Under the pieces are notes generated by a model. It made no database searches. It was not told where the DNA came from and saw only the letters and a program-made list of their open reading frames with translations. A program made the translations under genes and the position numbers. A DNA stretch of 64,000 nucleotides from the NCBI GenBank assembly GCA_030390025.1, contig CM059431.1:97094001-97158000 (forward strand), read 5' to 3'. Positions 1 through 64,000 of this stretch are shown piece by piece. Origin of the DNA: Squalus acanthias (lineage: Eukaryota). Every line of letters begins with the position of its first letter. Within the stretch, counting starts at the first letter, position 1.

Positions 1-2290
1 AGTTTAAGTGGACACCGTCCCAACGGAACAGCTCCTTCTTTTCCCAGTACTGGTACCAGAGCCCCATGAATTGGAACCCCTTCCTTCCACACAACTCTTT
101 GAGCCACGCATTTAACTCTCTGATTTGCCTGTCCCTTTGCCAATTTGCGTGTGGCAATTGCGTGGGGTTAAGGTACTGATTTGGAGAGAGAACTGGTTGG
201 CAGACAGGAAGCAAAGAGTTGGAATAAACGGATCTTTTTCTGAGTGGCAGGCAGTGACTAGTGGGGTACCGCAGGGATCAGTGCTAGGACCCCAGCTATT
301 CACAATATATATTTATGATCTAGACGAGGGAACTAGATGTAATATCTCCAAGTTTGCAGATGACAGAAAGCTGGGTGGGCATGTGTGCTGTGAGGAGGAT
401 GCAGAGAAACTCCAGTATGATTTGGACAGGTTGGGTGATTGGGCAGATGCATGGCAGATGCAGTATAATGTGGATAAATGCGAGGTTATCCACTTTGGTG
501 GCAAAAACAGGAAGACAGATTATTATCTGAACGGCAATAGATTGGGAAAAGGGGAAGTGCAACGAGTTCTGGGAGTCCTTGTGCACCAGTCACTGAAGGT
601 AAGCATGCAGGTGCAGCAGGCGGTTAAGAAGGCAAATGGTATGTTGGCCTTCATAGCGAGAGGATTCGAGTACAGGAGCAAGGATGTCTTGCTGCAGTTG
701 TACAAGGCCTTGGTGAGACCACACCTTGAGTATTGTGTGCAGTTTTGGTCGCCTTATCTGAGGAAGGATGTTCTTGCCATGGAGGGACTGCAGCGAAGAT
801 TTACCAGACTGATACCTGGGATGGCAGGAATGACGTATGAAGAGAGATTGGGTCGATTAGGCTTATATTCGCTAGAGTTTAGAAGAATGAGAGGGGATCT
901 CATTGAAACTTATAAAATTCTAACAGGACTAGACCGACTAGATGCAGGAAGGATGTTCCCGATGGCGGGGGAGTCCAGAACCAGAGGTCACAGTCTAAGG
1001 ATAAGGGGTAAGCCATTTAGGACTGAGATGAGGAGGAATTTCTTCACCCAGAGAGTGGTGAACCTGTGGAATTCTCTACCACAGAAGGCAGTTGAGGCCA
1101 ATTCATTAAATATATTCAAGAAGGAGATAGATATATTTCTTAAGGCTAAAGGGATCAAGGGATATGGGGAGAAAGCAGGGACAGGGTACTGAATTTGGAT
1201 GATCAGCCATGATCTCATTAAATGGCGGAGCAGGCTCGAGGGGCTGAATGGCCTACTCTTGCTCCTATCTTCTATGCTCTATGGCTTAGGTAACAATCCA
1301 GAGATTATTACCTTAGAGGTTCTGCTTTTTAATTTGGACCCTAGCTCCTCAAACACTTTCAGCAGAAACTCATTCCTAGTTCTACCTATGTCGTTGGTTT
1401 CTACATGGACCACGACAACTGGATCCTACCCCTGCCACTCCAAATTTATCTCCAGCCTGGAGGAAACAATGTTAAGCCTGGCACCAGGCAGGCAACACAG
1501 CTTTTGGATCTCCCAGTCGTGAATGCAGAGAACAGTATCTATCCCCCAACTATAATGTCCCCTACCACTACAAATTACTTTTCACTCCCCCCACTTGAAT
1601 GGCCACCTGTACCATGGTGCCGTGGTTAGTTTGTTCATCAACTCTGCATGCTTTGTCCTCATCCACACAGGCAGCAAGAACCTCATACCTGTTGGACAAG
1701 GGCAAAGGCTGAGGCTCCTCCAGCACTGCACCTTGGGTCCCCTTCCCTGAATGAGTTGCAGTCATGCCCTCCTGTCCCTGACCACTAACCAGACCTGTAC
1801 TAGCTAACCTAAGGGGTGTGACTGCCTCCTGGATCAAAGTGTCCAGATAACTCCCTGATGCCCGACAATGTCTGCACCTTGGACTCCAACTCAACAACTC
1901 TGAGCTGAAGTTCCTCAAGATACAGACGCTTACTGCAGATGTGCTCTTCCAGAATCACGATGCTGTCCACAAACTCACATATGCTGCAGTTGCGGCACAC
2001 CACCTGCACTGCCATCCCTTTATAAACTTGTTTTATTTATTTATTTAATTGAAATTGATGTATGTAATTTACTTAGCTTATAGTTTAGTTTTTAACTAAT
2101 TACTAGATCTAATTTAAGTTCTAGGTAGATGAAATTAAATATTTACCTGTAATGCAAAGCACTACAAGTATTGGAGTCAAAAAGCAGCACCTCCTTCCCC
2201 CTCTGCTCCGAATTCCCACTCTCTCCAAATTCCAAACTTTAACACTCTGTTTAGAAGCACTCCATTTAAGATCACTCTGTGCATACCATG
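1..2290 (-). mobile_element. CR1 LINE 5' part (5' UTR and ORF1 zinc-finger/SGNH esterase), split by a younger CR1 at ~156-1281
   Basis: Minus-strand ORFs 1809..2015 (CRNCSIC..HICSK) and 1568..1918 (PLPLSNRYEVL); 1-155 reads as the esterase end (W..ELFRWDGVHLN) and is continuous with 1282 onward; 2015-2290 is homologous to the 5' UTR at 16200-17360. Confidence 0.85.
156..1281 (+). mobile_element. 5'-truncated CR1 LINE (RT C-terminal half and 3' UTR)
   Basis: ORF 125..1192: SGVPQGSVLGP, KFADD, RPHLEYCVQFWSP, TRGH, GYGEKAGTGY*; CR1 3' UTR ending tctatgctctatg. Confidence 0.95.
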
Positions 2291-2344
2291 CTCTGGTCTA
2301 CCGGTATACGGTGTGTGATTATCGGTATACAGTGTGATTATCAG

Positions 2345-2470
2345 TATAGGAACATAGGAACAGGAGGAGGCCATTCAGCTCCCCGAGCCTGTTCCGCCAT
2401 TCAATGAGATCATGGTTGATCTGTGACTTGACTCCATATACCCGCCATTGGCCCATATCTCTTAATACCA
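2345..2470 (-). mobile_element. CR1 3'-end fragment
   Basis: Reverse complement of CR1 3' UTR (ataggaacataggaacagg..ggccattcagc). Confidence 0.8.
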
Positions 2471-3741
2471 TTGGTTAACAAAAATGTGTCCCATTTCATG
2501 GGGCACTGGCACCGGTATTGGGACAGGAAGGAACTGTACCGTTGCGACAGGCTCCACCTGAACCAGGCTGGGACCAGGGTCCAAGCAGAAAGGATAAATA
2601 GGACAGTCACAAGGATTTTAAACTAGTAAATGGGGGGAGGGGGTAGGGTGCAAGTGGAAAATGTAGTAATAATAATAGTTCAGAAACAAACGAAAGGGAA
2701 GATAGTAGAGTAACAGTCAGAAATTGTGCTTTACCCACTACAGGTAAAGGGAAAACTAAAAGATGTAAAATGATTAAACCAGGAGAGAAATATGAAACAT
2801 GTGAGTAAAACATTAGAGCTGAAGGACAGGCTATGGTGTGTGGCCCAAATAAACGTTCTTTATACAAACGCACAGAGTATAAGGAATAAATTGAAAGAAC
2901 TGCAGGCACAAATTTGACTTAGAAGGTATGATCTGGTAGCCATTACTGAGACATGGCTGTAAGAAGGTCAGGACTGGGAACTAAATATACCAGGTTATAA
3001 GGTCTACAGGAAAGATAGGGAAAATGGAAGAGGGGGAGGAGTAGCCTTCGTGATTAAAGATGAAATCACTTCAATGATAAGAGAGGATATAATGAGAGGT
3101 AAGCAGGGACTGGAGACTTTATAGGTAAAATTAAGAAATAGGAAAGGATTTAAGACTGTAGTTGGAGTTGTGTATAGGCCCCATGGTAGCAGCTGTGAAG
3201 TGGTAGATTGTATAAATGCAGAGATCAGATATGTGTGTAGCAAAGGCAGAGTGGTTTTAATGGGGGATTTTAACTTTCATATAGATTGGGATAAACAGAC
3301 GAGCACCAGTCAGAAAGGTAGTGAATTTCTTGAGTGTGTTTCTTGATAGTTTTCTGCCACAATATGTCCTAGATGCAACAAGGGGGCATGCCAGATTAGA
3401 TTTAGTAATGAGTAATGAGCCAGATTTAGTTAACAGCCTAACGGTGCGTGAACATTTATCCGATAGCGACCATAACATGATGGAGTTCAACGTAGCGTTT
3501 GAAAGGGAGAAACGCAAAACAGCTACTAAGATTCTAGATTTAGGTAAGGCTGACTTCAATGCGATGAGACAGAGACTGTCCACAGTAAACTGGGTAAATC
3601 TGTTAATGGGTAAAACGAGAGAAGATCAGTGGTAGGTGCTCAAAAAAGAATTGAAGGTGATACTGAGGGGCAAGAGCGCTACTTGCCAAAAAAACAGCCA
3701 ATGATGACTAAAGAGTAAGAGATAACATAAAACTAAAAGAA

Positions 3742-4146
3742 GAATGAGAGGGGATCTCATTGAAACGTATAACATTCTGACAGGGCTAGACAGACTGGAT
3801 GCAGGGAGGATGTTTCCCCTGGCTAGGGGGTCTAGAACGAGGGGTCACAGTCTCAGGGTATGGGGTAGGACATTTAGGACTGAGATGAGGAGAAATTTCT
3901 TCACTCAGAGCGTGGTGAACCTGTGGAATTCTCTACTACAGAAGGCTTTGGAGGCCAAGTCACTGAATATATTTAAGGAGGAGATAGATAGATTTCTAGA
4001 CGCAAAAGGCATCAAGGGGTATGGGGAGAGAGCAGGAATATGGTATTGAGATAAAGGATCAGCCATGATCATATTGAATGGCAGAGCAGGCTTGAAGGGC
4101 CGAATGGCCTACTCCTGCTCCTATTTTTCTATGTTTCTATATGTTT
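3742..4146 (+). mobile_element. Nested CR1 3' fragment with TSD
   Basis: ORF 3744..4049 (RGDLIETY..GYGERAGIWY), tttctatg tail; CTAAAAGAA duplicated at 3733-3741 and 4147-4155. Confidence 0.9.
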
Positions 4147-5744
4147 CTAAAAGAAAAAGCATACAAAAATGCAAAAAATATCATAGATCCTGGTGACTGG
4201 GAAAGATACAAAAAAAAGAGCAAAGGGTCAAAAAACAAATAGTAAGAACTACAAAAAGGGAGAATGAAAAGAAACTTGCAAGGGATATCAAAATCAACAC
4301 AAAAAAAATTACACTTATATTAGGAAAAAGAGGGTGGTCAGGAGCAATGTTGGTCCCTTGAAAACTGGTAACAGTTATACTGTCAATGATAATAAGGAAA
4401 TGGCGGACATGTTGAATAATTACTTTGCGTCAGTATTTACAGTAGAGGAAGAGGATAGCATGTCAGACATCCCAAAGAAACTAATATTGAATCGGGGACA
4501 GGGACTCAACAAAATTAACATAAGCAAAATAACAGTAATGAAGAAAATAATGGCACTAAAGAGTGACAAATCCCCAGGGCCAGATAGTTTCCATCCCAGG
4601 GTTTTAAAGGAAGTAGGTGAGCACATTGCAGATGCCCTAACTATAATCTTCCAAAGTTCTTTCAATTCACAAACTGCTCCTTTAGATTGAAAAATTGCAC
4701 ATGTCACTCTGTTATTTAAGAATGGTGAGAGAGGGAAACCAGGGAATTATAGACCAGTTAGCCTAACATCTGTTGTCGGGAAATTACTAGAGTCTATAAT
4801 TAAGGATAGGGTGACTGAACACCTTGAAAATTTTCAGTTGATCAGAGAGAGCCAACATGGATTTATGAAAGGCAGGTCATGCCTGACAAATCTGATTGAA
4901 TTTTTTGAAGAGGTGACTAAAGTAGTGGACAGGGGAATTTCTATGGATGTTATTTATATGGACTTCAGAAGGCATTTGATAAAGTCCCTCATAAGAGACT
5001 GTTACCTAATGTTGAAGCCCATGGAATTGAGGGCAAATTATTGACCTGGTTAGGAATTGGCTGAGTGGCAGGAGACAGAGAGTAGGGATAATGGGTAGGT
5101 ACTCTAATTGGCAGGATGTGACTAGTGGTGTCCCGCAGGAATCTGTGTTGGGGCCTCAACTATTCACTGTAATTATTAACAACTTGGATAATGGAATAGA
5201 AAGCCACATATCCAAATTTGCTGATGACACAAAGATAGGTGGCATTGTAGGCAGTGTAGATGAAAGCATAAAATTATAAAGGGATATCGATTGATTAAGC
5301 GAATGGGCAAAACTGTAGTAAATGGATTTCAATGTAAGCAAATGTGAGGTCATCCACTTTGGACCTAAAAAGGATAGAACAGGGTACTTTCTAAATGGTG
5401 AAAAGCTAAAAACAGTGAAGATCCAAAGAGACTTGGGGGTCCAGGTACATAGATCATTAAAATGTCATGAACAGATACAGAAAATAATCAAAAAGGCTAA
5501 TGGAATGCTGGCCTTTATATCTAGAGGACTAGAATACAAGGGGGTAGAAGTTATGCTACAGCTATACAAAGCCCTGGTTAGACCACACCTGGAGTACTGT
5601 GAGCAGTTCATGGTACCACAGCTTAGGAAGGATATATTGGCCTTGGAGGGAGTGCAGTGTAGGCTTACCAGAATGATACCCGGACTTCAAGGGTTAAATT
5701 ATGAGGAGAGATTAGACAAACTAGGGTAGTAATCCCTGGAATTT

Positions 5745-5910
5745 ACGAACATACGAATTAGGAGCAAGAGTAGGCCATTCGGCCCTTTGAGCCTGCTCCG
5801 CCATTCAATAAGATCATGGCTGATCTGATTACTCCACATTCCCGCCTACCCCCAATAACTTTTCACCCCCTTGCTTAACAAGAATCTATCTACCTCTGCC
5901 TTAAAAACTT
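5745..5910 (-). mobile_element. Nested CR1 3'-end fragment
   Basis: Reverse CR1 3' UTR interrupting the host LEF|RRLRGDL segment. Confidence 0.8.
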
Positions 5911-6339
5911 TTTAGAAGGTTAAGGGGTGATTTGATCAAAGTTCTCAAGATATTAAGGGGACCATATAGGGTAGATAGAGAGAAACTATTTTTGCTGGTT
6001 GGGGATTCTAGGACTAGGGGGCATAGTCTAAAAATTAGAGCCAGGCCGTTCAGGAGTGAAATTAGGAAACACTTCTACACACAAAGGGTGGTAGAAGTTT
6101 GGAACTCTCTTCCGCAAATGGCAATTGATGCTAGATCAATTGTTAATTTTAAATCCGAGATTGATAGATTTTTGTTAACCAAAGTTATTAAGGGATATGG
6201 GACAAAGGAGGGCATATGGAGTTAGGTCGCAGATCAACCTTGATGTCATTGAATGGCGGAACAGGCTCGAAGGGCCAAATGGCTTACTCCTGCTCCTATT
6301 TCTTACATTCTTATGTTCTTATGTTCATATGTTATCCTC

Positions 6340-7560
6340 CTTCTCGCATGCACCTCTTGCTTTCCCGCCTTCCTGTCACCACACTCCACCCTTGTGCTTT
6401 CCTCATTTCACACACCCAAGAAATGCATCCTGCCCAGCCAGTGGTTGACCAAGAAGAGGGTGAGGAGAGTGAATAATAATAATAATAATAATAATGATAA
6501 GAAGAAAACACCATCACTTGATTTGACACTCCCAGCCACCAACTCCTCAAGGTCGACCAGCAAGGTCATTTGCAGTGTCCCCCACTGAAATTCAGCAACC
6601 TTCCACCAGCCATGCTGCAGCCACCGGGGTAGCACTGCGTGACATCAGTAGGAAAGGCAAAAGGCACAAAGAAGACAGTCACTAAGGGAACGCATAAGGG
6701 TGATGAGTTGATGTCTTGATGTCATATTGGATGGATAGGTGTATAAAGTTGGATTGGAAAGTTTGCTTTGTGGTGGATTTTATTTCAGCATTGTGGTCAC
6801 GAAGACGCTGTGATGGTCAGTAACAGAGGGAAGGTAAGGTGTGGGACAAATGTTGCAAGGGGAATTGGGGTTGTGGTCACTGGTACTGCAGGTGGATCAT
6901 TCCACCCCGGATATCCTGGCCAGAAAGGAGCTCTCTGGGTTACATCCTTCCTTCTGCTTCCTCCTCTTCTGCTTCTTCCTCTTTCCTCTACGAGCGGATG
7001 CTGTAAATCTGAAATAAAAGCATAAAATGCTGGAAATACTCAGCAGGTCAGGCAGCTACTTGGCCTGAGTCGTGAACTCTGTTTCTCTCTCCATGGATGT
7101 TGCCTGACCTGCTGAGTATTTGCAGCATTTTCTGTCTTCTCAGAGGCCTTCCTTTACCATTCGATGCCTTGCAAGCATCCAGCAGCACTCACCTGCACAC
7201 TTAAAAAAACTTTTAACATGTATTTCGTAAGCCACGACTTCAATAAAATCAAATAAATCCAGTCCAAAGGCTTAAATGCAAACTTACCTGAAAGATGTGT
7301 GTGTCTCTTTAAGAGGTCCTGACAGCACCTCTGTAAGTCTGTTGAACGCAGTGCTGCCGGACCTCAGAAAATGGCAGATGCCACGGGACCTGCCACCAGC
7401 TGATGAAAGAGTGGCGGCCACCGTCTTTTCGCTACATTTTCATGGTAATGGGTGGCGTAAAGCACCCGAATTTTTAGAGTGCAATGAAAGCTGTGAGGTC
7501 AGACTGGGGATTGTTGAGCGGCGTCCTGTGGGGGGCAGTTCTGGGCGCTTCTTGTTTCGA
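6340..7560 (+). mobile_element. Degenerate Harbinger relic
   Basis: 6592-6625 cagcaaccttccaccagccatgctgcagccac matches the Myb-gene 3' end at 60095-60127; pyrimidine run 6945-6990 parallels the transposase acidic tail at 60615-60652; no TIRs found. Confidence 0.55.
6994..7138. mobile_element. Penelope-type terminal fragment, inverted pair
   Basis: aaaatgctggaaatactcagcaggtcaggcagc faces its reverse complement; homologous to 22031-22160 and 43432-43782. Confidence 0.65.
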
Positions 7561-8369
7561 ATCTGTATTAAGACTTGGATATCAACACCGAATATAAACT
7601 CGTCAGTTTCACTGTCTAAAAAGAAAGAACAGTCGAGACAGAGTAAGAGTCTCAGGAGTTAGATTAGTTATAGTCAGGTAGAGAAACGAAAATGACAGTT
7701 AACGCTGACGAGTGTAATGTATTGTACATCAGAAGAACACAACGAGTAGAACTAAATCAGCAGAAAAGGACCTAGACAGGGACCCGGGGATTATCGATAG
7801 ACTGACCATGGTCAACGTCTGGATAATGTGGGGAAGCAATGATTAAACATTGAACAGAATGCTGAGGTACATGTTGTACAAGGTTCGAAGGTTCTGCTGG
7901 GCTGCACATCAGATTGCCAACCCTCCAGACTTGTCCTGCAGTCTCCAGGAAGTAAAGATTAATCTCCAGGACGCTGCTGGCAGCAAACCAGGAGAGAAAT
8001 CATAGGGGCATTAAAAATGTGGGGTTTTTTCCAATTCCTTAGAACACTTTCATTTACTGGTTATAAAAATATTGAAGATGGAAAAAAAAAGGATGTTTGA
8101 CTGGGTGTGGTAATTAGAGGTGGGAGATCATTTGATGAAACCTCCAGGAATATGTCCAACCCTAGCTGCACAAAGCACTGACCAGACCACACCTGGACAC
8201 TGTTCAATTCTAGCACTACACCCGAAAAACACATAGGGGCTTTTTTCAAAGTTCTCACTGGGAGATAATTAGCCCATCAATCAGCCCATCAGTCCCGTTC
8301 CAGCCAGAGCCCATGTCTGATTACTCCAGCGCACACATCTCCCACATATCCTTCCATGGACCAATCTTG

Positions 8370-8660
8370 AAAAATAAGGGTTCTAGAACGAGGGGAATAG
8401 ATATGAGATTAAATGTAAGAGGTTTAGGACAGAGAGCTGGGGAAACTTTATTTAGACGGAGGGTTGTGAGGCTGTGGAATGTACAACTGGAGTTAGTGAC
8501 TGAAGCAGAGAGACCATACATTTAAGAATAGGTTGAAGGAAAGGGGAATAAAGGGATATTGGAACAGGGTGGGTACACGGGATTAGGATACTGCTCCTGT
8601 GGGAGAATAAACACCAACACGGACTGGATGGGCCGAACGGCCTGTTTCCATGTTGTAATT
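8370..8660 (+). mobile_element. Old CR1 3' fragment
   Basis: GSRTRG..RVVRLWN remnant followed by ggatgggccgaacggcctgtttc 3' UTR. Confidence 0.7.
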
Positions 8661-9721
8661 TGAGTAAATGTTACACAGAGAAAATTAAACCCACTTGTTG
8701 TGAATTATTTGTAGTTTTGTGCTGTGCCTTCTAGGAACCTGAATTAGACTCTCCCACACCAATTCCACACGAATACAGACAACAGAGGAAGGAAACTTTC
8801 ATCTCACGTGCCTGGCCGGCATTTCGCACCGAGTACAAACAGCAATGTGGCAACCAAATTCATTCATTCTCAAAAACCGATCTTTCTTCAGAATTTCCAT
8901 CTTTGCTACTTGTTAACTGCGTGTTTTTATCATGTCTGGAGAGTGGGGCATTTATTCAGAGAAGAAACATCTTTATAAAGGGAGGGTGTCAGTAGCATCA
9001 CAGCCAAGCTTTGCTGACAGAATTATTGACTTGTTCTTCTGAGCACTTAAGGTAACACACTATGTATCAATCCAGCACCCAGGTCTGTCTGTAACCAGCT
9101 GCAATCATTTGTCCATTTTCTCCCTGTGAAAGGGAGAGGTAAGCATCCTGTATAAGGTGCTGTTGTCAGGAAAAATAACTTCTAATGACACCCAACAGGC
9201 AAGTGAGAGACAGAGCAGGGTCAAGCAAACTCCCTGAGGCAGTCCTGCATATGTGTTGTGACAGGAAGGTGAAAGGGCATTTACCCTCCTGTCACACCAC
9301 ACAGGACTGCCTCGGGGAGTTTGCTTCACTCTGCTCTGGCCTGCATCTTCTGGGGAAAATAGAAAAGACAACATCTCAACTGATGCAGTTTTACAATAAA
9401 AACAGGGTCTCGCATCTGATTCAATGCCCTACAAATGTAAAGGATGACCCGCTCCGAATGTGTGCTGAGCATCCAGAGCATTGCAGTATTCTAGGATACC
9501 AGCTCGAGTAGATTTGGGTGTGAAGTCTGTTGATGGCACAATAGCTGACTGGCGTAAACGGTGTCACTGTGGCTCTTGCAAGCGTCACTTCAGTCGGCTG
9601 AGGAGAGCCGTTCAGTTAGGATGGGACGCTGATTCCCTCTTGTCCACGGGCTGTTTGCTGCGTCCACTCGGATGGGAAGATGCTGGTGGTAAAATCGAGG
9701 CTCCCACCCATGTGGGCAACT

Positions 9722-10035
9722 GCCCCAACTCCGCCCCATCCCTCCCCCAACTCCGCCCCATCCCTCCTCCAGCTCTGCCCCATCCCTCCCCCAGCTCCGC
9801 CCCATCCCTCCCCCAACTCCGCCCCGTCCCTCCCCCAACTCCGCCCCATCCCTCCCCCAACTCCGCCCCATCCCTCCCCAAACTCTGCCCCATCCCTCCT
9901 CCAGCTCCGCCCCATCCCTCCCCCAGCTCCACCCCATCCCTCTCCCAACTCCGCAATAACCCTCCCCCAACTCCGCCCCATCCCTCCCCCAACTCCGCCC
10001 CATCCCTCCCCCAACTCCGCCCCATCCTTCCCCTC
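9722..10035. repeat. 22-bp C-rich minisatellite (CCCCAACTCCGCCCCATCCCTC), ~14 copies
   Basis: Direct tandem repeats; explains the Pro-rich and Gly-rich ORFs in all frames. Confidence 0.95.
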
Positions 10036-11207
10036 AGCTCAGTCTAGCTCCACACACAAGAATCTCTTTGATTGATAGTGCTTTCCTTGTCCATACTGTT
10101 TAAAATATGTGCTGGGGTAAGTGGTTTATGAATTTTACTTGATGTTGCAGTGACTTTGCTCCAAGGTTATCTGTACTCTTCTCCCACTGGAGGCGCACAT
10201 GAGAGTCACACTGCCTGGGGTGAGGTCAGTAAATTTGTGATTGAATGTTACTTTGGGGCAGGGGGAAGATCAAGGGCATATAGGACCAAGCCAATAATAT
10301 CTTTACACAACTTCTGTTGGGAGTTTTATGCCAGTAAATGACCTGCAGATTTTTATCTGATCTTTCATTGTTGAGAGCTGCTCCCCAGGAGATTCTGTGT
10401 GTTTCTCTCTTAACTGAAAACAATCTCGTCATGAATGCGAATACAAAAGTCACCCTCTACTCAGCGAGGAGAGTCTCTTATTGGTTCAGTGTAGGCCATT
10501 GGGAATACAGGCAGGGATGTGTTGTCAAATACACTGCAGAATAGCACATCCACCAATTGCCATCAGGTCGGAGGTGTGATTCCGATGAGATATAAAGTGC
10601 TGATTTTGCTGGTCATGGCATCCAGGGAACTGAGTGTTGCTGGGTACAAAGGTTGGGAAAAATGGGCAGAGATGTGGTTTAGTATTTCCCTGGGTGAGTG
10701 AAGCTTGGCCTGTGCATGAAGTAGATGCCAGTTGGATGGAGCTATTTAAAGGGGAGGATCTTTGGGCTCATTTCCCTTTGGGAACACTTGCTAGGTGACC
10801 CACCTCTGGGACACTGAGTTCTACTGACTGGACGGTCCATGGGGGTCCCGGGGGGGGGTGGGGGTGGTGGGATGGCGGGTGCAGACACTAGGCCACAAGT
10901 TTTGCGGTTAGGTCCCTCCCCCCCCCCCACCAAATGTTAAACTTTGATCGGCACTTTCTGGTTGACGATTGCCATCAGCAGCAGAGGTCTCAGTCAGTGA
11001 GGTCAGTGAGACTGGCCCAGAGCTGACAGGCCTGGAGCTTCCCTGATTCTCCAGACCCTCCACCAGCACTGTTCCCTGCTGGGATGGAGAGGCCTTCACT
11101 GGCTCTGCTCCTGGGGTTTTTAAATCCAGGTGATCCGGGGATGCACAGATGCAGCACATTTTTAGTGTGCCTGAGAGAGTGGCCCAGGTAAATTGGTCCA
11201 TAAGGTG

Positions 11208-11623
11208 TCAGCTGTGGCTCAGTGGGTAGCACTCTTGCCCCAAGTCAGAAGGTTGTGGGTTCAAGCCGCACTCCAGAGACTGAGGCAGTGCTACACTGTC
11301 AGAGGTGCCGTCTTTCGGACAAGACGTTAAACCGAGGCCCCGTCTGCTCTCTCAGGTGGACGTAAAAGAGCCCATAGCACTATTCGAAGAAGAGCAGAGG
11401 AGTTCTCCCTGGTGTCCTGGCCAATATTTATCCCTCAACCAACATCACCAAAAAAAATTATCTGATATTGCTGTTTGTGGGAGCTTGCTGTGCGCAAATT
11501 AGCTGCTGTGTTTCCTACATTACAACAGTGACTACACTTCAAAAGTACTTAATTGGCTGTAAAGTGCCTTGGGATGTCCTGAGATTGTGAAAGGCGCTGT
11601 AGAAATGCAAGTCCTTTCTTCTT
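11208..11623 (+). mobile_element. tRNA-derived SINE, Deu-SINE-like, with L2-type tail
   Basis: A box tggctcagtggg, B box ggttcaagcc, core ggtgtcctggccaatatttatccctc, tail aaaggcgctgtagaaatgcaag. Confidence 0.85.
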
Positions 11624-13562
11624 TCACGAATTTATCCAGTATAAGCTTTAGATCACTTTAATGATCAGTACCATGTACCACTGTTCACTTAAATTGGTTA
11701 TGATTCAGGTGCTTCATTATAACATCTTCTCTTTCAATAGTTTCATGTTGGTTTCCATAGCACACCTTCTCTCCAAAGATATGGAAGCTGCATTCTTCAG
11801 ATATCTGCCCTTCCAGAGTTGCGTGACCCAAGGGTTTCTATTTACAGCAATCTCCTTAATGCATTAAACACAGGTTCACGATACAATACCATAGTCACTT
11901 CAGATTGGCAGATATTCAATACTGATTACAGTTTTAACAGAACAAAACAACTAACGTATTAAATGTAATTAGAAAAATATAAAAAGCACACTGAATTTAT
12001 TCTCAACTACAGAATACAACACAAGTTCCCAAGTGAATAAAGCAATAGAAGTTAAAAATAAGACTACTCAATTAATCCAGACAACAGTTTTAACATACAA
12101 CTGGATCACGCTGTGTAATTATTGAACGTGTTCGATCCTACGATGTTTTATAATGATGCACGGGTGCTATAACATTTAACCCACAGTGTGCAATTCCGGT
12201 AACTCACAGTGGTCTGGCTTTTCATTGTCATCCCATCCCCCAGCCCCACCTGCCCCATGTAAATCGTGGTAGGGAATGGGGCCAAGTAAGCTATCCCATT
12301 TCCCTGCCTTCCACCGATGCCACTGCTTCCTGCAGGGACCACCAGGAGAGGGGTGGTGATAATCCCTGGGGTAGCGTTGGAAGGCTGCCCGTGCCATGTT
12401 TGGGGGAGCAGGACGCTGTAGCACGCACCGTTCCCATCCAATATGGCTCATATCCCAACTTTTGTTAGCAGTGGGTGCACTCATCTACTTTGAATATGGA
12501 AATGATTGGTAGCCTTAACTTAACAGATTTTCTGACTGGAAACATTTCTTTCTCCTCTCCTTCCAGGTCCTCCAAATGTTGGACACCATATTGATCCTTT
12601 CTGTTACCTCCTCCCATGCAGTCAAGATGGCTTTCCTGCCCGGGGTGGGAGGGGGTGGTGGTGAGGGGGTGGTACCCCTCAGTATCAATCAGGGAAACCC
12701 TCCTTTGGCCATATGAAGGTACTGAATGGCAGGATTACGAAAATATGAGCAATGATGGACAGGTAAAGACCCTCTGGTCCATCCAGCCTGTCCCACACAG
12801 CCGCGATACCTTGTCTATCTAAATATATACACGTTCCACCCCATCCAAAACCATGGGAGAGGCGAAAAAATGGATAAAAATCCAGGCCAATTTAGGGAAA
12901 AAAATCTGAGAAATTCCTCTCCGACCCATCTAGGCGATTAAAACTAGTCTAGGATATCACTCTGGCCCTGAATTCCCTGCAGTACCTACCTTCTGTAAGA
13001 GGTGATCTCCGCCCCAGCCAGAAACAGGTCCAGCTCTTGCTTGAAGGATTTCAGCGAATCGGCATCCACCGCACGAGTCGGCAGCCTGTGTCAGAGGTCC
13101 ACGATTCTCTGGGTAAAGAACCACCTCCTGACACCTAACCTAGATCTGGCCTTACACAGCTTAAATTTGTGATCCCTGGTCCTGCCTATCCTATTTAATT
13201 GGAAAACACTGTCAACTGGAACACAATCTATTCCCTTTATCATCTCATAAACCTCGATCAGATCATCCCTAAGTCTATGCCTCTCTAAAGTGTAGAGTCC
13301 CAACTCTTTTAGCCTATCTTGATAACTAAGATGCTTTAAACTGGGAATTAGTCCAGTGGCTCCTCCTCTGCACCCTTTCTAAAGCCTGAATATCACCCAC
13401 CATGTGAGGAGACAAAACTGGATGCAGTATTTCAACTGAGGCCTGACCAAGGCCTTGCACAAAGACAAAATAGTATGCCTCATCTTATAATCAATTGTCC
13501 TATGACTGCACCCCAACACCCCATTCACTCTAGATATTACTTCATGGCATTACTCATGTACC

Positions 13563-14035
13563 AAAGACTTGCTGATCCAGGCCGAATTGAACAACCTACC
13601 ACCAACCCATCTCAAATCTAGAAGGCCATTTTGGACCCTCGCTGAAGCCCTTCAGTGATCTCCCCTCAGCTTTGATGACCGATGGCGAAATGCTTGGAAG
13701 AACTGTGACATACCGAATGGATAGAGGATCTCACAGTACAACCAGAAGGAGCAAACCTTCCTCGCAAACAGTGGACAACCATCAACCGCCTCAGAACCAG
13801 CCGTGGTAGATGCTGCCACCTTCTCCATAGATGGAAGTTTAAAGCATCCCCATCAGGCGACTGTGGAGCTCCTAATCAGACCCTGGAGCACATCATTGAG
13901 CACTGCCCTCAGAGGAAATTCGCAGGCAGCCTACAAGATATCCATGCTGTTACACCAGAAGCTTTGGCCTGGATATCTGACTTAGATAGTGACATTTGAT
14001 TTGCTTTGCTCCTACCATACGAAAGAAGAAGACTC
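13563..14035 (+). mobile_element. Vingi/Ingi-like LINE 3' fragment
   Basis: From 13757: LPRKQWTTINRLRTSRGRC..W..SPSGDCG..QTLEHIIEHCP (C-terminal zinc knuckle); gaagaaga tail; GTACC on both sides. Confidence 0.65.
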
Positions 14036-14324
14036 AAGTACCTTTAGAGATGTATGTACTAGAATGCCCAGATCTCTTTCTTTCTCCACCTTCTTTAATG
14101 TTTTCCCCTGAAGGGTGTATGTTGAGTATTCGCCCTGCCCACATGCATAACACTGCACGTTTCCAAGTTAAACATCGTTTGCCAGTCATGAGCCTAATCC
14201 CCCAACACATTAAGATCTGCCTGAAGCAGATGAGCATCGTCTACAGTCCTAACACTCGCACACGCGCAGATCGTAGTATCATCTGCAAATTTACAGATCG
14301 TGCCCCCAATACCTACAGCTTTTA

Positions 14325-14912
14325 TAACAATTTGTTCATGGGATGTGGGCATTGCTGGCAAGGCCAGCATTTATTGCCCATCCCTAATTTCCCTTGAGAA
14401 GGTGGTGGTGAACCGCCTTCTTGAACCGCTGTAGTCCGTGTGGTGAAGGTACTCCCACAGTGCTGTTAGGGAGTGAGTACCAGGATTTTGACCCAGCGAC
14501 GATGAAGGAACGGCGATATACTTCCAAGTCAGGATGGTGTGTGACTTGGAGGGGAACTTGGAAGTGGTGGTGTTCCCATGCACCTGCTGCCCTTGTCCTT
14601 CGAGGTGGAAGAGGTCACGGGTTTGGGAGGTGCTGCCGTAGAAGCCTTGGCAAGTTGCTGCAGTGCAACTTGTAGATGGTACACACTGCCGGTGGTGGAG
14701 GGAGTGAATGTTTAAGGTGGTGGATGGGGTGCCAATTAAGTGGGCTGCTTTGTCCTGGATGGTGTCAAGCTTCTTGAGTGTTGTTGGAGCTACACTTATC
14801 CAGGCATGTAGAGAATATTCCATCACACTCCTTACCTGTGCCTTGTAGATGGTGGAAAGGCTTTGGGGAGTCAGTAGGTGAGACACTCGCAGCAGAATAC
14901 CCAGCCTCTGAC
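14325..14912 (-). mobile_element. LINE family B (CR1/L2 superfamily) 3' fragment
   Basis: LSTIYKAQVRSVMEYS..LDTIQDKA; same 3' end as 50500-52470. Confidence 0.85.
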
Positions 14913-15143
14913 CTAGGTCATCAATAAAAAAGTAAAGAGCAACAATTCTAACTCTGATCCCTGTGGGACACCACTGGTAACTGGTCTCCAAACAGATACA
15001 AATCCATCTATAACTACTTTCTGCCTACGTCCTTCCAACCAGTTCTCAATCCAGCTCAATATATTACCACTAATACCAGAGGCTTCAAGCTTGTAAAGAA
15101 ACCTCTTGTGCGGTACCTTATCAAAAGCTTTTTGGAAGTCTAA

Positions 15144-16038
15144 GGGGGAAAAATTCAGTCGCGCCCCGTTTGGGGCGCAAATATCGTCCGGGCGCAAAAA
15201 TTAGCGCCTGGCGCTAATTATCGGCACTGACTGGAAACTTCACTTTTATCGACCCCTGAGGTGATTGGAGCGCTAAATCAGGCGCTTCACACCTGTCTTA
15301 AGGCGCAAAGGCCGAGGAGCGAGGCGCTACCTCAGAGCGCTGGCGAAGCTCATGTAATGTCAGTCAGCAATGGAACACACACACAATGGCACGGGCCAGT
15401 TCTTAAAGGGGATGGTTAATCTTGCTTTCCATCCACATCCTACTCATTGCAGCCTTGAATCTCGGCCTGGAGAGACCTGCACATCAAATCTGCTGGAAAG
15501 AACAATGGAGAGTACGAGGCAAAGAGCTCAGAGTGCAGCCCCCACAGTCTCTCCTAAATCGATACAAGGAATGGCAAATCAAAATGAACCTGCAAAGTGC
15601 TGCTCAGTACCCAAAACTCCTTCACACAACGTTGAAACTCTCCAGAAGTCTCTCTCTCTCTCTCTCTCAGAATGCGTAGTTCAAAAATGGCACCAACAAT
15701 AAAAGGCAGGAAGCGGTCACCTTTAAATAGCGCTCCCCCTTTCCCTTCATGACTGCAGAACGCTCCCTTCAACCTGTCGTTGCTAGCATCAGGCGGTAAG
15801 GCAGGGGGCGCCACTCAATATCCGCTCCGGGGCGATACCGGGGCGTTGTGCACTCGACTGACGTCACGATCTGCCGGCGCAGGAGATCGTGGCGGTAGTG
15901 TTTAGCGCCGCCGCAAAATGTCTAGTTAATTTCGCGAGCGGCGCAAACTTCGCCGCGCCCGGGCGCTAGCTGCTTTGCGCCCCATTAGCGCCCTCTTAAG
16001 GCGCTAACGGGAGGCGCAACCAACTGAATTTTTCCCCC
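15144..16038 (+). mobile_element. Harbinger MITE copy 1 (895 bp)
   Basis: TIRs GGGGGAAAAATTCAGT / ACTGAATTTTTCCCCC; TSD TAA (15141-15143, 16039-16041); ends homologous to 58034-62194. Confidence 0.95.
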
Positions 16039-16341
16039 TAAATAACCAATGTCTACTGGGCTTCCCTCATCCAGCATCTTTGTAACTTCTTCAAAAAATA
16101 ATTAGATTTTTAGACTTGACCTCCTTTTTATGAAGCCATGTTGGGTGTCCCTAGTATGTCCCTCTCTATTCAAGTAATTATACTAGTTTTTTTTCTTTCT
16201 TTGTGGGCACTGAAGTGGTATGCACAGAGTGATCTTAAATGGAGTGCTTCTACACAGAGTGTTAAAGTTGGGAATTTGGAGAGAGTGGGAATTTGGAGCA
16301 GAGGGGGAAGGACGTGCTGCTTTTTGCGTCCAATACTTATA

Positions 16342-17208
16342 GGGGGAAAAATTCAGTTGGTTGCGCCTCCCATTAGCGCCTTAAGAGGACGCTAATGGGG
16401 CGCAAAGCAACTAGTGCCCGGGCGCGGCGATGTTTGCGCCGCTCGCGAAATTAACTAGACATTTTGCGGCGGCGCTAAACAGTACCGCCACGATCTCCTG
16501 CGCTGGCAGATCGTGACATCAGTCGAGTGCGCAACGCCCCGGTAGCGCCCCGGAGTGGATATTGAGTGGCGCCCCCTGCCTTACCGCCTGACGTTTTATA
16601 GTCAGGAAGGGACTGGGGGAGCGCTATTTAAAGGCGACCGCTTCCTGCCTTTTATTGTTCGCGATATTTTTGATCCACGCATTCTGAGAGAGAGAGAGAG
16701 AGACTTCTGGAGAGATTCAACGCTGTGCGAAGGAGTTTTGGGTACTGAGCAGCACTTTGCAGGTTCATTTTGATTTGCCCTTCCTTGTATCGATTTAGAA
16801 GAGAGTGGGGGGGCTGCACTCTGAGCTCTTTCCCTGGGCCTCTTCATTGTTATTTTCAGCAGATTTTATGTACAGGTCTCTCCAGGCCAAGATTCAAGGC
16901 TGCAATGAGCAGGATGTGGATGGAAAGCAAGAGCAACCCTCCCCTTTAAGAACTGGCCGGGGCCATTGTGTGTGTGTTCCATTGCTGACTGACATCACAT
17001 GAGCTTCGCCAGCGCTCTGAGTTAGCGCCTCGCTCCTCGGCCTTTGTGCCTTAAGACAGATGTGTAGCACCTGATTTAGCGCTCCAATCACCTCCAGGGG
17101 CGATAAAAGTCAAGTTTGCAGTCGGAGGTGATAGTTAGCGCCAGGCGCTAATCTTTGCGCCCGGCCGATAATTGTGCCCCAAACGGGGCGATACTGAATT
17201 TTTCCCCC
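16342..17208 (-). mobile_element. Harbinger MITE copy 2 (867 bp, opposite orientation)
   Basis: Same TIRs; TSD ATA (16339-16341, 17209-17211); the empty site matches the CR1 5' UTR at ~2150-2178 (minus). Confidence 0.95.
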
Positions 17209-20099
17209 ATAGTGCTTTATGTTACAGGTCAATATTTAATTTTGTCTACCTAGAACTTAAACTAGATTGAGTAATTAGTTAAAAGTTAAACTATAAGCTA
17301 AGTTAATTAAATACATAAATTTTAATTAACGAAATAAATAAAACAAGGTTATTAAAGGATGGCAGTGCCGGTGGTGCAACATGTGGGGGTTTGTGGAGAG
17401 CATCACGATCCTGGACGACCACGTCTGCAGTAAGTGTCTGCATCTCAAAGAAATTCAGCTCAGAGTTGTTGAGTTGGAGTCCAAGGTGCAGAAATTGTGG
17501 GGCATCAGGGAGGGGAAGAGTTATCGGGACACTTTGATCCAGGATGCCGTCACACCCTTTAGGTTAGATAGTGGTACAAGTTTGGTTAGTGGTCAGGGAC
17601 AGGAGGGTGTGACTGCAACTCAGGCAGGTAAGGGGACCCCCCAGGTGCAGTGCTGGAGGTGCCTCGGCCTTTGCCCTTATCCAACAGGTATGAGGTTCTT
17701 GCTGCCTGTATGGATGAAGGAAAAGTCTGCAGGATGGATGAGCAAACTGACCACGGCACCATGGGGGAAGTGAAAAGGAATGTTGTAGTGGCAGGGGACA
17801 GTATAGTCAGGGGGATAGATACTATTCTCTGCAGCTGCAACCAGGAGTTCCGAAGGCTGTATTGCCTGTCCGGTGCCAGGGTTAAGGATATCTCCTCGTG
17901 GCTGGAGAAGAATTTGGAGTGGGAGGCGGAGGATCCAATTGTTGTGGTTCATGTAGGAACCAACGACATAGGTAGAACTAGGAATGAGGTTCTGATGAGA
18001 GAGCTTGAGGAGCTAGGGTCTAAAGTAAAAAGTAGAACCTCAAAGGTGATAATCTTTGGATTGTTACCTGAGCCATGTTCAAATTGGCATAGGGACAAGC
18101 AGATCAGAGAGTTAAATGCATGGCTCAAAGAGTGGTGTGGGAGGAAGGGGTTTCAATTCAAGTGGCACTGGCAGCAGCACTGGGGAAAGATGGAGTGGTT
18201 CCGTTGGGACGGTCTCCACTTAAACCGGGCTGGGACCAGTGTCCTGGTGAATTGAATAACTAGGCTGTAGATAGGGCTTTAAACTATCAGGTGAGGGGTC
18301 AGATGAGGGGAAATTTAGAAATCAATGGAGCAGTGTAGCAATTTGGGTAAAGGTAAGCAGAGTGTGATAGGAAGGGTCAAGGTGCATTAGCGAATAAGGT
18401 GAAAGCAGGGAATAATGGTGAAAAGTTAAAATTAAATGCTCTTTATCTGAATGCACAAACCATTCGTAACAAGATAGATGAATTAGTGGCACAAATAGAG
18501 ATAAATGGCTTTGATCTAATAGCCATTACAGAGACATGGTTGCAAGGTGACCAAGGTTGGGATCTAAATATTCCTGGGTACTTGACATTTCAAAAAGACA
18601 GGCAGAATGGAAAAGGAGGGGGGTAGCCCTGGTAATAAAGGATGACATAAGGACAGTAGTGAGAAAGGATCTTGGCTCAGAAGATCAGGAAGTAGAATCG
18701 GTATGGGTGGAGATAAGAAATAACAAGGCGCAAAAAACACTGGTGGGAGTAGTTTATAAGCCCCCAAACATTAGCTATACCGTTGGACAGAGTATTAATA
18801 AACAAATAATAGGAGCTTGTAACAAAGGCAATACAATAATCATGGGGGACTTCAATCTTCATATAGACTGGGCAAATCAAATTGGCAAAGGTTATATGGA
18901 GGATGAGTTCATGGAATGCATTTGAGACAGTTTCCTAGAACAATATGCCATGGAACCAACCAGGGAACCAGTTATTTTAGATCTTGTATTGTGTAATGAG
19001 ATAGGGTTAATTAGTAATCTCATAGTAAAGGATCCTCTGAGGAAGAGTGATCATAATATGATCCATCCATGGCTAACTAAAGAAGTTAAGGATAGTATTA
19101 GATTAAAAGAAGAGGCTCATATTGTAGTAAGCCTGAGGATTGGGAGAACTTTAGAAACCAGCAAAGGATGACCAAAAAATTGATTAAAAGGGAGAAAATA
19201 GAATATGAGAGTAAACTAACAAGAAATAGAAAAACAGATTGTAAGAGCATCTACAAGAATGCAAAAAGGAAGAGAGTAGCAAAAGGAAGCATTGGTCCCT
19301 TAGAGGAAGAGACAGGAGAATTTATAATGGGGAATAGGGAAATGGCAAAGACTTTAAACACATATTTTGTATCTGTCTTCACAGTAGAAGACACAAAACG
19401 CATACCAAAAATAGTGGGGAACAAAGGGGCTATTAAGAGTGAGGAACTTACAGTAATTAATATCAGTAGAGAAAAAGTACTTGAGAAACTAATGGGACTA
19501 AAAGCCGACAAATCCCCTGGACCTGATGGCCTACATCCTAGGGTCCTAAAAGAGGTGGCTGAAGAGATAGTGGATACATTGGTATTGATCTTCCAAAATT
19601 CCCTAGATTCTGGAATGGCCCCAGCGGGTCGGAAGGTTGCAAATATAACACCGCTATTCAAGAAAGGAGGGAGAGAGAAAATGGGGAACTACAGGTCAGT
19701 TAGCCTGACATCAGTCATCGGGAAAATGCTGGAATCCATTGTTAAGGAAGTGGTATCAAGTCACTTAGAAAATCATAACATGATTAGGCAGAGTCAACAT
19801 GGTTTTATGAAAGGGAAATCGTGTTTGACAAATTTATTAGAGATTTTTGAGGATGTAACTAGCAGGTTAGATAAAAGGGAACCAGTGGCTGTACTATATT
19901 TGGATTTCCAAAAGGCATTCAATAAAGTGCCACATAAAAGGTTGTTACACAAGATAAGGGCTCATGGGGTTGGGAGTGATATATTAGTATGGATAGAGGA
20001 TTCGTTAACGGACAGAAAACAGAGAGTAGGGATAAACGGATCATCTTCCGGTTGGCAGGCTGTAACCAGTGGGGTGCTTCAAGGATCAGTGCTTGGGCC

Positions 20100-21068
20100 T
20101 GTTAGAAATTAGAGTATCCAAAATATATGGGGTTATGCAAATAATACTGTGCCTAGATGATTGTATTAGCACTTGAGACAAAAAGTCTCTTCAGACTAGT
20201 ATTAGAATAACTGGTTAGATGCTTAGAATTTGCTTATGTTTTGGTTCCCTGCGGATGTTATAACATTCTGCACCGTGGTGGTGACCTTGTTTCCAGACTA
20301 ACTGTCTGCTGTTTGTGTGCTGGAAAGGTTGTTGACTGTATCTTTGATTTGGCCAACCGAGACCCAACGCCTAGGTTTCTTCCATTATTACTAATAACCA
20401 TATTATAATGCTAAGTTAGTATTTTGACTTTGTTTAACAAAGCTGCTTTAAAATGCGTAAGTTAATTAAGTATAATGACATAGAATAGAAGATATCTTTG
20501 GGAATTTAATGATTCATTCCATGGTACAATAGTTGCATGAACAGCATGAACATAAATAACTGATAACAAGCAGTTACGAACATCTGATGGCCAAGAATGG
20601 CATGTCTGACTCCAAACTAAGGAGGATAGGGACAAGGGAGGTAAGAGAAATTCTGATGGGTAGGCTTTCAAAACATATAAACACTAAAGCCTTTGTAATG
20701 ATTGTGAAGACCCCTCCTGGAGGGAGGATCTTCATCTCGAAGTTGAGACAAAGAACTTGACGTGCCATTGGGCACCTTGGTTTAGGAAGAACCCTTACAG
20801 GTCAGATAGCCCTGTCCATATCCTACTTTAGGCCCACCCCTAAAAAGAGAATAAAAGAAAGACCTAGCGAGCTTTTTCTCAGAGACGGTGAAGGGGTCCG
20901 GTACCAGCTGCTTGTCACGGTCGTATGATTTTGCTGCATAACTAGTGTGTTATAATCCATCTTAAACTCTGATTAAACACAATATTCTCACCATTTTGGT
21001 TTGCAGTCGATCCTGATTATTTGAAAGACCAGAGATAAGCTAACATCTACAAATTGGCTAATCTAACA
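20100..21068 (+). repeat. 5' LTR (969 bp)
   Basis: Direct repeat of 32873-33840, roughly 35 differences counted by eye. Confidence 0.95.
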
Positions 21069-21069
21069 G

Positions 21070-21087
21070 TGGCGACCACGAAGGGAC
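21070..21087 (+). promoter_or_regulatory. Primer binding site, tRNA-Arg(TCG)-type
   Basis: TGGCGACCACGAAGGGAC, one base after the LTR; its reverse complement GTCCCTTCGTGGTCGCCA matches the 3' end of vertebrate tRNA-Arg(TCG) as recalled. Confidence 0.85.
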
Positions 21088-21222
21088 TGCAAAAGGGTTA
21101 TTGTGAAGAAACGAGTGAAAGACGGACGTGGTTTATAACATCATCAAATGGTACCAGGTGTGACAATAGAGTGGGAAAACTTGACAGAGAGGGTGCGTTT
21201 CGTTACTGAAACCTAAAACAGA

Positions 21223-21492
21223 ATGTCGGGTGCTTATTATAGAGATAAAGTCGTGGACAGTCTCCCAGAGAATTTAGGGGTCCAGGGGGCTCAAGAGGTT
21301 ATCAGAGTCGTCCAAAAAGACAGATTTAGTTACTCCAAGCGCTTGGACAAGATAGCATCCCAAGTGAATGAGAAGAAAATTAAGCTTAAGACAGCCAGAA
21401 ATAAACTGGCCTACTTGTGTGCCACCCGCTTGGAAGAAGAACTCGAGCTCTCAAAAGAACAAATTGCTCTACTTAACAGAGAGGTGGAACAG
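21223..21492 (+). pseudogene. Putative gag N-terminus of the LTR element, cut by a SINE
   Basis: ATG-initiated ORF 135 bp after the PBS with a helical/coiled-coil pattern (RLEEELELSKEQIALLNREVEQ); no diagnostic gag motif. Confidence 0.5.
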
Positions 21493-21821
21493 CAAGGTCC
21501 CACAAACAGCAATGTGATAATGACCAGATAATCTGTTTTTTGTTATATTGGTTGAGGGATAAATATTGGCCAGGACACCGGGGATAACTCCCTTGCTCTT
21601 CTTCAAAATAGTGCCATGTGATCTTTTACGTCCATCTGAGAGAGCATTTGGGGCCTCAGTTTTAACATCTCATCCGAAAGACAGCACCCCCAACAGTGCA
21701 GCACTCCCTCAGCACTGCCCTGAAGTGTCAGCCTAGCTTTATGTGCTCAAGTTCGTGGAGTGGGACTTGAACCCACAACCTTCTGACTCAGAGGCGAGTG
21801 TGCTACCAACTGAGCCACAGC
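21493..21821 (-). mobile_element. Deu-SINE-like copy (3'-truncated)
   Basis: Reverse complement of the 11208 family, with A and B boxes at the right end. Confidence 0.85.
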
Positions 21822-22030
21822 GAAAATAAAACACAAGATTTGCTGAGTGAAAGGAACCTTAAAGGAATGCTGGAATTTCAGTTTATGTGAAAGTGTGTGT
21901 TAAAGTGTGGAAGTTTTCCTGAGTATGAAGTTACAGTATTCCTTTTGTCTGAAAGTCTGTCTTTAAAATAAAGTGTCTGTTATGTTTAGCTCTCTGTGCA
22001 TAGAGCTAAAAGCCATTTAACCCTTTGTAG

Positions 22031-22160
22031 AAAAGTAAAATACTGCGGATGCTGGAAATCTGAAATAAAAACAGAAAATGCTGGAAATACTCAGCAGGTC
22101 AGGCAGCATCTGTGGAGAGAGAAACAGAGTTAATGTTTCAGGTCGATGACCCTTCGTCAG
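22031..22160 (-). mobile_element. Penelope-type short insertion with a 12-bp TSD
   Basis: AACCCTTTGTAG at 22019-22030 and 22161-22172; contains the hammerhead core. Confidence 0.8.
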
Positions 22161-22164
22161 AACC
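22128..22164 (-). ncRNA. Minimal type I hammerhead ribozyme motif
   Basis: Minus strand GGUU-CUGACGA-AGGGUCAUCGACCU-GAAA-CA-UU^AACU: both core boxes, stem II and stem I present; helix III reads ACAU instead of ACGU (CpG decay). Confidence 0.7.
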
Positions 22165-22850
22165 CTTTGTAGTCTTGTCTTGGACTTTGGAAGCTTTAAG
22201 AAGGTGCGAATGTGTTGAATATGTTCATTTCAATTTAAAATTGTGTACCTAGAAGAAGGAGAAACTTTGTGATTTGCATTTTAAGTTAAAGACACTGCTG
22301 TGGATATATTTTGACTGGGACAGCTTGTACAGCAAACTGTAAATCAGAGCCAGTTTGTTTTACAAAAGATAAGCTTCAGCCTTGAAGTTACAGTTTCCAT
22401 GGTTTCTGATCGTGTCTGGTAGAAAATGAATCTGGACTTTTGAAAGTATTTTTCTGAAAGCACACATTTTTAATCGGATTACAAAAAAATGATTTGCTAT
22501 TGTTTTTTGTGGTTTAAATTAAAAATGTGTGATTTTATTTTAAATCAATTTGAATGTTTACAAAGCACTGTCTTCTTAATTTGGTTACTGCAAGTCCGAG
22601 ACGCCCACTCGCAAAGTTTTTGACAAGTAAGAAGTAATCAGTAATTATAAATTGGGTTGAAGAGAAAAAGTAAATTAGTCTGTGATGAAATAAAGAAAGG
22701 AGAAAATGAAAGATTCTGTCCCTTTCCTACTTTCAGTGTAGTGTCCCTTAAAAAACACTTGTATGAATGTTTCAAAGCTACAAGCTGAGGGAAGCTCTGC
22801 CCTCTTTTTCCTGTAAAATAGTCATGATTTGGTTAAATGTCAAAAACTAA

Positions 22851-23573
22851 GGGGAAAAATTCAGTTGCTTTGCACCTCCCGTTAGCGCCCTGAGGGGGCG
22901 CTAACGGGGCGCAAAGCACCTAGCACCTAGGCGCGGCGCCGCTAACGCCTCCTGTGAAATTCAGCGGGAGGTTAGCAGTGGCTGTAGCCGGTAGCACCCC
23001 ACAGTGCTGCGCTTCTGGCGATGACATCATCGCCGTGCGCAGCACCCCGCTCACAAACTTGGTTCGCGCCCCCTGTCCTACCTCCGGACGCTGCGTCCGA
23101 CAGGGTCAGGGTGCTGTGTTTGCGGCCGGGGCGGCGAAATTAAAGGCAAGGTGCTGGGCGGCCATTTTCTTTTGGGCCGCCTGCCAGCACCTGCTCCCTC
23201 TCACCTCCTCCTGCACGGTGCTGGCCGCGATCGGTCAGCCCGGTACTCCTCTTGAGTGCCGGGCTCTTTTGCCGGCACCCTGCTCCCCGGTGGTCCAGCA
23301 GGGCCCCGGTGCGCGCTGCGCTAGGCCCGTCCCCTTTAATCAGGGGAGGGAGACCTGCAGTACCGCGGCGCTATGTGCTGGTCCGTGTGGCGCTGCTACA
23401 CGTAGCACCGCGATATTGAATGGGAGCGCCCCAAGAGGGAGGGGGAGCGCTTCCAGTAGCACCCCGCCTCCTGCTTGGGGTGCTACCATTCAATTTCGGG
23501 CGCGGGGGCACTAACTTTTTCGCACCCCGGCGTAGTTAGCGCCCCAGAGGGGGCACGACCCAATTTTTCCCCC
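22851..23573. mobile_element. Harbinger MITE, related subfamily (723 bp)
   Basis: TIRs GGGGAAAAATT / AATTTTTCCCC; TSD TAA (22848-22850, 23574-23576); TTAGCGCC subterminal motifs; different GC-rich interior. Confidence 0.9.
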
Positions 23574-25120
23574 TAATTGTTTTCCAGTTATTTTCTGTAT
23601 TTTTACAGTCATTTGAAAAGGCAGCTGATGGATGAAAGGACGAAAAGAAATATGATGTGATTTACTGGGTTTGTGTAAGCATGTGCTATTTTGTTTTATT
23701 GTATCATGTTTAGTTGATAAAATATTGGGCTGAATTAAATTGGAATTATTAACGTTAACGAACTACGATTAAATTGTGAAAACCCAACTGTCTTTTTCGA
23801 TCGGGAAAGTTTTTTTTAAATTTACGTGAATTGACGCAATTGCGTGCATCTGACAATATTTGCTCCGCCTTCTTATAAACCTGCAAAGGAGTTAACCCTT
23901 TCCGCTGACAGCTGTTTTTTTTTAATTCACCACACAACTTTTGTATTGCTGAATGAAATTTAAAGAAATTGGACATTATTAAATTTAAGTTTCTTAATTT
24001 TAAGTTAATATTTCCCCACAGTGACAGAAGGAAAAAAATTATAATTTATCAAATTAACCCCTTGGGCTCTTAAGCAGAGCCACAATGGATTCTCTGCTCT
24101 CTTTTGTTATATGGAAGTTACCTTGTAAACTAATTGCAGCACTTCTGTCTCTAATGTTAAAACACGCTGTAAACCACCTAGCCTGGGAATCATTTGCTTC
24201 TGAAATTGGAGCTGGTAAGATAAGATACCGGAAGGGGAAATCTACCTGAAGTTAAAGTGGATAATTAAATTTTCATTAAAATAAACTGGTTGAGAGCAGT
24301 CTAGGTGGTCCTGCCAATTCCTGTGTATCAAGGAAGAAAGTTTGTGGGGAAATAAAATTGAACATTGACAAAACCTGTCAGTCCAACAATACTGCTATTT
24401 CGATTTTGGAATCATTTTGAACTGATAAAATGGACTCAGGCATAATATGGTGGGTATGAAAGAATTTAAAAATGTGTGTTAATAACTGAGACCAAGTAGG
24501 AACGTTCTTTAATATTGTACTGGACAGTAATGTTCCTCCAGAGCTCATGAATGAGATATGATTGGTAATTAATGGGATGCCCCACTTACAATTCTTTCTT
24601 TCTCTCTCCCACAGAGCGGTCGGCAGCGGGGAAGGAGGAGCAGACCTGGTTGGAGCGGCAGAGGCCTGAGGTGAGTCAATAAAGGGAGGCCCGAGGCTCA
24701 GGTAGGCCTCAGACCAGCGTCAACAGCGGGGGAGGAGGAGCCTTTCTTTCTTTCTCTCTCCCACAGAGCGGTCGGCAGCGGGGAAGGAGGAGCGGACCTG
24801 GTTGGAGCGGCAGAGGCCTGAGGTGAGTCATTAAACTCACCTACGTGGCCTTTTTCCCCAGCGGGGTAAGAGCTTCGCGGGCTTTTTCAAAGGCAGGGGG
24901 CGGGGCCAAATCATTGGTACCCGTATATAGGTGGAGCGGTTGCTAAACCCGAGACACTACACTAGTAGTGACTCCCACCCTCCCACCTCCTCTAACCTTT
25001 AGGGGTAGAGGGAATTTAAAAGGTAGGTTCGATTTTATATTTTGATTTCAGGGACTTAACTCCTGGACCTAAGTTAAATAAGTTTAAATTTTAGTAATAA
25101 AGTAACATAAGGGTTAAGTC

Positions 25121-26064
25121 ATGACAGGAAGTCTCGGACCCGTTTCATGCTCCTCCTGTGCCATGTGGGAAACCAGGGACACTTCCAGTGTCCCTGACAA
25201 CTACGTGTGCGGGAAGTGTGTCCAGCTGCAGCTCCTGACAGCCCGCATGGCGATGCTGGAGCTGCGGGTGGACTCACTCTGGAGCATGCACGATGCCGAG
25301 AACTCGGTGAATCGCTCATTTAGTGAGTTGTCCACACCGCAGGTAAAGGCTAGGACAGACAGTGAATGGGTGACCAAGAAGCAGGGCAATATCAGGAAGG
25401 TAGTGCAGGAGTCCCCTGTGGTCATCTCCCTCCAAAACAGGTATGCCGCTTTGGATACTGTTGGGGGAGATGGCCTACCAGGGGAAGGCACTAGCAGCCA
25501 GGTTCATGGCACCATGGCTGGCTCTGCTGCACAGCAGGGCGGGAAAAAGAGTGGCAGGGCTATAGTGATAGGGGACTCAATTGTAAGGGGAATAGACAGG
25601 AGTTTCTGTGGCCGCAACCGAGATTCCAGGATGGTATGTTGCCTCCCTGGTGCAAGGGTCAAGGATGTCTCGGAGCGGCTGCAGAACATTCTGAAGAGGG
25701 AGGGTGAACAGCCAGCTGTCGTGGTGCATGTAGGTACCAACGATATAGGTAAAAAGCGGGAAGAGGTCCTACAAGCAGAATTTAGGGAGCTAGGAGCTAA
25801 ATTAAAAAGTAGGACCTCTAAGGTAGTAATCTCTGGATTGCTACCAGGGCCACGTGCTAATCAGAATAGAGAGAACAGGATAGTGAGATTGAATACGTGG
25901 CTTGAGCAGTGGTGCAGGAGGGAGGGATTCAAATTCCTGAGGCATTTGAACCAGTTCTGGGGGAAGTGGGACCTGTACAAAGGGACGGTCTGCACTTGGG
26001 CAGGACTGGAACCGATGTCCTCGGGGTAATATTTGCTAAAGCAGTTCGGGAGGATTTAAACTAA
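25121..26064 (+). pseudogene. CR1 ORF1 (zinc finger, coiled coil, SGNH esterase), frameshifted near the C-terminus
   Basis: CSSC..VCGKC, IGDSIVRG, HVGTND; the frame slips near 25980, just before the DGLH motif. Confidence 0.9.
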
Positions 26065-26111
26065 TATGGCAGGGGAATGGGAACCTATGTAGCGAAACAG
26101 GGGGAAGTAAT

Positions 26112-29049
26112 ATGCAGTCAGAAACAAATGTTAGAAGGGTGAGAAACAATAGGGGAAGGCCGAGTAAACAAAGGCAAGAAACACAAAGGGCCATACTAAA
26201 TCATAAGTCTAAAAGGACAAAGGATGTTAATAAAACAAGCCTAAAGGCTCTGTGTCTTAATGCAAGGAGTATCCGTAATAAGGTGGATGAATTGACTGTG
26301 CAAATAGATGTTAACGGATACGATGTGATTGGGATTACAGAGACGTGGCTCCAGAACAATCAAGGCTGGGAACTGAACATCCAGGGGTATTCAACATTCA
26401 GAAAGGATAGAATAAAAGGAAAAGGGGGTGGGGTAGCATTGCTGGTTAAAGAGGAGATTAATGCAATAGCTAGGAAGGACATCAGCTTGGAGGATGTGGA
26501 ATCAATATGGGTTGAGCTGCAGAACACCAAAGGGCAGAAAACGTTAGTGGGAGTTGTGTACAGACCTCCAAACAGCAGTAGTGAGGTGGGGGAGGGTATG
26601 AAACAGGAAATCAGAGGTGCGTGCAAAAAAGGCACGGCAGTTATCATGGGTGACTTTAATATGCATATAGATTGGGCTACTCAAACTGGAAGCAATACGG
26701 TGGAGGAGGATTTCCTGGAGTGTTTAAGGGATGGTTTCCTAAACCAATATGTTGAGGAACCAACTCGAGGGGAGGCCATCCTGGACTGGGTGTTGTGTAA
26801 TGAGGAAGGACTAATCAGCAATCTTGTGGTACGAGGCCCCCTGGGGAAGAGTGACCATAGTATGGTGGAGTTCTACATTAGGATGGAGAAGGAAACAGTT
26901 AAGTCAGAGACCATGGTCCAGAACTTAAATAAGGGCAACTTTGAGGGTATGAGGCGTGAATTGGCGAGGTTAAATTGGCAAGCGATATTTAAGGGGCTAT
27001 CAGTGGAAGGGCAATGGCAGACATTTAGAGATCGCATGGATGAACTACAACAATTGTACATCCCGGTCTGGCGTAAAAATAAAAAAGGGAAGGTGGCTCA
27101 ACCATGGCTAACAAGGGAAATCAGGGATAGTATTAAAACCAAGGAAGTTGCATACAAATTGGCCAGAAGTAGCAGCAAACCCGGGGATTGGGAGAACTTC
27201 AAAACTCAGCAGAGGAGGACGAAGGGTTTGATTAGGGCAGGGAAAATAAAATATGAAAGGAAGCTTGCAGAGAACATTAAAATGGACAGCAAAAGCTTCT
27301 ATAAATATGTAAAAAGAAAGAGGTTAGTTAAAAACAAACGTAGGTCCCCTGCAGTCGGAAACAGGGGAAGTCGTAATGGGGAACAAGGAAATGGCAGATC
27401 AATTGAACAAGTACTTTGGTTCGGTGTTTACTGTGGAGGACACACACAACCTGCCGGAAATAAAAGGGGTCAGAGGATCTGGTAAGAGGGAGGAGCTGAG
27501 GGAAATCCTTATTAGTCGGGAAAAGGTATTGGGAAAATTGATGGGACTGAAGGCTGAAAAATCCCCGGGGCCTGATGGTCTGCATCCCAGAGTACTTAAG
27601 GAGGTGGCCTTGGAAATAGTGGATGCATTGACGATCATTTTCCAACATTCCTTAGACTCTGGATCAGTTCCGATGGAGTGGAGGGTGGCCAATGTAACCC
27701 CTCTTTTTAAAAAAGGAGGGAGGGAGAAAGCAGGGAATTATAGACCGGTCAGCCTGACATCGGTTGTGGTTAAAATGATGGAAGCAATTATTAAAGATGT
27801 CATAACAGACCATTTGGAAAGTGGCGACATGATAGGTCCAAGTCAGCATGGATTTGTGAAAGGGAAATCATGCTTGACAAATCTTCTGGAATTTTTTGAG
27901 GATGTTTCCAATAGGGTGGACAGGGGGGAACCAGTAGATGTGGTGTATTTGGACTTTCAGAAGGCCTTCGACAAGGTTCCACACAAGAGATTGGTGAGCA
28001 AAGTTAAAGCACATGGGATTGGGGGTAATGTGTTGACGTGGATTGAGAACTGGTTGGCACACAGGAAACAAAGAGTAGGAGTAAATGGGTACTTTTCAGA
28101 ATGGCAGGCAGTGACCAGCGGGGTACCGCAGGGTTCGGTGCTGGGACCCCAGCTGTTTACATTATATATTAATGATTTGGACGAAGGGATTAAATGTAAT
28201 ATCTCCAAATTTGCGGATGACACTAAATTGGGAGGCAGTGTGAACAATGAGGAGGATGCTAGGAGGCTACAGAGTGACTTGGACAGGTTGGGTGAATGGG
28301 CAAATATATGGCAGATGAAGTACAATGTGGATAAATGTGAGGTTATCCACTTTGGTGGTAAAAATAGAGAGGCGGACTATTACCTGAATGGTGGCAGATT
28401 AGGGAAAGGGGAGGTGCAATGAGACCTGGGCATCATGGTACATCAGTCATTGAAGGTGGGAATGCAAGTGCAGCAGGCAGTCAAGAAAGCAAACGGAATG
28501 ATGGCCTTCATAGTAAGGGGATTTGAGTACAGGAGTAGGGAGGTGATGCTGCAGTTGTACAGGGCCTTGGTGAGGCCACACCTGGAGTATTGTGCGCAGT
28601 TTTGGTCTCCTAACTTAAGGAAGGACATTCTTGCTATTGAGGGAGTGCAGCGAAGGTTCACTAGATTGATTCCTGGGATGGCCGGACTGACATATCAAGA
28701 AAGATTGGGTCAACTGAACTTGTATCCTCTGGAGTTCAGAAGAATGAGGGGGGATCTTATAGAGACATTTAAAATCCTGACTGGTTTAGACAAATTAGAT
28801 GCGGGCAGAATGTTCCCAATGGTAGGGAAAACTAGAACCAGGGGTCACAGTCTAAGGATTAAGGGGAAGCCATTTAGGACTGAGCTGAGGAGGAACTTCT
28901 TCACCTAGAGAGTGGTGAATCTATGGAATTCTCTTCCACAGAAGGTTGTTGAGGCCAGTTCGCTAAATATATTCAAAAGGGAGTTAGATATAACACTCAC
29001 AACTAGGGGGATCAAGGGGTATGGCGAGAAAGCAGGAATGGGGTGCTGA
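26112..29049 (+). pseudogene. CR1 ORF2 (APE endonuclease and reverse transcriptase)
   Basis: ITETWL, GDFN, SDH, QHGF, YLDFQKAFD, KFADD; frameshift near 27335; stops at 28420-28422 and 28906-28908. Confidence 0.95.
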
Positions 29050-29511
29050 GGTAGCATGTTCAGCCATGAACGCATTGAATGGCGGTGCAGGCTCGAAGGA
29101 CCGAATGGTCTACTCCTGTACCTATTTTCTATGTTTCTATGTTTCTATAGAAACAGGAAAATTACACGACCAAATGTGATTTTCCTAACTTTCTTGTGTA
29201 AGTCAGGAAAGTGCAGTTAAGAATAGTAAATTGATAGCTTTCTCTTGGAGACATTTGTGCCCTTGCCTATAATGAACTTTATAAGAAAACTGAATTAGAT
29301 TGAGACATCGGGACCATGCGGTGGAAGATGAGCAAAGATCTCCAGACAATCTTTTCATAAGATCACCTGAAAGCCCAAGAATGGCTTGTATTGAATGACA
29401 CGTTTGGCATGATTTTGAGATGTCGGTATGGGTGTGCAAATGTGATTTGTTACGTATGAAGCAATTACCATCCGGAAATGAGTGGTGAATCTGCACTGAA
29501 GAACGGGTATA

Positions 29512-31957
29512 GAAGCATAGAAGATAGGAGCAGGAGTAGGCCATTCGGCCCCTCGAGCCTGCTCCGCCATTTAATGAGATCATGGCTGATCATCCAAATT
29601 CAGTACCCTGTCCCTGCTTTCTCCCCATATCCCTTGATCCCTTTAGCCTTAAGAAATATATCTAACTCCTTCTTGAATATATTTAATGAATTGGCCTCAA
29701 CTGCCTTCTGTGGTAGAGAATTCCACAGGTTCACCACTCTCTGGGTGAAGAAATTCCTCCTCATCTCAGTCCTAAATTGCTTACCCCTTATCCTTAGACT
29801 GTGACCTCTGGTTCTGGACTCCCCCGCCATCAGGAACATCCTTCCTGCATCTAGTCTGTCTAGTCCTGTGGGGTCCTAGCACCGATTCCTGTTGTACCCC
29901 ACTAGTAACTGCCTGCCACTCAGAAAAAGACCCTTTTATTCCAACTCTTTGCTTCCTGTCTGCCAACCAGTTCTCTATCCAAATCAGTACCTTACCCCCA
30001 ATCCCATGTGCTTTAACTTTGCACGCTAATCTCTTATGCGGGACCTTATCGAAAGCCTTCTGAAAGTCCAAATACACCACATCCACTGGTTCTCCCTTAT
30101 CTATTCTACCAGTTACATCCTCAAAAAATTCCAGTAGGTTAGTCAGGCATGATTTACCTTTTGTAAATCCATGTTGACTTTGTCCGATCCTGTCACTGTT
30201 TTCCAAGTGCTCTGCTATTACATCTTTTATAATGGACTCTAGCATTTTGCCGACTACCGATGTCAGGCTTACCGGTCTATAATTCCCCGTTTTTTCTACC
30301 ACCTTTTTTAAATAGTGGGGTTACATTAGCTACCCTACAATCCATGGGAACTGTTCCAGAGTCTATAGAATTTTGAAAGATGACCAGCAATGCATCTACT
30401 ATTTCTAGGGCCACTTTCTTAAGTACCCTAGGATGTAGATTATCAGGCCTTGGGGATTTATCGGCCTTCAATCCCATTAATTTCCCTAACACCATTTCCC
30501 TACAAATACTGATTTCATTCAATTCCTCCCTCTCATTAGACCCTATGTTCCCCGACATCTCTGGGAGGTTATTTGTGTCCTCCTTTGTGAAGACAGAACC
30601 AAAGTATGTATTTAATTGGTCTGCCATTTCTTTGTTCCCCATTATAAATTCCCCTGATTCTGACTGCAAGGGACCTACGCTTGACTTCACCAATCTTTTT
30701 CTCTTCACATATCTATAGAAGCTTTTACAGTCAGTTTTTATGTTCCCTGCAAGCTTACTCTCATATTCTATTTCTCCCCTCTTAATTAATCCCTTTGTCC
30801 TCCTTTGCTGAATCCTAAACTGCTCCCAATCCTCAGGTTTGCTGCTTTTTTTGGCCAATTTATATGTGCTCTCCTTGTATCTTATGCTATCCCTAATTTC
30901 CCTTGTTAGCCATGGTTGAGTCACCTTTTTTGTTTTATTTTTATGCCAAACAGGGATGAACAAATTCTGTAGTTCATCCATGCGATGTTTAAATGTTTGC
31001 CATTGCCTATCCACCGTCAACCCTTTAAGTAACACTCCCCAATCCATCCTAGTCAACTCGCGCCTCATACCATCGTAGTTTCCTTTATTTAAATTCAGGA
31101 CCCTAGTCTCTGAGTCAACTACTTCACTCTCCATCTTAATGAAGAATTCTATCATATTATGATCGCTCCTCCCCAAGGGGCCTCGCACAACAAGATTGCT
31201 AATTAATCCTTTCTCATTACATAATACCCAGTCTAAGATGGCCTGATCTCTAGTTGGTTCCTCGACATATTGGTCCAGGAAACCATCCCGTATACACTCT
31301 AGGAATTCTGCCTCCACAGTATTGTTACTAATTTGGTTCACCCAATCTATATGTAGATTAAAGTCACCCATGATAACTGCGGTGCCCTTATTGCACGCAT
31401 CTCTAATTTCCCATTTAATGCCATCCCCAACCTCAGCATTACTGTTTGGGGGTCTGTATACAACTCCCACTAACGTTTTCTGCCCCTTGGTATTTCTCAG
31501 CTCTACCCATACAGATTCCACATCATCAGAGCTAATATCCTTCCTTACTATTGTGTTAATCTCATCTTTAACCAGCAATGCTACCCCACCTCCTTTTCCT
31601 TTTTGTCTGTCCTTCCTGAATATTGAATACCCCTGGATGTTGAATTCCCAGCCTTGGTCACCCTGGAGCCATGTCTCCGTAATCCCAATTATATCATATC
31701 CATTTACATCTATTCGCGCAGCTAATTCATCCACCTTATTACGAATGCTCCTCGCATTTAGACACAAAGCCTTCAGGCTTGTTTTTTTAACACTCTTAGT
31801 CCTTTTAGAATTATTATTTACTGTAGCCCTGTTTGATTCACACCCTTGATTTCTCTGCCTTCCACTTTTGCTTTTCTCCTTCCTGTCTTTTGCTACTTTC
31901 CTTGCTTCCCTTTCCTCTGTTTCCCTGCACAAGTTCCCAACCCCCTGCCATTTTAGT
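29512..31957 (-). mobile_element. CR1 LINE, ORF2 only, with internal RT deletion
   Basis: ORFs 30277..31932 (EN) and 29781..30302 (RT); VLGP is joined directly to GLDRLDAGR near 29868; 3' end nearly identical to 920-1281. Confidence 0.92.
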
Positions 31958-32585
31958 CTCAGACATGCTCAGTTACTTGACAACAGCAAGACATGAAATG
32001 GTTAATGTGGCTCAGGAGAGTGAGACAACTTTTAAAGCATTGACACATACTCCATCGAGAAACTATCTGATTAATGAAACAATCAAAATAGAATTAAACA
32101 CACTGGTACCTGATAGAGGGATTGAAATCATAGTTGAAGTGGAGAGTTACATGGAATTTGGATTGGGACAATTGAGGCTAGGGAGAAATAAGTTTAGTAA
32201 GAATTATCCACAAGATGGATACGAGTAAAAGAGAGATTTGGAGAATCTTTTAAGTCCATGATTTGTTGATTAGAAGTTAAACTGTAGCTTTCTTTATAAT
32301 GTCTGTTTTCTTGTCTGCGCATAAGCCAATTGTGTACTCATCCTATGACTAACCAGCACTAACAAATTGATTGAGCACACCGAAAGAGAAGATCCGAAGC
32401 AATGTAGAGGTGATCCCAGATGGGCTAAAATCAGGAAAGATAGAAGAAACAGAGGATACCCCAGACGGGGCAGAATTGGAACACCGGAAACAGTGAATTG
32501 AATTTGAGTAAGGGGTCAGAGGTTGCTCCTCCCCCTCAAAGGAGTGAACTGTAAGAGAGGGAGAAATCCTCATTTCTGAATCTCC

Positions 32586-32831
32586 CTACTAACTAACACC
32601 CAAGTTGAGAAAGCAATAAGTAAATTAGAGGACCTCGAGTGGTGGGGAGTAGCCTATAATGCCAGCCAGCATTTCTGGGCATGAATGAAATCAGCAGGCC
32701 TAGTGATTGCCCAGTGTCTGGTCTTAATAGTCCTTATTATGATGTTTTGCTATTTGAAACGTCGAACCCTCCAATTGAACCGTTGAACTAATAATTTAGA
32801 GCTGGCACGATGTATGAAAAATCGAAAATGA
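32586..32831 (+). pseudogene. env-like C-terminal remnant
   Basis: LLTNTQVEKAISKLEDLEWWGVAYNASQHFWA*MKSAGLVIAQCLVLIVLIMMFCYLKRRTLQLNR*TNNLELARCMKNRK*: amphipathic helix, Trp-rich segment, hydrophobic TM and basic stop-transfer, just upstream of the PPT. Confidence 0.55.
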
Positions 32832-32859
32832 GAGGTTGAAATAGAGTTTTCTCCCTCTC

Positions 32860-32870
32860 AAGGTGGGGAG
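32860..32870 (+). promoter_or_regulatory. Polypurine tract
   Basis: AAGGTGGGGAG two bases before the 3' LTR. Confidence 0.75.
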
Positions 32871-32872
32871 TT

Positions 32873-33840
32873 TGTTAGAAATTAAGGTATCCAAAATATA
32901 TGGGGTTATGCAAATAATACTGTGTTTAGGTGATAGTATTAGAACTTGAGATAAAAAGTCTCTTCAGACTAGTATTAGAATAGCTGGTTAGATGCTTAGA
33001 ATTTGCTTATGTTTTGGTTCCCTGCGGATGTTATAACATTCTGCACCGTGGTGGTGACCTTGTTTCCAGACTAACTGTCTGCTGTTTGTGTGCTGGAAAG
33101 GTTGTTGACTGTATCTTTGATTTGGCCAACCGAGACCCAACGCCTAGGTTTCTTCCATTATTACTAATAACCATATTATAATGCTAAGTTAGTATTTTGA
33201 TTTTGTTTAACAAAGCTGCTTTAAAATGCATAATTTATTACGTATAACAACATAGATTAGAAGATATCTTTGGGAATTTAATGATTCATTCCATGGTACA
33301 ATAGGTGCATGAACAGCATTGACATAAATAACTGATAACAAGCAGTTATGAACATCTGATGGCCGAGAATGGCATGTCTGACTCCAAACTAAGGAGGATA
33401 GGGACAAGGGAGATAAGAGAAATTCCGATGGGTAGGCCTTCAAAACATATAAACAATAAAGCCTGTGTAATGATTGTGAAGACCCCTCCTGGAGGGAGGA
33501 TCTTCATCTCAAAGTTGAGACAAAGAACTCGACGTGCCATTGGGCACCTTGGTTTAGGAAGAACCCTTACAGGTCAGATAGCCCTGTCCATATCCTACTT
33601 TAGGCCCACCCCTAAAAAGAGAATAAAAGAAAGACCTAGCGAGCTTTTTCTCAGAGACGGTGAAGGGGTCCAGTACCAGCTGCTTGTCACGGTCGTATGA
33701 TTTTGCTGTATAACTAGTGTGTTATAATCCATCTTAAACTCTGATTAAACACAATATTCTCACCATATTGGTTTGCAGTCGATCCTGATTATTTGAAAGA
33801 CTAGAGATAAGCTAATATCAACAAATTGGCTAATCTAACA
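32873..33840 (+). repeat. 3' LTR (968 bp)
   Basis: Direct repeat of 20100-21068. Confidence 0.95.
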
Positions 33841-35734
33841 GGCCTCAGCTACTTACAATCTATATTAATGACTTAGATGATGGGACGGATTGCAATGTAT
33901 CCAAGTTTGCTGATGATAGAAAGCTAGGTGGGAAGTAAGCTGTGAGGAGAACACAAAGAGCCTGCAAAGGGATATAGACAAGTTAAGTAAGTGGGCAATA
34001 AGGTGGCAGATGGAGTATAATGTGAGAAAATGTGAGGTTATTCACTTAGGTAGGAAGAATAGAAAAATAAAATTTTTTAAATATTGAGAAACTATTAAAT
34101 GTTGGTGTTCAGAGAGATTTACGTGTCCTCATACAGGAAAAACAGAGAGTTAGCATGCAGGTACAGCAAGCAATTAGGAAGGCAAATGGTATATTGGCCT
34201 TTATTGCAAGGGGGTTGGAGTATAAGAGTAAGGAAGTCTTGCTACAATTGTACAGGGCCTTGGTGAGAGCACACCTGGGGAACAGTGCACAGTTTTGATC
34301 TCCTTATCTGAGGAAGGATATACTTGCCTTGGAGGCGGTGCAATGAAGGTTCACTAGATTGATCCCTGGGATGCGAGGGTTGTCCTATGAGGAGAGATTG
34401 AGTAGATTGGGCCTATACTTTCTGGAGTTTAGAAGAATGAGAGGTGATCTCATTGAAACATAAAAAATTCTGAGGAGGATTGACAGGGTAGATGCTGAGA
34501 GGTTGTTTCCCCTGGCTGGAGAGTTTAGAACTGGGGGCATAATCTCAGGATAAGGGGTCGGCCATTTAAGACTGAGATGAGGAGGAATTTCTTCACTCAG
34601 AGGGTTGTAAATCTTTGGAATTCTCTGCCCCAGAGGGCTGTGGATGCTGAATCATTGAGTATATTCAAGGCTGAAATCGATAGATTTTTGGACTCTAGGG
34701 GAATCAAGGAATATGGGGATCCGGCGGGAAAGTGGAGTTGAGGTCGAAGATCAGCCATGATCTTATTAAATGGCGGCGCAGGCTCGAGGGGCCGTATGGC
34801 ATCCTCCTGCTCCTGTTTCTTATGTTCTTATGAACAATTCTTCAGTAATATTCCTGCCTATGATCTCTTTAACTGGGTCTTACTGCTGGTGAGGCACAAC
34901 TGAGTGCTCTGAACCGTACTGGTTGCAAGAAGCTGGTAGTGGAAATTCTACACTTGGATTCCTTCATCTTTAGGTAGCTGCTTTTTCCCGTAGAATTGGA
35001 ACGCAATGACTGACTGCAAGGCTGCTCATTTCAGGATTTGGACTAGGGCCGAAAATGTGACTCCTAGCCCTGTTGCGCAACCCGTGGAACATTGGGGTGT
35101 CTGGGCACGGCGGGGAGGATTTTACAATATCGAACAGCCACATTTTCCTGTCCAATGGGATTGTGGTTTGCTGCTGGCTGAAGACTTTCATCATTCAGAA
35201 GGCCCTCTTCCTTGAAATTGATATAGTGTCAGACCTCTATAAAGCTCTATGCAGCGTTTTTGCACATGCTACATAAATGTAAGTTGTTGTTGTTATTGAA
35301 CTGCTGGTATTGGCCATGGGAAGGTGCGAACTACAACAGCCTGTAGGTTGTCACTGGAGATTAGGGAGAATCTGATTTCAGTGAACCAATCTCTTGTGTC
35401 AAGGCCGCAAACTTCACACAGCAATCTGGCTGATAGAAAGATCACATATAATGACCATCAAATCGAGCTGGCACCCACATGAAAGAACATGTACATGTGA
35501 ATAGTAACAGAAAGATAAAATAAATTACCTGCCACAGCACAGCTTGTCTTGCTCCTATTGTAATACAAGCTATCCATTCCTATTATCTGAATCGAGTGTT
35601 GCCTCTGTACCTACTGAGCAGTGAATATACAAGATGGAACAAAAGGGAAGGTGGTGATTTAAAAAATCTTGGCGTCCTTCAAATGAACAGTCAATGTACT
35701 TACTGTTGAATCTTCCTGGTCCTATCCCATGAAA

Positions 35735-36165
35735 ATCAGAAGGTTGTGGGTTCAAACCGCACTCCAGAGAATTGAGCCCATAATCCAGGCCGACACTCCA
35801 TTGCAGTACTGAGGGAGTGCGGCACTGTCTGAGGTGCCGTCTTTCAGATGAGACATTAAACCGAGGCCCCGTCTGCCCTCTCAGGTGGACGTATAAGATC
35901 CCATGGATCTATTTAAAGAAGAGCAGGGGAGTTCTCCCCGGTGTCCTGGCCAATATTTATCCCTCAACCGACATCACTAAAACAGATTATCTGGTCATTA
36001 TCACAGTGCTAATTGTGGGAGCTTGCTGTGCGCAAGTTGCCTGCCATGTTTCCTACATTACAACAGTGGCTACACTTCAAAAGTAGTTAATTTGGCTGTA
36101 AAGCGTTTTAGGGCATCCAGAGGTCATGAAAGGCGCTATAGAAATGCAAGTGCTTTCTTGCTTTC
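35735..36165 (+). mobile_element. Deu-SINE-like copy
   Basis: B box, core and tail match 11208-11623. Confidence 0.85.
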
Positions 36166-37067
36166 TTGGGTACTGATTGCGGGGAGAGGGGGCGGAATTC
36201 CTGGGCCAATATCGCAGCCTGCTGGTCAGTACTTCAGACCGCTTTTCTTGTGGGATTTGTAAACTATCTCGAATCAGCACCGCTGTTACTGGACAGTTCA
36301 TTCAGAAGGGTCAAGAGACTTGTTAAGGAGCAAAGCTGTGAATGTCAAGGCTGAGCTGCGATTCAGTTCCCAGATGGCAGGTATCACAGTGCTGCTGGCT
36401 TCCAGTGTGTTTATAAATTGAGTGACTTGAATGAACAACAGCTTTATTAAAGACCCTAACACCAGTACTGCTATGTCTCTAGATAATATTTACATCCTTA
36501 CTTATGGGAAATGTGTGTGTTATAAGGCTCACCTAATATTGTGCTTGCAAACACACAGCCACCTGAGTAGGAGGCTGCCATTTAGCATCTCCCATTGCTC
36601 ATTCTCATTCTGTTTTTGAACAGTCAGGCGCAGGGCACTGTAAGGTTAACATTTTCAGCAGGGAGCAGAGGGGGAACATTCTGCAAACCTTATGTGGGAT
36701 GAACTGTAGGACATCTCCCAACTGTGCTTTAAACATTAATCTGATTCAGTCATTGCCTTTATTACCGCATTGTCTCCGTGTTCTCCAGAGGTCTGTGTAA
36801 TATGTAAAGGAACTATCAGCCATGACTTAGTGTCATAAGCATCATCTCTCGGAAGCTGACCATGTACCCTATTATCTCTCTAGAATATTCTGGATAAAAT
36901 GGATTGAAGCAGAATGAGTAAGACATGAACTGAGCTTGGACAGTTTCACATAAAGGCAAACAGTCAGATTCTGCTCCCAGTGAGGAGCCTCGTCACAAGG
37001 GAGGGCAAGGATTTGGGGCTATAACGCAATAGGGCCCATTCCGTAGCACACTAATTGGAGAGAGCGG

Positions 37068-37860
37068 GGCAGCAGGATTAGTGTGGGATTGATACAGGGC
37101 TATGGGGTAGAGTGCAGGCAGTGGGATTAGTTTGGGATTGATACAGGGCTATGAGGGGAGAGCAGGGCAGTGGGATTAGTTTGGGATTGATACTGGGCTA
37201 TGGGGAGAGAGTAGGGCAGTGGGATTAGTTTGGGATTGATACAGGGCTATGGGGAGAGAGCGGGACAGTGGGATTAGTTTTGGATTGATGCAGGGCTATG
37301 GGGAGAGAGTGGGGCTGTGGAATTAGTTTGGGATTGTTACAGGGTTATGTGGGGAGAGCGGGGCAATGGAATTAGTTTGGGATTGATACAGGGCTATGGG
37401 GAGAGAGCGGGGCAGTGGGATTAGTTTTGGATTGATACAGGGCTACGGGGAGAGAGCAGGGCAGTGGGATTAGTTTGCGATTGATACAGGGCTATGGGGA
37501 GAGAGCGGGGCAGTGGGATTAGTTTTGGATTGATACAGGGCTATGGGGGGAGAGCAGGGCAGTGGGATTAGTTTGCAATTGATATAGGGCTATGGAGGAG
37601 AGTGGGGCAGTGGGATTAGTTTGCAATTGATACAGGGCTATGGGGGAGAGCGGGGCAGTGGGATTCATTTTGGATTGATACAGGGCTATGGGGAGAGAGC
37701 AGGGCAGTGGGATTAGTTTACGATTGATATCAGGCTACGGGGAGAGAGCGGGGCAGTGGGATTACTTTGGGATTGATACAGGGCTATGGGAAGAGTGCGG
37801 GCAGTGGGATTAGTTTGGGATTGATACAGGGCTATGGGGAGAGAGCAGGGCAGTGGGATT
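37068..37860. repeat. ~49-bp minisatellite, ~16 copies
   Basis: Unit TTGATACAGGGCTATGGGGAGAGAGCGGGGCAGTGGGATTAGTTTGGGA. Confidence 0.95.
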
Positions 37861-38584
37861 ATGATCTCCTTTAGTGCTCTAGTTTGAAAAGGGTGGATTT
37901 TAACTGCGCCCCACCCCCAGCTTCACAGGGCCGCTAAGATGCGTGTGTGTGTGTTTGTGGGTGGGGTGTGGGGGGCGGTGTTGGGGGGTGGGAGTTGCAC
38001 TGTTTTCCTGATGTGTTTCCGCCCTCACCATTTTTACTTGCCTGAATTCAGGCACTGTAAAGCCGCCCACATCAGAGTAGCGGGGCCTAATTTCAGTGAC
38101 AAACTCGCATTGGGACGCGTAGACCATTTTAACCGCGATTAACGCCCGGGCAGTGATTTAACACCCGGCAATGGTTAACGCCAGGGAGTAATGGTGAAAA
38201 GCTATCCCTGTTGCACATTTACAGTATCTCTTCCTACCCCTAATGACGCCAGTGCCCGCCAGGCTTATGCAAATTAGGTGCCCGCCCCCTGATCCTACGA
38301 ACTCTGGTGGGGTTAGCGCTGGGGGCATCAGTGGGCACAATCAGGAACAGTTGCAGGACCAAATATTTACAGGTGTGAGGAAGCATGAATCCAGGAGCAT
38401 CCCTGCAGCTCCGTGTGCTCGTGAAATTCGTTTGTGCTCTCTGCCCGTCCCGTCCCATGGAGAGATGGACATTTCTTCCATTTCCTGAAGAGCGAATGCC
38501 TGACAAGTGGAGCATCATAGGCTGTGTGTTGCTGAATCTGCTTAGATTTACCAGAATGAAACTGGGGCTAAAAGTGATAAATTA

Positions 38585-39505
38585 TGAGAAGGAGGCCATT
38601 CGGCCCATCGTGTCCGTGCCGGCCGAAATAACTATCCAGCCTAATTCCACTTTCCAGCTCTTGGTCCGTAGCCCTGTAGGTTACGACACTTCAAGTGCAT
38701 ATTCTGCTACTTTTTAAATGCAATGAGGGTTTCTGCCTCTACCACCCTTTCAGGCAGTGAGTTCCAGACCCCCACCACCCTCTGGGTGAAAAAAGTTCTC
38801 CTCAACTCCCCTCTAATCCTTCTACCAATTACTTTAAATCTATACCCCCTGGTTATTGACCTCTCTGCTAAGGGAAATAGGTCCTTCCTATCCACTCTAT
38901 CTAGGCCCCTCATAATTTTATACACCTCAATTAAATTTCCCCTCAGCCTCCTCTGTTCCAACAAAAACAACCCCAGCCTATCCAATCTTTCCTCATAGCT
39001 AAAATTCTCCTGTCCTGGCAACATTCTCGTAAATCTCCTCTGTACCCTCTCTAGTGCAATCACATCTTTCCTGTAATGTCATGACCAGAACTGTACGCAG
39101 TACTCTAGCTGCAGCCTAACTACTGTTTTATACAGTTCAAGCGTAACCTCCCTGCTCTTATATTCTATGCCTCAGCTAATAAAGGAAAGCATACCGTAAC
39201 CCTTCTTAACCACCTTATCTACCTGTCCTGCTACCTTCAGGGATCTGTGGACATGTACTCCAAGGTCCCTCTGCTCCTCTACACTTCTCAGTATCCTACC
39301 AGATATTGTATATACCCTTGTCTTGTTAGCCCTCCCCAAATGCATTACCTCACACTTCTCCGGGTTGAATTCCATTTGCCACTTTTCTGCCCACCTGACC
39401 AGTCCATTGATATCTTCCTGCAGTCTACAGCTTTCTTCCTCACTATCAACCACATGGCCAATTTTTGTATCATCCGCAAAGTTCTTAATCATGCCCCCTA
39501 CATTG
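38585..39505 (-). mobile_element. 5'-truncated CR1 LINE
   Basis: ORFs 39172.. (NVGGMIKNFADD) and 38707..39063; same subfamily as the 56484..57953 ORF. Confidence 0.9.
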
Positions 39506-39507
39506 AA

Positions 39508-40642
39508 CGACAACAACAACTTGTATTTATATAGCACCTTTAACATAGTAAAACATCCCAAGGTGCTTCACAGGAGTATTGTAAGACAAAATTTTTTTTG
39601 ACACCGAGCCACATAAGGCTAAATTAGGGCAGGTGACTAAAAGCTTGGTTAGAGGTAGGTTTTAAGGAGCATCTTAAAGGAGTAAAGAGAGGTAGCGAAG
39701 CGGAGAGGTTTAGGCAGGGAATTCCAGAGCTTACGGCCTCAGCAACAGAACGCACAGCCACCAAAGGTTGAGCGATTATAATCAGGAATGCTCAAGAGAG
39801 CAGAATTAGAGGAGCGCAGATATCTTGGGGGGTTGTGGGGCTGAAGGAGATTACAGAGATAGGAAGGGGCAAGGCCTTGGAGGGATTTATAAACAAGGAT
39901 GAGAATTTTGAAATTGAGGTGCTGCTTAACCGGGACCCAAAGTAACAAGCGAGCACAGGGGAGATGGACGAACGGGACTTGGTGCGAGTTAGGACATGGG
40001 CAGCAGAGTTTTGGATGACATCAAGTTTACGTAGCGTGGAATGTGGAAGGCCAGCCAGGAGTGTGTTGGAATAGTCAAGTCTAGAGGTAACAAAGGCATG
40101 GATGAGGGTTTCAGCAGCGGATGAGCTGAGGCAAGGGCGAAGACGGGCGATGTTATGGAGGTGGAAGTAGGCGGTCTTTGTTATGCTGCAAATATGTGGT
40201 CGGAAGCTCATTTCAGGGTCAAATATGACACCAAGATTGCGAACAGTGTGGTTCAGCCTCAGACAGATGTTAGGGAGAGGGATGGAGTCAATGACTAGGG
40301 AACAGAGTTTGTGGCGGAGACCAAAAACAATGGCTTCGGTCTTCCCAAAATTTAAATGGAGAACATTTTTGCTCATCCAGAACTGCAGTCTGACAATTTA
40401 GAGACCGTGGAGGGGTTGAGAGAAGAGGTAGTGATGTAGAGCTGGGTGTCATCAGCGTACATGTGGAAACTGACTCTGTGTTTTTGGATGATGTCGCCAA
40501 GGGGCAACATGTAGATGAGAAATAGGAGGGGGCCAAGGATAGATCCTTGGGGGACACCAGAGGTAACGATGCGGGAGTGGGAAGAAAAGCCGTTGCAGGT
40601 GATTCTCTGGCTACGATTAGATAGATAAGAATGGAACCAGGC
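39508..40642 (-). mobile_element. L2 LINE 3' part
   Basis: [46 protein letters not shown]; tail aaggtgctatataaatacaagttgttgttg. Confidence 0.9.
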
Positions 40643-40644
40643 GT

Positions 40645-41030
40645 TTAAATCATTGATATATTCCCTCAAGTGTAGAAGATTAAGGGGTGATCTAATTGAG
40701 GTGTTTAAGATGATTAAAGGAGTTGATAGGGTAGATAGAGAGAAACTATTTCCTCTGGTGGGGGGAGTCCAGAATAAGGGGGCGTAACCTTAAAATTAGA
40801 GCCAGGCCGTTCAGGGGTGATGTCAGGAAGCACTTCTTCACACAAAGGGTGGTGGGAATCTGGAACTCTCTCCCCCCAAAAGCTGTTGCGGCTGAGGGTC
40901 AATAGAAAATTTCAAAACTGAGATTGATGGATTTTTGTTAAGTAAGGGTATTAAGGGTACCAAGGCGGGTAGATGGAGTTCAGGTACAGATCAGCCATGA
41001 TCGAATTGAATGGCCTCCTATTCATATGAA
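40645..41030 (+). mobile_element. CR1 3' fragment
   Basis: [26 protein letters not shown]-type sequence plus 3' UTR. Confidence 0.85.
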
Positions 41031-42109
41031 TAACTGCCACTCCTGTTCCATGGCGACAGTGAGAGGCTCCTCATTGATCAATTAACGGATCGGCTAACAC
41101 TGAGTTCAGTACACCTGCCTTCACTTGACTCGTAGGCTATTTTGCAGCGTGAGTGAGCAGTAGGTTTAGCAGGATGGTATATGTTGGGGGGAAGGCAGTA
41201 CTCCAGACAAGGCTGGCCTCAGACTTGCACCTAGTAATCCGACCCTCAGAAGTGTCCTGAATTTAGTGGTCAAGAGAGGCCAGGACTATCGCTCGCAGGG
41301 TCCTTCATGTACAAAAGGACATGGAGTCCGTGTAACACTGAGATCGAATAATCTGAGAATGCTGTTTGCCACTGGATGGAACCCAAGCTGTCAGTGACTC
41401 CTGGGCTAGGACGAGGGGCAAATGGGAACAGTCCCATGCTACCTGGACTGAAGGGCGCAGAGTTGAAGCAGCCTAATTGGTTTCGGTGTAATGGGTACTC
41501 TTAATTCAAAGTCACATGAATTATTTGATCATTCTATATTTGTTAGTGCAAAGCGCACCTTTGAGGTATCAGTAGACTGTAGCTCTAACCCATGGATGAA
41601 AAGATCCGATCGCTCAGATCTCTGAAATGTATTCAGCTGCTTTCAGAAACCATGCAGTGTTGATATCATCAAGCAAAACTTAATTGGTTCTCTGATTAGG
41701 CGGGAACCTCCCACAATCTTCACCAGATGTTGGCGATTTGTTTTATCATCCATATTAATGAAGAGAATCGGCTCCTTATAGATTACTGAGTAAGCTGTTC
41801 ACTGATCTGCGCAGTCCTGATTTGTCCTGTTTCTGATGTCTTTATTACAACTGGAAAAAATCAGGTCGACCATGTAAGCAGAAATGAAAGACCTCCTGCT
41901 CCCTCCCTGGCCCAGACTTGCTGATTGTCTCCCGCTGAGTCGCCATCATTTTCTGCAGCGACCTCCGTTTAACGGAGCCTCTGCTCGTCAGACAGCAATA
42001 ACTTCCTAAAGCCATTAGAGCTCCCACTCTCCAGCACCCCGTAACTCCGTGCTCTCTGATTGACTCCTGCTGTCACCATCTGTCCCGCTCTCAGTGCCGA
42101 ATGCTGATG

Positions 42110-42292
42110 GAACATAGGATATACGGCACAGAAACAGGCCATTCGGCCCAACCAGTCCATGCTGGCATTTATGCTCCACTCGAGACTCCTCCTGTCTTTC
42201 CTCATCTAAATCTATCAGCCTCCATAACCCTCTATTCCCTTCCCCCTCATATGCTTGTCTAGCCTCCCCTGAAATGCATCTATACTATTCGC
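42110..42292 (-). mobile_element. CR1 3'-end fragment
   Basis: Reverse homolog of 62745-62925. Confidence 0.8.
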
Positions 42293-43431
42293 TCACAAGC
42301 TGTACAATCAAACAAATACCAGTATAATGGGGCAACTGTGTAATCGTGCAGCGGTTCCCAGGTGTGACTCTCTAATGGACGTTCTCTTGCCCTACTGCTT
42401 TGATGTATCTGAAAGTATCATTATGGGTTTATTTTCTCAAATCTGTTCAGTCAGAGAGGCCAGTGTCCCAGAGGCTCTGCATGTCCAGGCTCCACAGCCA
42501 TGTTAATTCCTGATGCCCGACTATGTTGTCACTGACTGATTTCTGTCACTAGTCGAGGGTTTGTTACGGACATGAAGCCAGTTTCATGCTGCCCTGGAAT
42601 CTGCGAGGTTTTCTCACGGCGTGTATTTTGTTAGTTGTAGGTGACGAATTGTTCCCTTCAGTCGCGGAGTGAGTGGGGGAGTCGCTGTTCAGCCAGGTGT
42701 TGGACAGAGAAGTCACAGCAGCTGCAAACAATGGCACTGAGGTGAACGAATGTAAGGAGACATTTACAATGGAACAGAAAAATAAACACATACATTCAGT
42801 AAACAGAAACCTCATTTACGTTGTCCTGACAACGGCCACTGAAGAGAAACATTTATTAAAGTTGAATATCCCAGATCAGTAAGAGTGATTCCCGAGTTTA
42901 TTAAATTCAACAAAATCCAAGCATGCAGGAGCTGTCTCACATTAATTGAAAATCAACATCAGCAGCTGCTCTAAACCCAACGACTGATCCTGCTCCAAAT
43001 CCTTCGCATCCACAATACCGCAAGTCCCTTCAAATTTTAACATTGAATTGGCTAAAATTCATTTGTAATTCTTGAATTAGGTCTTGAATTCCTCTCTCCC
43101 CACACAGCATTCTATACTCCAAACTGGTGCCACACTTGGTCAGATTCTGCCTTAATGCCAAGGACTCTCACCTCACCTCTGGAATTCAGCTCTTGTGTCC
43201 ATGTTTGGACCAAGGCTGTAATGCGGTCTGGAGCCGAGTGGTCCTGCCAGAACCCAAACTGAGCATAGGTGAGCAGGTTATTGAAGAGCAAGTGTCGCTT
43301 GATAGCACTGTCGACAGCACTTTCCATCACTACACTGATGATTGGGTGCAAGCTGATGGGGTGGTAATTGGCTGGGCTGGATTTTTCCTGCTTTTTGTGG
43401 ACAGGACATACCTGGGCAATTTTACACATTG

Positions 43432-43782
43432 AAACAACAACAGAAAACGCTGGAAAACTCAGCAAGCCAGGCAACATCCGTGGAGAGAGAAACAGAGTTT
43501 GTTTCTTAACCTGTCCTATTACCATCTCGTCTTGCCTTGAGCATCTCTTAATGTCTCTACTTACCATAGACCACCCCTTTTGTTCTTTTATTCCTCCCCC
43601 CAGCCTCCCCCTTGCTTTTTTATCTGTTTCATTTCCTGCTTTTTTCTCAGTTCTGACGAAGGGTTTCGACCTGAACCGTTAACTCTGTTTCTCTCTCCAC
43701 GGATGTTGCCTGGCCTGCTGAGTTTTCCAGCGTTTTCTGTTGTTGTTTCAATTTTCCAGCATCCGCAGTATTTTGCTATCGT
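43432..43782 (+). mobile_element. Penelope-type insertion with an inverted 5' copy
   Basis: TSD AATTTT(A/G)CACATTG at 43418-43431 and 43783-43796; inverted repeat 43429-43499 vs 43681-43751. Confidence 0.8.
43649..43684 (+). ncRNA. Minimal hammerhead ribozyme motif, one core mismatch
   Basis: AGUU-CUGACGA-A-GGGU(UUCG)ACCU-GAAC-CG-UU^AACU; GAAC replaces GAAA. Confidence 0.65.
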
Positions 43783-44049
43783 AATTTTGCACATTGTCGG
43801 GTAGATGCCTTGTTGTAGCTGTATTGGAACAGCTTAGCTAAGGCTATGGCTAGTTTTTGAGCACAGGTCTTCAGCACGACAGCCAAGATATTGTTGGGGC
43901 CCACAGTCTTTGCTATATCCAATGAACTCAGCTGTTTCTTGATGTCACAAGTAGTGAATCAAATAGTTTGAAGACTGGCATCTGTGATGATGGGGAACTC
44001 AGGAGGAGGCCTAGATGGATCATCCACTTGGCACTTCTGGCTGAAGATG

Positions 44050-44323
44050 GTGTGGGTTAGGTTGATTTGGCTATGATAAATTGACCCTTAGTGTTAGGGG
44101 GGATTAAATATGTGGGGTTATGGGGATAGGATGGGATATGTTAGGGGGAATTAAATACGTGGGGTTACGGGGGTAGGGTGGGATATGTGTACTGTGGGGA
44201 TTAAAGCAGGGACAGGGTACTGGATTTGGATGATCAGCCATGATCGTATTGAATGGCGGAGCAGGCTCGACGGGCCGAATGGCCTACTCCTGCTCCTAGA
44301 TTCTATGTTTCTATGTTTCTATG
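44050..44323 (+). mobile_element. SINE fragment with CR1-type tail (V-SINE/HE1-like)
   Basis: gggttaggttgatttggctatgataaattgaccc segment followed by a CR1 3' UTR and tttctatg tail. Confidence 0.5.
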
Positions 44324-45364
44324 TTACAAATGTCTCAGCCTTGTCCTTTACACTCACGTGCTGGGCTCCGCCATCATTGAGGATGGGGATGTTCATGAAG
44401 CCAACTCTTTTTAGTTGCTTAATTGTCCACCACCATTGATGACTGGATGTGACAGGACTGCAGAACTTTGATCTGATATGTTGGTTGTGGGATCGCTTAG
44501 CTCTGTCTATAGCATGCTGCTTTCAGCATTTTTAGGTTCGCCTGGTGCTGTTCCTGGCATGCAGTTCTACACTCCTTATTGAACCAGGGTTGGTTGCCTA
44601 GCTTGATGGTAAAGGTAGAGTGAGGGATATACTGGTTACAGAGGTTACAGATTGTGGTGGAATACAATTCTGCTGCTGCTGATGATGCACAGTGCCACAT
44701 GGATCCCCAGTTTTGAGCTGCTAGATCTGTCCTTAATCTATCCCATTTAGCACGATGGAGGGTGTCCTTAGTATGAAGACAGGACTTGGTCTCCATGAGG
44801 ACTGTGCATGTGTGGTGGTCACTCCTACTAATGCTGTTAGGGACAGATGCATCTGTAACAAGTATATTTGTGAGGATGAGGTCAAGTAGGTTATTCCCTC
44901 ACTACCTGCTGTAAGATCAGTTTAGCAGCTATTTCCTTCAGGACTTGTGTAGGCTACCCACCCAAAATATTGAAATAACACCATCCCTGGGATTTGAGAT
45001 AGGGTCAATGCCTTGAATAGTCGATGGCGAGACGTTCCGCCCTGCCATACTTCCAGCAGAGGGATGGGAACTCAACAATTTTGGGCACTAATAGCATAAT
45101 TGTCTAACTGTGTATCTGTGTAACACATAACAGTGTATTTGTATGAACATATAACATTGTAATGGAGTGACTGTATAATTATGTAGCTGTCAAGTAGTGT
45201 AATTATTTAATTGTGTAGCTATGTAGCAGTGTAACTGTATTACCACGTAACAGTGTAACTGGATAACAGTATTAATGTATAACTATATTACAGTGTACCT
45301 GTGTCAATTAATATGTTTATAACAATGTTACTTCATAACAGGAGTTCTGATTTTCTCCTAAGAG

Positions 45365-45850
45365 GGAACGGTGACATAGTGGTTATATTACTGGACTAGT
45401 AATCCCGAGGCCTGGACTAATGAACCGGAGACCTGAGTTCATAATCCCACCATGGCAGCTGGGGAATTTAAATTCAGTTAATTAAATAAATCTGGAATAA
45501 AAAGCTTGTATCAGTAAAGGTGACCATGAAACTATCGGATTGTCGTAAAAACCCATCTGGTTCACTAATGTCCTTTAGGGAAGGAAATCTGCCGTCCTTA
45601 CCTGGTCTGGCCTACATGTGACTCCAGACCCACAGCGATGTGGTTGACTCTTAACTGCCCTCTGAAATGGCCCAGCAAGCCACTCAGTTGTAACAAAACT
45701 GCTACGAGAAACAAAAATCCCTCCCTAACAGCACTGTGGGAGTACCTTCACCACATGGAGCTCACCACCACCTTCTCAAGGGCAATTAGGGATGGGCAAT
45801 AAATGCTGGCCTCGGCAGTGATGTCTACATCCCAGAACGAATAAAAAAAA
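45365..45850 (+). mobile_element. tRNA-derived SINE whose tail comes from LINE family B
   Basis: tRNA-like head (ggtgacatagtggtta..gagttcataatccc); 45720-45830 matches the LINE 3' end at 52340-52470. Confidence 0.85.
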
Positions 45851-46274
45851 GGTTGTGAATTATTTACAGTTTGCCTGGAATAACTGAAGAAAAACACACG
45901 AGTTACTGTGTTTCCTTTGGGCAGATGGGGATTAAGCGATTTATCCAACTAACTGGGTAACTTGTGTCCACTATAAATTGAGTGCGCTATAGTATTAGAA
46001 CAATACTCAGAATGTTGGTCAATCGCAGGGTGCAGACTGAGGGCCAGAATCAGGAGAGGTGCTTGGCAACTCGTGCTCGACAAAGGCTCATGGGACTGAG
46101 CTGGCCCTCCTTCCATGGCAGCTCACCGTTGGCGGGAAACCGCTGCTATTTACATCTCTCAAATTTATTCTTGGGCAACCTAGTGTTGCCCACCCATGTT
46201 CTACTGGTGTAGTGCTCTGTAGATCTGTGTTACAGGTGAACCTCTAGATCATTGTATTTGTACATATAATCCTA

Positions 46275-46390
46275 GGTATCTGGACCCCCAGGTCTGTGTA
46301 TCTGGACCCTCATCTATGTATCTGAACCCTCATCTATGTATCTGGACCCCCAGGTCTGTGTATCTGGACCCCCAGGTCTGTGTATCTGCT
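46275..46390. repeat. 20-22-bp tandem repeat (TATCTGGACCCCCAGGTCTGTG and variants), ~5 copies
   Basis: Direct repeats. Confidence 0.8.
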
Positions 46391-47289
46391 CCACTGGGTA
46401 TTATTTTAACTCCCTTTGCTGCAATGTTGGTGAGAAGAAAAGAATTGGATCAGCACATGGGCTTTGGTCCTTATTAGGTGCCTTAACATCTATAATTGAA
46501 AGAATGGCTGTAGCTACTGTAGCATGTGTGTGAAGTGGAGGATTTGACTGGCTCTCGGTCAGCTCCTAGCTAAAGGAAACCACACACCAGTGTTGGTGGT
46601 GTGGCTGGTTTCCTTGGCTGGCCAGCAGGTTAGCATTGGGTTGGGATATCACATCACAGCTAAGGCCTGCTGACCAAGTGCGTGGGAGTAGGTGACCTAG
46701 TGCGGTAACACTCACTGTCATACCCTCCTGACCCACAGAGCTCTCCCACTGGGTGAGGCTTTGCACTGGGAGCATTTGCTCCTAGAATTCACCCTGAGTG
46801 TCAATGCTATGTCAGAAATGAGAACAGCAATAAAAGGATGTATAGAAGAATCCTGGGAACATTGAGAGAGTGGCCAAGATAAGTGATTGCAATGGGAACA
46901 ATGCTCTGCACTCCACAGCATTGCTTGCTTGTGAGAAGATTCCTGTTGCTATAGCCACAGCTAACACACAGTATACCTTAAGGGGAAAGAGACCTGAGTG
47001 GAGCTGGAGGTTTACTCTATAAGGAGTTGGGCTGTGTAACTATGAATGATTGGGAACATAAACTGTGGAAATCTGCAGCAGGGAACAGCTGACACTTAGT
47101 GCATAGAATGAGCCTGCACTGTAATGATTGAATGGGCAAAGGACAGCTCATCTTTTCATTTCGAAATACTTCTGCAGAATTACAACCGGCAAAACAGGAA
47201 CCATGTGAGAAATTGCACGATAGATAGTTAGAGAGGCAGAGGTGTAATTAAATACAGGCAGAGCGGGATCTGTGAACCCCAGACTTTTA

Positions 47290-47725
47290 AAAAGAAAGAC
47301 TTGCATTTATATAGCACCTTTCACATCCACCGGACGTCCCAAAGCACTTTACAGCCAATGAAGTACTTTTTTTTTAAGTGTAGTCACTGTTGTAATATAG
47401 GAAACGCGGCAGCCAATTTGCACACAGCAAGCTCCCACAAACAGCAATGTGATAATGACCAGATAATCTGTTTTTGTTATGTTGATTGAGGGATAAATAT
47501 TGGCCAGGACACCGGGGGTAACTCCCCTGCTCTTCTTCGAAATAGTGTCACGGGATCTTTTACGTCCACCTGAGAGCAGACGAGGCCTCGGTTTAACGTC
47601 TCATCCGAAAGACAGCATCTCCAACAGTGCAACACTCCCTCAGTACTGCACTGGAGTGTGAGCCTAGATTTTTTTGTGTTCAAGGCTCTAGAGTGGGACT
47701 CAGGCGAGAGTGCTACCAACTGAGA
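47290..47725 (-). mobile_element. Deu-SINE-like copy
   Basis: Reverse complement of the 11208 family, including the tail. Confidence 0.85.
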
Positions 47726-49204
47726 CACTGGCTGACAGACTCAAAACTGTGAAACACACTGTTGGGACCATGTGCACTGGGTGCAGTATAACTAAAGTCA
47801 GTCTGGCACTGCCTGGGGCCGTGTGCACTGGGTGCAGTATAACTACAGTCAGTCTGATACTGCAAATCCAGGGGTAACAAATAAATACTAGTGAGGCTGC
47901 GTTAGATGGAAAGTTAATCAAACCTGTCAGCTTTTTGTTGTACATTTGGAATTTTAATAGGAGGCAGATGCCTGTGTTTAAGTGAATATAACCAGACTGG
48001 ACACACTCAGCACAACGACAAACACTCCCAAATCACACCAGTATAGCCAGGGCTGGACAGGCTCATGCTGCATTCCTTGGAACTCCTGCAGCAAGAGCCA
48101 GTACCGTTTAAAATGGTTTCCTTTTTATGCCAATCTTGGTTACAACTCTGCATTAGAAAGGACGAATGACATTCAGCCATAGTTAAGATGGTATAGCTAT
48201 CAGGATAAACTCACTGATACCCCGCTCGCAGGGAGATAGGGCCAAGGACAGAGTGACACTGAATCTCCAATACATGCTCCCTTCGAGCACAGCTGGATCA
48301 GTGAACTCCCCTCATGTTAACCCACTGGCTCTGGATCAAACAATGGAGAAGTGCCTCTAATTGGAGGAAGAGAAGACCAAAAATGAAACAATGCCCATCT
48401 CCTAGTATTCTGTGGGCCCCAGTCCAGGAACTGTTAAGCACTTCGCGCGCACACACACCTGAATCTATCTGAATATAGAAATCATGGTTCTGAAGGAGTC
48501 TAATGGTGTACAGCACTTTGCACCACAATACAATGATACACACAGAGTTTAGCTGTAAATTACAAATTGCCATTGGACCCACTTTCTCACAGCCTCAGTT
48601 GCAATTATTTTGTATAATAACCAGTCTTGAATTGAGCAGCCATTCGCAATGAGTACATTTGGGGAGGTCCTGAGGGAGATCACAAGAACTTCTTGAGTGC
48701 TGACTTTTGCTATTATGTTCTTTTCATAAACTTCCTTTTTAAAATATTAGCCTTTAAATGCACGTTTTAAATACACTGTTTGTGACAGACTGGAATATAA
48801 TACACGCTTCTGGGTGAATTGCATTAGAATTTAGAAATTCTTACTTTAAACACAATGTGTGACACAGCAGGAACATTAAGTAAATCAATTTCCTCGACAA
48901 TAAAGTTTGTTCATCCAAAAGATATTTTATGTTGGAAAGCAACAGAAATGTATTATATTTAAAGACTCATTTTAGAAATACAATAGAGTTAAAGTAATAA
49001 CCTCAGCTCTCAAGCTATTATCATTCATCCTTCAAATTGGTTTCTATTTAAGCCTTTGATTCCCTCATTGTTATCCAGTTACATAATGCAATTAAAATGT
49101 AATTTTAACTAAAGCGTGAGATACAGTGAATAAACTGAGAATTGTGAGTAAAACAGAATATTTTCCATTTTATTTGTTTGTTGAATCAGCCACACACTAA
49201 CATG

Positions 49205-49320
49205 CCAGCTTGGCTCAGTTGGTAGAACTTTCCTCTCTAACTCAGAAATTCATGGGTTCGAGCTCCACTCTAGGACCGGTCCTTATAATTTAGCTGATTG
49301 TGCAGTACTGAAGGAGCAAT
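49205..49320 (+). mobile_element. SINE head running into a minisatellite
   Basis: tggctcagttggtag A box, gggttcgagctcc B box, gcagtactgaaggag. Confidence 0.7.
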
Positions 49321-49832
49321 GCATTGCTGCAGGTGATGGGGGAGTTGCATTGCTGCAGGTGTTGCGGGAGCTGCATTGCTGCAGGTGATGGGGGCGTTGC
49401 ATTGCTGCAGGTGATGGGGGAGTTGCATTGCTGCAGGTGATGGGGGAGCTGCATTGCTGCATGTGATGGGGGAGTTGCATTGCTGCAGGTGTTGCGGGAG
49501 CTGCATTGCTGCAGGTGTTGCGGGAGCTACATTGCTGCATGTGATGGGGGAGTTGCATTGCTGCAGGTGTTGCGGGGGCTGCATTGCTGCAGGTGTTGCA
49601 GGAGCTGCATTGCTGCAGGTGATGGGGGAGTTGCATTGCTGCAGGTGTTGCGGGAGCTGCATTGCTGCAGGTGTTGCGGGAGCTGCATTGCTGCATGTGA
49701 TGGGGGAGTTGCATTGCTGCAGGTGTTGCGGGGGCTGCATTGCTGCAGGTGTTGCGGGAGCTGCATTGCTGCAGGTGTTGCGGGAGCTGCATTGCTGCAG
49801 GTGTTGCGGGAGCTGCATTGCTGCAGGTGTTG
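49320..49832. repeat. 26-bp minisatellite, ~20 copies, two interleaved variants
   Basis: GCATTGCTGCAGGTGATGGGGGAGTT and GCATTGCTGCAGGTGTTGCGGGAGCT. Confidence 0.95.
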
Positions 49833-50496
49833 TGCGGAGATCTTTTATTCTGGCAGCCTGTCAGGCCAGGGAGCAGATTACCCCTGTTTTCCTGGACTGG
49901 GGCAGCAGCCAGAGTCCTGCTCCATCACTGCAGCCTAAGTGGCCTACAGACCCCGGGAGCGACATTGGGAGTCTCCAGCAGCAGGAGAATTAAACTCATT
50001 TGCCTGGATTGTCTTCATCCTGACCCCGGGAGCCCTGCCTGTAATGAGAGGGCAGGAGGCTGCCACCAAAAAGGAAAAATACAATTTTTATACTTACCTG
50101 AATGTGGAGCCAGAAGGAGCGAGAGTGCTGCTCCACACATCAAAACTACCGCCACCACTCCCTCTTCCCGACCCCACCCTCCTGATGTCCCCCACCCCCT
50201 GCGATCTCCTACCCCCCGCGATCTCCCGCCCCAATCTCACCCTGCTCCCCAAACCACTGGGTTCGTTTTGAAGTCGGCCGCCGACCAATTTCTCGGCCAT
50301 TGTTTCACTGAGAAAAACATGAAAACGCTGCTCGCCGACACACTGCCCTCACGGTACACAGGCCCGGGTTTAGGGAGGGGCTGTTTGCTGAGCCACACTG
50401 ATCATTGAGGAGCCGGGCTTTCCTTAGCTTGGCAAAACGCTAGTGATAATTTGGCACAACAAAGGCAATTTTCAGTTTGCAGTTCCACAGTATGTT

Positions 50497-52475
50497 TTGC
50501 AATCTGTAACCTCATGGTCCGGCATATCCCTCACTCTACCATTACCACCAAGCCAGGGGACCAACCCTGGTTCAACGACAAATGTAGAAGAGCATGCCAG
50601 GAGCAGCACCAGGCGTACCTAAAAATTAGGTGCCAACCTGGGGAAGCTGCAACACAGGACTACATGCATGCTAAAAAGTGGAAGCAGCATGCTATAGACA
50701 GGGCTAAGCGATCCCACAATCAACGGATCAGATCAAAACTCTGCAGTCCTGCCACATCCAGTCGTGAATGGTGGTGGACCATTAAACAACTAACGGGAGG
50801 AGGAGGCTCCATGACTATCCCCATCCTCAATGATGGTAGAGCCCAGCACGTCAGTGCAAAAGACAAGGCTGAAGCGTTTACAACCATCTTCAGCCAGAAG
50901 TGCCGAGTGGATGATTCATATCAGACCCCTCCTGAGGTCCCCACCATCATAGAAGCCAGTCTTCAGCCAATTCAATTCACTCCACGTGATATCAAGAAAC
51001 AGCTGAGCACACTGGATACAGCAAAGGCTATGTGCCCTGACAACATCCCTGCTGTCGTGCTGAAGACTTGTGCTCCAGAACTAGCCGCGCCTCTAGCCAA
51101 GCTGTCCCGGTACGGCTATAACACTGGCATCTATCCGACAATGTGGAAAACTGCCCAGATATGTCCTGTCCACAAAAAGCAGGACAAATCCAATCCGGCC
51201 AATTACCGTCCCATCAGTCTACTCTCAATCATCAGCAAAGTGATGGAAAGTGTCATCAACAGTGCTATCAAGCGGCACTTACTCACCAATAACCTGCTCA
51301 CTGATGCTCAGTTTGGGTTTCGCCAGAACCACTCAGCTCCAGACCTCATTACATCCTTGGTCCAAACATGGACAAAGAGCTGAATTCCAGAGGTGAGGTG
51401 AGAGTGACTGCCCTTGACATCAAGGCAGCATTTGCCCGGGTATGGCATCAAGGAGCCCTAGTAAAATTGAAGTCAATGGGAATCGGGGGGAAAACTCTCC
51501 ACTGGCTGGAGTCATACCTAGCACAAAGGAAGATGGTTGTAGTGATTGAAGGTCAATCACCACAGCCAAAGGACATCGCTGCAGGAGTTCCTCAGGGCAG
51601 TGTCCTAGGCCCAACCATCTTCAGCTGCTTCATCAACATAAGGTCAGAAATGGGGATTTTCGCTGTTGACTGCACATTGTTCAGTGCCATTCACAACTCC
51701 TCAGATAATGAAGCAGTCCATGAAGTACCAGGCAATGACTATCTCCAACAATCGAGAGTCTAAATACCGCCCCTTGACATTCAATGGCATTACCATCGCT
51801 GAATCCCCCACCATCAACATCCTGGGGGTCACCATTGACGAGAAACTTAACTGGACCAGCCACATAAATACTGTGGCAACAAGAGCAGGTCAGAGGCTAG
51901 GTATTCTGCAGTGAGTGCCTCACCTCCTGACTCCCCAAAGCTTTTCTAACATCTACAAGGCACAAGTAAGGAGTATGATGGAATATTCTCCACTTGCCTG
52001 GATGAGTGCAGCTCCAACAACATTCAAGAAGCTCGAAACCATCCAGGACAAAGCAGCCCGCTTGATTGGCACCTCCTCTACCACCTTAAACATTCACTCC
52101 CTCCACCACCGGTGTACCGTGGCTGCAGTGTGTACCATCTACAAGATGCACTGCGGCAACTCACCAAGGCTTCTTCAACAGCACTTTCCAAACCTGCGAC
52201 CTCTACCATCTAGAAGGACAAGGGCAGCAGGCGCATGGGAACACCACCACCTCCAGGTTCCCCTCCAAGTCACACACCATCCTGACTTAGAAGTATATCG
52301 CCGATCCTTCATCGTTGCTGGGTCAAAATCCTGGAACTCCCTCCCTAACAGCACTGTGGGAGTACCTTCACCACACGGACTGCAGCGGTTCAAGAAGGCG
52401 GCTCACCACCACCTTCTCAAGGGCAATTAGTGATGGGCAATAAATGCTGGCCTTGCCAGCGATGCTCACATCTTA
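50497..52475 (+). mobile_element. LINE family B, 5'-truncated (RT region to 3' end)
   Basis: ORFs 50451..51383 (NPANYRPISLL, QFGFR), 51368..51763 (LDIKAAF, GVPQGSVLGP), 51915..52430; the YADD motif is degenerate (FAVD). Confidence 0.9.
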
Positions 52476-52509
52476 TAAAACAAATTTAAAAAAAAAATTG
52501 TTTTAATGA

Positions 52510-55500
52510 GAGGCTTTTGGCTCATTTTTTGTGCATCAGTTGTGAGCTGTTTAAATGAGGCACATACACTTTGGGTCCAACTTGAGTGCAGATTGGAACA
52601 GAGTGTTAAACTGTGAGTTTGGTGAGTGAGGGAGTAAATCTTAAAGGTTAATCTCTTATTTTTATAAATTCTAGTCTTGTGTGCTTGCAATTAGCATTTA
52701 AATTTACTGTTTCAAGTTTTAAGTTTCTTCCAGGCTTGGGCAGGGCTAAGCAAGCTCTGTGCTGGAGAGCAGGTGAGCGTAATTAATTAATTAAGTGGTC
52801 TAATCTGGTCCTGTAACTGCCAGAGAGCTCACTTATTTAAATCTCAGCAGTATAAATAAGGGAGGCTAGAGTGCAGTTTGTCACGGAGTGCAGATCGGAA
52901 CAGAGTGTTAAACTGCGAGTTTGGTGAGTGAGAAAGTTCGGGGAGGGAGGTGTTCCTTTCTTTTTCCATCTTTGTGAGCTTCCAGGAGAGCAGGAGCTAA
53001 AAAGCTGCACAAGAGGGGACAGAGAACCAGCAGTGACTATTTCTACAGTATTTCTACATTCTAGTCATTAAAGTAAAAGTAAGGTCTCTATTTTGGAGTA
53101 AGTAGTGTTTAAAGGGAAGTAAGGTCCCTAGTGTATTTAATATTCTTTAATTTAAAGGGAGTAAATTAAGGGTAGGACATGGCAGGGAAGCTCGGCAATG
53201 TGGAGTGCTCCTCCTGTGCTATGTTGGAAGTCAGGGACACTTTAGGTGTCCAGGGTGAACACATGTGCAGGAAGTGTCTCCAGCTGCAGCTACTCGAAAT
53301 CCGCGTTTCGGAGCTGGAGCTGCGGCTGGAGTCACTGTGGAGCATCTGCAAAGCTGATATCTTCGTGGATAGCACGTTTAACAAGGTGGTCACACCGCAG
53401 GTAAAGAGTGCACAGGCAGACAGGGAATGGGTGACCACTAGACAGAGTAAAAGAACTAGGAAGGTAGTGCAGATGTCCCCTGGGTCCATCTCCCTCTCCG
53501 ACAGATTTTCCGCTTTGGATACTGATGGGGGAGAGGGTTTCTCAGGGGAATGCAGCAAGAGCCAAGTCCGTGGCACTACAAGTGGCTCAGTTGCACAGGA
53601 GGGGAGGAAAAAGAGTGGGAGAGCAATAGTGATAGGGGATTCTATCGTAAGGGGAACAGATAGACGTTTCTGTGGCCGCAGACGTGACTCCAGGATGGTA
53701 TGTTGCCTCCCTGGTGCCAGGGTCAAGGATGTCACTGAACGGCTGCAGGGCATTCTGAAGGGGGAGGGCGAACAGTCAGAGGTCGTGGTTCACATTGGTA
53801 CCAACGACATGGGTAGAAAGATGAGGTCCTGCAACAAGAATTTAGGGAGCTAGTTAGTAGATCAAAAAGCAGGACCTCAAAGGTTGTAATCTCTGGATTA
53901 CTCCTGGTGCCACGTGCTAGTGAGTATAAGAATAGGAGGAGAGAGCAGATGAATGCATGGCTAAAGAGTTGGTGCAGGAGTGAGTGCTTTAGTTTCCTGG
54001 ATCACTGGGTCCGCTTCTGGGGAAGGTGGGACCTGTACAAGTCGGACGGGTTGCACCTGAACCGGAACAGGACCAACATCCTTGCGGAGAGGTTTGCTAG
54101 TACTGTTGGTGGGGGTTTAAACTAACTTGGCAGGGGGATGGGATACAGAGTGATGCTATAGTAGGGGGTGATGCACAGCCAAATATAGAGGAAAAAACAA
54201 GTCAGCCTGGAAGGCAGAGTAAATATGTAACGGCACAAGGGAGTATGGCAAGGCTGGATGGCATTTATTTTAATGCAAGGAGTCTTGCGAGTAAGGCAGA
54301 TGAATTGAAAGTGTTGATGAACACATGGGAGTATGATATTGTTGCTACCACAGAGACATGGTTGAGGGAGGGGCAGGACTGGCAGCTCAATATTCCGGGG
54401 TATAGAATCTTCAGGCGAGACAGAGGGGGGTGTAAAAGAGGAGGGGGTGTCGCAATATTAATCAAGGAGTTAATTACTGCTGTAAGGAGGGATGATATCT
54501 TAGCAGGTTCCTCTAATGAGGGCATATGGGTAGAACTTAAAAACAAAAAGGGGGCAAGCACTTTGCTGGGAGTGTACTATAGGCCCCCAAACTGTCAGGA
54601 GGAGATAGAGGAACAGATATGTAGGCAAATCTCAGAGAGGTGTAGAAATAATAAGGTAATAATAGTAGGGGATTTCAACTTCCCCAATATTAACTGAGAT
54701 AGTCAGAATGTGACAGGCTTAGAGGGTGCGGAATTCTTAAAGTGCATAAAGGAGAGCTTTTTGAGCCAGCATGTAGAAAGTCCTACAAGAGAGGGGGCGG
54801 TACTGGACCTAATTCTAGGGAATGTAGCCGGGCAAGTGGTAGAAGTGTTAGTAGGAGAGCATTTTGGTGACAGTGACCATAACTCGGTGGGATTTAAGGT
54901 AGTCATGGAAAAGGACAAAGATGGACCGGAGATAAAGGGGTAGAAATTAGGTCGCGCCCCATTTGGGGCGCAAATATTGTCTGGACGCAAATATTAGCGC
55001 CTGGCGCTAATTATCAGCACTGACTGGAAACTTCACTTTTACCACCCCGGGAGGTGAGTGGAGCGCTAAAGCAGGCGCTGCACACCTGTCTTAAGGCGCA
55101 AAGGCCAAGGAGTGAGGCGCTAACTCAGAGCGCTGGCGAAGCTCATGTAATGTCAGTCAGCAATGGAACACACACACAATGGCACGGGCCAGTTCTTAAA
55201 GGGGATGGTTAATCTTGCTTTCCATCCACATCCTGTTCACTGCAGCCTTGAATTTCGGCCTGGAGAGACTTGCACATCAAATGTGCTGGAAAGAACAATG
55301 GAGAGTACCAGGCAAAGAGCTCAGAGTGCAGCTCCCACAGACTCTGCTAAATCGATACAAGGAATGGCAAATCAAAATGAACCTGCAAAGTGCTGCTCAG
55401 TACCCAAAACTCCTTCCCACAATGTTGAATCTCTCCTAAGTCTCTCCCTCTCTCTCTCAGAATGCGTAGTTCAAAAATGCCACCAACAACAAAAGACAGG

Positions 55501-58033
55501 AAGAGGCCCCCTTTAAATAGCGCCCCCCCCCAGCCCCACAGCGATTGATAGCGTTCCAGTCTTCTGGTCGTTGGATGCACCAGGCGGTAAGGCAGGGGGC
55601 GCCACTCAATTTCCGCTCCGGGGCGCCACAAGGGCGTTGCACCATGGAATGACGTCACAATCTGCGCACGCAGGTGGTCGCAGCGGTAAGTTTTAGCGCC
55701 GCCGCACAATCTCAAGTTAAGTTCCTGAGCGGCACAAACATCGCTGCGCCCGGGCGTTAGCGGCTTTGCGCCCCATTAGCGCCCTCTTAAGGCGCTAACG
55801 GGAGGCGCAACCAACTGAATTTTTACCCCAAAGGTTCTAAATTGGGGGAAGGACGATTTTAATATGATAAGGCAGGATCTGGCCAAAGTGGACTGGAATC
55901 AGCTACTTGTAGGAGAATCCACATCAGAGCAGTGGGAGTCTTTCAGAAAGGAAATAGAGAGAGTACAATGGCAGCATGTTCCTGTAAAGGTCAAGGGTGG
56001 GACCAACAAGCCCAGGGAACCCTGGATGTCAAGGGATATACGAGAATGGATTCGAAAAAAAAGGGAGGCTTTTGGCAGATACAAAGGACTAAAAACAGTG
56101 GAAGCCCTAGAGGAGTATAGAAAGTGCAGGGGGGTACTTAAAAAAGAAATTAGGAGAGCGAAGAGGGGGCATGAAATAACACTGGCGGGCAAAATAAAGG
56201 AAAATCCCAAGGTGTTTTATAAGTATATTAAGGGCAATAGGATAACCAGGGAAAGAGTAGGGCCCATTAGGGACCAAAGTGGCAATCTGTATGTAGAGCC
56301 GGAAGATGTAGGTGGGGTTTTAAATGAATATTTTGCATCTGTGTTCACTATGGAGAAGGACGATGTAGGCATAGAAATCAGGCAGGGGGATTGTGATATA
56401 CTTGAACAAATTAGTATTGTGAGGGAGGAGGTACTAGCGGTTTTAGCAGGCTTAAAAGTGGATAAATCCCCAGGCCAGACGAGATGTATCCCAGGCTGCT
56501 GTGTGAGGCAAGGGAGGAGATTGCAGGGGCTCTGACACAAATTTTCAGAACCTCTCTGGCTATAGGGGAGGTGCCAGAGGACTGGAGAACAGCTAACGTA
56601 GTACCATTATTCAAGAAGGGTAGTAGGGATAAACCAGGGAGTTACAGGCCAGTGAGCCTAATATCAGTGGTAGGGAAATTATTGGAAAAAATTCTGAGGG
56701 ACAGAATTAGTCTTCACTTGGAGAGGCAAGGATTAATCAAGGATTGTCAGCATGGCTTTGTCAGGGGGAGATCACGTCTGACCAATTTGATTGAATTTTC
56801 TGAGGGGGTGACTAGGTGTGTGGATGAGGGTAGTGCAGTTGATGTGGTCTACATGGACTTCAGTAAGGCTTTTGACAAAGTCCCGCATGGGAGACTGGTC
56901 AAGAAGGTAAAAGCCCATGGGATCCAGGGCAACTTGGCACATTGGAATCAAAATTGGTTTAGTGGCAGGAGGCAGAGGGTGATGGTCGAAGGTTGTTTTT
57001 GTGGCTGGAAGCCTGTGTCCAGTGGTGTACCGCAGGGATCGGTGCTGGGTCCTTTGCTGTTTGTAGTTTACATTAATGATTTAGATATGAATGTAGGAGG
57101 TATGATCAGTAAGTTCGCAAATGACACGAAAATTGGTGGGGTGGTAAATAGTGAGGAGGGAAGCCTCAGGCTACAGGACGATATAGACGGGTTGGTCAGA
57201 TGGGCAGAACAGTGGCAAATGGAATTTAACACTGAAAAGTGTGAGGTGATGCATTTTGGGAGGACTAACAAGGCAAGGGAATACACAATGAATGGTAGGA
57301 CCGTAGGAAGGACAGAGGATCAGAGGGACCTTGGTGTGCATGTACAAAGATCCCTGAAGGCAGCAGGACAGGTAGATAAGCTGGTTAAAAAGGCATATGG
57401 GATACTTGCCTTCATTAGCCGAGGCATAGAATATAAGAGCAGGGAGGTTATGATGGAGCTGTACAAAATGCTAGTTAGGCCACAGCTGGAATACTGTGTG
57501 CAGTTCTGGTCGCCACACTATAGGAAGGATGTGATTGCATTGGAGAGGGTACAGAGGAGATTCACCAGGATGTTACCTGGGCTGCAGCGCTTCAGCTATG
57601 AAGAGAGACTGGACAGTCTGGGGTTGTTTTCCTTAGAGCAGAGAAGGCTGAGGGGGGACCTGATTGAGGTGTACAAAATTATGAGGGGCATAGATAGGGT
57701 AGATAGAAAGGAACTTTTCCCCTTAGTAGAGGGGTCAGTAACCAGGGGGCATAGTTTCAAGGTAAGGGGCAGGAGGTTTAGAGGGAATTTGAGGAAATAC
57801 TTTTTCACCCAGAGGGTGGTTGGAATCTGGAACTCACTGCCTGAAAGGGTGGTAGAGGCAGGAACCCTCACAACATTCAAGAAGCATTTAGATGAGCACT
57901 TGAAACGCCATAGCATACAAGGCTACGGACCAAGTGCTGGAAAATGGGATTAGAATAGACAGGGCTTGATGCCCGGCGTGGACACGATGGGCTGAAGGGC
58001 CTCTTTCTGTGCTGTATAACTCTATGACTCCAT
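52510..58033 (+). mobile_element. Full-length CR1 LINE carrying a MITE in ORF2 and the Harbinger in its tail
   Basis: 5' UTR with a duplicated block (52584 and 52887); ORF1 53179-54125; EN 54245-54936; ORF2 resumes at 55833; RT 56484..57953; (actctatg)n tail resumes at 62195. Confidence 0.95.
54937..55829 (+). mobile_element. Harbinger MITE copy 3 (893 bp)
   Basis: TIRs GGGGTAGAAATT / AATTTTTACCCC; TSD AAA (54934-54936, 55830-55832); excision restores CR1 PEIKVLNWG. Confidence 0.95.
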
Positions 58034-58391
58034 GGGGGAAAAATTAGGTCGTGCCCCGTTTGGGGCGCAAATATCGTCTGGACGCAAAAATTAGCGCCTG
58101 GCGCTAATTATCACTACTGACTGGAAACTTCACTTTTACCGCCCCGGGAGGTGAGTGGAGCGCTAAATCAGGCGCTGCACACCTGTCTTAAGGCGCAAAG
58201 GCCGAGCAGTGAGGCGCTAACTCAGCGCGCGAGCGCAGCGCAGGTGCTGCCAGTTAGCGAGGGAACACAGACGCACTGGCGCCGGCCAGTTCTTAAAGGG
58301 GGGGGGCCAACTTGCTCCCCAGCCACACCCTGCTCATTGCAGCCTTGAATCTCGGCCTGGAGAGACCTGTGAATCCATTTTGCTGCCAAGG

Positions 58392-60211
58392 ATGGAGAGG
58401 GTGAGAGAACGAGCTCAGCGCTTCACCGAGCGGGCCTTGGATGCTCTGGTTGGCGCGGTGGAGCGCAGAAGATGTATACTCTTCGCTGAGAGTGGCAGGA
58501 GGCCTTTGCCACGCGAGTACAGAAGAGTGTGGAGGGAGGTGGCTCAGAGCGTCTCCTCCAGGAGCATGGTGCCCAGGACCCATGTTCAATGCCGCAAAAA
58601 GTTCAACGACCTCACTCGGATCGTCAGGGTGAGTGGCTTTTTCTCAATACCTCTCCATCCCTCCATCTCAACCTCACTCTATGGCCAGAGGGTCTTAAAA
58701 CCCCAATGCACAACACTCATCCAACACCTATGGCCCTTTCATGAAACACACACACACATTCCACACTTTGCATACAGTAAGGGCTATTCACCTATGGGAG
58801 GCACATCAGGCAAGACCATGGCTGCATACAGTAAGGGCTATTCACCTATGGGAGGCACATCAGGCAAGACCATGGCTGTATATTTACTCAGATGCTGTCC
58901 TTTTTCTTGCAGGCCAAGCTGGCGCATAATAGGAGACAGCAGCAACGGACAGATGGAGGGCGGCCTCAGCTGCAACCCCTCAGCGATCTTGAGGAGCGCG
59001 TCCACAGGATTGTGGCAAGCCGGGTGATCGGCCCCGTCGCCACTGGAGATGCCGACCCCGTTCTGGACAGCAATGGTAAGGTCATCACCTTTTTGTCCTC
59101 TGTCCTTCCACTTGTCCCTCACAACACCAGCCTTTGACACTTTCAATCCAGCTTGCTAACTCGCTGCACTTATTCCTCCCTTACTGCCACCCTGTCCTCA
59201 CGCTAAAGCCACTCTTGTACATCCCTGCTTTCAGATGGTGATTCACCAGCTGAGGAGACGGGCCCTGAAGCTGCCAGTGGGAGTGAAGCTGCAGTCGAGG
59301 AGGAGGAGGAAGCCGGAGCATCAGTGCCACCCTCTCCCGAGGAAGCCCATGCCCACACTGGGAACACGCCTTCCCTGGAGGGGAGCAGGGGGGAAGGGTC
59401 TGATGATGGTGAAGCTCCAGGACCCAGCGGGCTGCAGCAACGCCATGGGGGTAGGGAAGAACGGGGGCCTTCTCCCCAGAGGGAGAGTATGCCAGCGACT
59501 CCTACTGCAATGGACGCAGAGGAGGAGCGGCTGATCGCAGAAATGAACACCCAGGCGGTGGGCATGCACACTGAGCTCATGTGTGCAGTGGGAAGGGTGC
59601 CCGAATGCATTGAGTCACTGGCAAGGAGTGTGGAGCACTTCGCTGTAGCACAGGCGGATGCCACACTAAAGCTTAGTGCTGCAATTCAGTCACTGACTGC
59701 CGTGATCCCATCTCTGACTGCTCTCATGCAGACTCAGATTGAGGCCACGCGAGCACTGACTGCTGCCAACCTCGATGGTTCGTTCACATGTCCCCGGGGC
59801 TCTCACCGCGCCGCAGCAGGCCAGCAATCTGTGCTGCAGCAGATTGCTCCGGATGCTGAAGTGCTGCCCCGTGGGAGTGCCAGTGTGTCGGTCGAGCAGG
59901 GAGTTGCTGTCCTCTCTCACGATGACAGCATTCCTGCTGCCAACACTGTCACTTCTCCACTGCACTTGCCACTGCCTGTAGGACAGACTGCTGCCGCCCA
60001 TGCAGAGTTGGTGCAGTCTGCAGCCGGGCCCTCCAGGCCCAGAAGTGGTCGAGGCCGTCCTTCAGGGGCATCTGCAGTGTCAGGGTCTGACAATCAGCAG
60101 CCTTCCACCAGCCTTGCTGCAGCCACTGAGGTCCCATTACGGAGGAGCAGTAGGGTTAGAAGGGGGGAAGTGCGCAAGGGAAGGAGATCACCCTCGAAGG
60201 GCAAAAAGTAG
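58392..60211 (+). CDS. Harbinger Myb/SANT-like (trihelix) DNA-binding protein, 3 exons, predicted 458 aa
   Basis: Exons 58392-58628 (RFTERALDALV..VWREVA..QCRKKFNDL), 58913-59075 (AKLAHNRRQQQRTDGG) and 59235-60211; GT-AG sites and intron phases 0 and 1 give a continuous stop-free frame. Confidence 0.85.
58769..58878. repeat. 54-bp tandem duplication in Myb-gene intron 1
   Basis: catacagtaagggctattcacc...catggctg at 58771 and 58825. Confidence 0.9.
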
Positions 60212-60523
60212 GAGGTGTGACAAAATGCTAGTCATTTTTTTATTAAAGGCCGAGGTTCGTGGTCCAACTTTTGTCTAGTGTTTTGGACATTATCTCCAGG
60301 TTGTGAGAACCAGTTATGTTAATGACTGTTTTTTTGTGTTTATTTCTATGAGTTTGTCATGAGGAAATGACACACACAGAGTTTGTAAAATAAATAAGTT
60401 TTTGTATTCAAAATATACATGTTTGGTGTTTGGAATCATTGGTGCCTTGGCCGGCTTAGGGGTTGCGTGCTGGGTTCATTGATGTTGTTAGCAATGGCAG
60501 AAGCCATTTCCACAGCAGGGGCC

Positions 60524-61683
60524 CTAGAAGCGGCTTGCTATCAGCCGTTGACGGACGGCCCTTGCAGTTTCACCATTGTGGGCCGCCCTCCCGCCTTGGT
60601 GCTGCTGATGATCATCCTCCTCGTCCTCTTCCTCCTCTTCCTCCTCCTCCTCTGGTGGTGCTCCAAGGCCTGATGGCATTGGCTGGGTCCTGACGATTGC
60701 CATGTTATGCAACATGCAGCGCACAACTACGAAGTTGGATACTCGCTCAGGCGAGTACTGCAGGGCTCCTCCAGAATGGTCGAGACAGCGGAACCGTTGC
60801 TTCAGCACGCCGATTGTGCGCTCAATGATGTTCCTGGTAGCTTGATGGCTCTCGTTGTACCGCAGCTCAGCAGGGGTGTTGGGCGTACGGAGCGGTGACA
60901 TCAGCCAGGTGCTCAATGGATACCCCTTGTCCCCGAGAAGCCAACCAACTGGCTGATGCGGTGCCTCGAAAAGTTGTGCCACTGTAGTCTGGCGCAGGAC
61001 GAAAGCATCGTGGCAGCTGCCAGGATAGTGGGCATTGACAGCGAGTATCAGCTGTCTGTGGTCAGAGACCAACTGAACATTCAAGGAATGGAACCCCTTT
61101 CTGTTCCGGAAATCCTCGGCATTCTCATGTGGAGCACGCAAAGCCACATGCGTGCAGTCAATGGCGCCCTGCACCATGGGGAAGCCCGCTATCCTCGCAA
61201 AGCCCAGAGCGCGGTCACGCTGCTTGTCTAGGGTCATGGGAAAGAGATGAACTCTCGTCTCCTTTTAAAGAGGGCATTTGTGACCTGCCGGATGCAGCAA
61301 TGCACCGCGAACTGGGAGATATTGGTGAGGTCCCCAGCAGCAGCTTGAAATGAGCCAGTAGCATAGAAGTTGAGAGCCACTGTGACCTTCACTGCCACCG
61401 ACAGAGACGTCCTGGACCTCAGTTGAGGCTGCAGATCTGGCTGCAGCAGGTGGCAGAGCTCAGTGACCACCTCCTTGCTGAATCGCAGCCTTCGCAAACA
61501 CAGCTCCTCAGACATATGAATGTAGGAGAGCTGTTCACGATATACCCTGGGAGGGTAAGCTCTCCTGTACATACGCCTGTTGGCCCTCCTCCGTCTGGCC
61601 ATCATTGCCACTCTCTCTCTGCGTCTCTGTGTCCTCCAATTCAGCTGGAGCAGGACGACGCCCCCAATCAGTGCAGCCCCCAT
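60524..61683 (-). pseudogene. HARBI1-like DDE transposase, one frameshift near 61240 (386 aa if repaired)
   Basis: [76 protein letters not shown]. Confidence 0.92.
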
Positions 61684-62349
61684 AGTCTCTTTGCAAGCAA
61701 AGTTATGAAGGACAGCAACCAAAGTACCAGCGAAGTTAGGATCAGTAGGCAAAACTACCTCACAAAGCGTTGACTCAATGCAGAAGTCTCTCTTTCTCTC
61801 TCTCCGAATCTCTCTCTCTCTCTCAGAACGAGTGGTGCAAAAATGTCAACCACAGAAAAAGACAGGAAGAGGCCCCCTTTAAATAGCGCCCCCCCCAGCC
61901 CCACAGCGATTGATAGCGTTCCAGTCTTCCGGTCGTTGGATGCGCCAGGCGGTAAGGCAAGGGGCGCCACTCAATTTCCACTCCGGGGCGCCACAAGGGC
62001 GTTGCACCATGGAATGATGTCACAATCTGCGCGCGCAGGTGGTCGCAGCGGTAAAGTTTAGCGCCGTCGCACAATGTCTAGTTAAGTTCCCGAGCGGCGC
62101 AAACATCGCTGCGCCCGGGAGCTAGCGGCTTTGCGCCCCATTAGCGCCCTCTTAAGGTGCTAACGGGAGGCGCAACCAACTGAATTTTTCCCCCTATGAC
62201 TCTATAAAGATTGTAGGCAATATTTTGTATCGGACTGTTTGATATAACCGCTTCCAACCAGTACTTTGTACAACCCTTTCCTATCTGCGCTGAGTTTACA
62301 TTGTTCCATTTTCCTGTTTCTCCCCAGACCTTTTTATATCTTCTCTCAG

Positions 62350-62930
62350 TATTATTGGTTAGGCCACACTTGCAGTACTGCGTGCAGTTCTGGTCGCCAT
62401 ATTATAAAAAGGATATAGAGGCACTGGAGAGGGTGCAGAGAAGATTTACAAGGCTAATACCAGAAATGCGAGGGTATACATATCAGGAAAGAATGAGCAA
62501 GCTGGGTCTCTTTTTTCTCTTGAAAAAAGAAGGCTGAGGGGTGACCGAATAGAGGTCTATAAAATTATGAAAGGTTTTGATAGAGTGGATACAGAGAGAA
62601 TGTTTCCACTTGTGGGGAAGAGCAAAACTAGAGGCCATCAAATAGAGATAGTCACCAAGAAATCCAATAGGGAATTCAGAAGAAACTTCTTTACCCAGAG
62701 AGTGGTGAGAATGTGGAACTCGCTACCACAGGGAGTGGTTGAAGTGAATAGTATAGATGCATCTAAGGGGAGGCTGGACAAGCATATGAGGGAAAAGGGA
62801 ATAGAGGGTTATGCTGATAGATTTAGATGAGGAAAAACGGGAGGAGGCTCGAGAGGAGCATAAACGCCGGCCTGGACTGGTTGGGCCGAATGACCTGTTT
62901 CTGTGCCGTATATCCTATGTAATCCTGTGT
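62350..62930 (+). mobile_element. CR1 3' fragment
   Basis: LVRPHLQYCVQFWSP..FFTQRVVRMWNSLP plus 3' UTR. Confidence 0.9.
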
Positions 62931-63469
62931 ATTCCAGTTACTTAATGTGAAAATGATTTACTAATAAGACCAGGAGCCCCAACCCCTGGCAAAGGTCGCG
63001 GACCATTGTAGAATGTTCTGGCAATGCTGATCAGCTGCTATTAATTTTTCAAGCCAGACTGAAGCTCTCATTCTTAACGATCTGCACACATTCTAACCTA
63101 GAAAAGCTGACAACTCGACAAAGGCCTGATGTACAAACTGATGACCTTACACCGACTTTGTAAATGAAGCTGTTGAAATATACAACTGGGTAAAATTCCA
63201 AGTCATTCCACGTGGTGAGCCAGCAGGTAGTGTGCATCGCTGGCAACTTTCAGATGTCCGTTTGCAAGGTGAGGTACTCTCTCCCATACTTGGTAGTGTT
63301 TCCTTTCGCTCAATCACAATAAATATTGAGTTAAAAACCAGCTGCACTTAGACTCATGTCTCCAGCCTAACTCTATAATAGCACGGATCTTGGTTCAGTT
63401 TTTTCCAAGGCTCTAGGCTTCAGGGAGGAATAAGCCACACAATTCTGGCAGCATTTCACCAAGTATTGT

Positions 63470-63698
63470 ACCAAGAGCCCTCACCATCGACACCCCAGGG
63501 GTCACCACTGACCAGAGGCTGAACTGGACCAGCTATATTAACACCATGGCTACAAGAGCAGGGCAGAGGCTGGGTTCTCTGTGACAAGTGGCTGACCTCC
63601 TGACCCCTCAAAGCCTCTCCACCATCTACAAGGCTCAAGTCAGGAGTGTGATGGAACACTCACCACTCACCTGGATGGTGCACCCACAACAACACTGA
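63470..63698 (+). mobile_element. LINE family B fragment
   Basis: Homologous to 51800-52025 (ctccaccatctacaaggctcaagtcaggagtgtgatgg). Confidence 0.75.
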
Positions 63699-63699
63699 G

Positions 63700-63985
63700 T
63701 GTGATGGAGGGTATACTAGAGATACCGAATACTGTTACAGGAGTATGAGGGAGGGCATACTGGAGATACTGAATACTGTTACAGGAGTATGAGGGAGGGT
63801 ATACTGGAGATACTGAATACTGTTACAGGAGTGTGAGGGAGGGTATACTGGAGATACTGAGTACTGTTACAGGAGTGTGAGGGAGGGCATACTGGAGATA
63901 CTGAGTACTGTTACAGGAGTGTGAGGGGGGGTATACTGGAGATACTGAATACTGTTACAGGAGTGTGAAGGAGGGCATACTAGGT
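63700..63985. repeat. 44-bp minisatellite, ~6 copies
   Basis: GGGAGGGTATACTGGAGATACTGAATACTGTTACAGGAGTGTGA. Confidence 0.9.
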
Positions 63986-64000
63986 ATATTAGTGAATGAA

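What the first reader, a model, noticed from the sequence alone, without database searches (positions are those of the whole stretch)
43418..43796. Inverted terminal copy ends precisely at the hammerhead cut site
Seen: the predicted cleavage is 43680|43681, and the ~70-bp inverted copy (43429-43499) corresponds to 43681-43751, ending at that same base; the whole unit is bounded by a 14-bp TSD with one mismatch. Established: Penelope insertions often carry inverted pseudo-LTR pieces. Inference: the ribozyme-generated RNA 5' end sets where reverse transcription stops, a genomic footprint of in vivo self-cleavage in a vertebrate.
Basis: partly seen in the sequence, partly recalled or inferred. 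Interest (0 to 1): 0.7.

Follow-up and report, generated by a model that had tools for sequence, protein, structure and literature searches.

The report
Penelope-like insertion with inverted arm
This is a young 351-base insertion of a small hammerhead-bearing Penelope-like retroelement with the extra head-to-head arm usual for such elements, and the arm ending at the ribozyme's predicted cut site looks more like coincidence than a record of self-cleavage.

Summary
A 72-nt inverted repeat (43428-43499 / 43681-43752, 71 of 72) lies inside one insertion. The insertion is flanked by a 14-bp target-site duplication, which uninterrupted copies of the host repeat confirm. The inner end of the arm abuts the predicted minimal-hammerhead cut (43680|43681), but a shared TT leaves it ambiguous over 43681-43683.

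It is a 5'-truncated copy of a ~406-nt non-autonomous Penelope-like element. It has the family's 33-nt tail on one arm and a tail-less inverted arm. This matches the published pattern for such elements: two internal reverse-transcription start sites and priming from both nicked strands.

I hand-curated 206 unique copies from the same genome:
- Element 5' ends pile up about 30 nt upstream of the cut (43646-43653-equivalent, 38 pieces).
- Inverted-arm ends are not enriched at the cut (3 seen, 4 expected).
- Only one other copy ends at that exact base.
- The only copy with the same junction ends 10 nt short.

A weak hint remains. Simple truncated copies cluster at 43679-43683-equivalent (5 seen, 1.2 expected). 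Four of these retain the two bases upstream of the cut.

Verdict: a known kind, and the coincidence is unproven.

The parts
43418..43431 (+). Left copy of the 14-bp target-site duplication (AATTTTACACATTG). Its last 4 nt (ATTG) also match the outer end of the inverted arm, which is microhomology at the top-strand priming site.
   Evidence: Uninterrupted host-repeat copies L216-L218 read through cacattg|tcgg.
43428..43499 (-). Inverted arm. It is the reverse complement of element positions 301-373 (43681-43752), has no tail, and runs from the proximal RT start site to the predicted cut.
   Evidence: 72 nt, 99%; maps to ref 301-373. One search found no other 72/72 match among the 40 places scored.
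43498..43785 (+). Forward 5'-truncated copy (element positions about 119-406 of about 406). It is very young: it differs from the majority of the 30 closest loci (of L001-L030, itself among them) in only 2 alignment columns.
43653..43680 (+). Minimal hammerhead core. It consists of CTGACGA, an extra A, helix II GGGT-TTCG-ACCT, then GAAC (GAAA in most copies) and CGTT. Positions 15.1-16.1 (ACGT in intact copies) form a palindrome that can pair only between two RNAs.
   Evidence: 81 of 130 whole-motif copies keep CTGANGA, GAAA and CGTT. Features compared with passages of PMC4209133. No Rfam match.
43680..43681 (+). Predicted self-cleavage site (after U17).
   Evidence: Inferred from the core numbering; not tested experimentally. 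It agrees with the 26-nt distance from the ATG inside the CUGAUGA box reported for the Anolis element.
43681..43752 (+). Right arm of the inverted repeat: the segment from the cut to the proximal (tail-less) RT start site.
   Evidence: 26 of 40 rows for L033-L060 end at ref 357-379.
43753..43785 (+). 33-nt 'tail', the segment between the proximal and distal RT start sites. Its last 3 nt (AAT) overlap the TSD.
   Evidence: 14 of 40 rows end at ref 402-410.
43783..43796 (+). Right copy of the TSD (AATTTTGCACATTG).
43112..43417 (-). Host repeat into which the element inserted: a decayed, reverse-transcriptase-like (LINE-type) sequence that continues at 43797 onwards.
   Evidence: RVT_1, E=7e-4, below Pfam's cut-off; 2087 first-look candidates in the genome.

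Best explanation
The unit at 43432-43782 is one retrotransposition event of a short non-autonomous Penelope-like element (about 406 nt full length, made of pseudo-LTR sequence with a minimal hammerhead plus the first ~130 nt downstream that hold the RT start sites). A Penelope-type RT/GIY-YIG enzyme supplied in trans nicked both strands 14 bp apart.

The proposed steps are:
1. The bottom strand primed cDNA at the distal start site, giving the arm with the 33-nt tail. Its junction with the target shares AAT.
2. The top strand primed a second cDNA at the proximal start site, giving the tail-less arm. Its junction shares ATTG/CAAU.
3. The first cDNA stopped at element position about 119. The second stopped after 70-72 nt, at 43681-43683-equivalent.
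4. The two same-sense cDNAs were joined at their 3' ends over a 2-nt overlap, giving a head-to-head structure inside one TSD.

Shown here: the anatomy, the TSD, the two classes of 3' ends, and how common inverted partners are in the family. Inferred: the order of events and the enzyme.

The second cDNA stopped next to the predicted hammerhead cut. This is most simply one draw from a broad spread of stop points, not a mark of a cleaved template.
For: Anatomy and TSD.

Family structure:
- Full length is about 406 nt, with a shared 5' end.
- There are two classes of 3' ends (14 tailed and 26 tail-less among 40 rows).
- Inverted partners are frequent: 5 of 28 loci, leaving out the window's own locus and L002 (which ranked high by matching the query's inverted arm), and about 44 inverted or fold-back events by my hand count over.
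- As a rule one arm is tailed and the other tail-less (L044, L057, L073; L136 and a C18 locus).

Published mechanism:
- The Anolis Penelope-like enzyme starts reverse transcription at two adjacent internal sites that delimit the tail, and it cleaves and extends both strands. Its hammerhead mutants do not change insertion, and no RNA-seq reads begin or end at the cut (PMC11167929, main text read).
- An inverted 5'-truncated copy at the 5' end and a one-sided 30-40-bp tail are described as typical (PMC8557442, passages).

Census of 206 unique copies (267 pieces before removing duplicates; curated; tests):
- 38 ends fall at 43646-43653-equivalent.
- 24 fall in the 24 positions 43654-43677.
- 9 besides the window's fall in 43678-43683 (6.0 expected, P=0.15).
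- Exact base: 1 other copy (1.0 expected).
- Inverted arms within 2 nt of the cut: 3 (4.0 expected).

The junction query found only the window and L002 (2 of 40 scored), and L002's arm ends 10 nt short.

Fifteen of 130 whole-motif copies belong to a lineage with CCGAYGA, that is U4 changed to C. A lineage with an altered core has therefore still multiplied.
Against: - The arm does end at the predicted cut as far as the sequence can tell.
- The 2-nt overlap at the junction suggests real polymerisation ends, not trimmed flaps.
- Simple (non-inverted) truncated copies are over-represented at 43679-43683-equivalent: L024, L060, L118, L205 and the L153/155/156 event. That is 5 against 1.19 expected, P=0.007.
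- A fold-back junction whose forward arm starts at 43681-43685-equivalent recurs at five different sites. Two of these have their own TSDs.
- My census is small, hand-curated, and drawn from the best-scoring young copies. It is not a random sample, and ends downstream of 43681 are under-sampled.
- I did not look for an autonomous Penelope-like element in this genome, so the enzyme is inferred.
Confidence: 0.72

Rival explanations
1. The template of the inverted arm was an RNA already cut by the hammerhead, so the top-strand cDNA ran off a 5' end at 43681-equivalent. The arm would then be a footprint of self-cleavage in vivo.
For: - The end coincides with the predicted cut.
- The junction has only 2 nt of overlap, as expected for two true cDNA ends.
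- Simple truncated copies cluster at 43679-43683-equivalent (5 against 1.19 expected).
- The AACTC-junction fold-back recurs at 5 sites. It needs a cDNA 3' end, or a trimmed flap, within 43681-43685-equivalent.
- The strong pile-up of both simple ends and fold-back centres at 43646-43653-equivalent is what one would expect if a recurrent RNA 5' end leaves such marks in this family, though what causes that pile-up is itself unresolved.
Against: - Inverted-arm ends are not enriched at the cut (3 against 4.0 expected).
- Only one other copy has that exact base as its furthest match.
- Four of the five simple ends keep TT upstream of the cut. L073's arm runs 3 nt past the cut. A cut RNA lacks those bases unless the RT adds them.
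- L002, the only copy with the same architecture, ends 10 nt short.
- The forward copy here has an A15.1-to-C core change that L029 shares. The change may therefore already have been in the source RNA.
- A CCGAYGA lineage multiplies.
- For the Anolis element, cleavage is dispensable in vitro and no RNA ends were seen at the site.
- Such minimal hammerheads cleave poorly in vitro and need a second copy.
Confidence: 0.2
2. The window copy and L002 are not independent. A rearranged composite (inverted arm plus forward copy from position about 119) arose once and was copied again, and L002 later lost 8-9 nt between AGAG repeats. The breakpoint would then be a single historical accident seen twice.
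For: Both have a forward copy starting at TTTGTTTC (position about 118-120) right after an arm ending in ...AGAG. An 8-nt deletion between the two AGAG repeats turns one junction into the other. No third copy with this junction appeared among the 40 places scored.
Against: - Each has its own TSD, and the outer ends of their arms differ by a few bases and overlap their own TSDs, as fresh priming would give.
- The composite has no promoter at its 5' end.
- L002 is only 92% identical to the window copy, while many ordinary copies are 97-99% identical.
- An unrelated simple copy (L034, with its own TSD) also starts at position about 119. That position may therefore be a recurrent stop.
Confidence: 0.2
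3. The reverse transcriptase stalls at the folded or paired ribozyme (helix I and the intermolecular helix III), not at a cut end. Stops would then scatter over a few bases around the cut.
For: Ends near the cut are spread over 43674-43691-equivalent. They include ends 2-7 nt upstream of it: L073, L111, L120, L169 and the four TT cases. The protein-assisted folding reported for the Anolis ribozyme makes a bound structure plausible.
Against: Taken over all pieces, the density from 43654 to 43691 is flat at about one end per position. There is therefore no clear stall zone (my curation). Folding programs do not predict the ribozyme fold.
Confidence: 0.1
4. Two separate insertions or a later DNA rearrangement produced the inverted repeat.
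For: None specific. Nested insertions are common in this genome, and the host repeat carries other insertions of the family nearby (L003 and L017).
Against: One 14-bp TSD brackets the whole unit and there is no internal TSD. The inverted piece lacks the element's true 3' end and starts at the known internal start site. The arms differ at 1 of 72 positions.
Confidence: 0.03

Closest known systems
Complex insertions of Penelope-like elements: partial tandems, an inverted 5'-truncated copy at the 5' end, and a one-sided 30-40-bp tail (Craig et al. 2021, PMC8557442; passages read)
   Same: An inverted 5'-truncated partner directly at the 5' end, a tail (33 nt) on one arm only, a hammerhead in the repeat, heavy 5' truncation, and a TSD.
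   Different: There is no ORF here. The element is a ~406-nt non-autonomous derivative, and the inverted piece is only 72 nt.
Poseidon (PAc) of Anolis carolinensis in vitro (Frangieh et al. 2024, PMC11167929; main text read)
   Same: - Two RT start sites a tail-length apart and downstream of the hammerhead. In PAc RT starts at 111-118 nt of the ORF and the cut is at 26; here the starts lie about 66-73 and about 101-106 nt after the cut.
- Both strands can prime.
- The cut lies 26 nt from the ATG inside CUGAUGA.
- The bottom-strand nick falls after ...AAAATT, fitting the reported ATT preference.
   Different: Here both junctions show 3-4 nt of target/template overlap, whereas PAc was reported to start without homology. 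The host class is different. Nothing here was tested biochemically.
Minimal hammerheads (min-HHR) of metazoan Penelope-like elements (Cervera and de la Pena 2014, PMC4209133; passages read)
   Same: The CUGANGA box, an extra base between positions 9 and 10.1, GAAA, a palindromic 15.2-16.2 (C-G), and no own helix III, so only a dimer can be active. Pairs of motifs on opposite strands 100-700 bp apart were already noted there.
   Different: Position 10.1-11.1 would be G-U here, not the usual G-C (my reading of the sequence). The window copy has A15.1 changed to C. Cleavage was not tested.
Non-LTR retrozymes, non-autonomous derivatives of Penelope-like elements in vertebrates (Li, Clavereau and Pollet 2026 preprint; abstract and passages; Cervera and de la Pena 2020, PMC7229834, search listing only)
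   Same: A short hammerhead-bearing non-coding element related to pseudo-LTRs. One cartilaginous fish in that survey has such families, with a mean consensus length of 363 bp.
   Different: Those are defined by tandem arrays that can give circular RNAs. In the loci I fetched, the copies are dispersed singles or head-to-head pairs, and I did not look for tandem arrays. The preprint's supplements are closed, so I could not check whether this family is listed.
Twin priming of human LINE-1 (Ostertag and Kazazian 2001; recalled, not read here)
   Same: A second priming event on the other strand gives an inverted 5' part inside one TSD, with microhomology at the junctions.
   Different: LINE-1 twin priming inverts a different, upstream part of one RNA. 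Here the same 72 nt are present twice, and both arms begin at defined internal start sites.

Membership tests
Penelope-like element insertion (non-autonomous derivative) | Hammerhead motif inside the terminal repeat | tested here: met
   Core at 43653-43680. 81 of 130 whole-motif family copies keep CTGANGA, GAAA and CGTT.
Penelope-like element insertion (non-autonomous derivative) | Optional 30-40-bp tail, present at one end of the unit | tested here: met
   The 33-nt tail lies at 43753-43785 on the forward arm only. The family shows two classes of 3' ends, 14 tailed and 26 tail-less among 40 rows.
Penelope-like element insertion (non-autonomous derivative) | Inverted 5'-truncated copy adjoining the 5' end | tested here: met
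   and about 44 such events by hand count.
Penelope-like element insertion (non-autonomous derivative) | ORF with telomerase-like RT and GIY-YIG endonuclease (for an autonomous member) | tested here: not met
   The ~406-nt element has only an 8-codon frame from the ATG in CTGATGA (natural reference copy printed). It is non-autonomous. I did not search the genome for an autonomous partner.
Penelope-like element insertion (non-autonomous derivative) | Target-site duplication and an AT-rich (ATT) nick site | tested here: met
   The 14-bp TSD was checked against empty sites. The bottom-strand nick falls after AAAATT. TSDs of 7-14 bp were seen at L034, L040, L044, L057, L060, L073 and L136. ATT is not universal at the other end.
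Minimal hammerhead ribozyme of Penelope-like elements | Conserved core C3 U4 G5 A6 N7 G8 A9 ... G12 A13 A14 A15.1 ... U16.1 H17 | tested here: not met
   The family meets it. This copy has C at 15.1 (43676), a change shared with L029. By recalled mutational data such a change should cripple cleavage.
Minimal hammerhead ribozyme of Penelope-like elements | Extra base between 9 and 10.1; palindromic 15.2-16.2; no own helix III | tested here: met
   The sequence shows A after GA, and C-G at 15.2-16.2, with ACGT (AACGTT) in intact copies.
Minimal hammerhead ribozyme of Penelope-like elements | Self-cleavage at the predicted bond | not testable with these tools
   No RNA reads were available, only contigs. 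Rfam models and energy folding do not recognise the motif.
Non-LTR retrozyme | Tandem head-to-tail repeats, each with a hammerhead, able to give a circular RNA | not tested
   No tandem array was seen in the loci fetched, but I made no search for arrays.

The most novel reading that the evidence does not exclude
A minority of this family's template RNAs are cut by the minimal hammerhead in vivo. cDNAs that run off the cut end, sometimes with one or two added bases, would then account for three things: the cluster of simple 5' ends at 43679-43683-equivalent, the fold-back junction that recurs at five sites through the AACTC/GAGTT overlap, and the window's own inverted arm. Genome sequence alone would then record in vivo activity of a Penelope-type hammerhead, whose function is still open.
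Probability: 0.2. Interest if true: 0.6.

Novelty: new member of a known kind. Interest (0 to 1): 0.33.

Why it matters
What hammerheads do for Penelope-like elements is unsettled. The published in vitro work found cleavage dispensable and saw no RNA ends at the site. If insertion end points recorded cut RNAs, any assembled genome could be read for ribozyme activity in vivo.

My small census shows that such a test is feasible and what it gives here. There is no spike at the cut for inverted arms, a modest and ambiguous excess for simple ends, and a much stronger unexplained pile-up about 30 nt upstream at the 5' edge of helix I.

As it stands, the window's structure is an ordinary, tidy example of how these elements integrate.

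Tried and rejected
- **Rfam.** Nothing at gathering threshold in the whole window. No hammerhead was found even at E up to 10 around the motif, in this copy or in an intact natural copy.
- **Energy folding.** Folding an intact copy as monomer and as dimer did not return the hammerhead fold. This is uninformative for a minimal, dimer-dependent motif.
- **RNA evidence.** No RNA holder was listed. The four runs laid are contigs of uncertain kind, and no places where molecules begin or end could be called. This says nothing about expression or cleavage.
- **Older subfamily.** A search with this very abundant subfamily's segment returned nothing because common words are skipped. Old copies entered only as bystanders.
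- **Automatic end calling.** Gapped extension and ungapped extension over- or under-extend at T-runs and by chance matches. The counts near the cut are therefore hand-curated from the printed flanks.
- **Alternative junction.** I tested whether the junction formed through the GAAAC/GTTTC complementarity, with the arm running on to the GAAAC of the core. The predicted sequence does not match the observed one, so I rejected it.
- **One or two template RNAs.** The arms share a 4-T run (found in 6 rows besides the window's forward copy, among them its own inverted arm, of the 31 rows aligned: the window's inverted arm and 30 of the loci L001-L030) but differ at a site that also separates two sublineages. 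No other 72/72 match to the left arm exists among the 40 places scored. Either reading costs one step, so this is undecided.
- **Earlier scan notes.** There was nothing at this place. Notes from other genomes describe similar single coincidences and fold-backs.
Full report
**What is there**

The window holds a 72-nt inverted repeat, 43428-43499 against 43681-43752, with 71 of 72 positions complementary and 181 nt between the arms. Immediately upstream of the right arm lies CTGACGA-A-GGGTTTCGACCT-GAAC-CGTT (43653-43680). Read with hammerhead numbering, this puts U17 at 43680 and the cut at 43680|43681. In this copy A15.1 is C.

The whole unit is bracketed by AATTTTACACATTG (43418-43431) and AATTTTGCACATTG (43783-43796). 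The flanks belong to a very abundant host repeat (2087 first-look candidates) with weak reverse-transcriptase similarity on the minus strand. Three uninterrupted copies of that repeat read straight through ...cacattg|tcgg.... The TSD and the insertion limits (43432-43782) are therefore firm.

The junction reads CAGAG-TTT-GTTTC, and the T's fit both partners, so the arm ends at 43681, 43682 or 43683.

**What the element is**

The window's own assembly (3.7 Gb) holds thousands of relatives (2837 first-look candidates, 40 scored). Aligning flanks of the fetched loci shows that the forward copy here is 5'-truncated. The family extends about 118 nt further upstream to a shared 5' end, giving a full length near 406 nt. 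As a ruler I used one natural copy, L016:1383-1792. In the region of interest its numbering equals the window coordinate minus 43380.

The element has no ORF beyond eight codons starting at the ATG inside CTGATGA.

Copies end at two places. Of the 40 BLAST rows for loci L033-L060, 26 end at ref 357-379 and 14 at ref 402-410. This is the 30-40-bp 'tail' of Penelope-like elements.

Inverted partners are common. They occur in 5 of the 28 loci, leaving out the window's own locus and L002, which ranked high by matching the query's inverted arm. By my hand count there are about 44 inverted or fold-back events over all loci. As a rule one arm carries the tail and the other does not. Examples with their own TSDs are L044, L057 and L073, and L136 and a C18 locus.

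**How this fits what is published**

- I read the main text of Frangieh et al. 2024 (PMC11167929). The Anolis enzyme starts reverse transcription at two adjacent internal sites whose distance is the tail. It cleaves and extends both DNA strands and prefers ATT. Its hammerhead cuts 26 nt after the start codon. Hammerhead mutants do not change insertion, and no public RNA-seq reads begin or end at the cut.
- Passages of Craig et al. 2021 (PMC8557442) describe the inverted 5'-truncated copy at the 5' end and the one-sided tail as typical. They call the hammerhead's function unclear.
- Passages of Cervera and de la Pena 2014 (PMC4209133) define the minimal hammerhead: no own helix III, an extra base after position 9, a palindromic 15.2-16.2, and activity only as a dimer, which is low in vitro. 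They also mention motif pairs on opposite strands.
- A 2026 preprint (abstract and passages) reports non-autonomous derivatives of such elements in vertebrates, including one cartilaginous fish.

The window's unit thus matches a known kind feature by feature.

**Most likely mechanism**

Both strands were nicked 14 bp apart. The bottom strand ends in ...AAAATT, and the top strand ends in ...CATTG.

1. The bottom strand primed at the distal start site. The element's terminal AAT overlaps the TSD.
2. The top strand primed at the proximal start site. ATTG overlaps CAAU at 43749-43752.
3. The first cDNA reached element position about 119. The second stopped after 70-72 nt.
4. Both cDNAs are of the same sense, so they can only pair at chance inverted matches. 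Here two bases (TT/AA) joined their 3' ends.

These steps are inferred from the anatomy and from the in vitro work. None was observed here.

**Does the cut site set the stop?**

I sampled copies that hold the segment just downstream of the cut, so that whatever lies upstream could not bias the choice. The queries were 66-81-nt natural segments, each returning 40 scored places. I read 85-100 nt upstream of each. Counting bystander copies in the 3-kb loci and the window, this gave 267 pieces, 206 of them unique. Of these, 106 run on for at least 78 nt.

For the rest I curated the last matching base by eye, because automatic extension misbehaves at T-runs. The results, in window-equivalent coordinates, are:

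| Interval | Ends | Notes |
|---|---|---|
| 43646-43653 (from ctcag to ctgacg) | 38 | 11 simple truncated insertions; the rest are fold-back arms |
| 43654-43677 (24 positions) | 24 | 5 simple |
| 43678-43683 | 9 besides the window's own | listed below |

The nine ends in 43678-43683 are:
- L073 at 43678 (inverted, followed by about 55 nt of filler).
- L024, L060, L118 and L205 at 43679 (simple).
- L136 at 43681-43686 (inverted, with AACTC shared by both partners).
- L044 and an old copy in L047 at 43683 (inverted).
- One event present three times by segmental duplication (L153/155/156) at 43683 (simple).

Tests against the neighbouring rate:

| Comparison | Seen | Expected | P |
|---|---|---|---|
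| All pieces, 43678-43683 | 9 | 6.0 | 0.15 |
| Exact base 43681 | 1 | 1.0 | 0.63 |
| Inverted arms within 2 nt of the cut | 3 | 4.0 | 0.76 |
| Upstream pile-up, 43646-43653 | 38 | 8 | about 1e-14 |

The junction itself (81-nt query) recurs only in L002. There the arm ends at ...GGAGAGAG, 10 nt short of the cut.

Among simple insertions alone, ends within 2 nt of the cut number 5 against 1.19 expected (P=0.007). The figure is 4, with P=0.03, if L118 and L205 count once, because they share 16 similar bases upstream. That shared stretch resembles the window's own TSD and may be a preferred target.

All four ends at 43679 are preceded by TT, the two bases that a cut RNA would lack. By chance this has a probability of 1.5e-5, or 3e-4 given the roughly 13% of other junctions that end in TT.

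Three explanations remain open. Those templates may have been uncut. The enzyme may add two A's at a run-off end. Or it may stall at the paired ribozyme.

A second hint is a fold-back junction that joins the tailed arm at ref 336 to a forward arm starting at 43681-43685-equivalent through the 5-nt overlap AACTC/GAGTT.
- It occurs at five sites with 95-100% identity across the junction (5 of 40 scored).
- All five have different flanks.
- Two have verified TSDs of their own.

This would follow from cDNAs ending at the cut. It would follow equally from joining two same-sense cDNAs at the longest inverted match available, with flaps trimmed.

**What speaks against it beyond the census**

- The forward copy's A15.1-to-C change is shared with L029. 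It may have been in the source RNA, although a chance recurrence cannot be excluded.
- Fifteen of 130 whole-motif copies belong to a lineage with CCGAYGA, that is U4 changed to C. A lineage with an altered core has therefore multiplied. That such changes cripple cleavage is recalled from the classical mutational work, not checked here.
- I found no paper that maps insertion or inversion end points of these elements to the hammerhead cut. This rests on searches, judged from listings, abstract openings and the passages read.
- Earlier notes of this scan on other genomes report single coincidences of the same sort and similar fold-backs. I used them as leads only.

**Verdict**

The structure is a clean, young example of a known integration pattern of a non-autonomous Penelope-like element. 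The coincidence with the cut site is real but not shown to be more than one draw from a broad spread of stop points. I put the ribozyme-end reading for this copy at about 0.2.

**Limits**

- The sample is small and drawn from the best-scoring young copies of four sequence variants plus bystanders.
- Ends downstream of 43681 are under-sampled.
- The counts are hand-curated.
- No RNA data could be used.

Noticed in passing
window 43646-43653 (equivalent positions in loci L015-L212): There is a strong pile-up of element 5' ends and fold-back centres at ...ttttttctcAGttCTGA. It holds 38 pieces where about 8 would be expected, including 11 simple insertions. The site is the 5' edge of helix I. From recall, it looks both like an initiator (TCAGTTC) and like a 3' splice site (pyrimidine run plus CAG). 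It could be a transcription start, an RT stop, or joining at the TCAG/CTGA inverted match. The cause is unexplained.
   Followed up: partly
loci L012, L017, L024-L026, L039, L048, L181, L184, L190, L191, L193, L196, L200: A sublineage carries CCGAYGA instead of CTGAYGA (core U4 changed to C), in 15 of 130 whole-motif copies. It has still multiplied, which suggests that hammerhead activity is not needed for spread.
   Followed up: partly
L136 (G000:C26:13561230-13561470) and four other sites: The same fold-back junction occurs at five different insertion sites. It joins a tailed arm ending at ref 336 to a tail-less arm from ref 301-305 through a shared AACTC. Two sites have verified TSDs of their own. 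The junction is either formed repeatedly or is a copied composite.
   Followed up: partly
window 22034-22166 (-): An older, 5'-truncated copy of a related and far more abundant subfamily. It starts at (g)ttCTGACGA, has an intact GAAA and a tail, and is flanked by the TSD CTACAAAGGGTT.
   Followed up: partly
window 7000-7135: An old head-to-head pair of the same family. One arm ends at about ref 318, and the forward piece starts at about ref 290 and has no tail.
   Followed up: no
L001 / L002 / L034: Three insertions with different TSDs have a forward copy starting at the same place (TTTGTTTC, element position about 118-120). This may be a recurrent 5' end. L034 was found with a query that contained this stretch, so its frequency is unknown.
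   Followed up: no
window 43330-43431 and 43797-43860; L003, L017: The host repeat (LINE-like) carries independent insertions of the same family within a few tens of bases of each other in different copies. This suggests a preferred target there.
   Followed up: no
L118/L219 and L205/L220: Two loci with otherwise unrelated flanks share about 16 similar bases, GAATTTTT(CCC/GGG)CCATT, directly upstream of the element's start. The stretch resembles the window's TSD (AATTTTACACATT). It may be a nick-site preference with ATT on both strands.
   Followed up: partly
window 44092-44185: Two tandem copies of a 47-nt G-rich unit (89% alike), just downstream of the host repeat.
   Followed up: no
L057, L073: Some inverted pairs hold 55-75 nt of unrelated filler between the arms. 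In L057 this includes a (TA)n run.
   Followed up: no
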